The position numbers were made by a program, and so were the translations under genes. A stretch of 64,000 bases of DNA from Convolutriloba macropyga (Eukaryota). The notes beneath the pieces were generated by a model. That model had not been told where the DNA came from. It was given only the letters and a program-made list of their open reading frames with translations, and searched no databases. The stretch lies in assembly GCF_964194025.1 (NCBI RefSeq), contig NC_134480.1, forward strand, positions 23,560,001 through 23,624,000, given 5' to 3'. This document shows positions 1 through 64,000 of this stretch, piece after piece (the first letter of the stretch is position 1; each line of letters begins with the position of its first letter).

Positions 1-784
1 CATATAATCCATCATGACCAGCTTTTGTTTCTAGTATTAATAATTCTAATCTTTCTATTAAACTATTTGGGTCTGGGTTGCTATTTAATCCCCTACCATA
101 TACATCATCTTTTGCCCCCATTATACGTTTTATTGTTCTATATATAGCACTTTTCTTATCCCCTTTTCCTACATCATATCTAATATCCTTTAAAAACCTT
201 TTAATTTTGTTTTTATCTTCCTCAATATTATCATCATATGTTACATTCGATTTAGTAAGAAAATCAGTAAATCCTTCTGAAAACTCATATACATTATCCC
301 TAACTAAAAATGCACCCTGCTCTAGAGTTATATCAACACCATTCATTTTATATCTCCTAGTAGGTAAATCTATGAGTTCTAATTTTAATTGAGGATTAGT
401 TTGAGCCCCCATGTCATGAAGAAGTTTGGCTGTCTTTGTATCAACAAAAACTGGTGCTATATCTTGAGTCCCCTTTAACGTTTCACCAATCTTGGAAGCA
501 GTTTCATTAAACTTGGAACCAGCTTGCTCGATCATCTTAGTTTGTTTATCTAACTCTTGATTTTGCCAATCTATTGCTCTTAATGTTTGTTCACCTAATG
601 CTAGATTCCGTTCAGTGTTTTCATTTATCTGCGAAGCAGATTCACTGATAGTTTTTGTTAAAGGATCAAATAACTCTTCTATTTCACCATAATATTCTTG
701 TTGTTTTAATTTATCTTCTAATCTATTCTTTCTGTTTTGTTTTTCTAGATTATTTAATTCTATAAGTTTATCTAGTTTAGTCAT
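1..784 (-). CDS. Polinton/adintovirus conserved accessory protein, >=261 aa, runs off the window (absent from ORF track)
   Basis: Manual translation from ATG 784: MTKLDKLIELNNLEKQNRKNRLEDKLKQQEYYGEIEELFDPLTKTI...GRGLNSNPDPNSLIERLELLILETKAGHDGLY. Open frame throughout; the LFxPLT and DPNxLxERLxLL..AG motifs recur in Polinton proteins. Confidence 0.75.
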   Translation of the reverse strand, partial: MTKLDKLIELNNLEKQNRKNRLEDKLKQQEYYGEIEELFDPLTKTISESASQINENTERNLALGEQTLRAIDWQNQELDKQTKMIEQAGSKFNETASKIGETLKGTQDIAPVFVDTKTAKLLHDMGAQTNPQLKLELIDLPTRRYKMNGVDITLEQGAFLVRDNVYEFSEGFTDFLTKSNVTYDDNIEEDKNKIKRFLKDIRYDVGKGDKKSAIYRTIKRIMGAKDDVYGRGLNSNPDPNSLIERLELLILETKAGHDGLY

Positions 785-828
785 TTTATATGTATTGAAA
801 AATTATAATAAGAGTAAAAAAATGGATA

Positions 829-981
829 ATGAAAACAGCTTCTCTTAATCTAAAAAGATGTTTAGCTTGTAAAAGACGTTGTAATACTATAGACGAGTTT
901 ATTGATCATATTAAGGAACCAAATCATGATGATTTAATAATTTCAACTTATTCTAAATATGTAGATGGGGCTGGGGGATAA
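829..981 (+). CDS. 50-aa single C2H2 zinc-finger micro-protein of the Polinton (below ORF-track cutoff)
   Basis: MKTASLNLKRCLACKRRCNTIDEFIDHIKEPNHDDLIISTYSKYVDGAGG*, with C-x2-C-x12-H-x5-H; lies head-to-head with the 784 ORF. Confidence 0.5.
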   Translation: MKTASLNLKRCLACKRRCNTIDEFIDHIKEPNHDDLIISTYSKYVDGAGG

Positions 982-1155
982 TAAAATTTCTAGAATATAA
1001 TAAAAATATAATAGCTGGAGCTACACTACATAAGAATACAATCATGGGAGACACTATGGAAAAATATATGGCTCAGATAATGATTCATAATATACTAACT
1101 AGCAACCCTATGGATGTAATGAATGAATTAGGTCTATAATTATTTGTTATAAAAA

Positions 1156-4100
1156 TTAGCAAAGCTCATTATATAATATAATAGCAACTTCAATTAACTT
1201 TCTATCATCATTAATGGTTAGTTCTAGAATATTATTAACCAGTAGCTCTTTGTCTCCATCTAATGATGCTTGGCGGATCATTTTTATTAAATCTCTTTTG
1301 AATAGATATAGATTCTCATCATGAGGATAGCTTTTAATATGGTTTACATAAAATCTTTTATCATCAAATGTGTTTAGACTAATCTTACTTGTTTTTGTTG
1401 TTGTCATGTTATCACCAACTTATTGTATTCTACATTCATCTACACTTCTCTCTATGTTATACATTAGTGCATTATAATACTCCTCATGTTTAGCATTGTT
1501 ATAATTCTTTATTCCTTTCTCTTTAGTTTTATTTGGGTAATCTTTAAAGCTATCTGTCTTTGGTGTTAGGGCCACAAACTCTTCTATGATATTACTTCCC
1601 ATTTCATGTTTGAATTTACCAGGAACTTTATTATTTGTTTTGATTGGTCTTTCAAGATTACTTAAATCCATGTGTTCATTGTCGACATTACCCTCGCTAT
1701 AACTTAATACACAACTATCAGTATCCATGTAATGGAGTTGTAGATCTTTGAGAGATGGTTGAAGAATATTATAGAATACATCATACATGTGTAATTTACT
1801 TAATTCTAAGATAGTAACACCTACATATACTGGAGAATCATATTCTATTTTTTTCTTTATATATTCTATTTGGCTATAATCTCTATCTAGTTATATTCTT
1901 AAATGTTGGTTTACTTACACTTTTCATTATCTTTTCTTCATCATGCAAGAACTTGCTTTGAAAGAAGTGTAGAGGATTCATGCACATTCTTCCATATAAT
2001 GAGTTATTCATTAATTTCCTTACATCCTTTTCTGCTTCAGTTTTAGCTGTTGCTCTTTTATTTGTATTGTTTTGTATATAATCGCTACATATATAATCTT
2101 GTTTAAATTTAATTACTCTGTATTTTTGTTACTTTTACTCCCATCTTAACATAGAATTTTAACATCCTATAATGAACCATATATTCTGTTTTGTTGTTTT
2201 GGTCTAAGATTAATTTCTCTGATCGGTGAAGCAGTTTCCCTGATCGGTGAAGCCGCTTCTCGGATCTTGCTTTGACTCCATCTCTTTCTTGATCAGTGAA
2301 ACTGCTCCGCAGATATCCCAATTCATTATCATTTATCTTTCTTTTATTAGGCATTAGTGCTAACTGTTCTGTTCTCTCTTTACATTCATTAGTATAATCA
2401 ATATCACAAACTATATAGTAACCATGATTACTATCATCTGGAGTATTCAATATTGTATCAAGAGTAGTAGTAGTAAACTGGAAGTCCTTATAAGGTAACT
2501 TTTGCATCATTGCATAACCATATAGGTTGTTTGCGTCTATGTACCATATGGTCTTACCATCACTTATCTATATATCTATCACCCATTATGCCGCATATAC
2601 CACCTCTCTTTGCTCCGACAAAATCATCCGGTATTTGTTTATCTTGTAATGTATCTAATGTTACACCGCTTGACATTAACCAACAATCAAAACTATAACC
2701 CGGGAGACTAACGTAATGTAGTGGATTGAGCTTGAATTCTTTCATACTTAGTTTAACATATTCATTCATGCAATAGTCTAATATTTCCACATCATTCTGT
2801 AAATACGCTATAGTTAGATATTTTCCAGTTTTATGGCTGTTGTCTTTATTAAAGATATCGACTTCTTCTTGTATTGGTAATTTATTATGTAGAGAGGATT
2901 TAAAGTCTTCTAATTTTAGATTACCTATAACTTCTTGCTAATCATACAAACGAAACTATTCATATGGATGTAATGTTTTAGTTTTACATCCATATATCTT
3001 TGCCATTTGATCTAGAGGCATAGCTAGGAAGTTATAGCTATCTAAGAATTTGAGACAACCAATGCTAAACATCTTAGATTTACCAGCAGCTAGTGGTATG
3101 TTATCTACTTTTCTTTTATCATTATTCTGTATAAAGAGTTCACTGTATAGTAGTTTGAAGTCATAGACAGAGCCATTATGGAATATTACTGGAATGAAGT
3201 TTTGTTGTTTGTATCTTAGATTACATATTTTACATGCTGGTCCTCTATATTTACCAGTTTCATGACAATGATCTCTTACTTTATTAATACATGTTTTGCT
3301 GCAGATATGACAAGTGTTATTATTTTCGTGATATAATTTATCTTCTTCTGTGAATATCATCATTTCATTATGTTTGAAATTATTCTCAGTTTCTATTTCT
3401 AACAGATCTCCAGCAAATCTTTTGATGCAGCCTAGACCGAAGTAGTGTTTGAAGTTACCTTGCCAAGTGTAACCCACAGCTATTGGAATATGTTCAGCTA
3501 TTACATATTTACAGTCATTAGTTGTTACTTCAACAATGCAACATTCTATATCGGCAGTTATAATATTTTTTTATATTCTGACGTTTGTGTTCATTTATAA
3601 AAGTAATATGTTTTTTCTTAGGACAAACAATCTCTGGTTTGAATGTGTTGTTGCATTCGTGTTTATCATATTTAAGTTGTGAGTTAAACCAATAGGTACA
3701 CCTATCACAATAATAATATTTAATGTTGTTTTTATTTGGTCGTTCTAACAAGGTTTCTATATTTTTTATTAGGGCACAGTGTTCTATTTGACAATTACGC
3801 CAAACTAGTATTCTTACATCTTTTCTATCTTTATTAAAATCATCCACTTGTTTAAACAATTCTATTTTACCATTACCACAAGGTGTGTATACCCAAATCT
3901 TAATATTATACAATTTCTGTGTTCTTATTGTATAAGTAAAATCATCTTCATGTTGTTGTCTTGGTTCAATTAGTTTATCTACATATTTACTTTCTCGAGT
4001 TGCATGGTGTGGGGCGGGATGTAGCCAAGCAGTAATAGTTAGTTGTAAGCAGTTGTATTTATAACTACGTATATTTAATATCGATTTAGAATTTTTGAGA

Positions 4101-4859
4101 TCAGGAGGTAAATCTATATAACTACCAATAGATGCTTTAGTTGGTTCAATGTTTAACTGAATACTTCTTCCAAGAAAATCAAAATCATAACCATAACCTT
4201 CATATATTTCCTTTTCGAAATCTAGCCACCGATTGAAGTCACCATATTCATATATTGCATTTTTATTAATATAATCAGTATTGAAAAAATTTTTTAGTAG
4301 TTTTAACTTCTTCTTTGGTTCTCTTCTTATAATCACATTCAGCCGTGATCTTATATTTAAAACTCTTAACTTTACGAAACTGGTAACAGTTTTTAATTTC
4401 TTCTAAAGAGTAATTAGTTGCTTCATCTATATCTTCAATGTAATTCCCACCTTTATCAGTAATATAAAATTCTCTCATGTTCTGTCTTGAGTTTATATCG
4501 AAGTCTTCTGTGTTTTCTAGATACATGCGATTGTGACTATATGAATGAGTAGTTAGAGCTACTTTACTTCTAAATTCTTCATGACATTCTTTTTATTCAT
4601 ACTCAATTCTGGTGTAGATATCCTCTTCAGTTTTAGTTTTAGGTTTGGTGGCTGGTTTAGTTTTGATAATATAATCATCTTCATCCAAATTCTACACCCT
4701 CTCCGAGATTTCCTCTTCTTCAGACTCAAACATTTTCTCCAATAGTTCCTTATGTTTGAGATCGTATGATTGATGCCTGTATAAAGCCTTCTTTGATTCA
4801 AAGGATAGATTACAGACATCGCAGAAGTTTATGACACTAGTATTAGTTGATTTAGACAT
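1156..4859 (-). pseudogene. polB: Protein-primed DNA polymerase B (pPolB) with N-terminal C2H2 finger and endonuclease VII-like domain; multiple frameshifts and stops
   Basis: Motifs occur in the expected order across broken frames: FCDVCNLSF..H..H; GSYIDLP; VRDHCHETGKYRGPACKICNL (Endo VII-like); IPVIFHNGSVYDF (Exo II); LKFLDSYNF; IWYIDANNLYGYAM (motif A, ~2510-2550); KLMNNSLYGR (motif B, ~1987-2017); YMDTDS (motif C); KVPGKFKHE; KISLNTFDDKR. Confidence 0.93.
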
Positions 4860-4902
4860 ATATTTTTTTAGGGAAATAATCAAAAAAATAATTTTTCGAA
4901 AA

Positions 4903-5232
4903 ATGAAAATGAAATGCGATAAGTGTATAAATAAACCTTGGAAAGAATGTTGTAATAATTGTAAAGAATTAGAATATTCTTGTTATGTATGTAAAAATAT
5001 GGTCAAAGTGAAAGATTATATAGAACATTTGGGATATCATTTTTCTGATCCTGATCAATATCTAACGTGTAGTATGTGTAATGTTTATAAACATATATCA
5101 TTACATAGATTTAGAAATAGGAATTGTAGACTATGTATTTATCTTCATAGATATAGATATGGTCACACTAGAAATCAATTAAGAGAGCATGTTTATAAGT
5201 ATAATATTCAAGAAGACATAGAAAAACACTAA
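4903..5232 (+). CDS. Cys-rich zinc-binding accessory protein (109 aa) of the Polinton, divergent from polB
   Basis: MKMKCDKC...ECCNNC...CYVC...HLGYH...CSMC...CRLC: five CxxC pairs plus an HxxxH in an intact frame; probable ATG at 4903. Confidence 0.65.
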   Translation: MKMKCDKCINKPWKECCNNCKELEYSCYVCKNMVKVKDYIEHLGYHFSDPDQYLTCSMCNVYKHISLHRFRNRNCRLCIYLHRYRYGHTRNQLREHVYKYNIQEDIEKH

Positions 5233-6307
5233 TCACTGTGTTTCCACCGATATCAATGTTTTTGACTGTGCTCTTTTTGTTCGCTTTCTTTCATATTTAG
5301 CAACCACTAATAGTACAAGAAGTCAACAATCTTGGTTTAGCATCGCATTACACATCAGTGAAAGGGGCTCCGCCCTTGGTTCCCCAACTGCTTAGCAGAT
5401 CGAATGAAAAGTGCATGTCATGCTAAAATGGCCGCCGCCATTGACAAAGAAAGCCACCACCACTAACAGAATGAAAACAAGTGAAAATTTCGAATATAAG
5501 ATACCCTTAAAAATTAGCTAGTAAAGTGAGTATTTATTAAAATCTTTATTTAATGTTTAATAGATTATACAAATCATTCAGTTTATTAGAAGGATTTAAT
5601 TATTATTTTACTTTAAAACATGTAATTACTTGGGAAATGATAACTAATTTTAAGTTAAAAATCATGTGAGAATATTCTAGAAAAAGAATGTTCTAGAATA
5701 ATTCTCCACGTGGGGACCTTTATTCTCCACGGCACTTTTTGGCTATTCATCATGAGTTTCACTTCACTACAAAAACTGTAAAATGATACATTAATATTGT
5801 TCAGTCAGCTTAATATTAGACTTCAGTCAGCCTAATAATTAAAATTAAAAGTGTTCAAGCTTTCTGTAGTTGCACCCTCCCCCACAGTTGTCATTAAGAA
5901 AGGTCGAGCAGTACTGCCGTAGCGTGGTAAAGGCGAGTCAACCTTTTATCAAGACCTCCCAAGACTCGGCTCAAAAATGTAACCAGGTACATAGAATCAC
6001 TCAGTTAAACATCATAGATCAATCGTCTCCTGGTTAAAGTCAAAGTTTTAAAGAAACTTGTTTCTTATTATCCAATTCTAAGCAATTTTGAGTTATTTTC
6101 AGTTCATCCGATTCTATTGAAAAAAAACTTTGTGAGATGATTAACCTGATTTATTTCAGTATAGTTTGGCATATTAGATATGAAATTAGGCTTAAATCTA
6201 GCTTTGAGAACTTTTGGATATTAGTGTATGAATTGCATAAATTATACTAGCTATGTACATTTTTGTACACAATTGTGCGCGTAGTATGTATTTATAGTGG
6301 TGAATAT

Positions 6308-6431
6308 AGTAGTGGATAAAACAAGGGATTCAACAAACAGTAAAATTTGGCCCGATTCGACATGCGCGATTAGCGTTAGGAGAAAGGGACAAATTTTACT
6401 GGTGGTTGAATCCCTTGTTTTATCCACTACT
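6308..6431. repeat. 124-bp foldback/MITE-like element with ~45-bp inverted repeats
   Basis: AGTAGTGGATAAAACAAGGGATTCAAC-aaa-CAGTAAAATTTG.CCC ... GGG.CAAATTTTACTG-gtg-GTTGAATCCCTTGTTTTATCCACTACT. Confidence 0.8.
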
Positions 6432-6539
6432 GGGTGGGGGGGGGGGGGAGTGAGTGAGTGAAGAGGATTGAGGCTCAGCAACCGAATAATTACCATACTT
6501 GAATAAGATTCAATACAATATTGATGCATTGAATTTCAG

Positions 6540-9500
6540 GACTCGCTTCTTATGTGACACTCTGGCTGATCAGGGGTACAAAGTGGTGATTCCCGATTTC
6601 TACAGAGGACAAGCATGGGACGATTCCCCCATCGAACCAGGACCAGTTGGCAAATTTGTATCCCAGTTTCCTCCTGATTCTGTTAGTTGCCCTTTCATTG
6701 AGTTTAACTGTCCAATTATTCAGGGATGCATAAATTTAGCATGTTCTTTAAATATGGATCGCTAACAAACGAAGTTTTTAGCGACTATGTTCGTCCTGTC
6801 AGAAGTTGACGAGATTTTTATTGGATTGATTAATAGCCGCCCTCATCTTCTCAGCCGGCTATTATTGCGCTCGTATTTTTTACAATTCAAAGAATTTGAA
6901 TTGTATTGGGGCGCTGTCTTTTTTTTTAAGATCTGTTCACACATTTTCATGATTTTTGAAGTCAAATTGGAGTAGTGATTTTGGTCACGCCGAAACAGGA
7001 AATGGAGCGAAAATGCGAGTGGTTTTGCGGCGTGAAATTTTTTCGCTCTAATTTTAAAGTAGAGTGAGAAAACGGTGCTTGAACAAAAATTCGGTTTCTC
7101 GGTAGTGGTTTTTTGTTCACATGCGGCAATTTCACTCTGATTTTTACTGTTTTTTCGAGTTTTTGGATCGGATTTGTTTCTAAATGGTTTTCCCAATCCA
7201 ATCACAGCTCATTGTAGGTCTGGTTGTTTGTTTGAATTAAATTTTCATTTCTCGCTAGTGGTTTTTTTGTTCACATGCGGCGTTTTGACATTTTCTGTTT
7301 TTTCTCTTATTTTTTTTATTTGATTCTTTAAAATTGGTTTTTTCAATTCACTCATAGTCCATTCTAGGTCTAGTTTTTCTGTTTAGTCAATGAAAATTCT
7401 TTGAATTGTACGTCAGGACTTGTCCTGCTATGTTTTTTTACTTCGTCAAACTTTTTTTCGCTTTACCATTTTGCCGCTTTTTCGACATTTTGCGTGAAAT
7501 CCTTTTGACTTCTCTAGGCTAGTTTCTCTCTTCTCTCATTCTGCTAAAAGTGAATTTGAACATCAGTAGCTAAGCAAAGCAATTCAAAATGAACAGAGTC
7601 GGTATAAAAAATTGAAGTCAGAAATAGAAACGGGATAAACCCATGAAGCCCAATTTTAGATGCCCGCTATTTGAACGTCGTTCCTATAAGTCTTAGTTAC
7701 CACCTCTAATGCTTATTGGTGTTGATAGTAGCCCCTGTAGCCTCTCTCTAAGAAACAGAAGTATGTTCAACTACGAAATGCCATCAAAATAAATCGGACT
7801 TAAAATATATTTTTGTACAAAAATCTTTTTTTTTTCAGTATATTCTATTCGTTCAATCCCAATTATGCTTATTGGAATCAACGGCGGCTATTTTCCGGCA
7901 ATCTGCCGGGTATGTTTTGACTTCTGCCTGATTTTTGCAGAGTGATTTGATCTGATTTCTGAATTTTGTGCATTAGCTTAATGGCTAAGTTAGATTTAAG
8001 TTACTCGCACATTTCTTAATCTTTGCTGATGGTTAATGAAAACTTTTCGTGGATTTTCTCTCCCGTAGTCCTGACAGAGTCCGGCCCTCCCCCTTTGAAT
8101 AAGGCTAGAATCAAAGGCCAGAGTTCAGACCATTAGTCGAAATTCAGATGGTTGTTATTGGAAACGCGCTGAATTTGTCGAGACTGCGGTCAAAGAATCC
8201 AGTGAATTTTGCACAGCCATCGAGGAATTTTTTTGGATAATCGATGCTGGCATTGCTTTTTCAGTGCTGGATTATGAAATTCGTTATACTGTAGGTATTA
8301 AAGGTTGCTAGAAAAACGTCATTGTTTCTGATGTTTCAGATTGTGAAGGACACACAAGCTGTGATTGACCACTTCAAATCAGGCGGTGCCAAAACCTTTG
8401 GAGCAACAGGGTGCTGTTGGGGTGCATGGGCTATCTTTGCATGTTGTGCTAGCAAACTTCCAATCTCCGCAGCTGTATCATATCATCCTGCACTTGGATT
8501 AGCAGCTGTCTTCGGAAGCTCTCCTGTTGAACTCACGTCAAAGGTAGGTAGTATTTTTTTTAAAAAAAAATTTCTCAATAAGCAACCTGGAATTAGGACA
8601 TAAATGAGTTTTTTCAGACTTTCAATCGGAGCTTTCAACGTCGTTTGAATAGCTTTTATTTCGTAAATACGTTTTGTATACTTTATGAAGAATCGAACTT
8701 TTTTTTCCAAACATATTTTATACAACCGTAAATTCAGAAATTGTAAACAGATACATATGGTTAAATATTTAATTGTTTTCCAAAAAAAATGTACATAAAT
8801 TAAATATATTTCTGAAGATAATAATACATTCGAGGATTTTTTAAAATTTAAAATCAATTGTCATTTTGGCAGGGTTCTATTATTTCATTTCAGCTCTTCT
8901 GGCAGCTGTTTTCCAAGTGAATCGCTGTTGTGAAAAACCTGTCCAAACACCAATTATTAAGTTCTTTGGGAAGACATTGTTTTTCAGAATACTTTACATC
9001 ACTATTTGGAACCCTCAAGTAATTGAAAGTGTTGACCTTTTGAGTTGTATTTTCTCAATAGCTACAGTTTTCTTTCAATTAATCAATATATTCATCCTTT
9101 TTATTGTTTTGAGGGGTCAAAAGAGAAATCCTATTTTTACCTTAGAAATTTTTTTCTGTTGCCGATCTTAATTGCTGCTAAAGGTTTATTAAAATCACGC
9201 AGACGTAATAGCAAGTGGCTTATTTGTAGAAGAATTCGAGAAAAAATCCGGGCCTTGTTGCATACTCTCTAGGTGCCGCAATCGTTTTAATGACACTTGG
9301 CCTGTTTTCTAGGACTTTGTTTCAAATTTATGCAGGCGTTTTTTTAATGCAGTCCATCTAAATTCAGATTGTACTTATTTCCCATTATTCTGGCTCCCAC
9401 TAGTCGTTCGAGGGCAATTCTTCCGACGTTAGTTGGTTATGTTCAGTCATCCTTTAGGTCTAGTTTTTTCTTTAATCATTGAAACTTCTTGATTTCTAGA

Positions 9501-10388
9501 ACAGGAATTGTCCTGCTACGTTTTTTCTTCGAACCAGAATTTGTTTTTATTCACCTTAGCTCACAGCTGGTTCAACATTTTACATATAATCTTTTTGTTT
9601 TCTTTAGTTTGCAGAAAACTATTAAAAAAGGATAAACACAAGGCCCAATTTTTCGTTCCCGCTACTGGAATTTGTTTTAAATCTTAGCGCTCCTGGTTGT
9701 TTTTAGTGATACTAGACCCTCTGTCCTCTCATTAAGAAAAAGGAGTATATCTAATAAAGAAATGGCGTCAAAATAGTTCGTACGGAAAAATATGTTTGCA
9801 GAGAAATCATTTTTTTCCTGTTCTTTCAATCCCAGCCGGGGTTATAGGAAGCAATGGCTGCTTTTTTCCGTCAATCAGGCCGGGTATATTTTTCTTTTGA
9901 TATCAGTTGTGGTCTATAGCAACCCCGAATATCATCTGAAGACCCTTAGTAAACGTATGCCCTCTCTCAAGACTCCCTCCGATAGAATCAGTTGATATTT
10001 ATGCGCAACATAAATAAATAATGGCATTTGGTCCCCTGCATCTAAAGCTCATAGCGGACTAGAACTTCATGTGAGCTCTGTTAGATTAGAATCTAATGAG
10101 GCGCCAGTAGTTAAAAAGGAATTCGTTCAATGGTAGTCGGTCATGTTTTTTTTCAAGGTAACCACGCCCCAGTGCCTGCTACCCGCCGGCAATGATCCGG
10201 CTGATGTGAAACCAGGCGGTGAAGTAGTGAAAACTCTGGAGGACAACAAAGTGCCAGTCGAATCTAAGGATTACCCAGATGTTCAACACGGATACATGCC
10301 AAGGGGAGATCTGAGTGACCCAAAAGTAGTCGAGGCTTGTGAGGATGCCGAGAAGCGAACGTACTCTTTCTTCGAAAAATATCTGTGA
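6540..10388 (+). CDS. Dienelactone hydrolase / carboxymethylenebutenolidase-like alpha/beta hydrolase, 5'-partial (exons 6540-6681, 8340-8543, 10158-10388)
   Basis: TRFLCDTLADQGYKVVIPDFYRG; nucleophile elbow GATGCCWG; YHP; AGND (Asp); QHGYMPRGD (His). Splice sites tttcag|6540, 6681|gttagt, tttcag|8340, 8543|gtaggt and ttcaag|10158; the two internal introns are phase 0. N-terminal exon(s) not found. Confidence 0.9.
6830..7916 (+). mobile_element. Helentron-associated (HINE/DINE-1-like) non-autonomous element, family 1, with a family-2 HINE nested at 6881-7433
   Basis: Family 1: 5' hairpin AATAGCCG...CGGCTATT; 3' subTIR GCGGCTATT, then hairpin CCGGCA-ATC-TGCCGG, then GTATG|TT. Family 2: 5' TACAATTCAAA-GAA-TTTGAATTGTA; 3' AATTCTTTGAATTGTA, then CAGGAC-TT-GTCCTG, then CTATG|TT. 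Confidence 0.7.
9390..9890 (+). mobile_element. Degenerate HINE ends (family-3 3' end at ~9441, then a diverged copy of 7360-7915)
   Basis: gtcgttcgagggcaattcttccgacgttagttggttatgtt; caggaattgtcctgctacgtttt; ttttccgtcaatcaggccgggtatatt; internal blocks are colinear with 7630-7915. Confidence 0.55.
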
Positions 10389-10577
10389 AGGTGAAGCTGA
10401 ACGATTATCCTTCACAACTTGAACAACTTGATTGAAATGAAATGAGGCTAGCACAGTAGATCGAAAGACAGTTAATCGAAAGCAATCTTTAATAACGCGT
10501 GGAAGTAGGTAATTATTTCAAAGAACGCCATTGTGCTTACCTTAGTCGGTCGTGATATTTTATTCGATTGTAATAGT

Positions 10578-10680
10578 CATATGGCCATGGCCATGACTAT
10601 AAGTCCTGAAGCATGGCCATGACACGCGAGGCATGGCCAAATTAGGTAATCGCACGTTTAAAAGTTAGCAAGTGACGTCA
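10578..10680. promoter_or_regulatory. Candidate VPS29 promoter-proximal motif cluster
   Basis: Four ATGGCCA(T) palindromic motifs (YY1-like CCAT core) and a perfect CRE TGACGTCA at 10673-10680, in unique sequence between the hydrolase 3' end and VPS29. Confidence 0.3.
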
Positions 10681-11339
10681 TAAAAGTTGTCAACAGCAAT
10701 ATACTATACGTTTTCTGTTCTCTGTCAATCTACTGTCCCAATTCCTGAAAAATTTGTCATTTTCGATCTACTGTCCTTTTGATTTTTCTGCCCGGTCTCC
10801 AATTGAAATGTTTGTAATTTGACATTATGATACAAACTGTTGTGTAGAGAAAGCTTGCTTTGAATTGAAAAAAAAATGTATAATTTGCTGTTGAAGCTGA
10901 AATATAATTTGTACAAGATAATTTAAAGTCCTGAAATCATTGTATCTTAGGACCTCTTTTTAATATTTCTTTTTGAACTTCTATCTCAATGTTTCGTCTA
11001 TCTCAATGTGGGATAACGAATACGTTGTGATCGGAAGTCGAAAGGTGCCAATTTTCCTAAGCGGATTTGGAGCTATTTGTTCGAAACTCCTTCATTTGTT
11101 GCTTTGCCCTTGACTAGTGAGGCTGTAATGAGGTGGTACTTAAGAGATAATTCGATGTTTATCGTCAAATAAGTGAAAGGTATTGTAATGCGTGTCACCA
11201 AGTATGAGCATTTCATTTAGAATTTTTTTGTCACGTTAACTGAAATTGTAACAATCCTTGGGAAACTAATAACTTTTAGCATGCAACTTGACCTAAGAAC
11301 GACTGATTACACTGCTTTAAGTTCTGAAATATGGGCAAG

Positions 11340-11962
11340 GCCTTGTAAAAACTCGACCTCGTTGTCGTTGTCAGAAATTGGACCTCCCGGGTTGCTCATC
11401 ATACAAAAATCGCAGTAACAGTTTACCTCCCAAAGAGATTATTTTATGGTCTGATGTTAATTGGATATTCTAAGTAGAGTAGACAAAAGTATTTGAAGTC
11501 AAAATTTGAATTTAGATAGACCGATTATGGGTAAGTTACAAAAAATACTATGGGCGCGAAAACATGAAAGTGTTGACTGCTGAAGCGAATTTTCACACAG
11601 GAAAAAAGAAAAGGGTTTTCAATTTTAAATTACTCTCAAACAAAGTTTGTAGCAATTATATTAGTCATGTCAGTCTTTTTTATGCGATTTTTCGATTGAC
11701 CGATTTTTCGTCTGAACCATTTGACTTTTCGTCCTCAAAAACGGGATAAACATGTAGCGCCCAGCGGGCATTAAGTTCTCTTAGAGCCTTTCAGCCCATT
11801 AGTCTCCAAGTATACAATTCACAAAAATTGTTTTGGAGACTTTAGTTATGGTATGTGAAGGGTGGTTCTTAGAGGTTGAAGACCCCCCCCCCTCGTGGCT
11901 AGCTACTGACGAAGTCAACCGGTCGTTTGAGAGCAATTGGCGCGACGTTAGTCGGTTATGTT
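11340..11962 (+). mobile_element. HINE-like family 3 copy (5' limit approximate)
   Basis: The block at 11640-11830 recurs at 16180-16325 and 17700-17900; ends gtcgtttgagagcaatt..CGAC-GTTA-GTCG-GTTATG|TT. Confidence 0.55.
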
Positions 11963-12145
11963 CTTAAGATTTAAAGATATAAAAAGCACGACTATGTCTA
12001 AAGGCTTAATACATACATGTCAATCTAATCAAGTCAAATCACTTATCATTTGAACATTTTAGTTGTAAAGATAGAAAGACATAACATTGTGAAGATCTTG
12101 TGGAATGAACTGGGAAGAGCCAATTTTTATTTCAGAACAGAAAGA

Positions 12146-15100
12146 ATGTTAGTACTCGTAATAGGAGACCTGCACATTCCCCACAGAGCAGCCAGCCTCC
12201 CTGCCCAGTTCCGGAAACTGCTCGTGCCTGGAAGGATCAACCACATTGTGTGCACTGGTAACCTGGTGTGTAGAGATGCACACGAGTATCTCAAGAGTCT
12301 AGCCAGTGACTTGCATGTTGTAAGGGGAGACTTCGATCTGGACTCGGTCAACTATCCTGACCAGAAAATCATATCGGTTTGTGTTCTTAATTGTGATTGT
12401 TAGATTTGGGTTTTTGTGTTTAATAATTGTTTTTAATAGCCGCGAAGCGATAGCGGCTATTATTGGGGACATCGTGGTTTTTTTACAATTCAAAGAATTT
12501 GAATTGTATTGGGGCGCTGTCTTTTTTTAAGATCTGTTCACACATTTTCATGATTTTTGAAGTCAAATTGGAGTAGTGATTTTGGTCACGCCGAAACAGG
12601 AAATGGAGCGAAAAAGCGAGTGGTTTTGCGGCGTGAAATTTTTTCGCTCTAATTTTAAAGTAGAGTGAGAAAACGGTGTTTGAACAAAAATTCGGTTTCT
12701 CGGTAGTGGTTTTTTGTTCACATGCGGCAATTTCACTCTAATTTTTACTGTTTTTTCGAGTTTTTGGATCGGATTTTTTTCTGAATGGTTTTCCCAATTT
12801 TTTCACAGCTCATTATAGGTCTGGTTTCTTGTTTGAATTAAACTTTCATTTCTCGCTAGAGGATTTTTTGTTCACATGCGGCGTTTTGACATCGATCTTT
12901 TTGTTTTTTTTCTTATTTTTTCTGATCTGATATTTTTTAAATGGTTTTCTCAATTCACTCATAATCCATTCTAGGTCTATTTTTTCTGTTTAGTCAAAGA
13001 AAATTCTTTGAATTGTACGTCAGGACTTGTCCTGCTATGTTTTTTATTTAAGATCTGTTCACACATTTTCATGATTTTTGGTGTGGTGATTTTGGTCACG
13101 CCGAAACAGGAAGTGGAGCGAAATAGCGAGTGGTTTTGCAGCGTGAATTTTTTTCGCTCTAATTTTAAAATAGAGTGAGAAAACAGCGTTTGAACAAAAA
13201 TTCGCTTTCTCGCTAGTGGTTTTTTGCTCACATGCGGCAATTTCACTTTGGTTTTTACTATTTTTTTTCAATTTTTTGGATTGAATTTTTTTCTAAATGG
13301 TCTTCCCAATCCATTCATAGTTCATTCCAGGTCTATTTTATTGTTTAGTCAATGAAAATTCTTTGAATTGTACGTCAGGATTTGTCCTGCTATGTTTTTT
13401 TAATTCGTCGTCTCCATCGATGATTCTTACGACCTGACTTCTTGGAATTGACTTCAGTGACTTCTATTGCTTTGCAATTAAAATTTGTGTGCGTGACGTC
13501 ATTTCTGCTTTTAGCTCAATTGCGTGACTTACCTCAATCAAAAAATGACTTCTGAAATCACTTACGGAGCTTCAAATTTTATGAACAGTTAAAGATCACT
13601 TATTTACTAGTTAAAGATCAATAGTGTGCATCTAAGTAGTGTCAAACTTATATGCCCTAATTCTTGAGTATTAATCTTTGAGTTTTTGGTTTCGAATATC
13701 AATTTTGAAAAAGCTCTCTCAGTGCTTTTTCCTTTTAGACCGCATGTGTCATAAAATTGACAGTCCGAATCTTACCCAAAAAGTCAGTGGTCTATTAAAG
13801 GTCTGGGGGTCGATCTGTATATCTTATTTCTTTAGTTGTTTCAATTCATGGAAGGCCACAAGCGTCTATCGCGGCTATTTTCCGGCAATCTCCTGGCTAT
13901 GTTTAATAGCCGCGGAACTTTACAGGGACTTTTGTTGATCTCATCGTAGTTATTGTTCCGACCCCTCTTGAGGGGGAGGAACTATATACTCAAATGGGTT
14001 TTTCGTGTTCAGTCAATTTTGGCCGATCGATATATTCATCGTAGAGAGTTGAGACTGGTATCATTAGAAAGCTTGTCCAGCGTAGAATATGGAATCAAAA
14101 AGATTTTTTGATTTTCGATTTTGACAGGGAGCTATCGAGGTTTAAACTTTCGAGAAAATGAAGTGAATTCAGTTGATTTCATTCACTTTTTTGGAATTTT
14201 TGACTAAAATTTCGCCAATTTTGATAAAATTTAATAAAATTTTTCACGAAAATGTTGATTTTACGTTTAAAGACCAAATATTTTGTCGGCTATTTTCATT
14301 GAATTTTTTTTTGGTCACAACTTCAGACTTTTTCATCAAAAGCAGCTCGAAATAAGTTTTAGACCACTGATTAAATTTGCAGGAAGTGCACGCCCAAACA
14401 CCACTAACACAATCTTTGTAGACTGAAAAGGGGGCTAATTCCACTTCAACTTCCGTTGAGAGTGCTCTGTAAATAAAACTTTGCCGTTTTTTTGCTAACT
14501 TTATTCGTTGATTATCAAGAACGCAGCATTTATTTTCGATTTTTTAACATAACAAAATATCTATATCAATGGCATTCCAGAAATTAAATATTCCTAATGC
14601 AGTATCAGCATTAGCAGGACTCCTTATGTACCAACCTTAGACCGTTACAATCCAAAAATAATTCGAGTTGTCGTCAGTCGGTTTTTTATAAAAAAAAAAG
14701 TTCGATTTTTTTTATATTAATTAAATAACAGAACATTTCAAATCAAAGCTCACTAATGATAGCTCCTATTGGCTTCCTAATTAGCTCAAAATTAATTTCT
14801 TTAGTTGAATGCTTGAAAGCTTAGTGTCGTTTTGACTTTGAAAATACTTGATTTTTAAATTAAAATTGGCTTATTGAACTTTGCCTCCATTTTTGTCTGA
14901 ATTTGGTCAACTTGTAGCTTAGTGTCAATCAAAGAGTGCTCCTTCTTTCTGCTAAATTCAAATTAAATCTTTATTTCGGTTTTACGCCTTAAGTTATAGT
15001 GTTCTGGCTTTGATACTACTAGATTTCACATTTTTTTTTTTCAATTTTTAGGTATGCCCATTTTTCATGTTTTGTCAAATTATCCCGTTATTGTCTGTTC

Positions 15101-18100
15101 ATATCACATTTTTCGCAATGGGAATAACGCACAATTGATAATATTTAAATCCTGAACGATATAGATTGTGGTTCTTTACCACTTTGACAGTACTTTCTCG
15201 AAGAATTTAATTGAATTTTTTAATTTTGTCTTTAACTGTCGTTTTTACTTTGTCTTTTTAGTCGTATTTAATTTCCTGTACAATGACCAGGTTTGATTGG
15301 TTTTTGCTGGAAGAGTAGATGAGCCGGTGTTCTGATAATGGCTTTAATGACTTTGAAAACAATTGTTTTCCAAAATGAAAAAAAAAAAAACATTTCAACT
15401 TCGCAATTTTGTTCCTTTTATTGTCTCTTTGTTACCTGATCTCGTTAATTAAAGGCTAAAGATGACATTGTTTTTGTCAAGGGAAGGTGTCAAACGGGAT
15501 TGGTGTCACAAAATCTAATGTTTTTAAAGAATTCGTTATGACTTCTGGCTTCGACACGGGTTTTGCACAAAAAAAAGTCAATTAATTTTTGATTTTTGTC
15601 ATATTTGACGTTCTTTCTGTAGAAGTAAGACTTGTTCTGGATAATTGCAGGTTTCGAAAGCTTCCTTTGGAAGAATAATTGAACCTATTCAATTTTTTCA
15701 TTTTGTAATTAATGGCTTTCATGTCTTTGGAAATAAATTTTTTTCGATAAAAACAAGTTTTATATAATCTTGCTTTTGTTCTTTTTAGTCTAATTTTTAC
15801 CTAGTTTCATTAATCAGAGGTCACATAATACATTTCAAGGGAAGGTGTCAAAAGAGATTGGTGTAACAAAGTAATGTTTTAAGAATTTGTTATGAATTTA
15901 ATAGCTTCCACACGGTTTTTTCAAAAAAAAATGGAAATGAATTTTTGATTTTTGTCATATTTGACGTTCTTACTGTAGACGTAAGACATATTCTGGATAA
16001 TTTCAGGTCTTAACGGCTTCCTTTGGAAGAATGGACGAACCTCTTCAAACTTTTCATTTTGTAATTAATGGCTTCTATGTCTTTGGAAATAATTATTTTC
16101 AAAAAAACTAAGTATTACATAATTTTGCATTTTCTTTTTTTGTTACTTATTTTTAATAATGAGTGGCCACATAACACAAACGAAACATGTAGCAATTATA
16201 TTAGTCCTGTTGGTTTTTTATGCGATTTTTCGCGTGACCAATTTTTCGTCTGACCCATTTGACTTTTCGTCCTCAAAAACGGAATAAATAGGTGGCGCCT
16301 AGCGGGCATTAAGTTTCTTTAGAGGCCCCTAGTCCCTTTTAGTAGTCCTTCAAGTGCTTAGTGTGGTGAAGCTACAGGGAAGGTCGTAGTTTAAGGTTAA
16401 AAGGTCATTTCTGGAGTTTTTGAGCCAAAAATGTTGCAAATTTTTGTGATTGCAACTCGTTGTCATTTTTCAAGTTTTTTGTTGGACCAGTCTAAATCTG
16501 AGGCTGTTCAAATTTGATAAAGGTCTTTTGCAAAACATAAGTACTTTTTAAGACCATTTTAAGAGCTATATATTTTGGTACTCCAAACAAAAACAAGCAA
16601 ATGTATACTAATTTTCAGTTTTTTGAAAATGTTTGTCAGTTTTTGAGTTTTTCAGCCCTAGGTGTCAAGGAACCTGCTCTAGGGTTTGATAATAGGTTAC
16701 TGCATAGTTTCTAGTGGTAATGAAATGGTTTTCAACGTTTTAACATCACGCATTTTAGCATTTTTTTTACAAAACTTTTTTCAATTTAAACATTGTCATT
16801 GTAAGTTCAGTCCCCCCAGGCGACAGAAAACCTCCTTAAGATTTTGATAATGAGCCACTGAAAAATTTTTATGGGTAATAGAATTTTTTTCAACCGTTCA
16901 TTATCTCAAATTTTAGCGTTTTTATGATAAAACTTAATTTTATTTCAAGTGTTCTGAAATTTTTTTAAATCACTTTTAGGTTAACACAGCCTCAAGAGCA
17001 GAAGAGCCTCCTCTATGATTTGATAATGGGTTACTACACAATTTCTATTTGTAATGGAATGCTTTTCAAGTTTCTAATATCGCGAATTTAAGCAATTTTT
17101 TATAAAAGTATTTGCAATTTTTGCAAGTTTTTATTTTTTTTGGTTTTTCGGCACCAGGGGCCAGGGACGTCCTCCATATTTTGATGCTAAGCTGCTGGTT
17201 ACATAGTTTAGGGTTAATGGAATGGTTATCAATATTTTAATGACTCGAGTTATTGCAATTTTTTGATAAATTTTAATTTTTTTTTATCTTGTTGCAGGAT
17301 TATTATCATGTTCCAAGTTTATGGGTCTTTATGAGCCAGTGAAACTATTTAAGGCTTGAAATAGGGAAACTGGATAGTCTCTTGAGACAGTGAAACGGTT
17401 CTGAAGATATTAGTATCAAATTTTAGTAAGATTTTTTTAAAGTTTGCAGTTTTTAAAACTTTTGAATATTTTTTGTCCTTTTCTGAGTTTGACGATCATT
17501 ACTGGCCAACAAAACTTTAACTCTCTCAGACTAGCTCTGTCTCTCTCACTCCTTAACTCTTTTGCTGATGCTGCAGTTCAGCTGCTGCTATGTGGCGTGA
17601 TGTCATCATCTATTACCCTCATTAACGCTGAATTATAGTAGAAATGTTCTATAAATGAGCTAACTGGCACTTTGTAGGAAATCATTGTTACTTGCTCGCA
17701 AACAAGGTTTGTAGCAATTATATTAATGCTTTTGGTCTCTTTATGCGGTTTTTTGGTTGACCGATTTTTTGTCTGATCCATTAGACTTTTCGTCCTCAAA
17801 CTGGATGAATATATATTGCCCAGTCGGCATTAAGTTCTCTTAGAGCCTTTCAGCTCACAAGTCTCCAAGTATGCGTTTCACAGAAACTGATTTGGAGACT
17901 TATGGCGTGAGGGGCAGTTATTAGAAAGTGATTCCCCAGCCGCACCTCACCCCCCCCCCCCCCCATATCAGCTCCCCAATCCTCACACATGCACATCGTT
18001 CAGGCTGAAAGGGTCCCGTGCAGCCAAAGATCCCCCACCCACTTGCCCGGCCCCATAGCGTTGCACCCCCACCCCACGGTGCTCACCTTGTGCCCCTCAA

Positions 18101-21100
18101 ATAAGGAAAAGCTAGGCTCACTAAACCGTGCCTAGCTACTGACGACGTCAACCGCTCGCCGGTCGTTTGAGCTCAATTCGCACGACGTTAGTCGGTTATG
18201 TTTATTCTATTTTTATCTTCAATATATGCAGGTATAGTTTTGAAAAGTCACACTTGAGTTCTAATAATGCATAGTAGTAGTAGTTATTTAATCCGCTCAA
18301 ACTGATGGTTTTCAAAATTTAGACGCTACTTGTTTTTATTTGTTACATTTTTTGTTAGATTTTACCGGTTTGTAGTTCTTTTTGTTGTTCTGGCACTTAG
18401 TCTCACTAATGAAAGGTCTCAATAGCTCTCTGATGAGTGAGGCATATTTGAGTTAATTTGTTGATTTATTTCAAATCTGTCGGTTGCAACGGCTTTTGCA
18501 TTGCTGTTTTTGAAAAACTAATTTCTAATAGCCATCGTGAGCCTCACAACCACTATAATTGAGGCGCTCCCATTTTGTAATTTTGTTTTAGCTTTTGATC
18601 ACGTTTTTCGTTTTATATAGATCTCGATTTTCACGTTCGACTCCTGACTTATTCTTTCACAGTTTCAACTGAAGTAATTCTTTCACTCTTTCACTGAATT
18701 ACGCAATGTAGTAAATGCGATTAAGGTCAAAATCAATGGATAAGGGATAAATCGATAGTCTGGTCATTAAGTCATAGTGCATTAGGTTATTAAAGTTCAT
18801 TAGATCGGTTGCCAGTTGGCATAGACAGTCAGCTAAATAGACTTCAGCTGAATATAGTTTAATTTTCTAATCTAACAGACTGGGCAACAAATTAGAACAC
18901 TTTTTGACACTTACAAGAATTATGTCAATTTCGATCTTCCTTTTCTGTTTAAATCTGGATGTGAGTTAAGTGGGTCAACGGCAGCTTTTCCCTGCAAGTT
19001 GTGGCTATGTTTGTTGTCCGTTTTGACTGTTTCTCTTCTTAGTTTCACCGATAAGTGGTGCCTTGGCTCTCTAATGAGTTACATTTGAACACATTTAATC
19101 GCTTGTATTAATGTCTAACAGTTTTCTCAACTTTAACAAATTATTTTTCGCTTAATCCCCTAATGAAGAGTCTGATTAGCTTTCTAATGATTTATATTCG
19201 AGCCCATTCAATCAGTGAAAGGTCTCATTTGTCCTGTATTGAGATATAATTGAAGCCATTTAAGGACGTCAGGTAATTGCCAATGATTTTATATGCTTTG
19301 ACAATATTTAATGAACTTTTGATTGTCGCCTGGTTTTGTTACATCTGTTACGTGGTGCCTGCAGTGTTTTTTACTGAAGTTGATATATGCTTTCCATTGA
19401 TGTATAGTGATGTAGACGTTGAAGATTTCAGGTTTTAGTCACATTTTTTAATTACTTTCATAGACATCTGTAAAAATGGTTTTCTACAAATATGGTGGTT
19501 TGCTGTCTAAATAAATAATAGGTATGGCTTTTTCGAGGTTGATTCGTTGGACCTATTAACTTTGACAACGTTTTTTTGCAAAAATCGAACCTACGCCATC
19601 TATAAATTAAACGGCACCGGTTGTTGTTTGAGAGGAGATCATTTGACGTTAGTCGGTTTGTTTATTTTCGTAACTACGCCCTCTATACAACCTACCTATC
19701 TACGTATCTACAACCTTAGTACAACACACTATAAGCTTCCCTAGAACATCTTCAGACCGTAAACAAATCAAATACCAAGACGTTCACGAAAATTAACAAA
19801 CCGACTAACGTCAAATGAATTCCTCTCGAACAACGGGCGGTGCCGTGTAATTTATAGATGGCGTAGGTTCAAATTCATGTTATTTAAAATGGAATACGAG
19901 CCTACGCCCTCTATAAATTACACGGCACCGGCTGTTGTTCGAGAGGAATTCATTTGACGTTAGTCGGTTTATTTATTTTTGTGAACGTCTTGGTATTTGG
20001 TTTGTTTACGGTTTGAAGATGTTCTAGGGAAATTGAGTGTGTTGTATTAAGGTTGTTGAATTCTTTGAATTGTAATTCAGGATTTGTCCTGCTATATATT
20101 TTCATTTGTTTGGTAAGTTTTCGACTTAACTCGCTCGAGAATTTTTTCACATTGTTACTGAGATTTTTTCACATTGTTACTAAGATTTCCACGAAGGACA
20201 ACAGGTGCACCTAAACTGATCTCCAGACGTTAATGCTCTAATGGTCTTCATCTAAAATTTGAGTGCTCTTCAGATTAAAAATAACACTCCGACTCTATTC
20301 CATGAATTTTATACATATTTTTGCTTGACCTGTTTGTTCTAAAACTTTTTTGATTTCCCTTTTCGAGTGACTTTTGCATGCTTGACTTTTTTTGTTTGAC
20401 CTAAATTGCTTTTTCATTGCTAAAACAAAACGATTGGAAGATTAGCTAGCACAAGAGTGACCCTGGTACCCGAGTTGTTAGTGCTTCAGTCTATTACTCC
20501 TGAGGTTGGGGTCTGGAACCGCTCCTTGGTCGAATGTTTTGCACTTATAAAAGTGTATGTTATCATCGAAGCTGCTGAGAAGAGAATATAGCAGTGTGAG
20601 CTAAAACCCCATATTGCGCCCCCTTTTAGTCCTCCTGCACTTCTCTGAATTGAGCTTAAGCCAGCCTCCCTTAGCCTCAGGACGACGTCAACCGCTCGCC
20701 AGGCGTTTGGAGCGATTAGCCAGATGTTGGTTGTTTTTCTCATTTCAATTGAGCACTGACCCAATACCTTTTGACAGCGGTTTTTTAAATAAAAGAAAGG
20801 GCATACATGACTTCGACTATCTAGGGGCGTGATCTCGAGTTCTAATTCTATTTTATAACTGTTTCCATACTTTTTGCAGAGGATTTCAGTATTTTTTATT
20901 AGGGATTTTCTAATTGAACATAACGTAATGCAACGGTAATCTAAGATATCGTGGATGTACAATTCATAAAAGCTAGCTGCAAAAGCGCCATATGCGGACA
21001 TATTTGAAACCCCTGAAACGAACTGGGTGGTTTTAACTTCTCCTTGCAAGTGAGAGAACATCCTAGCCTAATATTTTCTGAAATCGAAGACATTTAAAGC

Positions 21101-21462
21101 CCATATCCAAATAAATTAGTTTGTTGTGTGCCTATTTTAAGGTCGGACAATTCTCCATTGGCGTTTGCCACGGCCACCAACTCATACCCTGGGGATCAGC
21201 CAGTGCGCTGGAAATGCTCCAAAGACAGCTGGGGGTGGACATCCTCATAACAGGCCATACACACAAATTAGAGATATTCGACAAGAACGGAGTGTTTTAC
21301 GTGAACCCTGGATCGGCTACTGGGGCATACAGTCCGACGGAAAGCCAACCAGTTCCATCTTTTGTGCTAATGGATATTCAACAGTCTACTGTTGTGACGT
21401 ATATATACAGACTGATTGACAATGAAGTTAAAGTGGAGAGGATCGAGTTTAAAAAACCATAA
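12146..21462 (+). CDS. VPS29: Vacuolar protein sorting 29 (retromer subunit), 183 aa; exons 12146-12376 and 21142-21462
   Basis: [40 protein letters not shown]...VRGDFD joined to [18 protein letters not shown]...[10 protein letters not shown]...NPGSATGAY...PSFVLMDIQ...[11 protein letters not shown]. Phase-0 GT-AG intron of 8765 bp. Confidence 0.97.
12434..13903 (+). mobile_element. HINE family 1 copy with nested family 2 (12484-13039) and a tandem duplicate of its body and 3' end (13050-13394)
   Basis: 5' AATAGCCGC-GAAGCGATA-GCGGCTATT; 3' CGCGGCTATTTTCCGGCAATCTCCTGGCTATG|TT; 12484-13039 is near-identical to 6881-7433. Confidence 0.75.
13904..18202 (+). mobile_element. Large composite HINE-like insertion with internal tandem repeats
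   Basis: Starts AATAGCCGCGG directly after the previous element; contains a ~360-bp direct duplication (15478-15800 vs 15837-16150) and a ~170-bp tandem array (16500-17420); ends with the family-3 terminus acgacgttagtcggttatgtt. Confidence 0.5.
19708..20057. repeat. Long inverted repeat (~160-bp arms, ~30-nt loop) with a third partial copy at 19588-19670
   Basis: acaaccttagtacaacacact...ccgactaacgtcaaatgaattcctctcgaacaac..cggtgccgtgtaatttatagatggcgtagg is the reverse complement of cctacgccctctataaattacacggcaccg..gttgttcgagaggaattcatttgacgttagtcgg...agtgtgttgtattaaggttgt. Confidence 0.85.
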
Positions 21463-22933
21463 AAAATGTATAATACTGGATCTGTTTAATCTCCAATGAT
21501 ATGATTTAGGTTTTTACACATTTGAGTCTGAACGCGAAATATAGCCCCCGCTAATATATGATAACGGTAATTAGTATCTAAGCTATACAATTTCTAGCCT
21601 CACTGAATAGGTGGGGGGTCAATAATGGGAATTTAGTGACATTCTCTTTGTCAGAGTTTTTCAGTCCGAATTGGTTTGACAGCTTTTTAGACGCTTGTCT
21701 TTGTTCAGAGATCATTGCGATCATGATGGCCTAATAACGTGATTTTTGAGGATTGGAACTCGAGTCCGTTTTTTGCGTTGCTTCAAAAGAATGAAATTTT
21801 CATCTTACTAACGGCTCTTTCTACCTCCCCAGTAATTCCTTTTCATTTCATGAAGTCGACAGATCTCATGGCTACCTGGCTATCTTTGCAATTTTGATTG
21901 TAAGAATTTTGGCCCCTGACTGTGTAAGGTTTTTCTGTAGCTTGGTTATTTAATTGGCGTTGTGGCTTATGGTGCCGAATTATACACTAACGCAAAACCT
22001 AGCAGTTTTATCAAAATAATTATATTTAACGGGGACAACAAAGCAGATCTAAAACGTCTCGAATCATCGACTAAATATAATTATGATGAAATTGTTGATG
22101 AAATTTAATTAAACTGTATTTAAACTCTTTTTGTTACAAAATAAAGCTATTGTAGTTCTGATTGGGATAAAGTGTATTTGTTCTACCATTTACTGTGAAA
22201 TCTATTTTATTACAAAAATTAGTGAAATTAAATGTTTCTATCCACGCGTTTTGAAGGATTTTGAGTCGCCGCAACTAATCAAATGGCCCTTGTATACTTC
22301 AATTTCAATGCTTTGTAGATATAGGATTTGTAAGTCTAGAGCTTGTATAATTTGAGTAGATATATATCTGCTTAAACCTAGTGCGGGAACAAAGCACCTT
22401 TGAAATAATGCACTTTTTGTAAAGTCCGTCCATATAGCGCGTGACGCAAAAAAAAACAGTTTCAAAATTGGAACGAGTATTGTTTAATCCTCATTAAAAT
22501 ACATACAAGTAATGTATGTTCAAGTTGAGAGAAAGATTTGCTCGATGGCTAAATACTGTCTGCCTGTCTTGTTAATTATTAATCGTCATCTTTATTTCCT
22601 CTGAATTCGAGGATTGGAAGCATTAAAAGCACACCAAATAACAATCGTATCTTACCGTATTTGTGTTTGTTTACATTAGGAACCGCATTTAATTGTTAGA
22701 GCGTGTTTACTTTGGAAAGGCTTCTGGGAATAATTCAAAAGCGATCAGGAGATTACCACGATAAGAGTTGAACAGCAATCAAATTCAATCTTGCTTCACA
22801 ATGTGAACAATCTTTACCTCAATGGGAAGCGATCTCTTTAACATCTTTTTGAAGCGACCACTTTAGAGTGTGAAGTTGTTCCTGTGCATCCAGTTATTTG
22901 GAAACAAGAACTGAAGAAACTAATCCAGAGGCG

Positions 22934-25900
22934 ATGCCCCTGAGTTCAGAAGGCGTTTATATTCTCCTAGGAGTGTGTTTTGGCATTTTCCTTTTCCTGT
23001 GTGCAATATCCATAGCCAAAGCCGTTGTGTAAGTACCCAGCTGTTAAATAATCAACCTAAGAAGATATTTGATCTATTAATTGCTCTCGAAGAAAGTTTG
23101 AAGCAATCAATTTAAACGTGTCGTGCAAATTTTTGCTTGACCATCTTTGCGCTTTTCTAGAACATTCTTGACCTCTTGAGACCTTTTCTTGGCTGATTTC
23201 ATCTTTCTAAGTTTCTCTCCTGAAATGAAGTTTGCTAATATAAAAGCGATTGTGAGCGGAAGAGAAACAAAGCCATTGTAGCTTAGTGGTTAAGATATCG
23301 CACGAAGTTCAAAGCAATTATTGTAAACACGTCTTTTGTGTGCAAAATTCGACCGCTTTGACTTTTCGAGTGAAATTCAGCCCTTGCAGTTCTACGTGAT
23401 ATAAATTTATCATTGACGATTATTTGGGCAACTGAATTCAATTGTTGATAGTAGTCAAATGAAAAGTGCGACGAAATTGTCGTTTTTCACTTTAAATCTT
23501 AATAGTGGTTTGTAACCTGTAATGACCTAATGGTGTTACTTGAAGCACAGCACTAAAAATTTTTGCCCACCCCCCGACAAACAGGCGGCAATAGATTAGA
23601 GCTCGCACTAGTCGTGTTCGTTCGGGGGACATTCTCCGATGTTAGTCGTTGTTGTTGACTTATTGAAGCCCCTGTTGTGGCGTATTTCTGTTTATTAGCA
23701 GCAACATGATAGCGGGAGGATATTATTTTTGAAGAGTTACTGTAATGAATTCAGAAACAAGATAAAAATGGTTATTAATCCGAACGATTAAATTTTTGAT
23801 GGCCTTGGTGTTTTCGGATTTGTTTGTTCTGTTCGTGCTTATTGATTTTCACTGGGTTGGTAACGCCATATCATATTAGAGATATCAGCAATTAATGTTC
23901 TAATATTTTCATAGAAAATGTAAGGATCTGTATTTTTGAGTCTCACGAAAGCCCACGGAACGCAAATTTCCAATGTGAAAAGAATTTAGGCACCCCATGA
24001 ACTCCCACCGCAACCACTATTAGTAAAAAAATTGCTCTCTGGAGACAAATCGAGGCTTCCTCAAAAGATTTAATTTTTAGTCTCATTTTTGTCTCTCCTT
24101 CTCGCTTGTGAAAAAAAACAAGATAGCAGAAGCTGAATAAAAAACATTTTATGAATAATAATGATCTTTGGAGCAACTACTTTTGTTGAAAGGAAACATG
24201 AAATCGCAATATATTCTGTTGCGCCGTTTTTCCCTATTTATTTTTGGTTCGGGTGTGGCTCTCAAAGTCCTGTTGCTCTGGTTTTTCTCCAGTGGAGTTG
24301 AAGGTGCGTAGCAGGGTGTTGGCGCGTAGGAGGCATGGTCAAATTTCGACTTTTATGTTTACATTTTGATTAAAAGTCAATTTTGAGTGCTGGTTTTGAT
24401 CAAACAAAACTGGAAATGTAGAGAAAGAAAAAGTGTTGATGACAAGTGTTGTGATGGCTTTCTGTTGAAATAACACTCTCCAATTTTGTTGTTAATTTTC
24501 GAGTGTTGTTGATTAATTTGTGTTCTCATCGATTTTCTCTGTCCATTCCTCGTTGTTCCAATTTCGGGCCTTTTATTCGGCCAAACAAGGTTCTCTGAAC
24601 TGTAGTTTAGGTCTTCTGTTATGTTTGTTTTTTTAACTACCGTTCATTTCATGTTTCTTGTCAAGACTTACTTTCATGACTTCTGACCTCTAAGATTTTG
24701 AATTTCAAATTTCATTGTGAATTTTTTTGTAATTTAACGAATACGTACTTGACATTTAACCAGGTTTAGGTTCAGGTGCAGTATTGTTGTTGAGCAGTTT
24801 GCATGAGCTGTTTATATTTATTAAAGTCAAATTTTAACGATTAAATAATAAAATTGTGTGATTTTTAAGGAAGAGAATGAAAGTGTTCTCCGTTTAGGGA
24901 GCAGTAGAAATTAATTGTTTAACCTGTTAAATGCCATTATATTTAAAGCCTATAAAATAAAGATTGTTAATTTGTACGCTTTAAAAACTTCTCAATGATC
25001 AAGTATTAGGTAGGGCTCTCAAGTGATATCGTTTGAGTTCTGTAGTGTTTGATTTTCGGCGCTGGTGATGTTGTTTTGAATTCAATAGCACCACTTTGTT
25101 TTAGAATTTTGCCCGTTTTGGGTGTTTTGGTATTCCTGTTGGCTCTTAGTTTTATCCATTGACCATCAGAGATCAATGTACTTTTTACTTTACAGGTCCT
25201 ATTTTTTGTGGTGTTTTACTGTTTTGAATATAGCAAAATAAAATGTATTTGTCACAAGAACAAAATTAGTTTTTTTTGCATCTCACATTTCTCACAAAAG
25301 CTTTGTCTTTGTTTTGCTCCGGGAAGATGTTAATTTCTTACATGGTTGTTTTTTGGTTTTAGTTTGTATTGAAGTTCAGAAATTTTGTAATTTCAATAAT
25401 TAATTTGGTTAGTTTGGCAATTAATTTGGCAATCTTCATCAAAGGTTCGATTTCTATCTTCCTAATCCGCTTCTAGAAAATATTTTTTCAGTTTGCTTTT
25501 TGATCATTTTTTAAAACTTATATTCAATGGATATTGATGGTACGTTGTTTGGTTGGCTGTCAGAGACGAAAAATCTTTTTTTTTTCATTTCGTCAGTTTT
25601 ATTTATCGGGTACTTGTAGATTGTGATAGCCAATTTTATTTTAGCATCAAGAACGAAAGTTTCGTTTCTACCAAAAGTAAGAATTTGTTTGTCTCATTGT
25701 CCGTCTTTTTCAAGAACCGTATAAAAAAATCAAGGATTCTCATTCTGTTTGGAAATAAATAGAGAATGAAAATTAAAAAAACTTTCAAATGTATGTTGAA
25801 AATAATTTATATTTTCGAGAAATATGGTTAAATATCAGTTTTCGGTTTGTTTAAATCTATTTACTAGTATTGTGTACTAAATGTTTTCAACTCGAAGCAA

Positions 25901-28900
25901 AATCTAGTTATAAATCGCAAACAGAAAAAATTTCGGATTTTCGTTTGTCAGAATACTTGCCAAACGAGAGTTTAAAAACTGGAAAACCAAGCGGAAAACA
26001 AAGCAGAACGTAGATGAAAATAAATAAAAGTCCAGAAGCTGTCAATGCCCCCCTGAACTTTTGCTATGTCAGTTTTATGTATCTATTTTGTTCAATGATG
26101 CTCACACAACCAACGGTTTATATATACATGTTTTTCCTCAAAAATTTTCAAAAATAAACTCTTCGAGAAAGAGAAATGGGGGTTTACCGTATTGGTGTAG
26201 AAAATAAAAGGAAAAATATTTTTTTTTCAGTCTTTCACATAACGCGTGATATCTTCACTGAATATTACTCCAAAGCACTTCTCAAGGCCCTCAGAGCTCG
26301 TCAAAGCAATATAAAAAGGAAAAATTTAAAACATTGAAGTTTTCGTAACTTTTTCCAACAAAACAATTCAAAAGAGACATTTTAATTGATTGTGCAGATA
26401 ATTAAGCTTAGAGGGCAATTTACCGTTTCCAATAATATCTAGTCTACAGAAAATATTATGCACACTGCATCGAAATTGGTCGTCTGTGTTTCCGAGGTCA
26501 CAAAAATTGTAATAATTTTCGAGTTTTCAGAATTATCAACATTTCAATGAGTTAGTTACTCAGTTAAATTGGCGTTTAACATTTGATTTTTTTTCATCAT
26601 CTATAAGATTGTAGTTGTTTGAGGTACGACTAATTTTATGCGGATCCTCATGATGTGAGAATTTGAAAATGGAAACTCTGCGGCTAATCTCTGTTTTCTG
26701 TTGCTTTTTCTAATAAATAAACATTTCTCTGATTCTTCCTAATCATCTGTGTTTCTCACTATTGGTTTTTGCCGATACCGAGGTGAAAATTGATAAATAT
26801 TGGCAAGTTTTGAAGCTTTTGACGATTATTTGTTGGGTTTTTTTTAAAAAAATTAAACTGATCCATACAAGACGCGTTACTAATGCAAATAGTTGGGCTG
26901 TTAACAAAAATTATAGTTTCCGATCCCTTTGTTAGTGGTAAAGTGCCTCAAAACACAAAAAAACATATCGCGGACAAACCTTCTTTGTCCCATTTTGGGT
27001 TTTCGAGGTTTTTTTTCACTTCTCAGTATGACTTTCTTTAAGAGTAAATTCTCAGGGACAATCAAACTAATTTATATAGTCTAATATCACGATTTAATAT
27101 AATAATAATCTATAATTTTAACCAAGAAGTGTCTTTGATTTTTAATTTTTTTTAGCTAAGTGGGCTTTTTGTAAGTTACCTACAACCTAGCTTAAGAAGA
27201 AAGAGCGTGTACCAGTTGTAAGCAATAATTATCGGCGTATATACCAGTTGTAAGCAGTAATTAAAAGTTGTACTCAATAAAATTCTGACTTTATGCTGCT
27301 CAGACTTATCTTCGGTGCATGAGTCATTATCAGATTATACAGGATAAATTTAGCATGAGCGAGCAATGACCTCAATATAATCATTATGGAGAAAAATTGA
27401 ACATAAAAGAACTTAAAAAATTTTGGAGATGAAATGTTTCAGAACTGAATTAACTTTTTACTCTTGAAATGTGCTGGTTCAGCGCTGAAATGCTCTGAGA
27501 CTCAAGTCCGGGTGTTTTTTCGGGATTTACTTAAAGCAAAAAGAAGAAAAATGTTTTCGCGTATTGCTGTGAAATGTTTTTATGACTTGTCTCAACATGA
27601 TGTATAGAGACCTATCATGGAGATATTTTGTGTTCATATGATTTTATTCGTGGTCAGAATTTTTGCATTTGTTTGTTAATTTACTTTTTTCTTTTTATTC
27701 ATATATTGCTCGGATTGAGCTCCGAAAAGGTTCCGTTAACATTGGCCGAAAATAATTTGATTTTCTAATGCATACCCCTAGCAGTTCAATATTTTATCTT
27801 AAATCATTTTCTGGAGGTGAATTAATATTTTGCTTTAATTTTAAACGCTTGCAAATATTATCAGCCAAATATTTCCCATAACCGGACAAAGAAGAGTAGT
27901 TTTTTTCTTACTATCTTTGAGGATTAAAATTTAACTAGAGAGGACCATATTATGTCAGAACGATAGTATGTAGCATTTCTGTTCTGTTGATGTTTTTTTG
28001 AACTGGCTGTTCAGAGATCGCCGCAAGATCAAAAAGAGATTGAAAGAGAAAGAGAACGGTGAATGTAATGGCAATGGAAAAGATGGTAGGAATGAACAGG
28101 GAACAGAGCAGGAACACAGACCAGAAACTGGAACCACAGAGGGGGTACCTACGCCCCATGAAGGTGCACAAAGTAAGTGAAAAACATTACCAACAAAGTC
28201 TCCTGTAAAGCAAAAATTTATGAATGGATGTAAAACATTCAAGACTATATAATTTTATGTCATAGTGGAAATTTGAATCTTTGTCAGTAAAACCATTCAT
28301 GGTGTTGAATTCCGGGTTGATTTTATTTTAAGAACATTATACTAGAAGCGTATTTGAATTCATATAGTCCAAACGTTATTTCATGTCACGATGCTAAAAT
28401 GAAACCAGAGAAATCATACGAGACCCTTGTATGAAATCGGAGTTTTCCTCTACGACCTCCCTCTGCATGCGGTCACAGAAATGATACAACTATTCGAAAA
28501 CGTTATCACTCACGCTCAAGTAAAGTATATGGACCTTCAATGGGATCATAAGTTATACCGTGAACAAAATTTTCATCGTGGGACAATCTATTCTGTTTTT
28601 GTTTTGAAAGTGGATTGCTATGCATATAAGGAGGTTGCATTGTTCATTGCCAATATTTATACCATCAGAAAGGTAAATATGTGAACTGTAAATGTGTGGA
28701 ATATTCATATGTATTTCAATACCAAAATCTTCCATTTTCGAACACAGTCCATTCGTTCGAATCTTTGAAACAGCATCAAAAAGCTGCTATCGGTTTCCAG
28801 TTAAGTTTGAATGGATAGGATAACTATTTCGTCAACAACTTTGGTACTGCCTGTGAGAAAAAAAAGTTTTGAGTTTTTGGTTGCACAATTTGGGTCGGTG

Positions 28901-29213
28901 GATCGGCTTATAACCCCAGTGTGCAACCCGAAGAGTCCCATCAGAGCTCATTCCGTCTGGGACCTCACTAGGGAGAATATTTTATTTTCTAGAAACTTCC
29001 ACACCTTCGCCCACAACCTCCCAACAACCCTCCACGTCATCTTCTGCCACAAACAACAATACAAACAACACCCACAGTAAACAACCACCCCAGAAACAGG
29101 TTTCAAGCCCCAAAACGAAGCTGATTCAGGTCCAAGAGCAGCAAGGTTCCGGAGACACGGGAAAGAGGAAAAACAACAAACAGTCTTCTGATGCTCATGA
29201 ACACGAACAATAA
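22934..29213 (+). CDS. Orphan single-pass membrane protein, 157 aa (exons 22934-23028, 28015-28172, 28993-29213); 5' end may extend upstream
   Basis: MPLSSEGVYILLGVCFGIFLFLCAISIAKAVV|DRRKIKKRLKEKE...HEGAQ|KTSTPSPTTSQQ...HEHEQ*. Two gtaagt donors and ttcag/ttctag acceptors; phases 2 and 1 match; total 474 nt; a hydrophobic segment is followed by a basic cluster. Confidence 0.7.
23078..23657 (+). mobile_element. Degenerate HINE family 3 copy
   Basis: 5' hairpin ATTGCTCTCGAA-GAAAG-TTTGAAGCAAT matches the family-3 3' subTIR (TTTGAGAGCAATT); 3' end ccgatgttagtcgttgttgtt. Confidence 0.4.
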
Positions 29214-29487
29214 AAGTAGAATATAAAGATGTAGGAACTCGATCCCCGCACCCCCATTTTGTGAAAGAAATGTCTCTTTCTAGTAGCATGTGGTGTTGGG
29301 GGAGGGGGGGGGGGGGGAAACAGTTCACGATGAATCCTAAGCTAGCTGTTGAACAATACAAAACTTAAAATTTCTTAAACAAAAATTTCTAGCCACATAT
29401 TCTGAAACCTGTTACTTTTTTGGTTATGGCACTGCCCTTTTTACATACTTAAGAAGGTCTATGCAAGAAAGTTGTATAAGAAAGGTT

Positions 29488-29665
29488 GGATCTATTCTGT
29501 TTCGGCCCCCAGCTTACTGGGCATATAACGCCCCCCCCCCCCCCCCCCAGCGCACACGCTATTTTTTTTACATATTAACATGCTAAGTAACGATATATAA
29601 ATTGTAATTGGGGGCATAGAAACACGGGGGGGGGGGGGGGGGGTGGGTTGAAGCAGAGTAGATCT
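29488..29665. mobile_element. MITE with GGATCTATTCTG-type TIRs, same family as 59297-59585
   Basis: GGATCTATTCTGTTT...AAGCAGAGTAGATCT; internal cccccagctta and ttttttacat match the reverse complement of 59497-59585. Confidence 0.55.
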
Positions 29666-30199
29666 GAAAGATCTCATGAGATATGTATTGTTCAATGACT
29701 TGCGTTGCGTTGGATCGCTAGGATCTAAAATCATTGATTCCAACTCTGAGATAACTGTCATGGTAGCAAAATGATGGATTAATAGTGGGGTCAATGTAAG
29801 CAAATTCAGAATTCCCATTTGTTTCATTTCTTTGTACTTCTGTTGTGGTTCATTGTTTTAGATGAAGAAACTTTTACATTGCATTCCTTAAGTGAAATTC
29901 TATTTACGATGTGGTTGTTAACGTTGATTAATATCAAGGATTTATGTTTCAGTTAACTGTTGTAGATTAGTGCAACCCAAAGAAATCAATTATTATTTTT
30001 TGTGTATTCAAATTTTGAGTAAAGTTCTTTTGCAAAGAAATTGAACAAATACTGTTATTCAAACCAAATGTATTTTTATGGTGGACGATTATGGGATGAT
30101 TATTGGACATACTTGTATCTTTCTAATCATATTACACCACAAAATTATTGCCACCATTATAACATTAATTAAATTCGGGAAACGCTCCAAAGAAATTGT

Positions 30200-33100
30200 A
30201 ACAGTATTTGTTCCGTAATTTTACGATCTACGACCTTTACCGAAACTCAACTTTCAAAGGAAAGGGCTGTGACTTACCGACCAATTAAAAGAATTAACTT
30301 TGAGTAAGTGCGGTCTACTTTGATAAAAATACAAAAATCGAGACCGGCTGGTAAAGTTTTTCTTATATAAAGATTATAAAGATAGCAAACTGCTGGAACG
30401 ATCGCGTTTTTTTTTTATGTCGAACAAGTTGAAAGGGAAAAATATGTTTTTCAAAAAATTTTCATGCAAAAAAGAATGCTTAAAAGAAAAAACATGTGCT
30501 TGATTGTCGATACAAAATTTCGGATAACCTTAAAATTATTCGATTAGAAATAAAAATTAGAGAACGAAAGCTTTATTATAAACAATAAGACACTGATTTG
30601 GCGCCGGGGATAGATCCTGTCTGCGCAACACTGCGGAGTCATCAAGTTAGACAATCTTGAGCAGAACCTTGAGTGATGTGATACGAATTGCAGCACTTAA
30701 TTGTAGATCACTTCCGACGATACAGAGACGAATGAAATTAGATATTGTGCTAAGGAAAGGTGACCCAGACATCATTAGTTCAACTGAAACCTGGTTTGTT
30801 TCGAATGTCAGCGACTGCGAGAGTTTTCTAAACAGCAGCTACCAATTGCAGGGAAGGACTGATAGACAAATTGGCACTCATTGTGGTGTTTTGATTGCTC
30901 ATAAATCTAACCTTGTACTTGAGGAAGTAAAAACAATCGATATTACCGAGAATTTTTTTTCATACGTTCATGTTTTCAGAGATATCTTGGTAACATTGAT
31001 TACATTATATAATCCTCCAATGAATAGTAGCTGCAGAACTGAATGTAGAAAAACTTTGTGATACAATTGGCTCTCTGTTTTTGAGAATTGACCAACGTGA
31101 CAAAAACAGGAAAAGAGAACTGTCTGATTGTAAATGGTGACATTAATTTCTGCAACAAAAGTTGGCGTCATCTGACCAGTAGTAACGTCAGTGAGAAGCT
31201 ATTACTCCACAAGTTTTCTCAGTTGAATTTACTGTCACTCCTGAAAACAAGCTCATCGCCCGATATCTTTCTTTAAATTTTCTTGAGTATATGCTTGGAA
31301 TTTTCGGAAGAAGAAAATTCTCTGATGATTAACTCCTCCATGCGGAAATTATGGTTACGTTGAAGTTGAACGAAGCCTTATCTGCTCTTAGAAGGTTAAG
31401 TCTAAAAAGTGCTAATCTTAATGAGTTGTAGGAAATTTTTTCCTATTCGTTGAATGTAAATGCAAGTAACGGAAACCTACTACAATAGTTTTTTAAACCC
31501 CAATTAAGGCTGCAATAATTTGAAAACTCGTCGTAGAACGTTTGCACCACTTTACATGTCTTCTCAGTCCATCCAATAAAAAAACAAACTTTTGTCCGCC
31601 CAGCGCTGAAGAAATGCATCTTCAGTTAGCATTTTAGCAAATCAAATAAATGGTATTCTTGAGATAGATAGACAAATTTCGTCTAGGGATAAAAAAACTG
31701 GTGTGCAAAAGAAGCTTACAAAGCACTTAGAAGTATCTCAAAGGTAGGCTGGATCCCAGCAAAGATGATGTATTATGGAAAACAAGTCACTGGTCTTCAA
31801 AATAGATGTGAAGCTTTCAACAAATCATTTCGCGTCCGTTTTCGGTTGTAAAGAATTAGTACTGGGAATAGCAAAGACTTCGAATAATTTAATTTGTATG
31901 AATAATATCTCTTTTTCTAAAAAAAGTCTTGGAGGAAATCTCTAAAATCAACTCGGGTTCAAATTCCTTCAACGAGATTTCACTAGGTGTCCTCAAAAAA
32001 GCTGCACCATTCTTGATAAACCATAATTTTTTTATATTCAGTTGTTCGATTTCCATATGCCACTTCCCAGACATATGGAAAAGTTCATGCGAGACCTCAT
32101 TTGAAGGGTGGTAGCCAATTTGAAATCAAAAACCACCGACCCATTGCGATTCTTACGTCCTCGTCATTAGTCTTTGAAAAACTGGTGTACAAACCTTTTA
32201 AACAATTGATTCAAAGCCAACTCTTCAACAAACAGCATGGTTTTCTCGTTGTTCGATCAACCTTAACTCAACTTCCTGTTCATTGCGAGAATTGTATTCT
32301 GAGCTTGAGGTCAAAAACAAACAAAAAAGTGTTTTCCTTGATATAGCCAAAGCGTTCGACACAATAAACTTAAGAATTATTATCCACAAACTATGGCAGT
32401 TTGGTTTTGACGAAAAGTTCTTGCTCTTCAAATTTTATCTTGTAGGCAGACAACAACGGGTAGTTAATTCAAAATTTACGCCAAATTTTGTGAACGTAAC
32501 CAGTGGAGGGCCTCAAAAATCAATTTTTGCAGTCTTTCTGTTATCGGCTTTAACAAATACTTTACCAGAAGTCTTTTGAATTGAATGGAAGTTTTTTTTT
32601 GTTTCAGGAGGACACAAGATTGGTTGAACTAATTTTACAAACTGATATTGATAGTGCTATCACGTAGAGTGAAAAAATTCTTGAATTTTAATTTCACGAA
32701 GTTCAATTTAATGATGTTTTCTCTCCAATTCGCGCTGATCAAGAATTGTCTTTTCAAGCAAGAAAATATCAGATTGAAGGGGTCAAACTGATAAGTGATC
32801 TTGGCGTAAGTTTCTACCAAAAACTTTTTTGGGACTTTCACCTTCTTGACATTTTTGTGAAGAAAGGCCTCCAGAAGCTCAGTATTTTCATTTCTCTTCT
32901 ATGGATCGAATATTTGGTTCCCCCGTAAAGTTAGCCTACAGCGTTTCGAAAAAATTCAAAGAAGATGTGTTAAGTGGATCTGTGTAAAATAGAATCTCTC
33001 CGATTCAGACTATGTCTTAAGTCTAATTATTCAAGGTCTTTTACTAATTGAGTAGAAGCTTGTCTTCTCAGATCTACTCTTGAACAAAATACTTTGGAGA

Positions 33101-33300
33101 CAAAATTCTGAATCCACTTGATTTCTGGGAGCTCAAATTACACGACTGCATTACAAGATCCAGTGGCAAAGTCTTGTTTTATGCTAGAGAGATGAGACAG
33201 AAGTGGTGCGAAGAATTTTTGTTCGTATAGCTAAGTAGAACGATGCGCTTTAATGCACCTACAAATTTTCCCGGTATACGCCTCTGATGAATCGTTAAAT
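30200..33300 (+). mobile_element. Decayed non-LTR retrotransposon (CR1/L2-like): ORF1 remnant, APE endonuclease and reverse transcriptase
   Basis: APE: IAALNCRSL, PDIISSTETWF, RTDR..CGVLI, YNPP, VNGDIN. RT: NHRPIAILT..FEKLV, QHGF..RSTLTQL, VFLDIAKAFDTI, YLVGRQQRV, VTSGGPQKS, DLGV. Many frameshifts; limits approximate. Confidence 0.88.
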
Positions 33301-36300
33301 ATTCCAAAGAGAAATAACAAAATTCATTGATAAAATCCCATATAATCACATAAAATCACAAAAACAAATTCATAAATCACATATCAGCAGCCCATTTTTT
33401 TAAATCAACGCATACGGTGAGCCTTGCATTCAATTTATCTTCTTTCACTCACTTTGGTCAGCTAAGAACAAAAACTCGTAACTGGAGTAATAAATTTAAG
33501 TTGAGCGGGTTTTTCTGGGTTGCTATAACAACTGAAATATCACGCGTTAACTTGTAAGGTTTCAAGGATAAACAAATTCTTAAACTCTCTCAGGTCAATT
33601 TTTTGGTAAAGTTATGCGGACAAATGTGAGGTCGAAAAGATGATCGCTTTCAATCAATTACCTCTATTCAAGCATCTCTTGAAATTAACACGATAGCAGA
33701 GCGGCGTATTGAAAAAAAGGAGTCTACCTGAGATAGTCGACTGAAAGCGTGGTATTTCGTTTGAGCGTTTCAGGAACTGTTTCTGAGAGTCTTTAAAAAC
33801 GTCAAAACCCAAGGAGAGAATTTGATTCGAACTTGACTCTATTTATTGGGCGTATTGATCGTCCTTTCCTCGAAAGCTCTCAGGGCAATGCCAGACATCT
33901 TCATTACATTCGAAATCAAACTGAGTTGCAGAGATTAAATGACGGTGATATCCGAAACTGCTGGCCTGCTCGGCTTCAAAGTTGGCAAACAAATCACGAT
34001 GCCTTTGATAATTGTCCAGAAAAAACCTTTTGCTCGCATATTGGGAGCGACTAGCTGTAGAACATGCTTCGCTTATCCGCTCTCTTATTCGAGCTTGTGC
34101 AGACAGGTAGATGCCTATAAGGGGAGAGGAGGTAGGAGGGGCTATAACGGGAAGGGCAGCAAAATGAAATTTAAAAGAAAACTCCGCTCAATCGTGGCTT
34201 CCGAACCTGATGAGACCTAACTCGATTGACAACTGGAAGAGTGGAAGATGGCAAATGTTTCGAATGGAGCTGTCATTTTAAAAAAAATTGGACTTCTTTT
34301 AACCCAATTGCAGGCACGTCTGTTTTCAATTGAGAGTGCAACTAAATAAAGATTTTTTAAATATTTAGTAGAGACAAAATGAGCAAATCTTGTGTTCTCA
34401 GGGTAAAGGTCATGGTTTTTATGGCTCCGACAAAGTGTTTTTTGTTAATTTTTATTGAATTCTTCAGTTTGCAAGTGTCACTTTATATAACTAAGTTTCA
34501 TTAAAAAGTTCAAATTCGTTGTCTAAAACGGTAATATTTGAATTATCCAAAATTTTTCGTTGACAACTACAGCTCGTTAATATCTTTGAACAACTTTCTT
34601 TTAAATATCCGACTTTCTGACCTTTGCCACCTTGTTAACCTTATTTCTGTGAACTTATTTCTGTGACATCATCTCTTTAATGGCTGGTCCTTTTTATCTC
34701 TAGCAAGGCAAAAACTGACATTATAGAGGTTTTGTTTCATTTAAAGGCTCATTTAACTTTTAATATATTTTCGTTTCGAAAAATATATAGTTTTTGACTT
34801 TTGCCAACTTCATTTGCCCGCTTCGTTGTTTTCCTCAGTTTTAGCTATGTCATGTTGACAACAGGTCCCATTTTGAGCTGCTAGGGGTTTGTTTTATACT
34901 TTCATTAAGTGTTTTATGGCTTTGATACTATGAGTTTCCGCAAAAAAGTAACAATTTTAATTTATTTGACTTTTTTGTGTTTCCTTTTCGGGCACTTGTC
35001 ACAATATAAAAAAACTACAGATCTTATGGTTGTTCAAAAGAGCCTCAGATATAATTATACAACGTTATTATTGGATACTTTACGGTTTTAGTGGCCTCGA
35101 CATTTCTCTACCAGAGTTTTTCTGTTTTCAAATTTTGCCTGTAAATGATGTTCTCTTCGTGGTCGCATTACGTATTCTGCGTAATTAATTACAGGTATTA
35201 TTGATTTCTTATGGCGGCATAGGTGAACTTATTTTACTTTTTCATTTGACAGTTGGTGGTTTTAATGACCGATTTTTGTTTTGAAAACATTATATTTGTT
35301 TTTCTGTCAACTTAAAACTTCGTCTCGAATCATGACAGGTGCCACGCATTTTCTTCTCAAAGTGACACGGATCTCTAATGGTTTTGGATTTAAACTGTAT
35401 TTCAAGCAGTTACAATTGAATTTATCTAGTTCTGTTTATTCATTGGAAAAATTGATGTTTGTTGTGGCTACTGAATTTGAATGTGGTCCAAAAATACTTG
35501 TATTTTTGAGTTTTTCAGTTTTTGTTCTTTTATTCGACTGTACCATCTTTATAAAATTTGTACAGAATTAAAGTTTTTTATTTTTTTTGTTTTGCCTTTT
35601 AGGCTCCCTAGTGGTAAGTGTCAACTTCCCTTTAATTTGGCCTGAATAGTTTCATTTTGAAATTTGATTTTATGGCGATTTTCATTCAAACACCAATTTT
35701 TTTTGAACAGTGTGACATTTTTTGAATGTTTCCTATCTCTTCCTCATTTGATAGACAATTATGTCAAAACCGTCTTGAGCGGGCAGGGAATTTTATTTGG
35801 CAGTTTTTTTCGCTATTTTATATCAACTTTAATCATTTTGAATAGATAGTCAACTTTTTTCCACATATTGCAGAAAAATGTCTTTCGATTTCTCATTAAT
35901 TTCACTGTTTAAAGTTAAGTAGATCTCAATTTGTACACTGCTTATTTTTTAAATTACCTTGGCAAAAAATTAAATAGCGAAAGATAACTGTTTTGTCGAA
36001 AATTAAACGCTTTTCTTGTTCTTGTCCAGTCTAAATACAACAGTAGAATATGAAAAACATTGTGGAACAAATGAGTTCAAGTAAGAAAATTATGCGAAAG
36101 TTATAAGAAAAAAACGAAATCTGTATAATTTCAAAAAGTTATCCAAATGTTAATTTTTATTTTTCCCCATTTCGATAAATTTAGATTTGACACATGAAAA
36201 CAGGACAAAACAATTGCCAATCAACTCTCAGCTTTGTACTCTATTTGTTCTTCTAGCAAAAAGACTTTCAAAAATACATCACAAACAACAAGATCAAGAC

Positions 36301-38024
36301 AACTCAATATTTTCTTCCTCAGTGGTACCAATCTGCGTTACTGGTGCCAATTAAACATTGACAATTGATAATTAAACAATAAGATGAATTCGCAGAAAAT
36401 CTTGAAACGCCAATTTTTCTCGGCTTTGAAATTTTCCAATTTCAAATTTAATTTTTTTTTCTAAATGACAAGGTGCTATTCAATATGTAACCAGTAAATT
36501 TTGTCGACATAAGTTTCATGTAGAATAAACCTATCGCAATAACATTAAAGAAAACAATGTCCAGAAAATAAAGGAAAATTTTAGAACCATATCTTTAATT
36601 GCTTCCTATTGTTCCACTAGCAATCGCAACTATAGATAACTAGATTGATTAATTATTTTGGATGAATAAAAGTATTCGAATTTTTGCAAACGGCGTTTTT
36701 TTCTGTTTAAACCTGATGAATACAACCGATCAGCACTACAGCCAATATTCATCATAATTGAAATCTTTTTATTCAATCATTTTTTTCGATGTATGTGGCA
36801 CTGAGGAAAATTTGTTTGATTGTATTCAGAAAGAGCGGAACTTCATCTGAAAAAATTTAAATAAATTTTTAGAGATTTTTTGCTTGTTATTACAATAATT
36901 CCATCTCTAATTGCAAGAGTTTCATCTCTATAAACAGAACGAACGCTGTTCTAAAATTGACCATGTAATGTCTCCTTTGCGCTCTTCTCTTTAGTTCTTC
37001 TGATAAACAAACGCTGCTTAAATTGTATATAAAACAAAAATAAACGATAAGAAACCTTCGGAAAGACACAGATTTGCCTTACTAGACCGCAAAGAAAGTT
37101 GAAGGCAATGAATTTTTAATTTTTAATTTTCCTAATAAGTTTTGATGATAGCTGGAGAAACTTTCGGATGAAAAGTTTTGAGACAGGATAATTAGTCGTG
37201 CTGTTTTTTTTTGCGAAAAAACAGTTTCCAAAAGAAACGAAAGATAACGCTTTTATCATACTTTGATTATTGTAGGCCCAAGCGTTTGATATATTCGCAA
37301 TGCTGCTTCCCATCTGAAAATTTTTTGATTGGACTATGGGGATATACTCAAAACACTGCTTTGACGAAAGGCTTTTTTTGTGATTGTGAAAGCTGTTCAA
37401 AGTTAAAGGTTTTTGCTTTATAGTATTTTTGCTCAAGATGTTAAACATTGTCCACCAGATTTGACAAAGAAAGGGGTAACAACTGTCTAGGCGTATTTGT
37501 CAAAGGTGATGTTGAGCGAAACAAACATTTTTTAACCTGAAATTGTGCTATTGCTAAGTATGCGATAAGCTTTCTTCAGTTTCCCGTAAAAGTTGACCAG
37601 TTGTCATTCTTTACTGCATCATTTTCAACAAAGGGCCAGTTTTTGGTGTTAAACGGAAATAATGGTGTATTCAGAATGTTCTTCATTCCAATATATTTGA
37701 AATTAACCATATTTGTGCAGACGGTCATCGTCACTTAATGACTACGCAGTTTCAATGTTGCTTGAGCAAACGGTACTCGAGCAGTATTGTATGTAAATCT
37801 CTATATGTCACCTTCCAACAATTTTATTGATTGAAGTACCTTAATGTTTTCAGTGGAGGACGCTGGTAGAACGAACCGCGTGCAGAGCCGAATGCCAAAA
37901 AATGATAATTTAAACCAAATATTTCTTGTGCTCTGAAAGGTTGATTCTAAACTCGCTGCACTATTCAGGCAGGTTTTAGTGGAAAAATACCTACAAAATA
38001 GCGCAACGAAATTCTATACGTCTT

Positions 38025-38841
38025 CCCAGGATGACGAGCAAAGACAGAATTTGACCGCACTGACTTTGGTCGCGGACAGCGGGCTCCAGACCAACCATAC
38101 CAAAAAAAAGTATTGACTAGACCAAACAGACTTTTGCCACCCTTGGCTAGGCCAAATAAACCTTGGGCACTATTGGCCATACCAAACAGAATTGCAGAAT
38201 ATTCGCCAAAACGACCAGACCTTAGACCAGAGTGTTGTTCAGACCATTGGTAAGATCGACTAGACCCTAGGCCAGACTTTTGTCCAGAACATTGGCCAGA
38301 CTGAACAGATTTTGTTTGAGCCCTTGTCCAGGCCGATCAGACTCTATGCCAGACTGTTGTCCAGACCATTGGCCAGACCGAACAGACCCTAGGCCAGACC
38401 CACATATACGTGCAAAAGCGTCCACTAAAAGTTATAAGTTTTTCGTATCTGTTTGCAACGAGAAATCAAGAGATTTAGGAAAAAAAATTGTGAAAATAAT
38501 TGATTTAAAGGCCAATGCAAATTTTTGAAATTAAGTTCGTAAATTAGTGTACTTTTCAAGAAGTAGACGTTGGTTACCAACGATTGGCTAATTTTTGAAG
38601 AAAAGTCAATGCAGCACGCATTTATACTAATTGTAGAGGACCTGCTTTTCTTTTGGTTGCACCTCTAGGCCTTGAACTTCCCTATTGGCAGACCAAACAA
38701 ACCAAACTACCATTGGCCAGACACAAAGGGCGCAACCCAAATACTTTTCAGACCAATGCTGTAGGGTCGCACAGGACTCCTTGTCCGCGACCCAAGTCGG
38801 TCTTGCCAATACCTGTCTTTGGTCGCGGAATTCATCCTGGG
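38025..38841. mobile_element. CMC/EnSpm-like non-autonomous element (CCCAGG termini, 2-bp TSD TT)
   Basis: tt|CCCAGGATGA..CAAAGACAG..GGTCGCGGACA ... TGTCCGCGACC..CTGTCTTTG..TCATCCTGGG|tt; many internal CCAGACC repeats. Confidence 0.7.
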
Positions 38842-39847
38842 TTTAAATGACATTAATCGAATGTTTTAGTTCAAAAGCCATTGCTGAAAACAAAGCAATG
38901 TTTAGTATTGAATCTATAATCAGTTCTTCTGTATGATCCAGGCTTATGGCCTGTTAACAGTTAAAAGAACAAAGCATTTGTGTGAAAAATTGTTCCGAAC
39001 TTATTTTTGTTTGTCATTACATTGAAAAAAGCACATTGGCTCGAGTATATACACTCCGCTCCTCGCTGTTTGACTGACACCTTATAAGCACACGTATTAT
39101 AATTAGGAGAATAAGCGCGCGCAAAATGGTCCGACAGCCTCAAATTTTAGTAAATAGGTCGCCAATTTTTTCTGCATTTCACAGTGCGCGAATAATCGCA
39201 ACAAATACAATTGATTCTTATCCATTAATCTCGTCACCGACTCTCATCTATTCCTTTGATTTTGGGGCATCAGTTTTGCAGTGCCATTGTGGCTATAATT
39301 CTCTGCCGAAATTATCGATAAAGACAGGCAATTTGGTCGTTTATTTTTGCAGTTTCGCTGATTTTGTGCTAACTTGGTAAAATACGAAAAACCAGCAAAT
39401 GGTGTTTTTACACAAATACAACTTTTTTTATCATCCATTTCCAAATGAGAGGTGTGGGAAAATAATGTGTTGACTACAAAACTTACTGCATAATATTTAT
39501 GTCGCTGTATCTAGATCACCTTTAAAATAACATTATTATGGAAATTGTTTTAAAATTGAGCTCAAGAACACTAACAAGAGACTTCGAACGGTTGATATGC
39601 AAGTCGAATGCTTCCGATATAATGTTTTGTTAGATTTCGGTTTTCTTCCAAAACTTTATAAATTTTTTCCGGAAGATTATTTATCTCGCAAATTCTTGTA
39701 TTCATGCACGATTGCCAATCCTACCCAAGACTCATGCAAATTATTACAAGATATAAACAGCTGTTCTAGACAAGGAAAGCAATTATTCGGTGTCAGTTAC
39801 AGTCGGCATATTGTTTATATTGAAAACTCTCTCAATTTTTGAGTCTT

Positions 39848-40507
39848 TTAAGCATCAACTAAAAATTTAACGCTTGAAGCTTGTCCCGAAAGTGCGGTTG
39901 GTGAGGATTCGTCAGAATTGGACTGCTGGACCTGAACTGTAGAACTGTTCTGAGAGACGTCAAAATCCTCTTCAGCTAACATCCAAATCGGCGGCTCGAT
40001 CAAACTCGACTTCATTGGTCTGATGGGAGATCGTGGATTCGTAGAGTTGCCAAGAGCTGATTGTGGTGAAAGTAGGGTAGCGTCGTATTTTTCGGAAAGT
40101 GATTCAAGTTTCAACTTCTGGACTCGTTTCCGGTCCTTTCGTTTGGTTGTTATTTTTGAAAATGGCTTCAGGTTGTTGAATCCAGCGGATCTGAAAGAAA
40201 TGTTTCCTTTAGTATTTACGAGTTTTTATTTCAGTAATACATAAAATTTCAGACTGAATTCACGATTTTTTCACAGTATCGGACCTCTTTACAGAGTTCA
40301 AAAATCATGCAAAATTTTTCAAATATCTATATCGGTATAGGATTTACGTACAAGAATTAATTTCAAGTTTAAAAAGTTTCCAGTAAAATAAAGCTAATAA
40401 TCAGAAAAACAGCGCTAGATTTATTGAATTGGGCAATTAGCAAAAACGCGTGCAGTACCTCTATATTATATACATTCTCCAAATCTAAATTCAGCACCCG
40501 TGTTCAC

Positions 40508-40564
<57 letters not shown>

Positions 40565-42391
40565 GGGGAGGATTGCACAGCGACAGCTTAACTTCTCGGC
40601 TTTCGGAACTTTATTTATAGCTACATTAGTCTCGCTTACATACACGCATTTGCGTTAGCATCATATGTTGAATTTTTTTGATTAATTGCTAATGAGATTG
40701 TGCAACTTTATGGTCCTCTCGTGTAATTTTACATTTTTCCAAGTTCTTTTCACTGACAAAAGTGAAATTCAAAGTGACCCCCTCCCCCCCCCCCCCCCCC
40801 CCCGAGTTTTTAGCTTTGTTAAGAAAGTATTTTTCTTTTTAGAAAGTATTGTCTAGAAAATAAAAGGACCCTTTTAAATAAAATTTCTTTTTGAAGAAAA
40901 AAGCGCTAAAATGGGTTAACACAAAACCATCAAAGAAACAAATCCTAGATCTCTACCCAGGAATTGGTGGCTTTTTGATTGCTGGCTCGGTGTTGTGTCT
41001 TCTCAGAATCCGGAGTCGCTGGACACCACTGGTGTTAACAATGACGTCATTGGTTGCGAGTGGTCTGGAAGCTTTGTTAATGGGTTTGATTTCGATCTCT
41101 TCTTCTGCGTTGTATGCTGTCATACATGAAACGTATCGCGAAGAGTCGTCAAGATATGTGATCTCGTCCACTGAAATTGACAAAAATAAAGCTGAATTAT
41201 TTTGGATAGTACGATGATAAATCTCTACGGCTAACTTCAAAACCTTCGTTTAAGATGGAATAAAACTTATACACTCTATGTCCAGGGGTATAATGGGAAA
41301 CCCCCAATCGCTTTGTAGAGTAACAAGTATTAGCCTCTATTAGCTTCCCAGGTTTACCCAGGTTAAGGTCCCAGACCAAAGTCGCCTCTGATCAAACCGA
41401 TGCAGGCCGAAGTGACCTGTGATCAGACAGACCATCGTGTGCTCAAAACTTTGTAAAAGCTTGAAGTGCGCTCGATATCAGCTCTGATTAGAATACTTCA
41501 GACCAATGCGACCCCTGTCCAGACCATTATTCAGACGTTCGTGCGCTCGAAATTTTCTGTGATTAGACCATCTCTGATCAGACTCTAGCTGATCAGACAA
41601 ACGAATAGCCCCCATCCGACACCACCACAAGAAACTAGAAGGCTGCCAGGGCAGATACTAGGTGGGCTAAATAGCCCCGTTTATCTGTCCTCTCCGAGAT
41701 ACCTTTGATATGTAAGTAATTTCAATTGATATATATTATGAATTATATAATGTATTATGTAATTAATTAAATTGTTCATAATTTTTATGATAAAGGAGAA
41801 ATTTATTCTTTCTTTCTCTCTTTCTTTCTTTAGAATTCAGGTTTTAGTCCTAATTTTCAAGTGTGTTTGAATTGTGGAAATGAAATATGTAAAATTAAAG
41901 TAAGAGTTGACATGCAGTTTCCTGGTCCCAAAATTATCAACTTTCATTTTAAGTTTTTGAATGTTTGGAAAAGTTTTTTTTGCGCAATGCTCTTACGACA
42001 GAGAAATATACCTGCTTTTAGTTCTCAAGCCTCGAGGCAATTATTATATTAAGAGCAATTAAATCAATTTTGCCTCTAAATGCCACTTACAGTTCTCGTA
42101 AATATGAAAAGCCGAGGGATCCAAAATAGTATAGCTATCCTTGCGATCCCGATTTTCCCCTTTCTTCTTGTTCCTCCAGCAGCAGTTCTTAATAAACATG
42201 GCCGCGATCATCACAGCACACAAAACCAAGATGGCCGCCACCGTGATCAAATTGATCTCTTCTTCCTCCATTCCCGATACTTTCATGTAAACTTTCACAT
42301 AACTGTAAGGCTCGTATTTTATTGGCTCGCCGTTGAAAAAGTGCGGATAACGGTTCGGGTCCAGCCCTAGTTGACTCATGTGTGACGTCAT
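39848..42391 (-). CDS. Single-pass (type III-like) transmembrane adaptor-like protein, 285 aa (exons 42391-42091, 41170-40957, 40190-39848)
   Basis: Three ORF-track fragments join in frame: T|gtaagt..tttcag|TG (phase 1) and GG|gtagag..tttcag|A (phase 2); total 858 nt. In-frame stop four codons before the ATG. TM LITVAAILVLCAVMIAAMFI, then KNCCWRNKKK and a Tyr-rich disordered tail. Confidence 0.8.
40509..40570. repeat. (GT)n microsatellite plus poly-G run
   Basis: About 20 GT units followed by about 20 G, directly after the hairpin acccgtgttcacgggt. Confidence 0.9.
41357..41600. mobile_element. Truncated copy of the CCCAGGTTAAGGTCCCAGAC element family
   Basis: Same terminus and CTGATCAGAC subterminal motifs as 48542-50006; lies in intron 1 of the 39848-42391 gene. 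Confidence 0.6.
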
Positions 42392-44629
42392 TTTTCCCGA
42401 TTATCCAATGAAATTATTTCTTCTCTTTTGAGTATCGATAATAGATGGTGCAAATAGGTATGTTGAGGAATCAATTTTTAAAAATGTTAATCAATTTGTC
42501 AATTTGTTAAGAGAGCCCAAAAGTTCTTCTTAAAAGGAGATTTTTTTGCGACCGCAATGCAACTTATTTCTGAAACAAAAAATATATCAGGCTGATTTTA
42601 TGAGCTTAATTTTTAAAATGTATAATGTCAAAGGCAGCACAGCACTGAAAGACGCTTAAGATTTGAATAGTAAGATTATTGAGTAATTGTAAATTAAGGA
42701 ATATATTGACGTGCCGTAAAACAATCAACGTAAGCAACAGAAATTCAATTATTAATTTTGTTTTTACTGTATTAGTAAAAGCAATGGTTTAACTTCAACG
42801 GGCAATTGAACAAAAATTTCGGAGACAATCGCTTTGATGAAAGTTTATTTTCAACAATATTTTTCAATTAAGAGCATTTAGCGCTTGAATATAAAATTAA
42901 TTGCGCTAATTTAAAGTATTGCGCATTATTTAGTCTTATCGATTCAGAAACTGCGTAGCAAAATAAGAGACGAAATAAAGACCGTGGTTCAAAATTATGG
43001 TATAAAAAATTTGCACCAGTTTTATATAATCTGTTCACTTATTGTTCACATGAATGGAACTGAGCCGTGGAATTTGTTTATTTGTTTGGATTTTTTTTTG
43101 GGGAAGTAAAGCAGTTTTGTGCCATTGGATAATATACACCATGAATGAATGCGTGGTGATAGCATTCTGCAAAAAGTTTTGAATAATTAATCGCATCCAC
43201 TCTTTTTTTGCATAGGCAAAATGAATTGGTGTTTAGAAAAGCACCTGTGTTTATTCGTGACGTCATTTCTTGTTCCCTTTTACACTGCGATTATCACGTG
43301 AGAGAAGTTAAAATTAGTAAAACCGAATCTAGTAAAGCCTTTGTTAAAAATTATTTTAACTTAAGAGATATCGGCTTGAAATTAAAAGCTGAAATTAGTG
43401 TATACCCGTAGCAAAGTTAAAGTTATAACAAGGCCTAAGATAAGAATTTGAAAATTTTTCACGACCTTCTAAAAAACGGTATTTTAATTGTACATCGTAA
43501 CACTTAACGCTGTGTAGATATTGATAATTTATAAGTTGGAGTACTCTTAAAAGGAAATTCCGTTCTTTTTTTTCACAATTAAAAAATTCCAGCGTCGAGA
43601 ACGGATGTTGTAAGTCAATTTCGATTTTGTAGTGAAATCTTTTAGAATCTTTCAAAATAAAAATCATCTTGCAACCATCGTCAGATTGTTGCCCGGGTCG
43701 ATTTTTTTCCGTCCAAAAGGATGTAATAGTGTGGCTGCAATGGGAGGATTTTTTAGGAAAAAGCAATTCAAAACTCCTACATCTTTTCGGGCTGCAATGG
43801 GCTGCAAAGCGGGATAAAATGATGTAAGAGTGAGGGGATAAAAGATAAATTAACCCCCACTCTTACAACAAAATGGGAAAACTTTAGGGAAGATATTTGA
43901 CCCGGGTGCCAGGGCAGAACAGTGTTTGTTTCCTATCCTAGACCTAGCCAAAATTGAACAAATCACCCACAAAGATAACCTCCGACAACGTCTCCTATCT
44001 AAAAATTAAAGACAAAAAAGCTGGAAAAATCGACCCTGATAACATTTCCTATCTCTTTCTTAGATAACAAATCATAACTGCTGAACGTATTTTGTTAAAG
44101 ACATATTATAAGTATATATAAACTACTGCTTACAGAAAAATAGACATTCGTGCTTCTTGTTTCTCAGTCGAGCTTAATTGAACGCAGGATATTTTATGGT
44201 CAATGTCCTTCATTTTGCTGAGCTTCGTCTGTTATGAGGAGTTTTCGAGTATCATTGAACTCATTTTCAAATTTTTGTTTCCTTTTGGAGATATTTTTTG
44301 GCGAATTTGAGCACTTTTGTTTTTTTTATCAAAAACTTATCCTGAAAAACGCTGCTAAATCGTTGGTTGAACTTTGATGCAACAAATTGTTGCGCATTAT
44401 CTGATAATATAGAAAATTTTCAATAAAAATAGCACATCATAATGCCTTTTTAGCTGTTTCTCCTAAAAAAAATTATCCACTACTTTTTCTTGTAAACTGA
44501 TGAGCTAAACTTTCTAGTAATACTGACAAATGGGAATTCGTTTTCTCTCTTACCATCTAGCAGATTGATCTGGAATTACAAGCAGCTTGACCATTTTTTT
44601 TTTGATAATTAAGCCTTAAATTTAAAATG

Positions 44630-46300
44630 AGCGGTTGCTGCTGGTTGTCCGCTGAATTATGTGAACCAAAGAACTCTGTGTCACTGAGAACATTGCGTGC
44701 GGGAATTTTCACGCCAATCAGCTCTGGTTTCAAAAACTTATCGTTAGAGTCAATGGCTTCTGCTTTTCATCCACCGGCAGTTTCTGCAAAAATAGCTCTA
44801 AATGAACTTCTCGTACTCATTCCAATATATGGGGCCTAACTGTCGTTTGTTCCATTCAGAAATTGTGACAACATTGATAGCTTATAACGACCTTTGGACA
44901 AAAAAAGAAAAAATCATAGATGTTGGTAGGACGAGGTTGTTTTATAGTGGAGAATGATGAACGTTTGGGATCCTTGATTTTGGACTCTCATTTAAAGATC
45001 GTGACAATTTTTTTGAGTGTAAACATATGGCAGTTAAAAAATTTGTGACACTGACATCATCGCGTATCTCGCTGAATGTTGCCTGATTAGTCCATCGTCA
45101 TTCAGACTATCGACTTTGAGTTCGAAATTCTTCAATTAAATCATTTTTAGCTTTTTCATTAAAAAATTGTCCCAGATGTTTCTTTATAATCTGGTGAGCT
45201 AAGTTTTCTAGTAAAATTGGCGGACCGCTTCTCAATTCCTCGCTTGCCTTCTGGCAAGCTGATCTGAAATAAGAGGGTTGGCATTTTTTGTGATAATTTA
45301 GCTTCAAAATTATGCTGTTAGCTGCCAAAGAAAATCTTCATAAACTGGAATGTTGCTTGTGAGGCTTCTTTTAATTGGTTAATTTATCTAGCACTCAGAA
45401 TTTGTTCTAATCTTTCACCTTTTCCCTTGTTAACATGCAATTATTGTGCGTTTTTTTCATGATGTTGCTTTTTAATAAAGTTTTTTCAACTGTGTCAGAG
45501 CCCTCGCTTCTTTATTTTAGCAGCAACTAGTTCCGTTTGATTCGATTTTAGAAACCAATCTTTGGATAATAATTGTTTTTCGAAGATTTTGTTGTCGTTG
45601 GATCTTACTTTTCTTTTGCAATAATTGAAACAAAAACGAACAAGACAAGCAAATTGTGATGTTTTTATAAAAGCATTCGAACTCTTTTTCAATCAAAATC
45701 AAAACAGTTTTGAACTTTTTACAAGCCTTGAACTCTTTTTGATCTTCTTTGATTGTTTGAGTATGATCATTATAACAAGTTTTTTTAAAAAATGTTTCCT
45801 CTATGTTGCTGCTGGTTGTCTGTTGAAAGATGTATATCAGAGAATTCTGTTTCACTGAGAACAAAACGTGCCTGAACTTTTACTACTGTCTGGTTCAATT
45901 CTGGCTTCATTAAATTTTCATTAAAGTCATGGGCTTTTATTTTTCATTTGCTTGAGATATTTGCAAAAATTGTTCTGTATGAATTACCGTGCTCATTCTA
46001 GAATTTGGGCCTACTTGTGTCTGCCATTCAGAAACTTCGACAACATTGGTTGCCTAATATGACCTTCAGAAAAAAACAAGAAAGACTATATGGGTCGTGG
46101 AAGGACGCGGTTGTTTTAATTGGAAAATGACGAACATTTTCAGTTCCTTGCTTTTGGAATCTCAATGAAATACGGTGAACTATCTCTAGAATTTAAACAT
46201 CTGGCAGTTGAACGAGTTGTGACACTCACGTCCTCGCGCATCCCTGCTGAGGATTAGTTGAGTAGTCCATTGTCATTCAGACTATCGATGTCGAGTTTGA
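44630..46300. repeat. Diverged ~490-bp direct duplication (44630-45125 vs 45805-46300)
   Basis: Shared colinear blocks gttgctgctggttgtc, tcactgagaaca, ccattcagaaa.t..gacaacattg and agtccat.gtcattcagactatcga. Confidence 0.75.
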
Positions 46301-48673
46301 GCTTCTTTAAGCGGGAAAGAAGATTAGAAAATCGTTTTGTGTTCTGTTTCATTCTTTGTTCTGTTTTTTGTTCTGTTTATGTTTTTTGGTCTGTTTTTCT
46401 TCAGTGCATACTATCCCATATATTAAGCGAGCGGCTGCTAGAGTGCAAAAAAGATTTTTGTAAATTGTAAACGTCTTTTTGAGCTCCTTAAAGCGCGAGA
46501 AAGGATTAGAAAATTGTTATTTGATGGAAAACTACTGGAGTTCTGATTATATCATAACACGGAATCAAGTGTATTTTTTTGCTCGTTGACTGTTGTTATG
46601 GCTTTATTGATGAGGAGGTTGAGTAATACCAAACACTTGCCGTGATCAATTACAGATTGTGTGAGGTCGAGACTGCTTTTCAATCACGGATGCTGTCGTT
46701 AATTTCAAGCTCTTCAAAGAAAAATTCTGCTTCTTTTAACAACTTTTGAAACTAAGAACGTCTGTTAGCATTAATTTTATATTCTTTGCCAATCTCGGTA
46801 ACAATATCACTTCGTTCACCATTTAGACCAAGCGAAGTAATTGGGACTTCTGTCGATAACTTCTGAGACCCAGAATTTATTGAAAGAGAACTAGGAGTTG
46901 TTATATGACAGCACGGCTAAATCTACTGTGTATTTCGGGGGGGGGGGGGATTTGTCAACGTTTTTGCTTTTCCCTTGCCTACGCAAACTCAACCGTTTCA
47001 TTTTTTTCCTGTGTTTATTCATTTCATACTATCCATATACTAAGCGAGCGGCTAATAGTGTGCAAAAAAAATTTTTTGTTTTGTAAAAGAAAAGAAATTT
47101 GGAGAGGTTTTTTAAGTTTTTTCTTGATTGGTTGCTTCATATTTGTTGAATCATACCATGAATTTACACCAGTTTCTCCGTTGTAAAAGCTCATAATGGT
47201 TTATTTAAAATTAGAGAGGAAGATTTCAACGTTTGCTTTTGTCTTTTGTTTATTCTTTTTGGTCACGGAATTCAGTTGAAAGTTTCTAAAGTTTTTAAAT
47301 TATGAAACCATTTTCTGGCTGTTTTCTTTTCCTCGAAAACTAACTGCAATTTTTCTACTCTTGAAATGTCGCTGTTTTTGCAATTAGTTAAAACTAAATT
47401 CAAAAGTTAGATATCTTTTTGACTGAGTTATTTGTTTCAAATTTCGGAAAATGTTTTCGAAATTACCGTTCCTGATAAAATTCTTGTAAGGTTTTTCTTC
47501 TTTTCAAAAGTCTGTTGTCATTTAACGTAGCAACAACTTTACGCTCTTTTTGTTTCATCAAGAAAAGTCAATTTGATTGTTAAATTTGTGAGTGCTGGAA
47601 TTTTTTTCATCGAAAACCAGAAAACGTTTTTTGATTTTACTTATCGAAACAAGATCTTTTTTGCGTTTTTTTCCGCTTTCCAAAGATAACTAAATCTTTA
47701 ACGGTGCATTAATTTTGCACGTTACAATTACAAAAGCTCAATTTAACTGTTACATATGTAGGTGTCCAAATGTTTCTTGTCGAAAACCAAAAAATGTTTT
47801 TAAAATTTACTGATCGAAAAAGTTTTTTTGTTTTCGTTCTTTTTGAAAATAATTCGAAACTTTAATGTAGCAATTACTTCACGCGCTTTTTGTTACAATT
47901 AGACACTTTGATTCTTCTTTAAACTTACGTGTCTAAAATCAGAAGACGTTTCTCGACTTTACTGATCGAGAAAACGTAGCCGCTTTTTGAGTGCCTTCTC
48001 TTTCTAAACTCTGTCTCTCCTAGCAAATTAAAATAATGAGTTGTACTGAAAATTTGTTGGGTGCCAAATTTCTGTTTCTGTAGGACAGATCAAACCGGTA
48101 AAAGGACTACAGATTTGATGTCAGATGAGACCTCGGCGCTGCTGTCTTTGCTTTTGTCTTCGTGGTGCTTTCACCCTCCTTGTTTAAAAAAACTCCGTTT
48201 CAAAAGGTTAACAATTTTTTTTCTAATCAAAGAGGTACGTCTCTGAAATATTTTTTATAAAACATCTGTTATATTCTGTTTGGTTTCCTCTTTTCGTTTC
48301 TACGGTTGCGATTTCTTATAGCCTTCATGATTTTCTTTCTGAATTCCCAAGGTCATTGGGAACAAACAGATAATGCCTTTGAATTTTTCTTCCCGGCCAA
48401 TTTTTTGATGATGTAAACGCTAACCAAGAATTCCCGGTATGTTTTTGTAGCCGTTTTTTATCAAAATTTGTCCCGATTAGTGTTGCAAGTTTTTGAATTC
48501 AGCGGTAATCCTCTTACTTCACGTTTCACTGCTGACGGTCCCCCAGGTTAAGGTCCCATACCGCCTCTAATCAGACCACGGGGGTGTAGTGAGACCCAAA
48601 TTACAGAGTCCGGAAAATGTTATGGTCGCAAGATGGTCTGGACAATGGTCTCACTAAGGTCTGCACATAGTAT

Positions 48674-49364
48674 CCCAGGTTGAGGTGCCATCCGGAAGTG
48701 ACCTCTGATCAGACCACGTCCAACGCACACGGTGTGTTCCCAGACCAAAATTACAGGGTCTGGGATTTGGCTCCAGCGCACAATAGTATGATCAGAGGTC
48801 ACTTCGGTCTGGGGATGGTATGATCAGAGGTCACTTCGGTCTGGGGATGGTATGATCAGAGGTCACTTCGGTCTGGGGATGGTATGATCAGAGGTCACTT
48901 TGGTCTGGGATGGTATGATCAGAAGTCACTTCAGGATGGGAATGGTCTGATCAGAGGCGTATTCAAGCGCACATTAGTCTGATCAGAGACCATTTCGAGC
49001 GGAATTTTTTTTTGATTTTTTGTTTTTTTACAGAGAGATGTCGGCTCTGTCAAGACATAGACGAGATAGTCTGATCAGAAGTGATTTTGAGCGCACAATC
49101 GTCTGGAAAATGGTCTGGGTTTGAACTGGGCTATGGTCGCACAATCGCCTGGACAATGGTCGGATTATGGTCTGATCAGAGGTCCTTTCCGTCTGGGAAG
49201 GTCTGATCAGAGACAGTTTTGAGCGCACTTAGAGCGCACACGGTGTTTCGAGCGCACTTTAGTCTGATCACAGGATACTTTGGTCTGGGAGGGTCTGATC
49301 AGAGGTAACTTTCGTCTGGCCCGGTCTGATCAGGGGTCACTTCCGGATGGCACCTCAACCTGGG
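48674..49364. mobile_element. Younger CMC/EnSpm-like MITE nested in the outer element; 42-bp TIR, 2-bp TSD AT
   Basis: at|CCCAGGTTGAGGTGCCATCCGGAAGTGACCTCTGATCAGACC ... GGTCTGATCAGGGGTCACTTCCGGATGGCACCTCAACCTGGG|at (one mismatch). Confidence 0.85.
48787..48945 (+). repeat. 32-bp minisatellite, 3 identical plus 2 variant units
   Basis: TATGATCAGAGGTCACTTCGGTCTGGGGATGG at 48787, 48819 and 48851; variants at 48883 and 48914. Confidence 0.9.
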
Positions 49365-52357
49365 ATACAATGGTCGCACGAAAGTCTCATCCTAGACCCA
49401 AGTTTGGACGTAGAATGGGAAATGGCTGCAGAAAAGTTGTCATAGATCATCAAAAAGATCGAGAACAAAGTTTGAACCTAGTCTGGAAAATAAATGCACG
49501 AAAATCTGGCCAAGGGTCACAAAAAAGTCTGACCTGAGACTAAAGTCTGGACATTGTCTGGACAATGGTTGCACGAAACTCTGGGCAAGGGTCGCACGAT
49601 ACTATTATTCAAATTTACGATGAGTACTATAAGTTGGAAGTCCATAATTTATACAAATTCAAAGTGAATTAAACGTGTATTTAGGAATGTTCTGATCAGA
49701 CGGCAAAGTCGTGAGGATGCGAGGGATTAGAGTTAGCATCACTCTCACTAAAGCCGCACAAAAAATTCGGGTCGCATTAAAGTTGCACAAAAAACTTGGT
49801 CGCACGAAAATCTGATCAGAGGTCTTTTCAGGGGCCTGGCATTGTCTGATCAGAAGTAGTTACGGCCGCACAAAGATCCCCTTTTTTTCCTTGGATCACA
49901 CGAAAGTCTGATCAGAGATAATTTCAGTCTGGTACGGTCTGATCAGAGACCAAAGTCTGGATATAGTCTGATCAGAGGTGGCTTGTGTCTGGGACCTTAA
50001 CCTCTGCTTGGAGTCCAGCGACATAGGGCTTCCAGCACATTGCAGCAGCTGATTAGCTGAACAACACAGGAAAAAAACCACAACAGTTTCCTGAACTGAA
50101 ATTAGATAAATAGTCTGTTAGTATGTGCAGATGCCTTATTGATTTATTTATTAGACCGCTGAGCATTTAAAGTTGACGAACCCTATTCTCCGATGACCTG
50201 TCCAACAAGATTCATTTTCACAGCGGAGTCTCAAAGCAATCAAACAAGATTTGTTTTCACAGATGTTACGCTTTGAATGGTTTTGAAACTGTGCATGTCA
50301 TAAAGACATACTTGATCGTATAACATTTTAAGGACATTTTCCTTGTATTGCGTCCTTATACGTGTTGAATTCCTCCCCAATTACGACATGGGAGTGCAAT
50401 TTAGGGTGCAAATAGAATGCATACCCACTCTGCAACCACTAAACTAGAATACTTTTTGGAGTATTTTTAACCTCTCGGTTATAATCTATCTAATTTGGAA
50501 AGATACGCTTTCAAACTGGGATCTTTTCTGTGTTTTCTCCTCACGCTTAAATGATCGGGTACTATAAAATTTTTACATAGTGATTCACACTCTAATGGCA
50601 CTAGCTCTATAACTTGGTGTCCATAATGTACTGAAGAGTGGCGGGGGGTGGGGGGTGCACACGGAAAAGATCGTTAAAGTCCATTTTTGAGTTCTTAAAA
50701 CTGAAAGAATTATGTTTCTAGAAAACACTCTGAACCCTTAAAACCATGACTGATAAAATTTTATTGCTCTATTTTTTATTAGTAATTAATTGTGACAAAA
50801 TTCAAAGCATCATCTGTTTTTGTGAACCATTGTACGGGTAGCTGCAAAATTGCTAATTCCGTTCTTAATCCACCATTAGTGTTGAAACGGACAATTTTGA
50901 AACTAATGACCAATTAGAATTTTTTATTCGAGTCTAACTGAATCTATCTTAGTTAATAGATAGTAGATACTGCAACCGTGGACAACAGTGATTCATGGAC
51001 AAACGTGACAAGGGCGTGGTCATTATAGTGGAGAAGTCATTGTCGTTCAGGCTTGCCCAGAAACAGTCATCGTTAAAACGTGTGACGATATTATTTCTAA
51101 TCCTGCATTATATATGAACTAAATTTGTTTATGTCCGCACACGTTTATAGCCCTAATCTTAAAATATGGTCCTGAATAAGAGTGTCAAACTCAAAAAAAT
51201 TCATTCGATCAAATGCACTTTTGTACGTATTGGTACCAGACAGCGACATACGACTATAATGCAATTTCATTTGGTGAAATTTTCGTCTTTGAATGCAATT
51301 CCTGTATACTTTTCTTTTCCTCGTTAAATGTTGAAGACTTTTCTTGTATATATTGATCTGTTGTCTTTAGCATAATTTCGGCACCTTCATTTGCAGTTGC
51401 GTATTGATCTTGTCGTCACATGCAATTGCTGTAACATCTGCAATCTGTATTATATTAGAGTTTTTCTATATTTTTCATGAATTACATCGAAATAGAGTGA
51501 AAAAAATAGTGGTCCTGATTTGTCCCTCTCGGCAAACCATGTGGTAAACATAAGGAAGCAAAGTTATAGAAAAATCTTCCTGTAATTTGACCTTTGTTTA
51601 AGGAGACGCTGATAAGCAAAAATATCTTACCTTTCTTACCTTTTAGTGTGTGATATTATTAATGAAGCGTCTGAAAAAGTACTTTATTCTATGTCATGCA
51701 ATGAAAAGTGTTTAAATTCCTTGGTCAACAATAATAACAACAACAATAATATACGTCCACCAACCATTACATCATATTGAAAATCCCCAACAGTGAAACT
51801 ACAACTTGTGACTATTTCAGATTTACTCCGAGCACTGCTTTTACATACTGTTAACATTTGTTCACCATTGTAGATTGTTTTCAGCAGCTATTAGAACAAG
51901 TTCATTCCACAATAAATTTTATGAGTATTATCGGAATATACCAAGCTGATGCATCACCCTGAACGACAAAAGTAGGTTATAAGCAGATGATTTTATCTAA
52001 AAAATTATTAACTTTCCATCTATATCGATTTGTCAGCGCCATTTTAGCGAATTTTTCTTCTTTTTAAAGATCTTGCAAGATAAACATTTTTTCTTGCAAG
52101 ATTTTGCAACATTATCTGTTTATTTTGAAAATGCAAATTATAGATGTAAATGGAGCAGGGCTGCGCACGGTCATTATCGGATATGCGTTATAAGTTCTGA
52201 AATAAAATGTGAGTGGAAAACATCAAACAAACACAATGGGTTATAGAAAAATTGACGGGTAGTTCAATTACTTTAAAACAATAATACATGACAACTTTAG
52301 CCTGGGCGAACTCTACAACCTAAATAAAATAAAAACAATGAAATACAGCAAATGAAG

Positions 52358-55300
52358 TGTTAGAATTTCTATTCAAACTATAGTCTTAAACTTAGTTGGA
52401 TATAATAAAAAGTTTAAGTTACCAGTTAATCAGACAAGAACAAATTGATTCAAGTCACTAATTTGATATAAATGAATCTTCAAGAAATGGTGATGTACAT
52501 CACAATACTAGGTTCAAACTGATGATGCTAGATAGTTGTTGTTAGAGTTAGATTGTTTGATATACAGGTTTCCCACCACGTAATGATTGATTGTGATACC
52601 ACCAAAAATGTGAATGAGTTCTTAGAAAAGTGCAAACGCATTCTACATATGGAATCCTTTGCGACTGAATTCTAGTAATTTTGTAAAAGCAAACCATTTT
52701 GGGTAGCACTTGCGACCCCCACTATAAATCTTGGTGCTAAGATTAGTTTTGTATTGCGACCTCTTCGCATGGACATTAAGTATCTGCACAGCTAATTTTT
52801 AAGTCCAGTTAAATCTCCAAAAATCAAATCATCATCTATTACTGGGATCTCTCCAGAAAATCATTAATTTCTACTGTAAAATATCTTTTTTTGTTACTCC
52901 CTATTTTTTGAGAGATTATTTTTTTACTTGTTTAAAAACGGTTTTATTCGGCTTGCAAATGTCCATAACCCATCAAGCTACGAGCCCGCAGTTTTGCAAG
53001 TCAAAAAACTGATTTATTTTCTAAAACAAAAAAAAATTGTCATTGACAGTCATAATCATTTTCTGCTGAGTAAAAATAATTTTTACTACTGTTTTTCCTG
53101 TTCATTCTACAAGGGTTCAAAAGACAACGAAGCTGGTGACCTACACAGGGGAAACGCCTGACTTTCCAATCTGGAGCACGAGATTTGTGGCGATGATGTA
53201 GACGAAAGGCTGCATCATGGTTGCACAATCACATATTGACAAACAAAGATGCGTCTCTGGACATTGTGCCCATTCAATCAAAGGTCAGAAAACCCAAGAC
53301 GCCTCCATAGTGGTGGGCAGATGCTGTGTAAAAATTACGTACTCTCAACCAAAGGGGAATTCCAATGACATTTAAAGAATGTTTCGTGTGTGTCTGAATA
53401 TTCGTCAAAAGGAGATTTTCGAAAAAGGAAACAGCTACATGAAATTCTAGAAGGGAATTCCTTTAAAACTAACAAAAACCATTTTACTTAACCTACAGAG
53501 TTCTAGAGTTCAAGATGGGTTCCAACAGAGTAAAATTTAACAGTGCAAAGAAGCTGCGCAGTCGATTGGGTCATTCGGGTCAGGCGGATGTGGTCAAGAG
53601 GCACTTGAGACAGTGCGGGAACCCGATGATGTGGGCAGATTGTGCGCATTGGCCAAGATCACAAAGACTCTTTGACTAAGAGTAGCAGGAACCCAAGCAG
53701 AGAAGAAGCTGGAGATAGTGTTCATTGCAGTGATGCAAAAATTCAGAGCAGAGTAAATATCGGGGTTCAGGTTTTGCATTGTTTTTACAGACGGGTACAA
53801 AAAATTGTGTTTGCAGACCTGCTTAGGACAAAGAAGGAATCGCTAGCAAGCCTAAAGAAGTTTGTTCTCAGTGTGGGGACGCCCGAGAAACTGAGACAAA
53901 ACAATGCGAAGAAGTTTCTCCTAGATCAGTTTAAGAAGTACTGCTTATACACAGGCATTATACAGAAGAAGGCAAAACCATAGAAGGCATAATAGATCTG
54001 GTTAGATGAGAGGTGCTACAGGACACTCTCGGAGATGATAAAGTGTTTGCTTAATGACTCAGGACTTCTCAAGATGACGTGGGGAGCAGCATTTCTTCAC
54101 ACAGAAAGGTTCTGAAACTGTGAGACAGATTCCTCGCACAGTTTATGCAAGGTATAAAAGCTAAGTTTTCAATTAGCAAAATCTCTTTTTTTGGTTGTAC
54201 GGTCTTCATGGGGATGAGAGACAGAAATGTAAGCAAAGTTGAATCCAAGGCACAGGAGGGAAGTTATGTGGGTTAGACTGAGGGTGACAATGGATACCTC
54301 GTGTACATAAACAACTCACTTAAGGTTCTGGCAATCCGGGATGTGATCATCAAGGAGACCGAAGGGGGATCAGAGCTTGCCACCACAGAGACGTCTGACC
54401 TAAAAGATGAGGGATCATAATTATTGGAGATTTGGAACCCAGATGATGGTAATCAAGATGATGGCAACAAAAAGAGAAACAGCACATCTAAGGCACTAGA
54501 ATGGAAGGGGCACGAGGCAGAATGCGTGGACACTCAAGAATGGACACATACAAGATGCACCGCAAGTTAAGGAAGATGGAGAATTTAACGCAACAGGAGG
54601 GACTCCCAGAGATGCATAGTGGCCAAATAGAGTGACACAACAAACGTCAAACAGTGAGAGTCTTTTGGCTCCTTTGAAGATGCACTGGAGCAAGCAGTCA
54701 GAACAGAGCCCAGATATGAGACACGAACAAGGAAGGTTCTGCATTTTTTTTGTAGAAGTCAAAACCGAGGGCGAGATTAAAGCAACCCAAGAAAACAAGA
54801 CTTGTGAGATCTAGTAAGAGGAACCGCAGACATGGACTTCATACCGGCAAATATGTCTAAAAAATGAAATTAGGACCAGGTGGTCAAGTCGACAAACATA
54901 AAGCACGATATGAGGCAAAGGGTTTGAAACAAGTGGAGGGCCTGGACTCTTTTGAGATTTTTGCGCCTAATTTCAAGCCAGAGACAATCCGGATTCCTAA
55001 TCATTTTTCAGCAAAGCAGGACCACGTGAGGCAACTTTTATGCCAAGTCGGCTTACTTGTACTCATTAATAGAGGAAGAAGAGTATCCGAAACAGCCACA
55101 GAAGTTTATGAAGCGAGGATCAGATAGAGAGAAGTTAGTATGTCGACCTAATAAACCTATTTTTGCTTCATAACTGGCCGCTATCAACTAGTAAAATGAG
55201 TTGGCAAACATTTTACTGAGAAAAAAGTTAATCGGAAGCAGGAACGACCCCTGTTTGTTCGTGAGAGCAGACTCAGAAGGTCAAACTTTCATCTGGGGTT

Positions 55301-56340
55301 GATGACATCCTAGTGGTTTTAAGAAGCACGACAGCAATCTTCCATGTCAGGAATGCACTCATGGCAACATTCCACAGGAAAAACACGGGAAGACTACACT
55401 GGATTCTGGGACTCTTAATTAAATAAATGTGAAGAGGGCAAAGTCACAATCAACCAAAAGCGCTGCAAAGAAACAATGCTGGTGTGTTTTCAAATGGATC
55501 AAAAGCAAACCCTCCCTCAAGGAATCCAGCTGATATTAGCCTGAAACTTCAGACCGCACAGAGCGAAGAAGAAGAAGTGGATTAGAAGATATACATAATC
55601 TTGGCTGGTTCTCTTTTTTATCTGGCAAAACAGGCAGAAGATAGGACCATTTCAATTCACTAAGTTTTGCACAGAAAAAAAGCAGCGGATATTTTCACAA
55701 AACTTACCCGTATCGAAGTTGGATTTGCTTGGAGCAGGCTCTACGCAATCAGCTGAAGTCTGAGTGAGGGGCTGTTACAATTTCGATTCAAACTACAGTC
55801 TTAAACCTATTTAGAAATTTATAACGTTTATTGTACCAGTTAATCTGACAGGAGGAAATTCATATAAATCACTAATTTGTTCCTCTCGAATCTTCAAGAA
55901 ATCATGCCGTGATTCAATACTCGGTTCGAACTGATAATAGAAAATTTTCAGTAGAGTTGGATTATTTGATGTAGAGTCTTCCACCACGTATTCATTGATT
56001 TTGAGACCACCGGGAACGTTAATGAATTCTTACAAAGCTGCAAATGCATTCTATATATTGCATGCTTTGCGAGTGAATTCCAGGAAAACTGCTGAAGGAA
56101 ATGAGTTTGGGTGAACTCTGCGAGCCCCTCCCTAAGTCATGGAGCTAATATTAGTTTGGTGTTTCGACTTTTTCTCTTTGATTTTGGGTATAAATACAGC
56201 TGATTTTTGAGTCTCTTTTCATCCCCAAAATCAAATCACCATCTGTTAATCAGATCTCTCCTGTAAATCTTTAAATTTTATTGCACAATATCTTTTTGTT
56301 ATTCTTGTATTTTTTTAAGATTAATTCTTTTTACTTTACG
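52358..56340 (+). mobile_element. Ty1/Copia LTR retrotransposon, old and internally deleted; LTRs ~52358-52940 and ~55773-56340
   Basis: Both LTRs begin TGTTA.AATTTC.ATTCAAACTA.AGTCTTAAAC and are colinear; PPT GAGTGAGGGGC precedes 55773. Internal remnants in Copia order: gag YTGETPDFPIWSTRF, SRLGH..CALAK, integrase PEKLRQNNAKKF, RT KHKARYEAKGLKQVEGLDSFEIFAP and VDDILV, RNase H ADIFTK. Confidence 0.9.
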
Positions 56341-57980
56341 CTGTGTTTTTTGAAAAAAAATTACGAAGTGTTTATTATTTTTTTGTGAGCAATTAATTCC
56401 CACGAGCTCTCTACTGTAAAATATAAAGTGTTAGGTTGACTGAATCAAATGGAGTTAATTTTGACAGGATTGAACTTTCAAAAATCTTGCAAGATCTTAC
56501 AGTAAAACATTTTTCTCAAGAATCTTGTACGATCTCAGAAGAACGCTTTCTTGGTTTCTATTGAATAACGTGAAAAAAATGGCAAAAGGGCCGCCAAAAT
56601 ATTTCATCTCAAAATGAGCACCATCATCACAAAAAAGTTGAAGTATTTATGATCTTTCTTCTAAATCAGATCAATTCCAAGCGTATCACTACTTCAGCTG
56701 TATTTGGTCATTCGTGAAAATTACCTGCATCCCGAATAGCTAAAACTAGATAAAAAATGTAAATTTCTAACATTTATTCTCAACATTAAAAAATTTCCAA
56801 AATTTTAGAATGGCAAAAAAACTGCTTTCACTGAGGCTTCATAAGTTGTTTATAGGACTTTCATAAGTTGTTTTTACATAGAGCAATATTAATTCGAAGC
56901 GAAAAAAATCTTAAAAATGAGAAACAAGCAATCAGATTTATGATTCTTATCAACCATAGAAAGATCATATATAGTTAATATTATTCGAAAGCAAAAATTT
57001 TACTTAGTCTAATTATACATGAATAGGTAAGTTCAAAATACCCACATCGCAATCAATAAGTCTTAAAAACATATAAGTTCAATTAATTTAAAAATAAATT
57101 TAAAATAAATTTATTTTCAACGTGCCATCTGCCGAAGACTTAAAACCAATAAGATTTTCTCCCAGATCAGTTCACAACCTTTGCGAACTCATTCCATATC
57201 TTTTCCAAGGATGTCAATCTGCAAGACTACTACGTGAAAAGTCATCAAAATTCATTTGGAGCGGTAAAAAAAATTTCCCACCATTTAAAACTAGGAAATC
57301 AAATTCTACTGAAAACACACAGTCCAATCCCACTATGGAAACGAGAATCAAAAGCGACACATCATGCGCTAGTTTAGGCGCAGCTTTATAGCAACTGACG
57401 CACAAAGCTTGTCAGACAGTTGCATTTGGGTCGCATTTCCTTAACTCAGCATCACGCGTCGCGATTCATTATCACGGCAAAAGTCTCTCCCTTTTCCAAT
57501 AAGAAATGCACCAAATTCTTCAAAGTTTCACGGAAAAAAAATTTTAAAATGTGTAAAAAGCGTAAAAAGTGTTCCGAGTATATTTTTCAATGAAAGATGA
57601 ATTAGTTAATTGAACATCTCAATAGGCTTTTGAACTTTTTATACTCGCAGTTATATAAGCCCAAACGAATTGCCAAATAAATAGGGCTATATTGTTATAG
57701 ATAACACGCTATACCTCGGCTCCGGAGATTTGGTAGATACTTTTTCTTATTGCTGTCACTGTTGCAATAGAAGATTGTTACATTAATTTTTACCCGAAAA
57801 TCAGATAAATATCAGATTACTAGAAAAGACGTTTGAGATCAAACAATAAAATCAAAACAATAAGCAGTTAGGTGCTCCATTTTTTGTCGTTCCGTATATG
57901 AAAAAGAACGGCGACTCCAGATATTATTTACAAAACGAGTTCAGGTGACTAGCGCTTCAGCTTCACGCATGCTGTTATAA

Positions 57981-59261
57981 ATGGACCGATACAAATTTTG
58001 CAAAGAAATTCCTCAAAAGAGTTGTTTACAATCATTTTTGTTGTTATCTGTTATTTTGGTGTTGACAACCGTTCTCCTCCATTTTAACAACAATGCAAAC
58101 TTGGGTTCGCTCTTCAAGCAGTACTCATTTCCACAACCTCATGAGTCACCTGTTATATCTTTGGGGCCAGAATGGCCGGATCTGGCGCTGTTCGTGCCCG
58201 TTTTTCCCGCCGGTGAGGCTGAACTGAACCGGGAATTATTGCGGACTTTAAAATTTTTCTGGCCTCGGCACAGTTTGCAACTAATTTTCCTGGCTGATGG
58301 AGAACTGTCGCCTTCTGTGAAAAATGCATTTGCGGATCGAATCAAGAAGGCAATGGAGAATCACACAAAATCTGTCCAAGTGAAGTTCAACTATATTCCA
58401 AAAGTAGTTTATGGCGGCCGTGGTCATGATAGACAACAATTAATAATGTTCTGGGCCGATAATTTCACCAACGCTGAGTATGTGGGGTTTCTTGACGATG
58501 ATACTATGATCACCAATCATGTTTTACTTGAAGACGTTTTTGACGAGAAAGGTCGACCTCATGTCTGGGGCTGTTCTTCAAAAACTTCAGTTAGATACTG
58601 GCTCAACGTTGCAGAGACCAGCAGGTGGACTGATAACTCGAATGTAGAAATAATGCGAACTATGATTTATTTCGCAGTAGTCGTGAAAACTTCTCATTTG
58701 AAAGAAGTTCGTGACAGTGTTTTAAGACATCGCCCAGAGTTTACAAATTTTGACGACTTTTTTAAACGTGGAATCATAGAAAAAGGTCGAGATTTCAGTC
58801 AGTTTAACATAATGCACCAACATTTGTGGAACCTTAAAAGAGATGAATATAACTGGCATCTTCAACCAATTTCGGCGGAAGACAATCACTTTGAACAGAT
58901 AAATGGGACCACCTACCAAATGTTTGTTCCAAAACCACGATACTCGCTGCATCATAGTTCTGACAGCCGTAAGAACAGGCCTGGTTTTGTTGAAGACGTT
59001 CTCAAAAGAGGTTTTTGCTATTCACTCACGAAGTCGGAATTCGAAGCCAATGGTGAACATAGTCAGTTATGTAAGAATGCCAGCTATACATGGGATGTTG
59101 TATCCAAAACTCCTAATATGGACCAATGGAGATTTGCCCATTTGGACTGGCGATGGGATAAGAGGACAGTTAACGAGCATGTGAAGCGAATCGCTCTGAA
59201 TAGTGCTAGATCTGATTGGAATGAAGAAGAAATCAAGAGCATTTTTTTGCGAAAGTTATAA
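57981..59261 (+). CDS. Intronless type II membrane protein, putative GT-A nucleotide-diphospho-sugar transferase (426 aa)
   Basis: Intact ORF; signal anchor FLLLSVILVLTTVLLHF; stem region; beta-strand LALFVPVF; LIFLAD; GHDRQQLIMFWADNFTNAEYVGFLDDD (DxD after a hydrophobic strand); FSQFNIM; late His (SLHH). Confidence 0.85.
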   Translation: MDRYKFCKEIPQKSCLQSFLLLSVILVLTTVLLHFNNNANLGSLFKQYSFPQPHESPVISLGPEWPDLALFVPVFPAGEAELNRELLRTLKFFWPRHSLQLIFLADGELSPSVKNAFADRIKKAMENHTKSVQVKFNYIPKVVYGGRGHDRQQLIMFWADNFTNAEYVGFLDDDTMITNHVLLEDVFDEKGRPHVWGCSSKTSVRYWLNVAETSRWTDNSNVEIMRTMIYFAVVVKTSHLKEVRDSVLRHRPEFTNFDDFFKRGIIEKGRDFSQFNIMHQHLWNLKRDEYNWHLQPISAEDNHFEQINGTTYQMFVPKPRYSLHHSSDSRKNRPGFVEDVLKRGFCYSLTKSEFEANGEHSQLCKNASYTWDVVSKTPNMDQWRFAHLDWRWDKRTVNEHVKRIALNSARSDWNEEEIKSIFLRKL

Positions 59262-59296
59262 AATCTTAATTTATTTTTTTGTGTTAATATATAATA

Positions 59297-59585
59297 GGAG
59301 CTATTCTGTCCCCCCCCAGTGTTTTTACGCCCCCCCCCCCCAGTGTTTTTACGCCCCCCCCCCAGTGTTTTTACGCCCCCCCCCCCAGTGTTTTTACGCC
59401 CCCCCCCCCCAGTGTTTTTACGCCCCCCCCCCCCCAGTGTTTTTACGCCCCCCCCCCCCCCAGATAAAAATTTTTTGTTGTTATATGGCACGCTCCTATG
59501 TAAAAAAGCATGTGCGCCTGAGAGGCGTAAAAGATTTAAGCCCCTAAGCTGGGGCGGTGGGGGGGGGGGCAAATAGAATAGATCC
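59297..59585. mobile_element. MITE with 3-bp TSD (ATA) containing a CAGTGTTTTTACG(C)n minisatellite (6 units, ~59310-59462)
   Basis: ata|GGAGCTATTCTG ... ATAGAATAGATCC|ata; sits 35 bp after the glycosyltransferase stop codon. Confidence 0.75.
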
Positions 59586-60513
59586 ATAAAATATAGTGTG
59601 TTTGTGTCTTCAAATTAAGCTTAACTATGGGTTTATGTGTCTTATTTAATGTATGATTGCATACCATACTAATTGACTATCTTTTTATAACTGACATACG
59701 TTTCGTAGGACTGAATAAAAAACCACCCAATGCTAAGACCCGCGACATCCTCACCATGTCAATGCCAGGTGTTGGATGCCCATCACTACATCTGCACATT
59801 TTATTAATTCCGCGCAAAATGCTGGATTTACCAAGAACGACACTACCGTATCCAAGACCTTGGAAAGGTCTCGCGCGGTTTTCAAAGCAATCTATATTTT
59901 TTCAGAATAGAGAAAAAGATTCAAAGTGCAGACAAAGAATAGCAAAGACAAAATTGTTTTTGTGTTGCAGTCTTTCTGCTTACAAAAAAATTGTTTCCAG
60001 AAATATTTGTAACGTGGCAGATTCACATCACTTGATTGATTGAGCTCTTATGAGAATCTCCAATTGAAAATATATTCTAGAGAACAATCAACCAATGGTT
60101 CGGTCATAAGTTTTCCTAGAAAAAAAAACTTTCAGAAAACTGCCCCGAAACTAATGGCAGATAATGTTAACTTCGATTTGCGAGTGTTTACCGCAGAGGC
60201 ATCAAGTCTTTTCATCCATTTATTTATGCATTGAAAAAATAATGCTTTGTGGTGGCTTCTACCCCTTGTTAGTGTAGGAACAACGGTCCTCTTGCACTGT
60301 ATCAAGAAGTATTTACTTATCTCCTTAGACTCTACTTGATTGTTTTGCAAAAATGATTTAATTTCAAAATAAAAATTTTTTGCGCCGTTGTTGGTCAATG
60401 GAGATAACTACGTTGTTATTTTACTGATTAATCCCTCTAAGTTTTGGTTGCTCCACTGCAGTTAAAATTTTTCTTTACTGCAGCCAACACTCCATTTGTC
60501 GTCAAATTTTTGA

Positions 60514-60552
60514 TGCTGCTGCAGCTGCTGCTGCTACTACTACTACTACTAC
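60514..60552. repeat. Compound (GCT)n(ACT)n microsatellite
   Basis: gctgctgcagctgctgctgctactactactactactac. Confidence 0.8.
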
Positions 60553-61125
60553 AGCTCTGAACAATGTCGCTGACTCCCTAATTCTTTTCGCTCTCCTTGA
60601 AAATCTCTCTTAAGTTTTCAAACCCCGAATTTCCAAGTTTGAACGTGAAAAAAACCCGAACGTTTCGAAAACTCACGTGTTCGAAACCTGAATTTTCATG
60701 TTTGAACGTTTTTACAAAATGTTAGCATTTTTTTCACTTGACTCTTATTCCAAATATTGATAATCGTAATGACGATAAGATAATCCCCGCTTGGTTTTTG
60801 CCATTACAGTAAAACGCTTTTATGAGGTATTTGATTTCTATTTTCAGTACCATTTTAAGAATCTTAGAAAATTGACAATCTATATGGGTAAATTTTTTAC
60901 AGGAGCTTTGACGTCGACTCATTCATTGAAATACAGCTCATTCATGGAATACGGCTTTATTTAGGGTTGGAAAAACAAACCGCAACCAGTTAAATCTCAT
61001 TTTTTGATAGCTTACTGATTTTGTTTAACTTTTCAAATGACTGCTATCTTTTCGACTGATAAAAATGTTTTCGCTAAGCCTCGTTCGGTGACATCTTTTT
61101 CTGATTTCCCATTACTCCGCAGCTT

Positions 61126-61878
61126 TTATTGTCGTTTGACCCATGAACGAGACCGATAGTGCGTAGCTTTATTGCTTTCAAACAAATGATAATTTAACAT
61201 TGATATTGAAGAGGTATTGTTATTTTTAGATGCATCAGTTTTTCTTTTAGAATCCACACAAGAGTCCCAAAACAGGAGGGATGCGAAAAAAGTTTGATGT
61301 CTTGTGAGTGTTTTCACAATCTAACCTTTTGTTGTCTTGAAACAAGGGCTTAGATTTAGTTTAGTATTTGGGAGACTAAATTGAAAGGACTTATTTTTGG
61401 TGCAATTGAAAAAAAGACAATTCTCTTTGCTATATTTTGATAGCATTGTTGATGACAATTAGCATCTTGGATTGTGTTTGTCGTGGTCGTTAACACGGGT
61501 CAAAGAAATCAATAAGTTGAATTTTAAATTAAATTTTGAACTGAAAGTATACCAAAATTAGCTTGTATTTATAGTAGTTACCTATGCGAAAATATACAGA
61601 GAAAATTTAGATTAACTTAAAACATTTTACATGATTGGCATGTGAGTAGATCTTAACTCCGAATCCCGGAGGTGATTTTCTATATTCATCAATATTTCAT
61701 GAGAATCATATATGGCTTGGGTACAATTGAGTTCATTAGTTGGAGGTCGGTGGATGTTAGAATCAGGTTTCTTTTGGTGGGAGAATTTACCTCTGACATA
61801 TGATTGATAGGTCAATAAGATAATGATAGCGCCAAAACAAAAATTAGAACTGAGTTTAGTTTTTAATTTTGTGGCCAT
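61126..61878 (-). pseudogene. Possible decayed or spliced signal-anchored protein gene next to the Gypsy LTR
   Basis: MATKLKTKLSSNFCFGAIIILLTYQSYV (basic residues then a hydrophobic stretch); ORFs 61627-61878 and 61126-61317 share one frame, interrupted by several stops. Confidence 0.25.
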
Positions 61879-61986
61879 TACTTATCGACACAGCATTAAA
61901 GTTCGTCAGGTAAGTTCTTCTTTCGTTCTGTTTTTGAAACTCTAATAAAGAAAACTTTTAAGTTTTTTGATGATTCTTTGAAACTA

Positions 61987-64000
61987 TCACAACCTCCCTC
62001 CTTTTTTAAGCAAGTTTGTCGGTATAGGTTCTCCAAATCTGTCGGGTTGTTTTCTGTTTCTTGTTGATGTTCGTGAACGGTCTGAGGTTTTGGGTTGTTT
62101 GTGCTCTGCAGATGATGTGGCTACAGAAGCTTCATCTTGAAGTGAAGGTCCAACATCTGTGTTCTGAAGTTGTTGATCTGATTGAGATTTGGTCTCCTCC
62201 ACTGCTGGTTCAGTTTTCACATTGTCCTCGTCTAGTCTCGCAATTTGGTTGTCGCTCACTAGAATACTCCGTGCTGAGTTTTTGGGCTGCATGAAAGATG
62301 TGTTCAAGTCCTTCCTGATGATGAAGGTAGCAAAAACTGTCTTTGTCTTTTCGTTGGCCTTGAACAGAATGGGTTTGCACAAGTGAAAATCTGCTATTGC
62401 TGGTAGTCTCACTCTGCGCCCCAGCAAGAGTTCAACTGGAGTTTTGTCCCTCGTCTTTGAATTGTTGCGATGTGTCATCAGTGCCCTTTGCAGGAATGCT
62501 CCAAATGACACATTAAGGTTGGGACTCCACGCTTGAAGTGCCCGCTTCACTGACTGTACTGCTCTTTCAGCTAGTCCATTAGCTCTTGGATGATAGACGG
62601 TTGATTCCATTTTCTTGATTCCCAGTGATTCACACAACTGTTTAAGGTCAACACTTACAAATTCAGGACCATTATCAGATGATAAAGTTTTTGGTATTCC
62701 GAATCTTGCAAAGATTTGACTAAGATATATTTTCAACTGTTTCTGATGTTCTATTTCCCGCGGGGAAAGCTTCTATCTAACCAAAATCAAAGATATTGCC
62801 TTGGTCCCTAATATAACCCCAGTCCATGTGGAGCCGTTCCCAAACGTCGGCTTTTGGCCACGTAGAGACTGTTTTCCCCAGGCTAGGCCTGTTCATTTGA
62901 CAATTCTTACATTTACTACCAAAGTGTTGAACGTCTTGGGTAATTCCAGGCCACCATGCTATCATTCCGACGGTTGCCTCAGTTGCAATCTTCCTGGGAT
63001 GTGTTTCACGCAATTTTGCCAAAACCAAGTGCCGTAGTTTGGGTGGATTGAAAGGAACAACACCTCTGAAGATGATTCCATTATGAAAAGTAAGTGGATC
63101 TTTCTGTTGTTCGAATCCTTTTTCCGCTTCTGAACATTGTTTCCAATTGCCGCTTTTGATTCGTTTCATTATGTCCTGGAAGAGTGTTTGTTCCAAGTTC
63201 AGTTTCGATTTCTGCTTGGGTCACTAAATCACTCTGAGCGAATTAGATGTTATTGATTGCGAAGCACACTCGATTGTTGTCCAATTCGTCTTCGTCAAAA
63301 TCCATTCTGCTCAAAGCATCTGCAAGGGGTATCTACTCTCCTGGTGTGTACTTCAACTCATAGTCGAAACCCATTAGAGCTATTGCCCATATTGTTATTC
63401 TCGCTGATGCTGTCTTCGGGATCTCCTCGTCTGGTGCAAAGAGTGGTTTGTGGTCAGTCTGTAGGATAAATCGTTTTCCAAGAATAAATTGCGTAAGTTT
63501 TGTGACCACAAACACAATTGCCAGTGCTTCCCGCTCTATTTTCGTGTATTTTCGCTGCGCTGGAGTCAATTTTCTCGATACATATATAACTGGATTTCCT
63601 TCTTGCGAAAGAACCCCGCCAATGGCTTTTTCAAAGGCGTCAGTAGTAACTGTTGCTTCTTTCTGTAGACTATATGGCTGTACTAGTGGGTTAGCTCATA
63701 ATTCATTTTTTATGTCTGCAAAGGCTTTTTGTTGCATTTTGCCCTATGAGAAATCGCTAATTCTCATGTTATTAAGGGTAGCATTTTTGTTGCAAAATCA
63801 GGAATCATTCTTCCGTAAAAATTAGCTAACCCAACAAACGATTCGAGTGGTTTGTTGTTAGTTGGTTCTTTTGCATTTTTTTAAAATTTTTTCAACATGT
63901 TTGGGATCTGGTGCTTTTCCCTCCTTTGAAATGGAGTATCCAGAAAAAGCTAACGCTATCGACTGGTTTTGAGTTAGATTTTTTCTCATTAATAGAAAAA
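61987..64000 (-). mobile_element. Ty3/Gypsy (Mag-like) pol pseudogene: RT end, RNase H and integrase; 3' LTR begins at 61991 and extends leftwards
   Basis: TDAFEKAIGGVLSQ, TPAQRKYTKIEREALAIVF, LQTDHKPL; H-P..WWPGITQDV..CKNCQ, WERLHMDW; FARFGIPKTLSSDNGPEF, YHPRANGLAERAV; PPT AAAAAAGGAGGGAGGT then TGTGATAG. Frameshifted. Confidence 0.93.

What the first reader, a model, noticed from the sequence alone, without database searches (positions are those of the whole stretch)
39848..42391. Hidden three-exon gene encoding a transmembrane adaptor-like protein whose ITAM is completed by splicing
Seen: the spliced 285-aa product has no signal peptide, a ~47-aa N-terminal segment, one TM helix, a juxtamembrane CC plus basic cluster (KNCCWRNKKK), then DSYTILDPSAFHIYEN|LDEITYLDDSSRYVSC. 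YTIL-x7-YENL fits the ITAM consensus YxxL/I-x6-8-YxxL/I, and the final Leu codon (T|TG) spans intron 1, so no raw ORF shows it. The tail also carries YEN (Grb2-SH2 YxN type), RHNTEP (14-3-3 RxxS/TxP) and PPIP (PxxP), with no recognisable folded domain. Established: TM + palmitoylated Cys + Tyr motifs is the layout of vertebrate adaptors such as LAT, PAG and NTAL, and ITAMs recruit Syk/Shark tandem-SH2 kinases. Inference: a lineage-specific, possibly convergent immunoreceptor-style signalling adaptor in an invertebrate.
Basis: partly seen in the sequence, partly recalled or inferred. Interest (0 to 1): 0.75.

Follow-up and report, generated by a model that had tools for sequence, protein, structure and literature searches.

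The report
Acoel orphan membrane protein, unconserved ITAM
The three-exon gene is real and already annotated in the acoel worm Convolutriloba macropyga as an uncharacterised 285-residue single-pass membrane protein, but its immune-receptor-style tyrosine motif is missing in relatives, while serine/threonine motifs are conserved.

Summary
On the minus strand, exons 42391-42091, 41170-40957 and 40190-39848 splice through GT-AG introns into a 285-aa ORF.

The gene is not hidden. The product is identical to RefSeq XP_075260069.1, "uncharacterized protein LOC142351786" of Convolutriloba macropyga (Acoela).

The gene is under purifying selection. A second haplotype differs by 10 synonymous and 2 non-synonymous changes, while the introns are only 89-95% identical. 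Orthologues turned up in three other unnamed species. The phase-1 intron in the T|TG Leu codon is kept in the two orthologues whose junction lies on one contig.

The ITAM is not conserved:
- The nearest relative has YTIG...YENL.
- Two more distant relatives have no tyrosine at either site.
- The motif sits in the most variable, gap-rich stretch near the membrane.
- Shuffled tails produce the pattern 0.8% of the time.

What is conserved:
- an N-terminal YSYVKVY segment
- the TM helix and juxtamembrane NCCW
- R[KR]xS
- a 33-residue core ending LRRHNT(E/D)(P/S)
- EPPIWLLAEEDF near the C-terminus

The best reading is a lineage-restricted N-out/C-in membrane scaffold with a disordered tail, regulated through Ser/Thr sites rather than tyrosines. 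The genome does encode possible phosphotyrosine readers: a Shark-like kinase locus, two Grb2-like adaptors and an SHP2-like phosphatase. A Convolutriloba-specific ITAM therefore remains possible but unlikely. No RNA data could be reached.

The parts
42091..42391 (-). Exon 1. ATG at 42391-42389. Encodes residues 1-100 plus the first base (T) of Leu101. Donor GTAAGT at 42090-42085.
   Evidence: The same exon is found as raw ORF P0001 in another assembly. Orthologous exons are P0002, P0003 and L010.
42251..42391 (-). N-terminal segment (residues 1-47), predicted extracellular, with no Cys. Contains the invariant block PIxYxPYSYVKVYxKxxG; 16 of 47 positions are invariant in 4 species.
42173..42250 (-). 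Single transmembrane helix (residues 48-73 by AlphaFold2; hydrophobic core 49-67). No charged residue inside.
42179..42184 (-). Juxtamembrane Cys70-Cys71 (NCCW), a candidate palmitoylation pair. Kept in 3 of 4 species; the fourth has a single Cys (EQCFY).
   Evidence: Palmitoylation itself is inference.
42134..42145 (-). R83-K-D-S86, a basophilic-kinase type R[KR]xS site. Kept in all 4 species as RKDS, RKDS, RKES and RRES.
42091..42133 (-). ITAM-like pattern Y87-TIL-x7-Y98-EN-(L101). The last two bases of the Leu101 codon lie at 41170-41169. The pattern is strict only in C. macropyga.
41171..42090 (-). Intron 1 (920 nt, phase 1, GT-AG). Carries an about 185-nt dispersed high-copy repeat at roughly 41645-41831.
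   Evidence: The same phase-1 position in a T|TG Leu codon is seen in L006 and L010.
40957..41170 (-). Exon 2 (214 nt): residues 101 (part) to 172 (part). Donor GTAGAG at 40956-40951.
41124..41150 (-). D108-DSSRYVS-C116 block. Y113 is the only tail tyrosine invariant in all 4 species.
40983..41081 (-). Most conserved block (residues 131-163): K-A-S-R-PLATNDVIVNTSGVQRLRILRRHNTEP. 21 of 33 positions are invariant. It ends in L156-RRHN-T161-E-P163, which fits both the LxRxxS/T and RxxTxP patterns.
   Evidence: AlphaFold2 gives only a weak hairpin at 143-145/154-156 with low pLDDT.
40191..40956 (-). Intron 2 (766 nt, phase 2, GT-AG) with poly-G, poly-C and (CA)n tracts. It is absent in the L006 and L007 orthologues, where the coding sequence runs straight through.
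39848..40190 (-). Exon 3 (343 nt): residues 172 (part) to 285, plus the TAA stop at 39850-39848.
39956..40009 (-). Residues 233-250, SSLIEPPIWMLAEEDFDV: a conserved acidic-aromatic motif (EPPIW[LM]LAEEDF). 12 of 18 positions are invariant.
   Evidence: AlphaFold2 places a short helix at 240-243.

Best explanation
This is the protein-coding gene LOC142351786 of the acoel Convolutriloba macropyga. It belongs to a small orphan family seen so far in four species' worth of sequence.

Shown:
- The gene has three exons and is single-copy.
- It evolves under purifying selection.
- It encodes a 285-aa protein with one TM helix. The N flank is acidic and the C flank strongly basic, so the predicted orientation is N-out/C-in.
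- About 47 residues lie outside the membrane and about 210 residues form a cytoplasmic tail with no predicted fold.
- Conservation is concentrated in short islands:
  - PYSYVKVY in the outer segment
  - NCCW at the inner membrane face
  - R[KR]xS
  - DDSRYVS
  - a 33-residue core ending LRRHNT(E/D)(P/S)
  - EPPIWLLAEEDF

Inferred:
- The protein is a membrane-anchored scaffold, probably lipid-anchored a second time through the CC pair.
- Its tail works through short linear motifs.
- The two invariant basophilic sites (S86, T161) are switches for Ser/Thr kinases of the PKA/CaMK/PKD type.
- Phospho-T161 (RHNpTEP) is a plausible 14-3-3 docking site.
- The C-terminal acidic-aromatic motif docks a further partner.

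The ITAM-like YTIL-x7-YENL pattern is a recent, species-level feature of a fast-evolving linker. It is most likely fortuitous.
For: Gene model and identity:
- The spliced ORF has canonical splice sites.
- It is identical to XP_075260069.1.
- The assembly's size and scaffold count match the published C. macropyga assembly.
- The gene is single-copy in the genome.

Selection:
- Against a second haplotype (L009) there are 12 exon differences, 10 synonymous and 2 non-synonymous.
- The introns are 89-95% identical with indels.
- All splice sites are kept.
- The same variants appear in independent DNA runs.

Orthologues:
- L006 gives 39% identity over residues 7-282 at E 3e-50.
- L010, L011 and L012 represent a closer relative.
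- L005 plus L007 represent a fourth species.
- The intron-1 position and phase are conserved in L006 and L010.

Conservation map, invariant positions per segment:
- core 131-163: 21 of 33
- 233-250: 12 of 18
- N-terminal segment: 16 of 47
- ITAM stretch 86-102: 2 of 17, with gaps
- R[KR]xS and LRRHxT occur in 4 of 4 species, RxxTxP in 3 of 4.

Topology and disorder.

No detectable relation to known families:
- Pfam gives only sub-threshold TM-region hits that do not recur in the orthologues.
- A PDB profile search found nothing.
- An exhaustive phmmer search of 1.84 billion representatives found only three clusters.
Against: - No transcript evidence could be obtained here. All runs that hold the locus are genomic DNA.
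- The kinase and 14-3-3 assignments rest on motif patterns only.
- The +2 Pro of the 14-3-3 pattern is lost in one species, which reads RRHNTDS.
- The conserved N-terminal segment suggests that part of the function lies outside the cell or within the membrane. A pure cytoplasmic-scaffold model does not explain that.
- The fourth orthologue (spD) is stitched from two contigs of one sample.
Confidence: 0.6

Rival explanations
1. The tail has newly acquired a working ITAM (YTIL-x7-YENL). A Src-type kinase phosphorylates it, and it recruits the tandem SH2 domains of a Shark/Syk-type kinase, and/or Grb2 through pYEN. That would make the protein a convergent immunoreceptor-style adaptor.
For: - The strict pattern is present, in a cytoplasmic, membrane-proximal, disordered stretch next to a CC pair.
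- It has about 1% chance frequency in this tail's composition.
- Both tyrosines and YENL are also present in the closest relative.
- The genome encodes plausible writers and readers:
  - a Src-like SH3-SH2-kinase
  - two Grb2-like SH3-SH2-SH3 genes
  - an SHP2-like tandem-SH2 phosphatase
  - on chromosome C8, minus strand, the ordered series SH2+ankyrin repeats, a second SH2, and kinase exons whose best natural PDB matches are ZAP-70 and SYK
- ITAM-Shark signalling exists in invertebrates (Draper; PMC6219719, PMC4503800).
Against: - The closest relative has Gly at +3 of the first half-site in all three contigs.
- Two further orthologues lack both tyrosines and part of the stretch.
- This stretch is the least constrained part near the membrane.
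- There is no TM charge or ectodomain Cys for pairing with a ligand-binding receptor.
- The Leu across the intron is conserved independently of the tyrosines.
- One hit at about 1% is expected many times over in a proteome.
Confidence: 0.07
2. Auxiliary subunit of a membrane transporter or channel, with a layout like FXYD or TMIE proteins. The conserved outer segment (PYSYVKVY) and TM helix would bind a partner membrane protein. The phosphorylatable, palmitoylated juxtamembrane tail would tune that partner.
For: - The outer segment is clearly constrained, with 16 of 47 positions invariant, including four tyrosines.
- A TM helix followed by Cys and a basic cluster, with an R[KR]xS site close to the membrane, resembles the phospholemman layout (own knowledge).
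- There are weak TMIE echoes: Pfam E 0.17 for P0003 and an ESM-Atlas feature score of 0.88.
Against: - No FXYD (PF02038) hit at E<=1 in any orthologue, and TMIE is far below its cut-off.
- The tail is about 210 residues with two strongly conserved distal motifs. Small auxiliary subunits lack such tails.
- The Atlas recognition score is low (1738), so those hits are leads only.
Confidence: 0.15
3. Not a functional gene: a chance ORF assembled across fortuitous GT-AG sites, or an annotation artefact.
For: There is no Pfam domain.
Against: - The haplotype comparison gives 10 synonymous against 2 non-synonymous differences, with far more diverged introns.
- Colinear orthologues exist in three other species. 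Two of them lack intron 2, so the exon 2-3 join is read straight through in their DNA.
- The intron position and phase are conserved.
- The independent RefSeq model is identical.
Confidence: 0.02

Closest known systems
Vertebrate transmembrane adaptor proteins (LAT, PAG/Cbp, NTAL/LAB, LIME)
   Same: - No signal peptide, a very short outer segment and one TM helix.
- Juxtamembrane Cys pair next to basic residues.
- Long disordered cytoplasmic tail built from short motifs.
- The ESM-Atlas feature search lists a LIME1 cluster at 0.87, a lead only.
   Different: - No sequence homology.
- Those adaptors are defined by multiple conserved tyrosine motifs. Here only one tail tyrosine (Y113, RYVS) is invariant.
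- The conserved sites here are Ser/Thr-based.
- LAT-type adaptors do not carry ITAMs (own knowledge).
ITAM-bearing signalling chains (DAP12, FcR-gamma, CD3-zeta) and the Drosophila receptor Draper, which signals through Shark
   Same: C. macropyga has a cytoplasmic Yxx[LI]-x7-Yxx[LI]. The genome carries a Shark-like SH2-Ank-SH2-kinase locus.
   Different: - The pattern is not conserved in orthologues.
- No acidic residue in the TM helix.
- No Cys in the outer segment for disulphide dimers in three of four species, including C. macropyga.
- No homology.
- Draper is a large EGF-repeat receptor, not a small adaptor (PMC6219719).
14-3-3 mode-1 phospho-sites (RxxpS/TxP) made by basophilic kinases
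   Same: L156-R-R-H-N-T161-E-P163 fits RxxTxP and [hydrophobic]xRxxS/T. It lies in the most conserved block. The genome has intronless full-length 14-3-3 genes.
   Different: This is pattern-level evidence only. One species has RRHNTDS. The conserved block extends about 25 residues upstream of the site, which is more than a 14-3-3 site needs.
FXYD / phospholemman-type and TMIE-type small single-pass regulators
   Same: An aromatic motif just outside the membrane (P-Y-S-Y here, P-F-x-Y in FXYD, from own knowledge). After the TM helix come Cys, a basic cluster and an R[KR]xS site.
   Different: No Pfam support. The spacing between the motif and the TM helix differs. The tail is six times longer, with additional conserved motifs.

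Membership tests
ITAM signalling subunits (DAP12 / FcR-gamma / CD3-zeta type) | Cytoplasmic Yxx[LI]-x6-8-Yxx[LI] | tested here: met
   YTIL-x7-YENL at residues 87-101 in C. macropyga. Chance frequency is 0.8% in shuffled tails.
ITAM signalling subunits (DAP12 / FcR-gamma / CD3-zeta type) | Both tyrosines, the +3 Leu/Ile and the spacing conserved among orthologues | tested here: not met
   spB has YTIG...YENL in 3 contigs. spC and spD have no Tyr at either site, with gaps in the alignment.
ITAM signalling subunits (DAP12 / FcR-gamma / CD3-zeta type) | Acidic residue in the TM helix for pairing with a receptor chain | tested here: not met
   The hydrophobic core 49-67 (ITVAAILVLCAVMIAAMFI) has no charged residue. 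The same holds in the orthologues.
ITAM signalling subunits (DAP12 / FcR-gamma / CD3-zeta type) | Cys in the outer segment for disulphide-linked dimers | tested here: not met
   No Cys before the TM helix in 3 of 4 species, including C. macropyga.
ITAM signalling subunits (DAP12 / FcR-gamma / CD3-zeta type) | Binding of tandem SH2 domains of a Syk/Shark kinase to the doubly phosphorylated motif | not testable with these tools
   Only the existence of a Shark-like locus was shown.
Transmembrane adaptor proteins (LAT / PAG / NTAL / LIME) | Type III topology: no signal peptide, short outer segment, one TM helix, long cytoplasmic tail | tested here: met
   The topology is predicted from the charge distribution, not measured.
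Transmembrane adaptor proteins (LAT / PAG / NTAL / LIME) | Juxtamembrane Cys motif (palmitoylation) | tested here: inconclusive
   CC is present in 3 of 4 species and a single Cys in the fourth. Acylation is not testable here.
Transmembrane adaptor proteins (LAT / PAG / NTAL / LIME) | Several conserved tyrosine docking motifs (YxN and others) in the tail | tested here: not met
   Of 6 tail tyrosines only Y113 is invariant. YEN is kept in 2 of 4 species.
Transmembrane adaptor proteins (LAT / PAG / NTAL / LIME) | Sequence homology to a named family (Pfam LAT, LIME1 and others) | tested here: not met
   No such Pfam hit at E<=1 for any exon or orthologue.
AJAP1/PIANP (Pfam PF15298) | Score above the Pfam gathering threshold, and recurrence in orthologues | tested here: not met
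   21.8 bits against a cut-off of 27, on the TM region only. Absent from P0002 and P0003.
14-3-3 mode-1 client site | RxxS/TxP in a disordered cytoplasmic region, conserved | tested here: met
   RHNTEP, RHNTEP, RHHTEP in three species and RHNTDS in the fourth. Low pLDDT.
14-3-3 mode-1 client site | Phosphorylation-dependent binding to 14-3-3 | not testable with these tools
   The complex prediction gave no verdict.

The most novel reading that the evidence does not exclude
Convolutriloba has evolved a working ITAM (plus a pYxN Grb2 site) on a pre-existing, acoel-specific membrane scaffold. It couples to the Shark-like kinase found on chromosome C8. This would be an independent, recent origin of immunoreceptor-style tyrosine signalling, in an animal group reported to lack the canonical immune signalling pathways and to live with algal symbionts (PMC12849515).
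Probability: 0.06. Interest if true: 0.7.

Novelty: new variant of a known kind. Interest (0 to 1): 0.25.

Why it matters
As it stands, the finding is mostly a clean-up.

What remains of value is modest but real:
- An orphan family of single-pass membrane proteins, apparently restricted to acoels and a few unnamed relatives.
- A sharply defined set of conserved short motifs (PYSYVKVY outside; NCCW, R[KR]xS, PLATNDVIVNTSGxxRxxILRRHNT and EPPIWLLAEEDF inside) that match no described family.

Acoels are reported to lack the major conserved immune signal-transduction pathways (PMC12849515). Lineage-specific membrane scaffolds are therefore candidates for how these animals signal at the cell surface, including towards their algal symbionts.

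The side result may help anyone mapping tyrosine signalling in Xenacoelomorpha. The genome keeps a Shark-like SH2-Ank-SH2-kinase locus, two Grb2-like genes, an SHP2-like phosphatase, Vav and a Src-type kinase.

Tried and rejected
RNA evidence
- Two run searches, over the whole gene and over exon 3 alone, returned only runs not on record as RNA.
- Laying X1-X4 on the locus showed contigs running unspliced across the exon-intron borders of exons 2 and 3, and no joint at 42091/41170 or 40957/40190. The runs are genomic and say nothing about expression.

Known-family searches
- Pfam on each exon and on four orthologous pieces gave only sub-threshold hits on the TM region (AJAP1_PANP_C, DAG1, EphA2_TM, TMEM100, TIM21, TMIE). 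None recurred between species, so I rejected them as compositional.
- A PDB profile search found nothing meaningful.
- The ESM Atlas gave only generic hits to single-pass membrane proteins, with a low recognition score.
- The AlphaFold2 model is too poor outside the TM helix (mean pLDDT 53.9) for a fold search to mean anything, so I ran none.

More orthologues
- The word-indexed protein searches and the profile search added only fragments of the same four species.
- The JGI metagenome scan returned only a duplicate of L006.
- I could not name the three other species.

14-3-3 docking
- A complex prediction of residues 128-172 with an intronless 14-3-3 from this genome gave 'no verdict' (score 0.07 against a mark of 0.34). 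This is no evidence either way. The peptide is unphosphorylated and disordered, a case the test does not cover.

Other motif readings I considered and dropped because the pattern does not fit
- ITIM: the residue at -2 is D for Y87 and H for Y98.
- PP1 RVxF.
- Calcineurin PxIxIT.
- LIR.
- Clathrin box.
- Acidic dileucine.

Type II topology, with the tail outside and the conserved NTS glycosylated
- Rejected because the C flank is +4 and the N flank is 0 to -3 in all four species.

Full report
**1. The observation**

The minus strand of window 39848-42391 carries three exons:
- 42391-42091 (301 nt)
- 41170-40957 (214 nt)
- 40190-39848 (343 nt)

The donors are GTAAGT and GTAGAG. Both acceptors are pyrimidine-rich ...TTTCAG. 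Joined, the exons give 858 nt and a stop-free 285-aa product.

Intron 1 is phase 1 and splits a Leu codon as T|TG. The unspliced ORF instead ends ...YENCKWHLEAKLI*.

There is one hydrophobic segment, residues 49-67. Its N flank has net charge -3 and its C flank +4. AlphaFold2, run with the small alignment available, gives one confident helix (48-73, pLDDT about 95). Almost everything else is below pLDDT 60, with only a weak hairpin at 143-145/154-156 and a short helix at 240-243.

**2. Whose gene it is**

A 110-aa raw ORF covering exon 1 (P0001) sits in a protein cluster whose other member is XP_075260069.1, [quoted passage not shown].

The window's assembly has 1,175,981,408 bases in 4,694 scaffolds. 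This matches the published chromosomal assembly of this acoel (PMC13650328). The gene is therefore not hidden from annotation. It is single-copy in the genome.

**3. Is it a real coding gene?**

No RNA run could be reached. The runs that hold the locus are genomic. Their contigs cross the exon-intron borders of exons 2 and 3 unspliced, and no joint is seen at the proposed junctions. The genome note states that a poly(A) RNA-seq run exists (ERR13669978), but the tools here do not serve it.

Comparative evidence is strong instead.
- A second copy from another assembly of the same species (L009) is most likely the alternate haplotype. The same variants appear in the DNA runs.
- L009 differs from the window at 12 exon positions, 10 synonymous and 2 non-synonymous.
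- The introns are only 89-95% identical and carry indels.
- All splice sites are intact.

**4. Orthologues**

An exhaustive phmmer search with exon 1 against 1.84 billion representatives found only three clusters. Word-indexed and profile searches added tail fragments. From their contigs I rebuilt three orthologues.

- **spC** (L006, identical to L013)
  - It aligns to residues 7-282 at 39% identity, E 3e-50.
  - It has a short intron at exactly the same T|TG Leu codon.
  - It has no intron 2, so its DNA reads straight across the window's exon 2-3 join.
- **spB** (L010, L011, L012)
  - This is the closest relative.
  - Identity to C. macropyga over exon-sized segments ranges from about 46% in the linker to 85% in the core.
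  - It has five exons, the same T|TG junction and one probable GC-AG intron.
- **spD** (exon 1 on L005, tail on L007, both from the same sample)
  - Both ends of the break are phase 1.
  - No tail exon lies within the 10 kb of L005 searched downstream of exon 1, nor exon 1 in the 9 kb upstream on L007. If the contigs belong to one gene, the intron is long.

None of these species is named in the records I could see.

**5. What is conserved and what is not**

Invariant positions per segment in the four-species alignment:

| Segment | Invariant positions |
|---|---|
| N-terminal 1-47 | 16 of 47, including PYSYVKVY |
| Core 131-163 | 21 of 33 |
| 233-250 (EPPIW[LM]LAEEDF) | 12 of 18 |
| 103-117 (DDSRYVS) | 6 of 15 |
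| ITAM stretch 86-102 | 2 of 17 |

In the ITAM stretch, spC has 3 alignment gaps and spD has 9.

State of each tail tyrosine in C. macropyga, spB, spC and spD:
- Y87: Y, Y, gap, gap
- Y98: Y, Y, gap, F
- Y106: Y, Y, C, Y
- Y113: Y in all four
- Y120 and Y207: C. macropyga only

The first half-site in spB reads YTIG in all three contigs. It therefore fails Yxx[LI] even in the nearest relative.

The junction Leu is kept in spC, where the neighbouring sequence is DLDH|L and has no tyrosine. The split codon is thus an old intron position, unrelated to any ITAM.

Shuffling the 212-residue tail gives the ITAM pattern in 0.8% of trials. Two other nulls give 1.6-2.2%. That is rare for one protein and expected many times over in a proteome.

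Other motif counts:
- CC: 3 of 4 species
- R[KR]xS: 4 of 4
- LRRHxT: 4 of 4
- RxxTxP: 3 of 4
- YxN: 2 of 4
- PPIP: 1 of 4

**6. Known families**

- Pfam gives only sub-threshold hits on the TM region: AJAP1_PANP_C at 21.8 bits against a cut-off of 27, plus DAG1 and EphA2_TM. None recurs in the orthologues.
- A PDB profile search is empty.
- The ESM Atlas returns generic single-pass proteins, including a LIME1 cluster at 0.87, with a low recognition score.

The protein shares the layout of vertebrate transmembrane adaptors but not their conserved tyrosine motifs. It shares one pattern with ITAM chains. It lacks their conserved tyrosines and TM charge, and in three of four species also their outer Cys.

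**7. Are phosphotyrosine readers present?**

The genome has at least 32 SH2 matches. Among them:
- an intronless SHP2-like protein with tandem SH2 domains plus a phosphatase domain
- a Src-like SH3-SH2-kinase, plus Vav and chimaerin
- two Grb2-like SH3-SH2-SH3 genes
- on chromosome C8, minus strand, in order:
  - an exon with SH2 plus ankyrin repeats (15386182-15386970)
  - a second SH2 fragment above the Pfam cut-off (15308632-15308823)
  - tyrosine-kinase exons (15285228-15286348) whose best natural PDB matches are ZAP-70 and SYK

That order is the Shark architecture. Whether the series is one transcript over about 100 kb is not shown. A functional ITAM is therefore biochemically possible here, but possibility is all this check adds.

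**8. Best explanation**

The protein is a lineage-restricted N-out/C-in single-pass membrane protein.
- Its short outer segment is constrained.
- Its long disordered tail carries a few deeply conserved short motifs.
- The conserved phospho-acceptors are Ser86 (RKDS) and Thr161 (LRRHNTEP). Both fit basophilic Ser/Thr kinases, and the second also fits the 14-3-3 mode-1 pattern.

I therefore favour a membrane scaffold switched by Ser/Thr phosphorylation. The CC pair would act as a probable lipid anchor and the C-terminal acidic-aromatic motif as a docking site.

These mechanistic steps are inference from motif patterns. A complex prediction with a 14-3-3 from this genome gave no verdict.

The main rival is an auxiliary subunit of a membrane transporter or channel, which would explain the conserved outer segment.

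**9. Verdict**

- Observation: confirmed.
- Interpretation: partly supported. The gene model, the layout and the RxxTxP site hold. 'Hidden' and the ITAM do not.
- The gene is an already annotated, uncharacterised orphan.
- Interest is low to moderate.

Noticed in passing
window 41645-41831 (inside intron 1): An about 185-nt element is present in very many copies on all chromosomes, up to 99% identical (624 first-look candidates, 40 scored). Depth in the DNA runs reaches thousands here. It looks like a young SINE- or MITE-like dispersed repeat.
   Followed up: partly
window 40540-40600 and 40785-40815 (intron 2): On the gene strand there is a long poly-C tract followed by a (CA)n microsatellite, and a separate poly-G run of about 20 bases. 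Read contigs break at these tracts.
   Followed up: no
G000:C8:15285228-15386970, minus strand (loci L024, L034, L035): A candidate Shark orthologue. An SH2 plus ankyrin-repeat exon, a second SH2 fragment (Pfam 24.5 bits) and Syk/ZAP-70-like kinase exons lie in order over about 100 kb. Whether they form one transcript is not shown.
   Followed up: partly
L008:2028-3890 (G000:C6, minus strand): An intronless 621-aa SHP2/Corkscrew-like gene (two SH2 domains plus a tyrosine phosphatase domain) in a single open frame. Two full-length 14-3-3 genes (L046, L047) are also intronless. Many signalling genes here have very long single exons.
   Followed up: no
L015:2868-3563 and L017:2816-3511: Two 232-aa SH3-SH2-SH3 open frames (Grb2/Drk-like). 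One has a further copy on an unplaced scaffold (C3514).
   Followed up: no
window 2956-3477 (minus strand) and neighbours 1420-4336: An ORF with Endonuclease VII and organellar/viral type-B DNA polymerase hits, consistent with the Polinton noted by the first stage.
   Followed up: no
window 61987-63196 (minus strand): ORFs with an integrase core (rve) and an integrase zinc-binding H2C2 domain: a retrotransposon remnant.
   Followed up: no
window 57981-59261 (+): A 426-aa intact ORF with no Pfam hit at E<=0.01. The first stage flagged it as a possible glycosyltransferase.
   Followed up: no
L010:9748-9850 / 10218: In the closest relative, the intron homologous to the window's intron 2 appears to use a GC-AG donor (A|GCAAGT). 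No GT donor gives the conserved frame.
   Followed up: partly
L005:14372-15810: The contig carrying the spD exon 1 also holds ORFs with Monjiviricetes fusion-glycoprotein hits and a MATH/TRAF-like ORF (precomputed Pfam). This may be an endogenous viral element.
   Followed up: no
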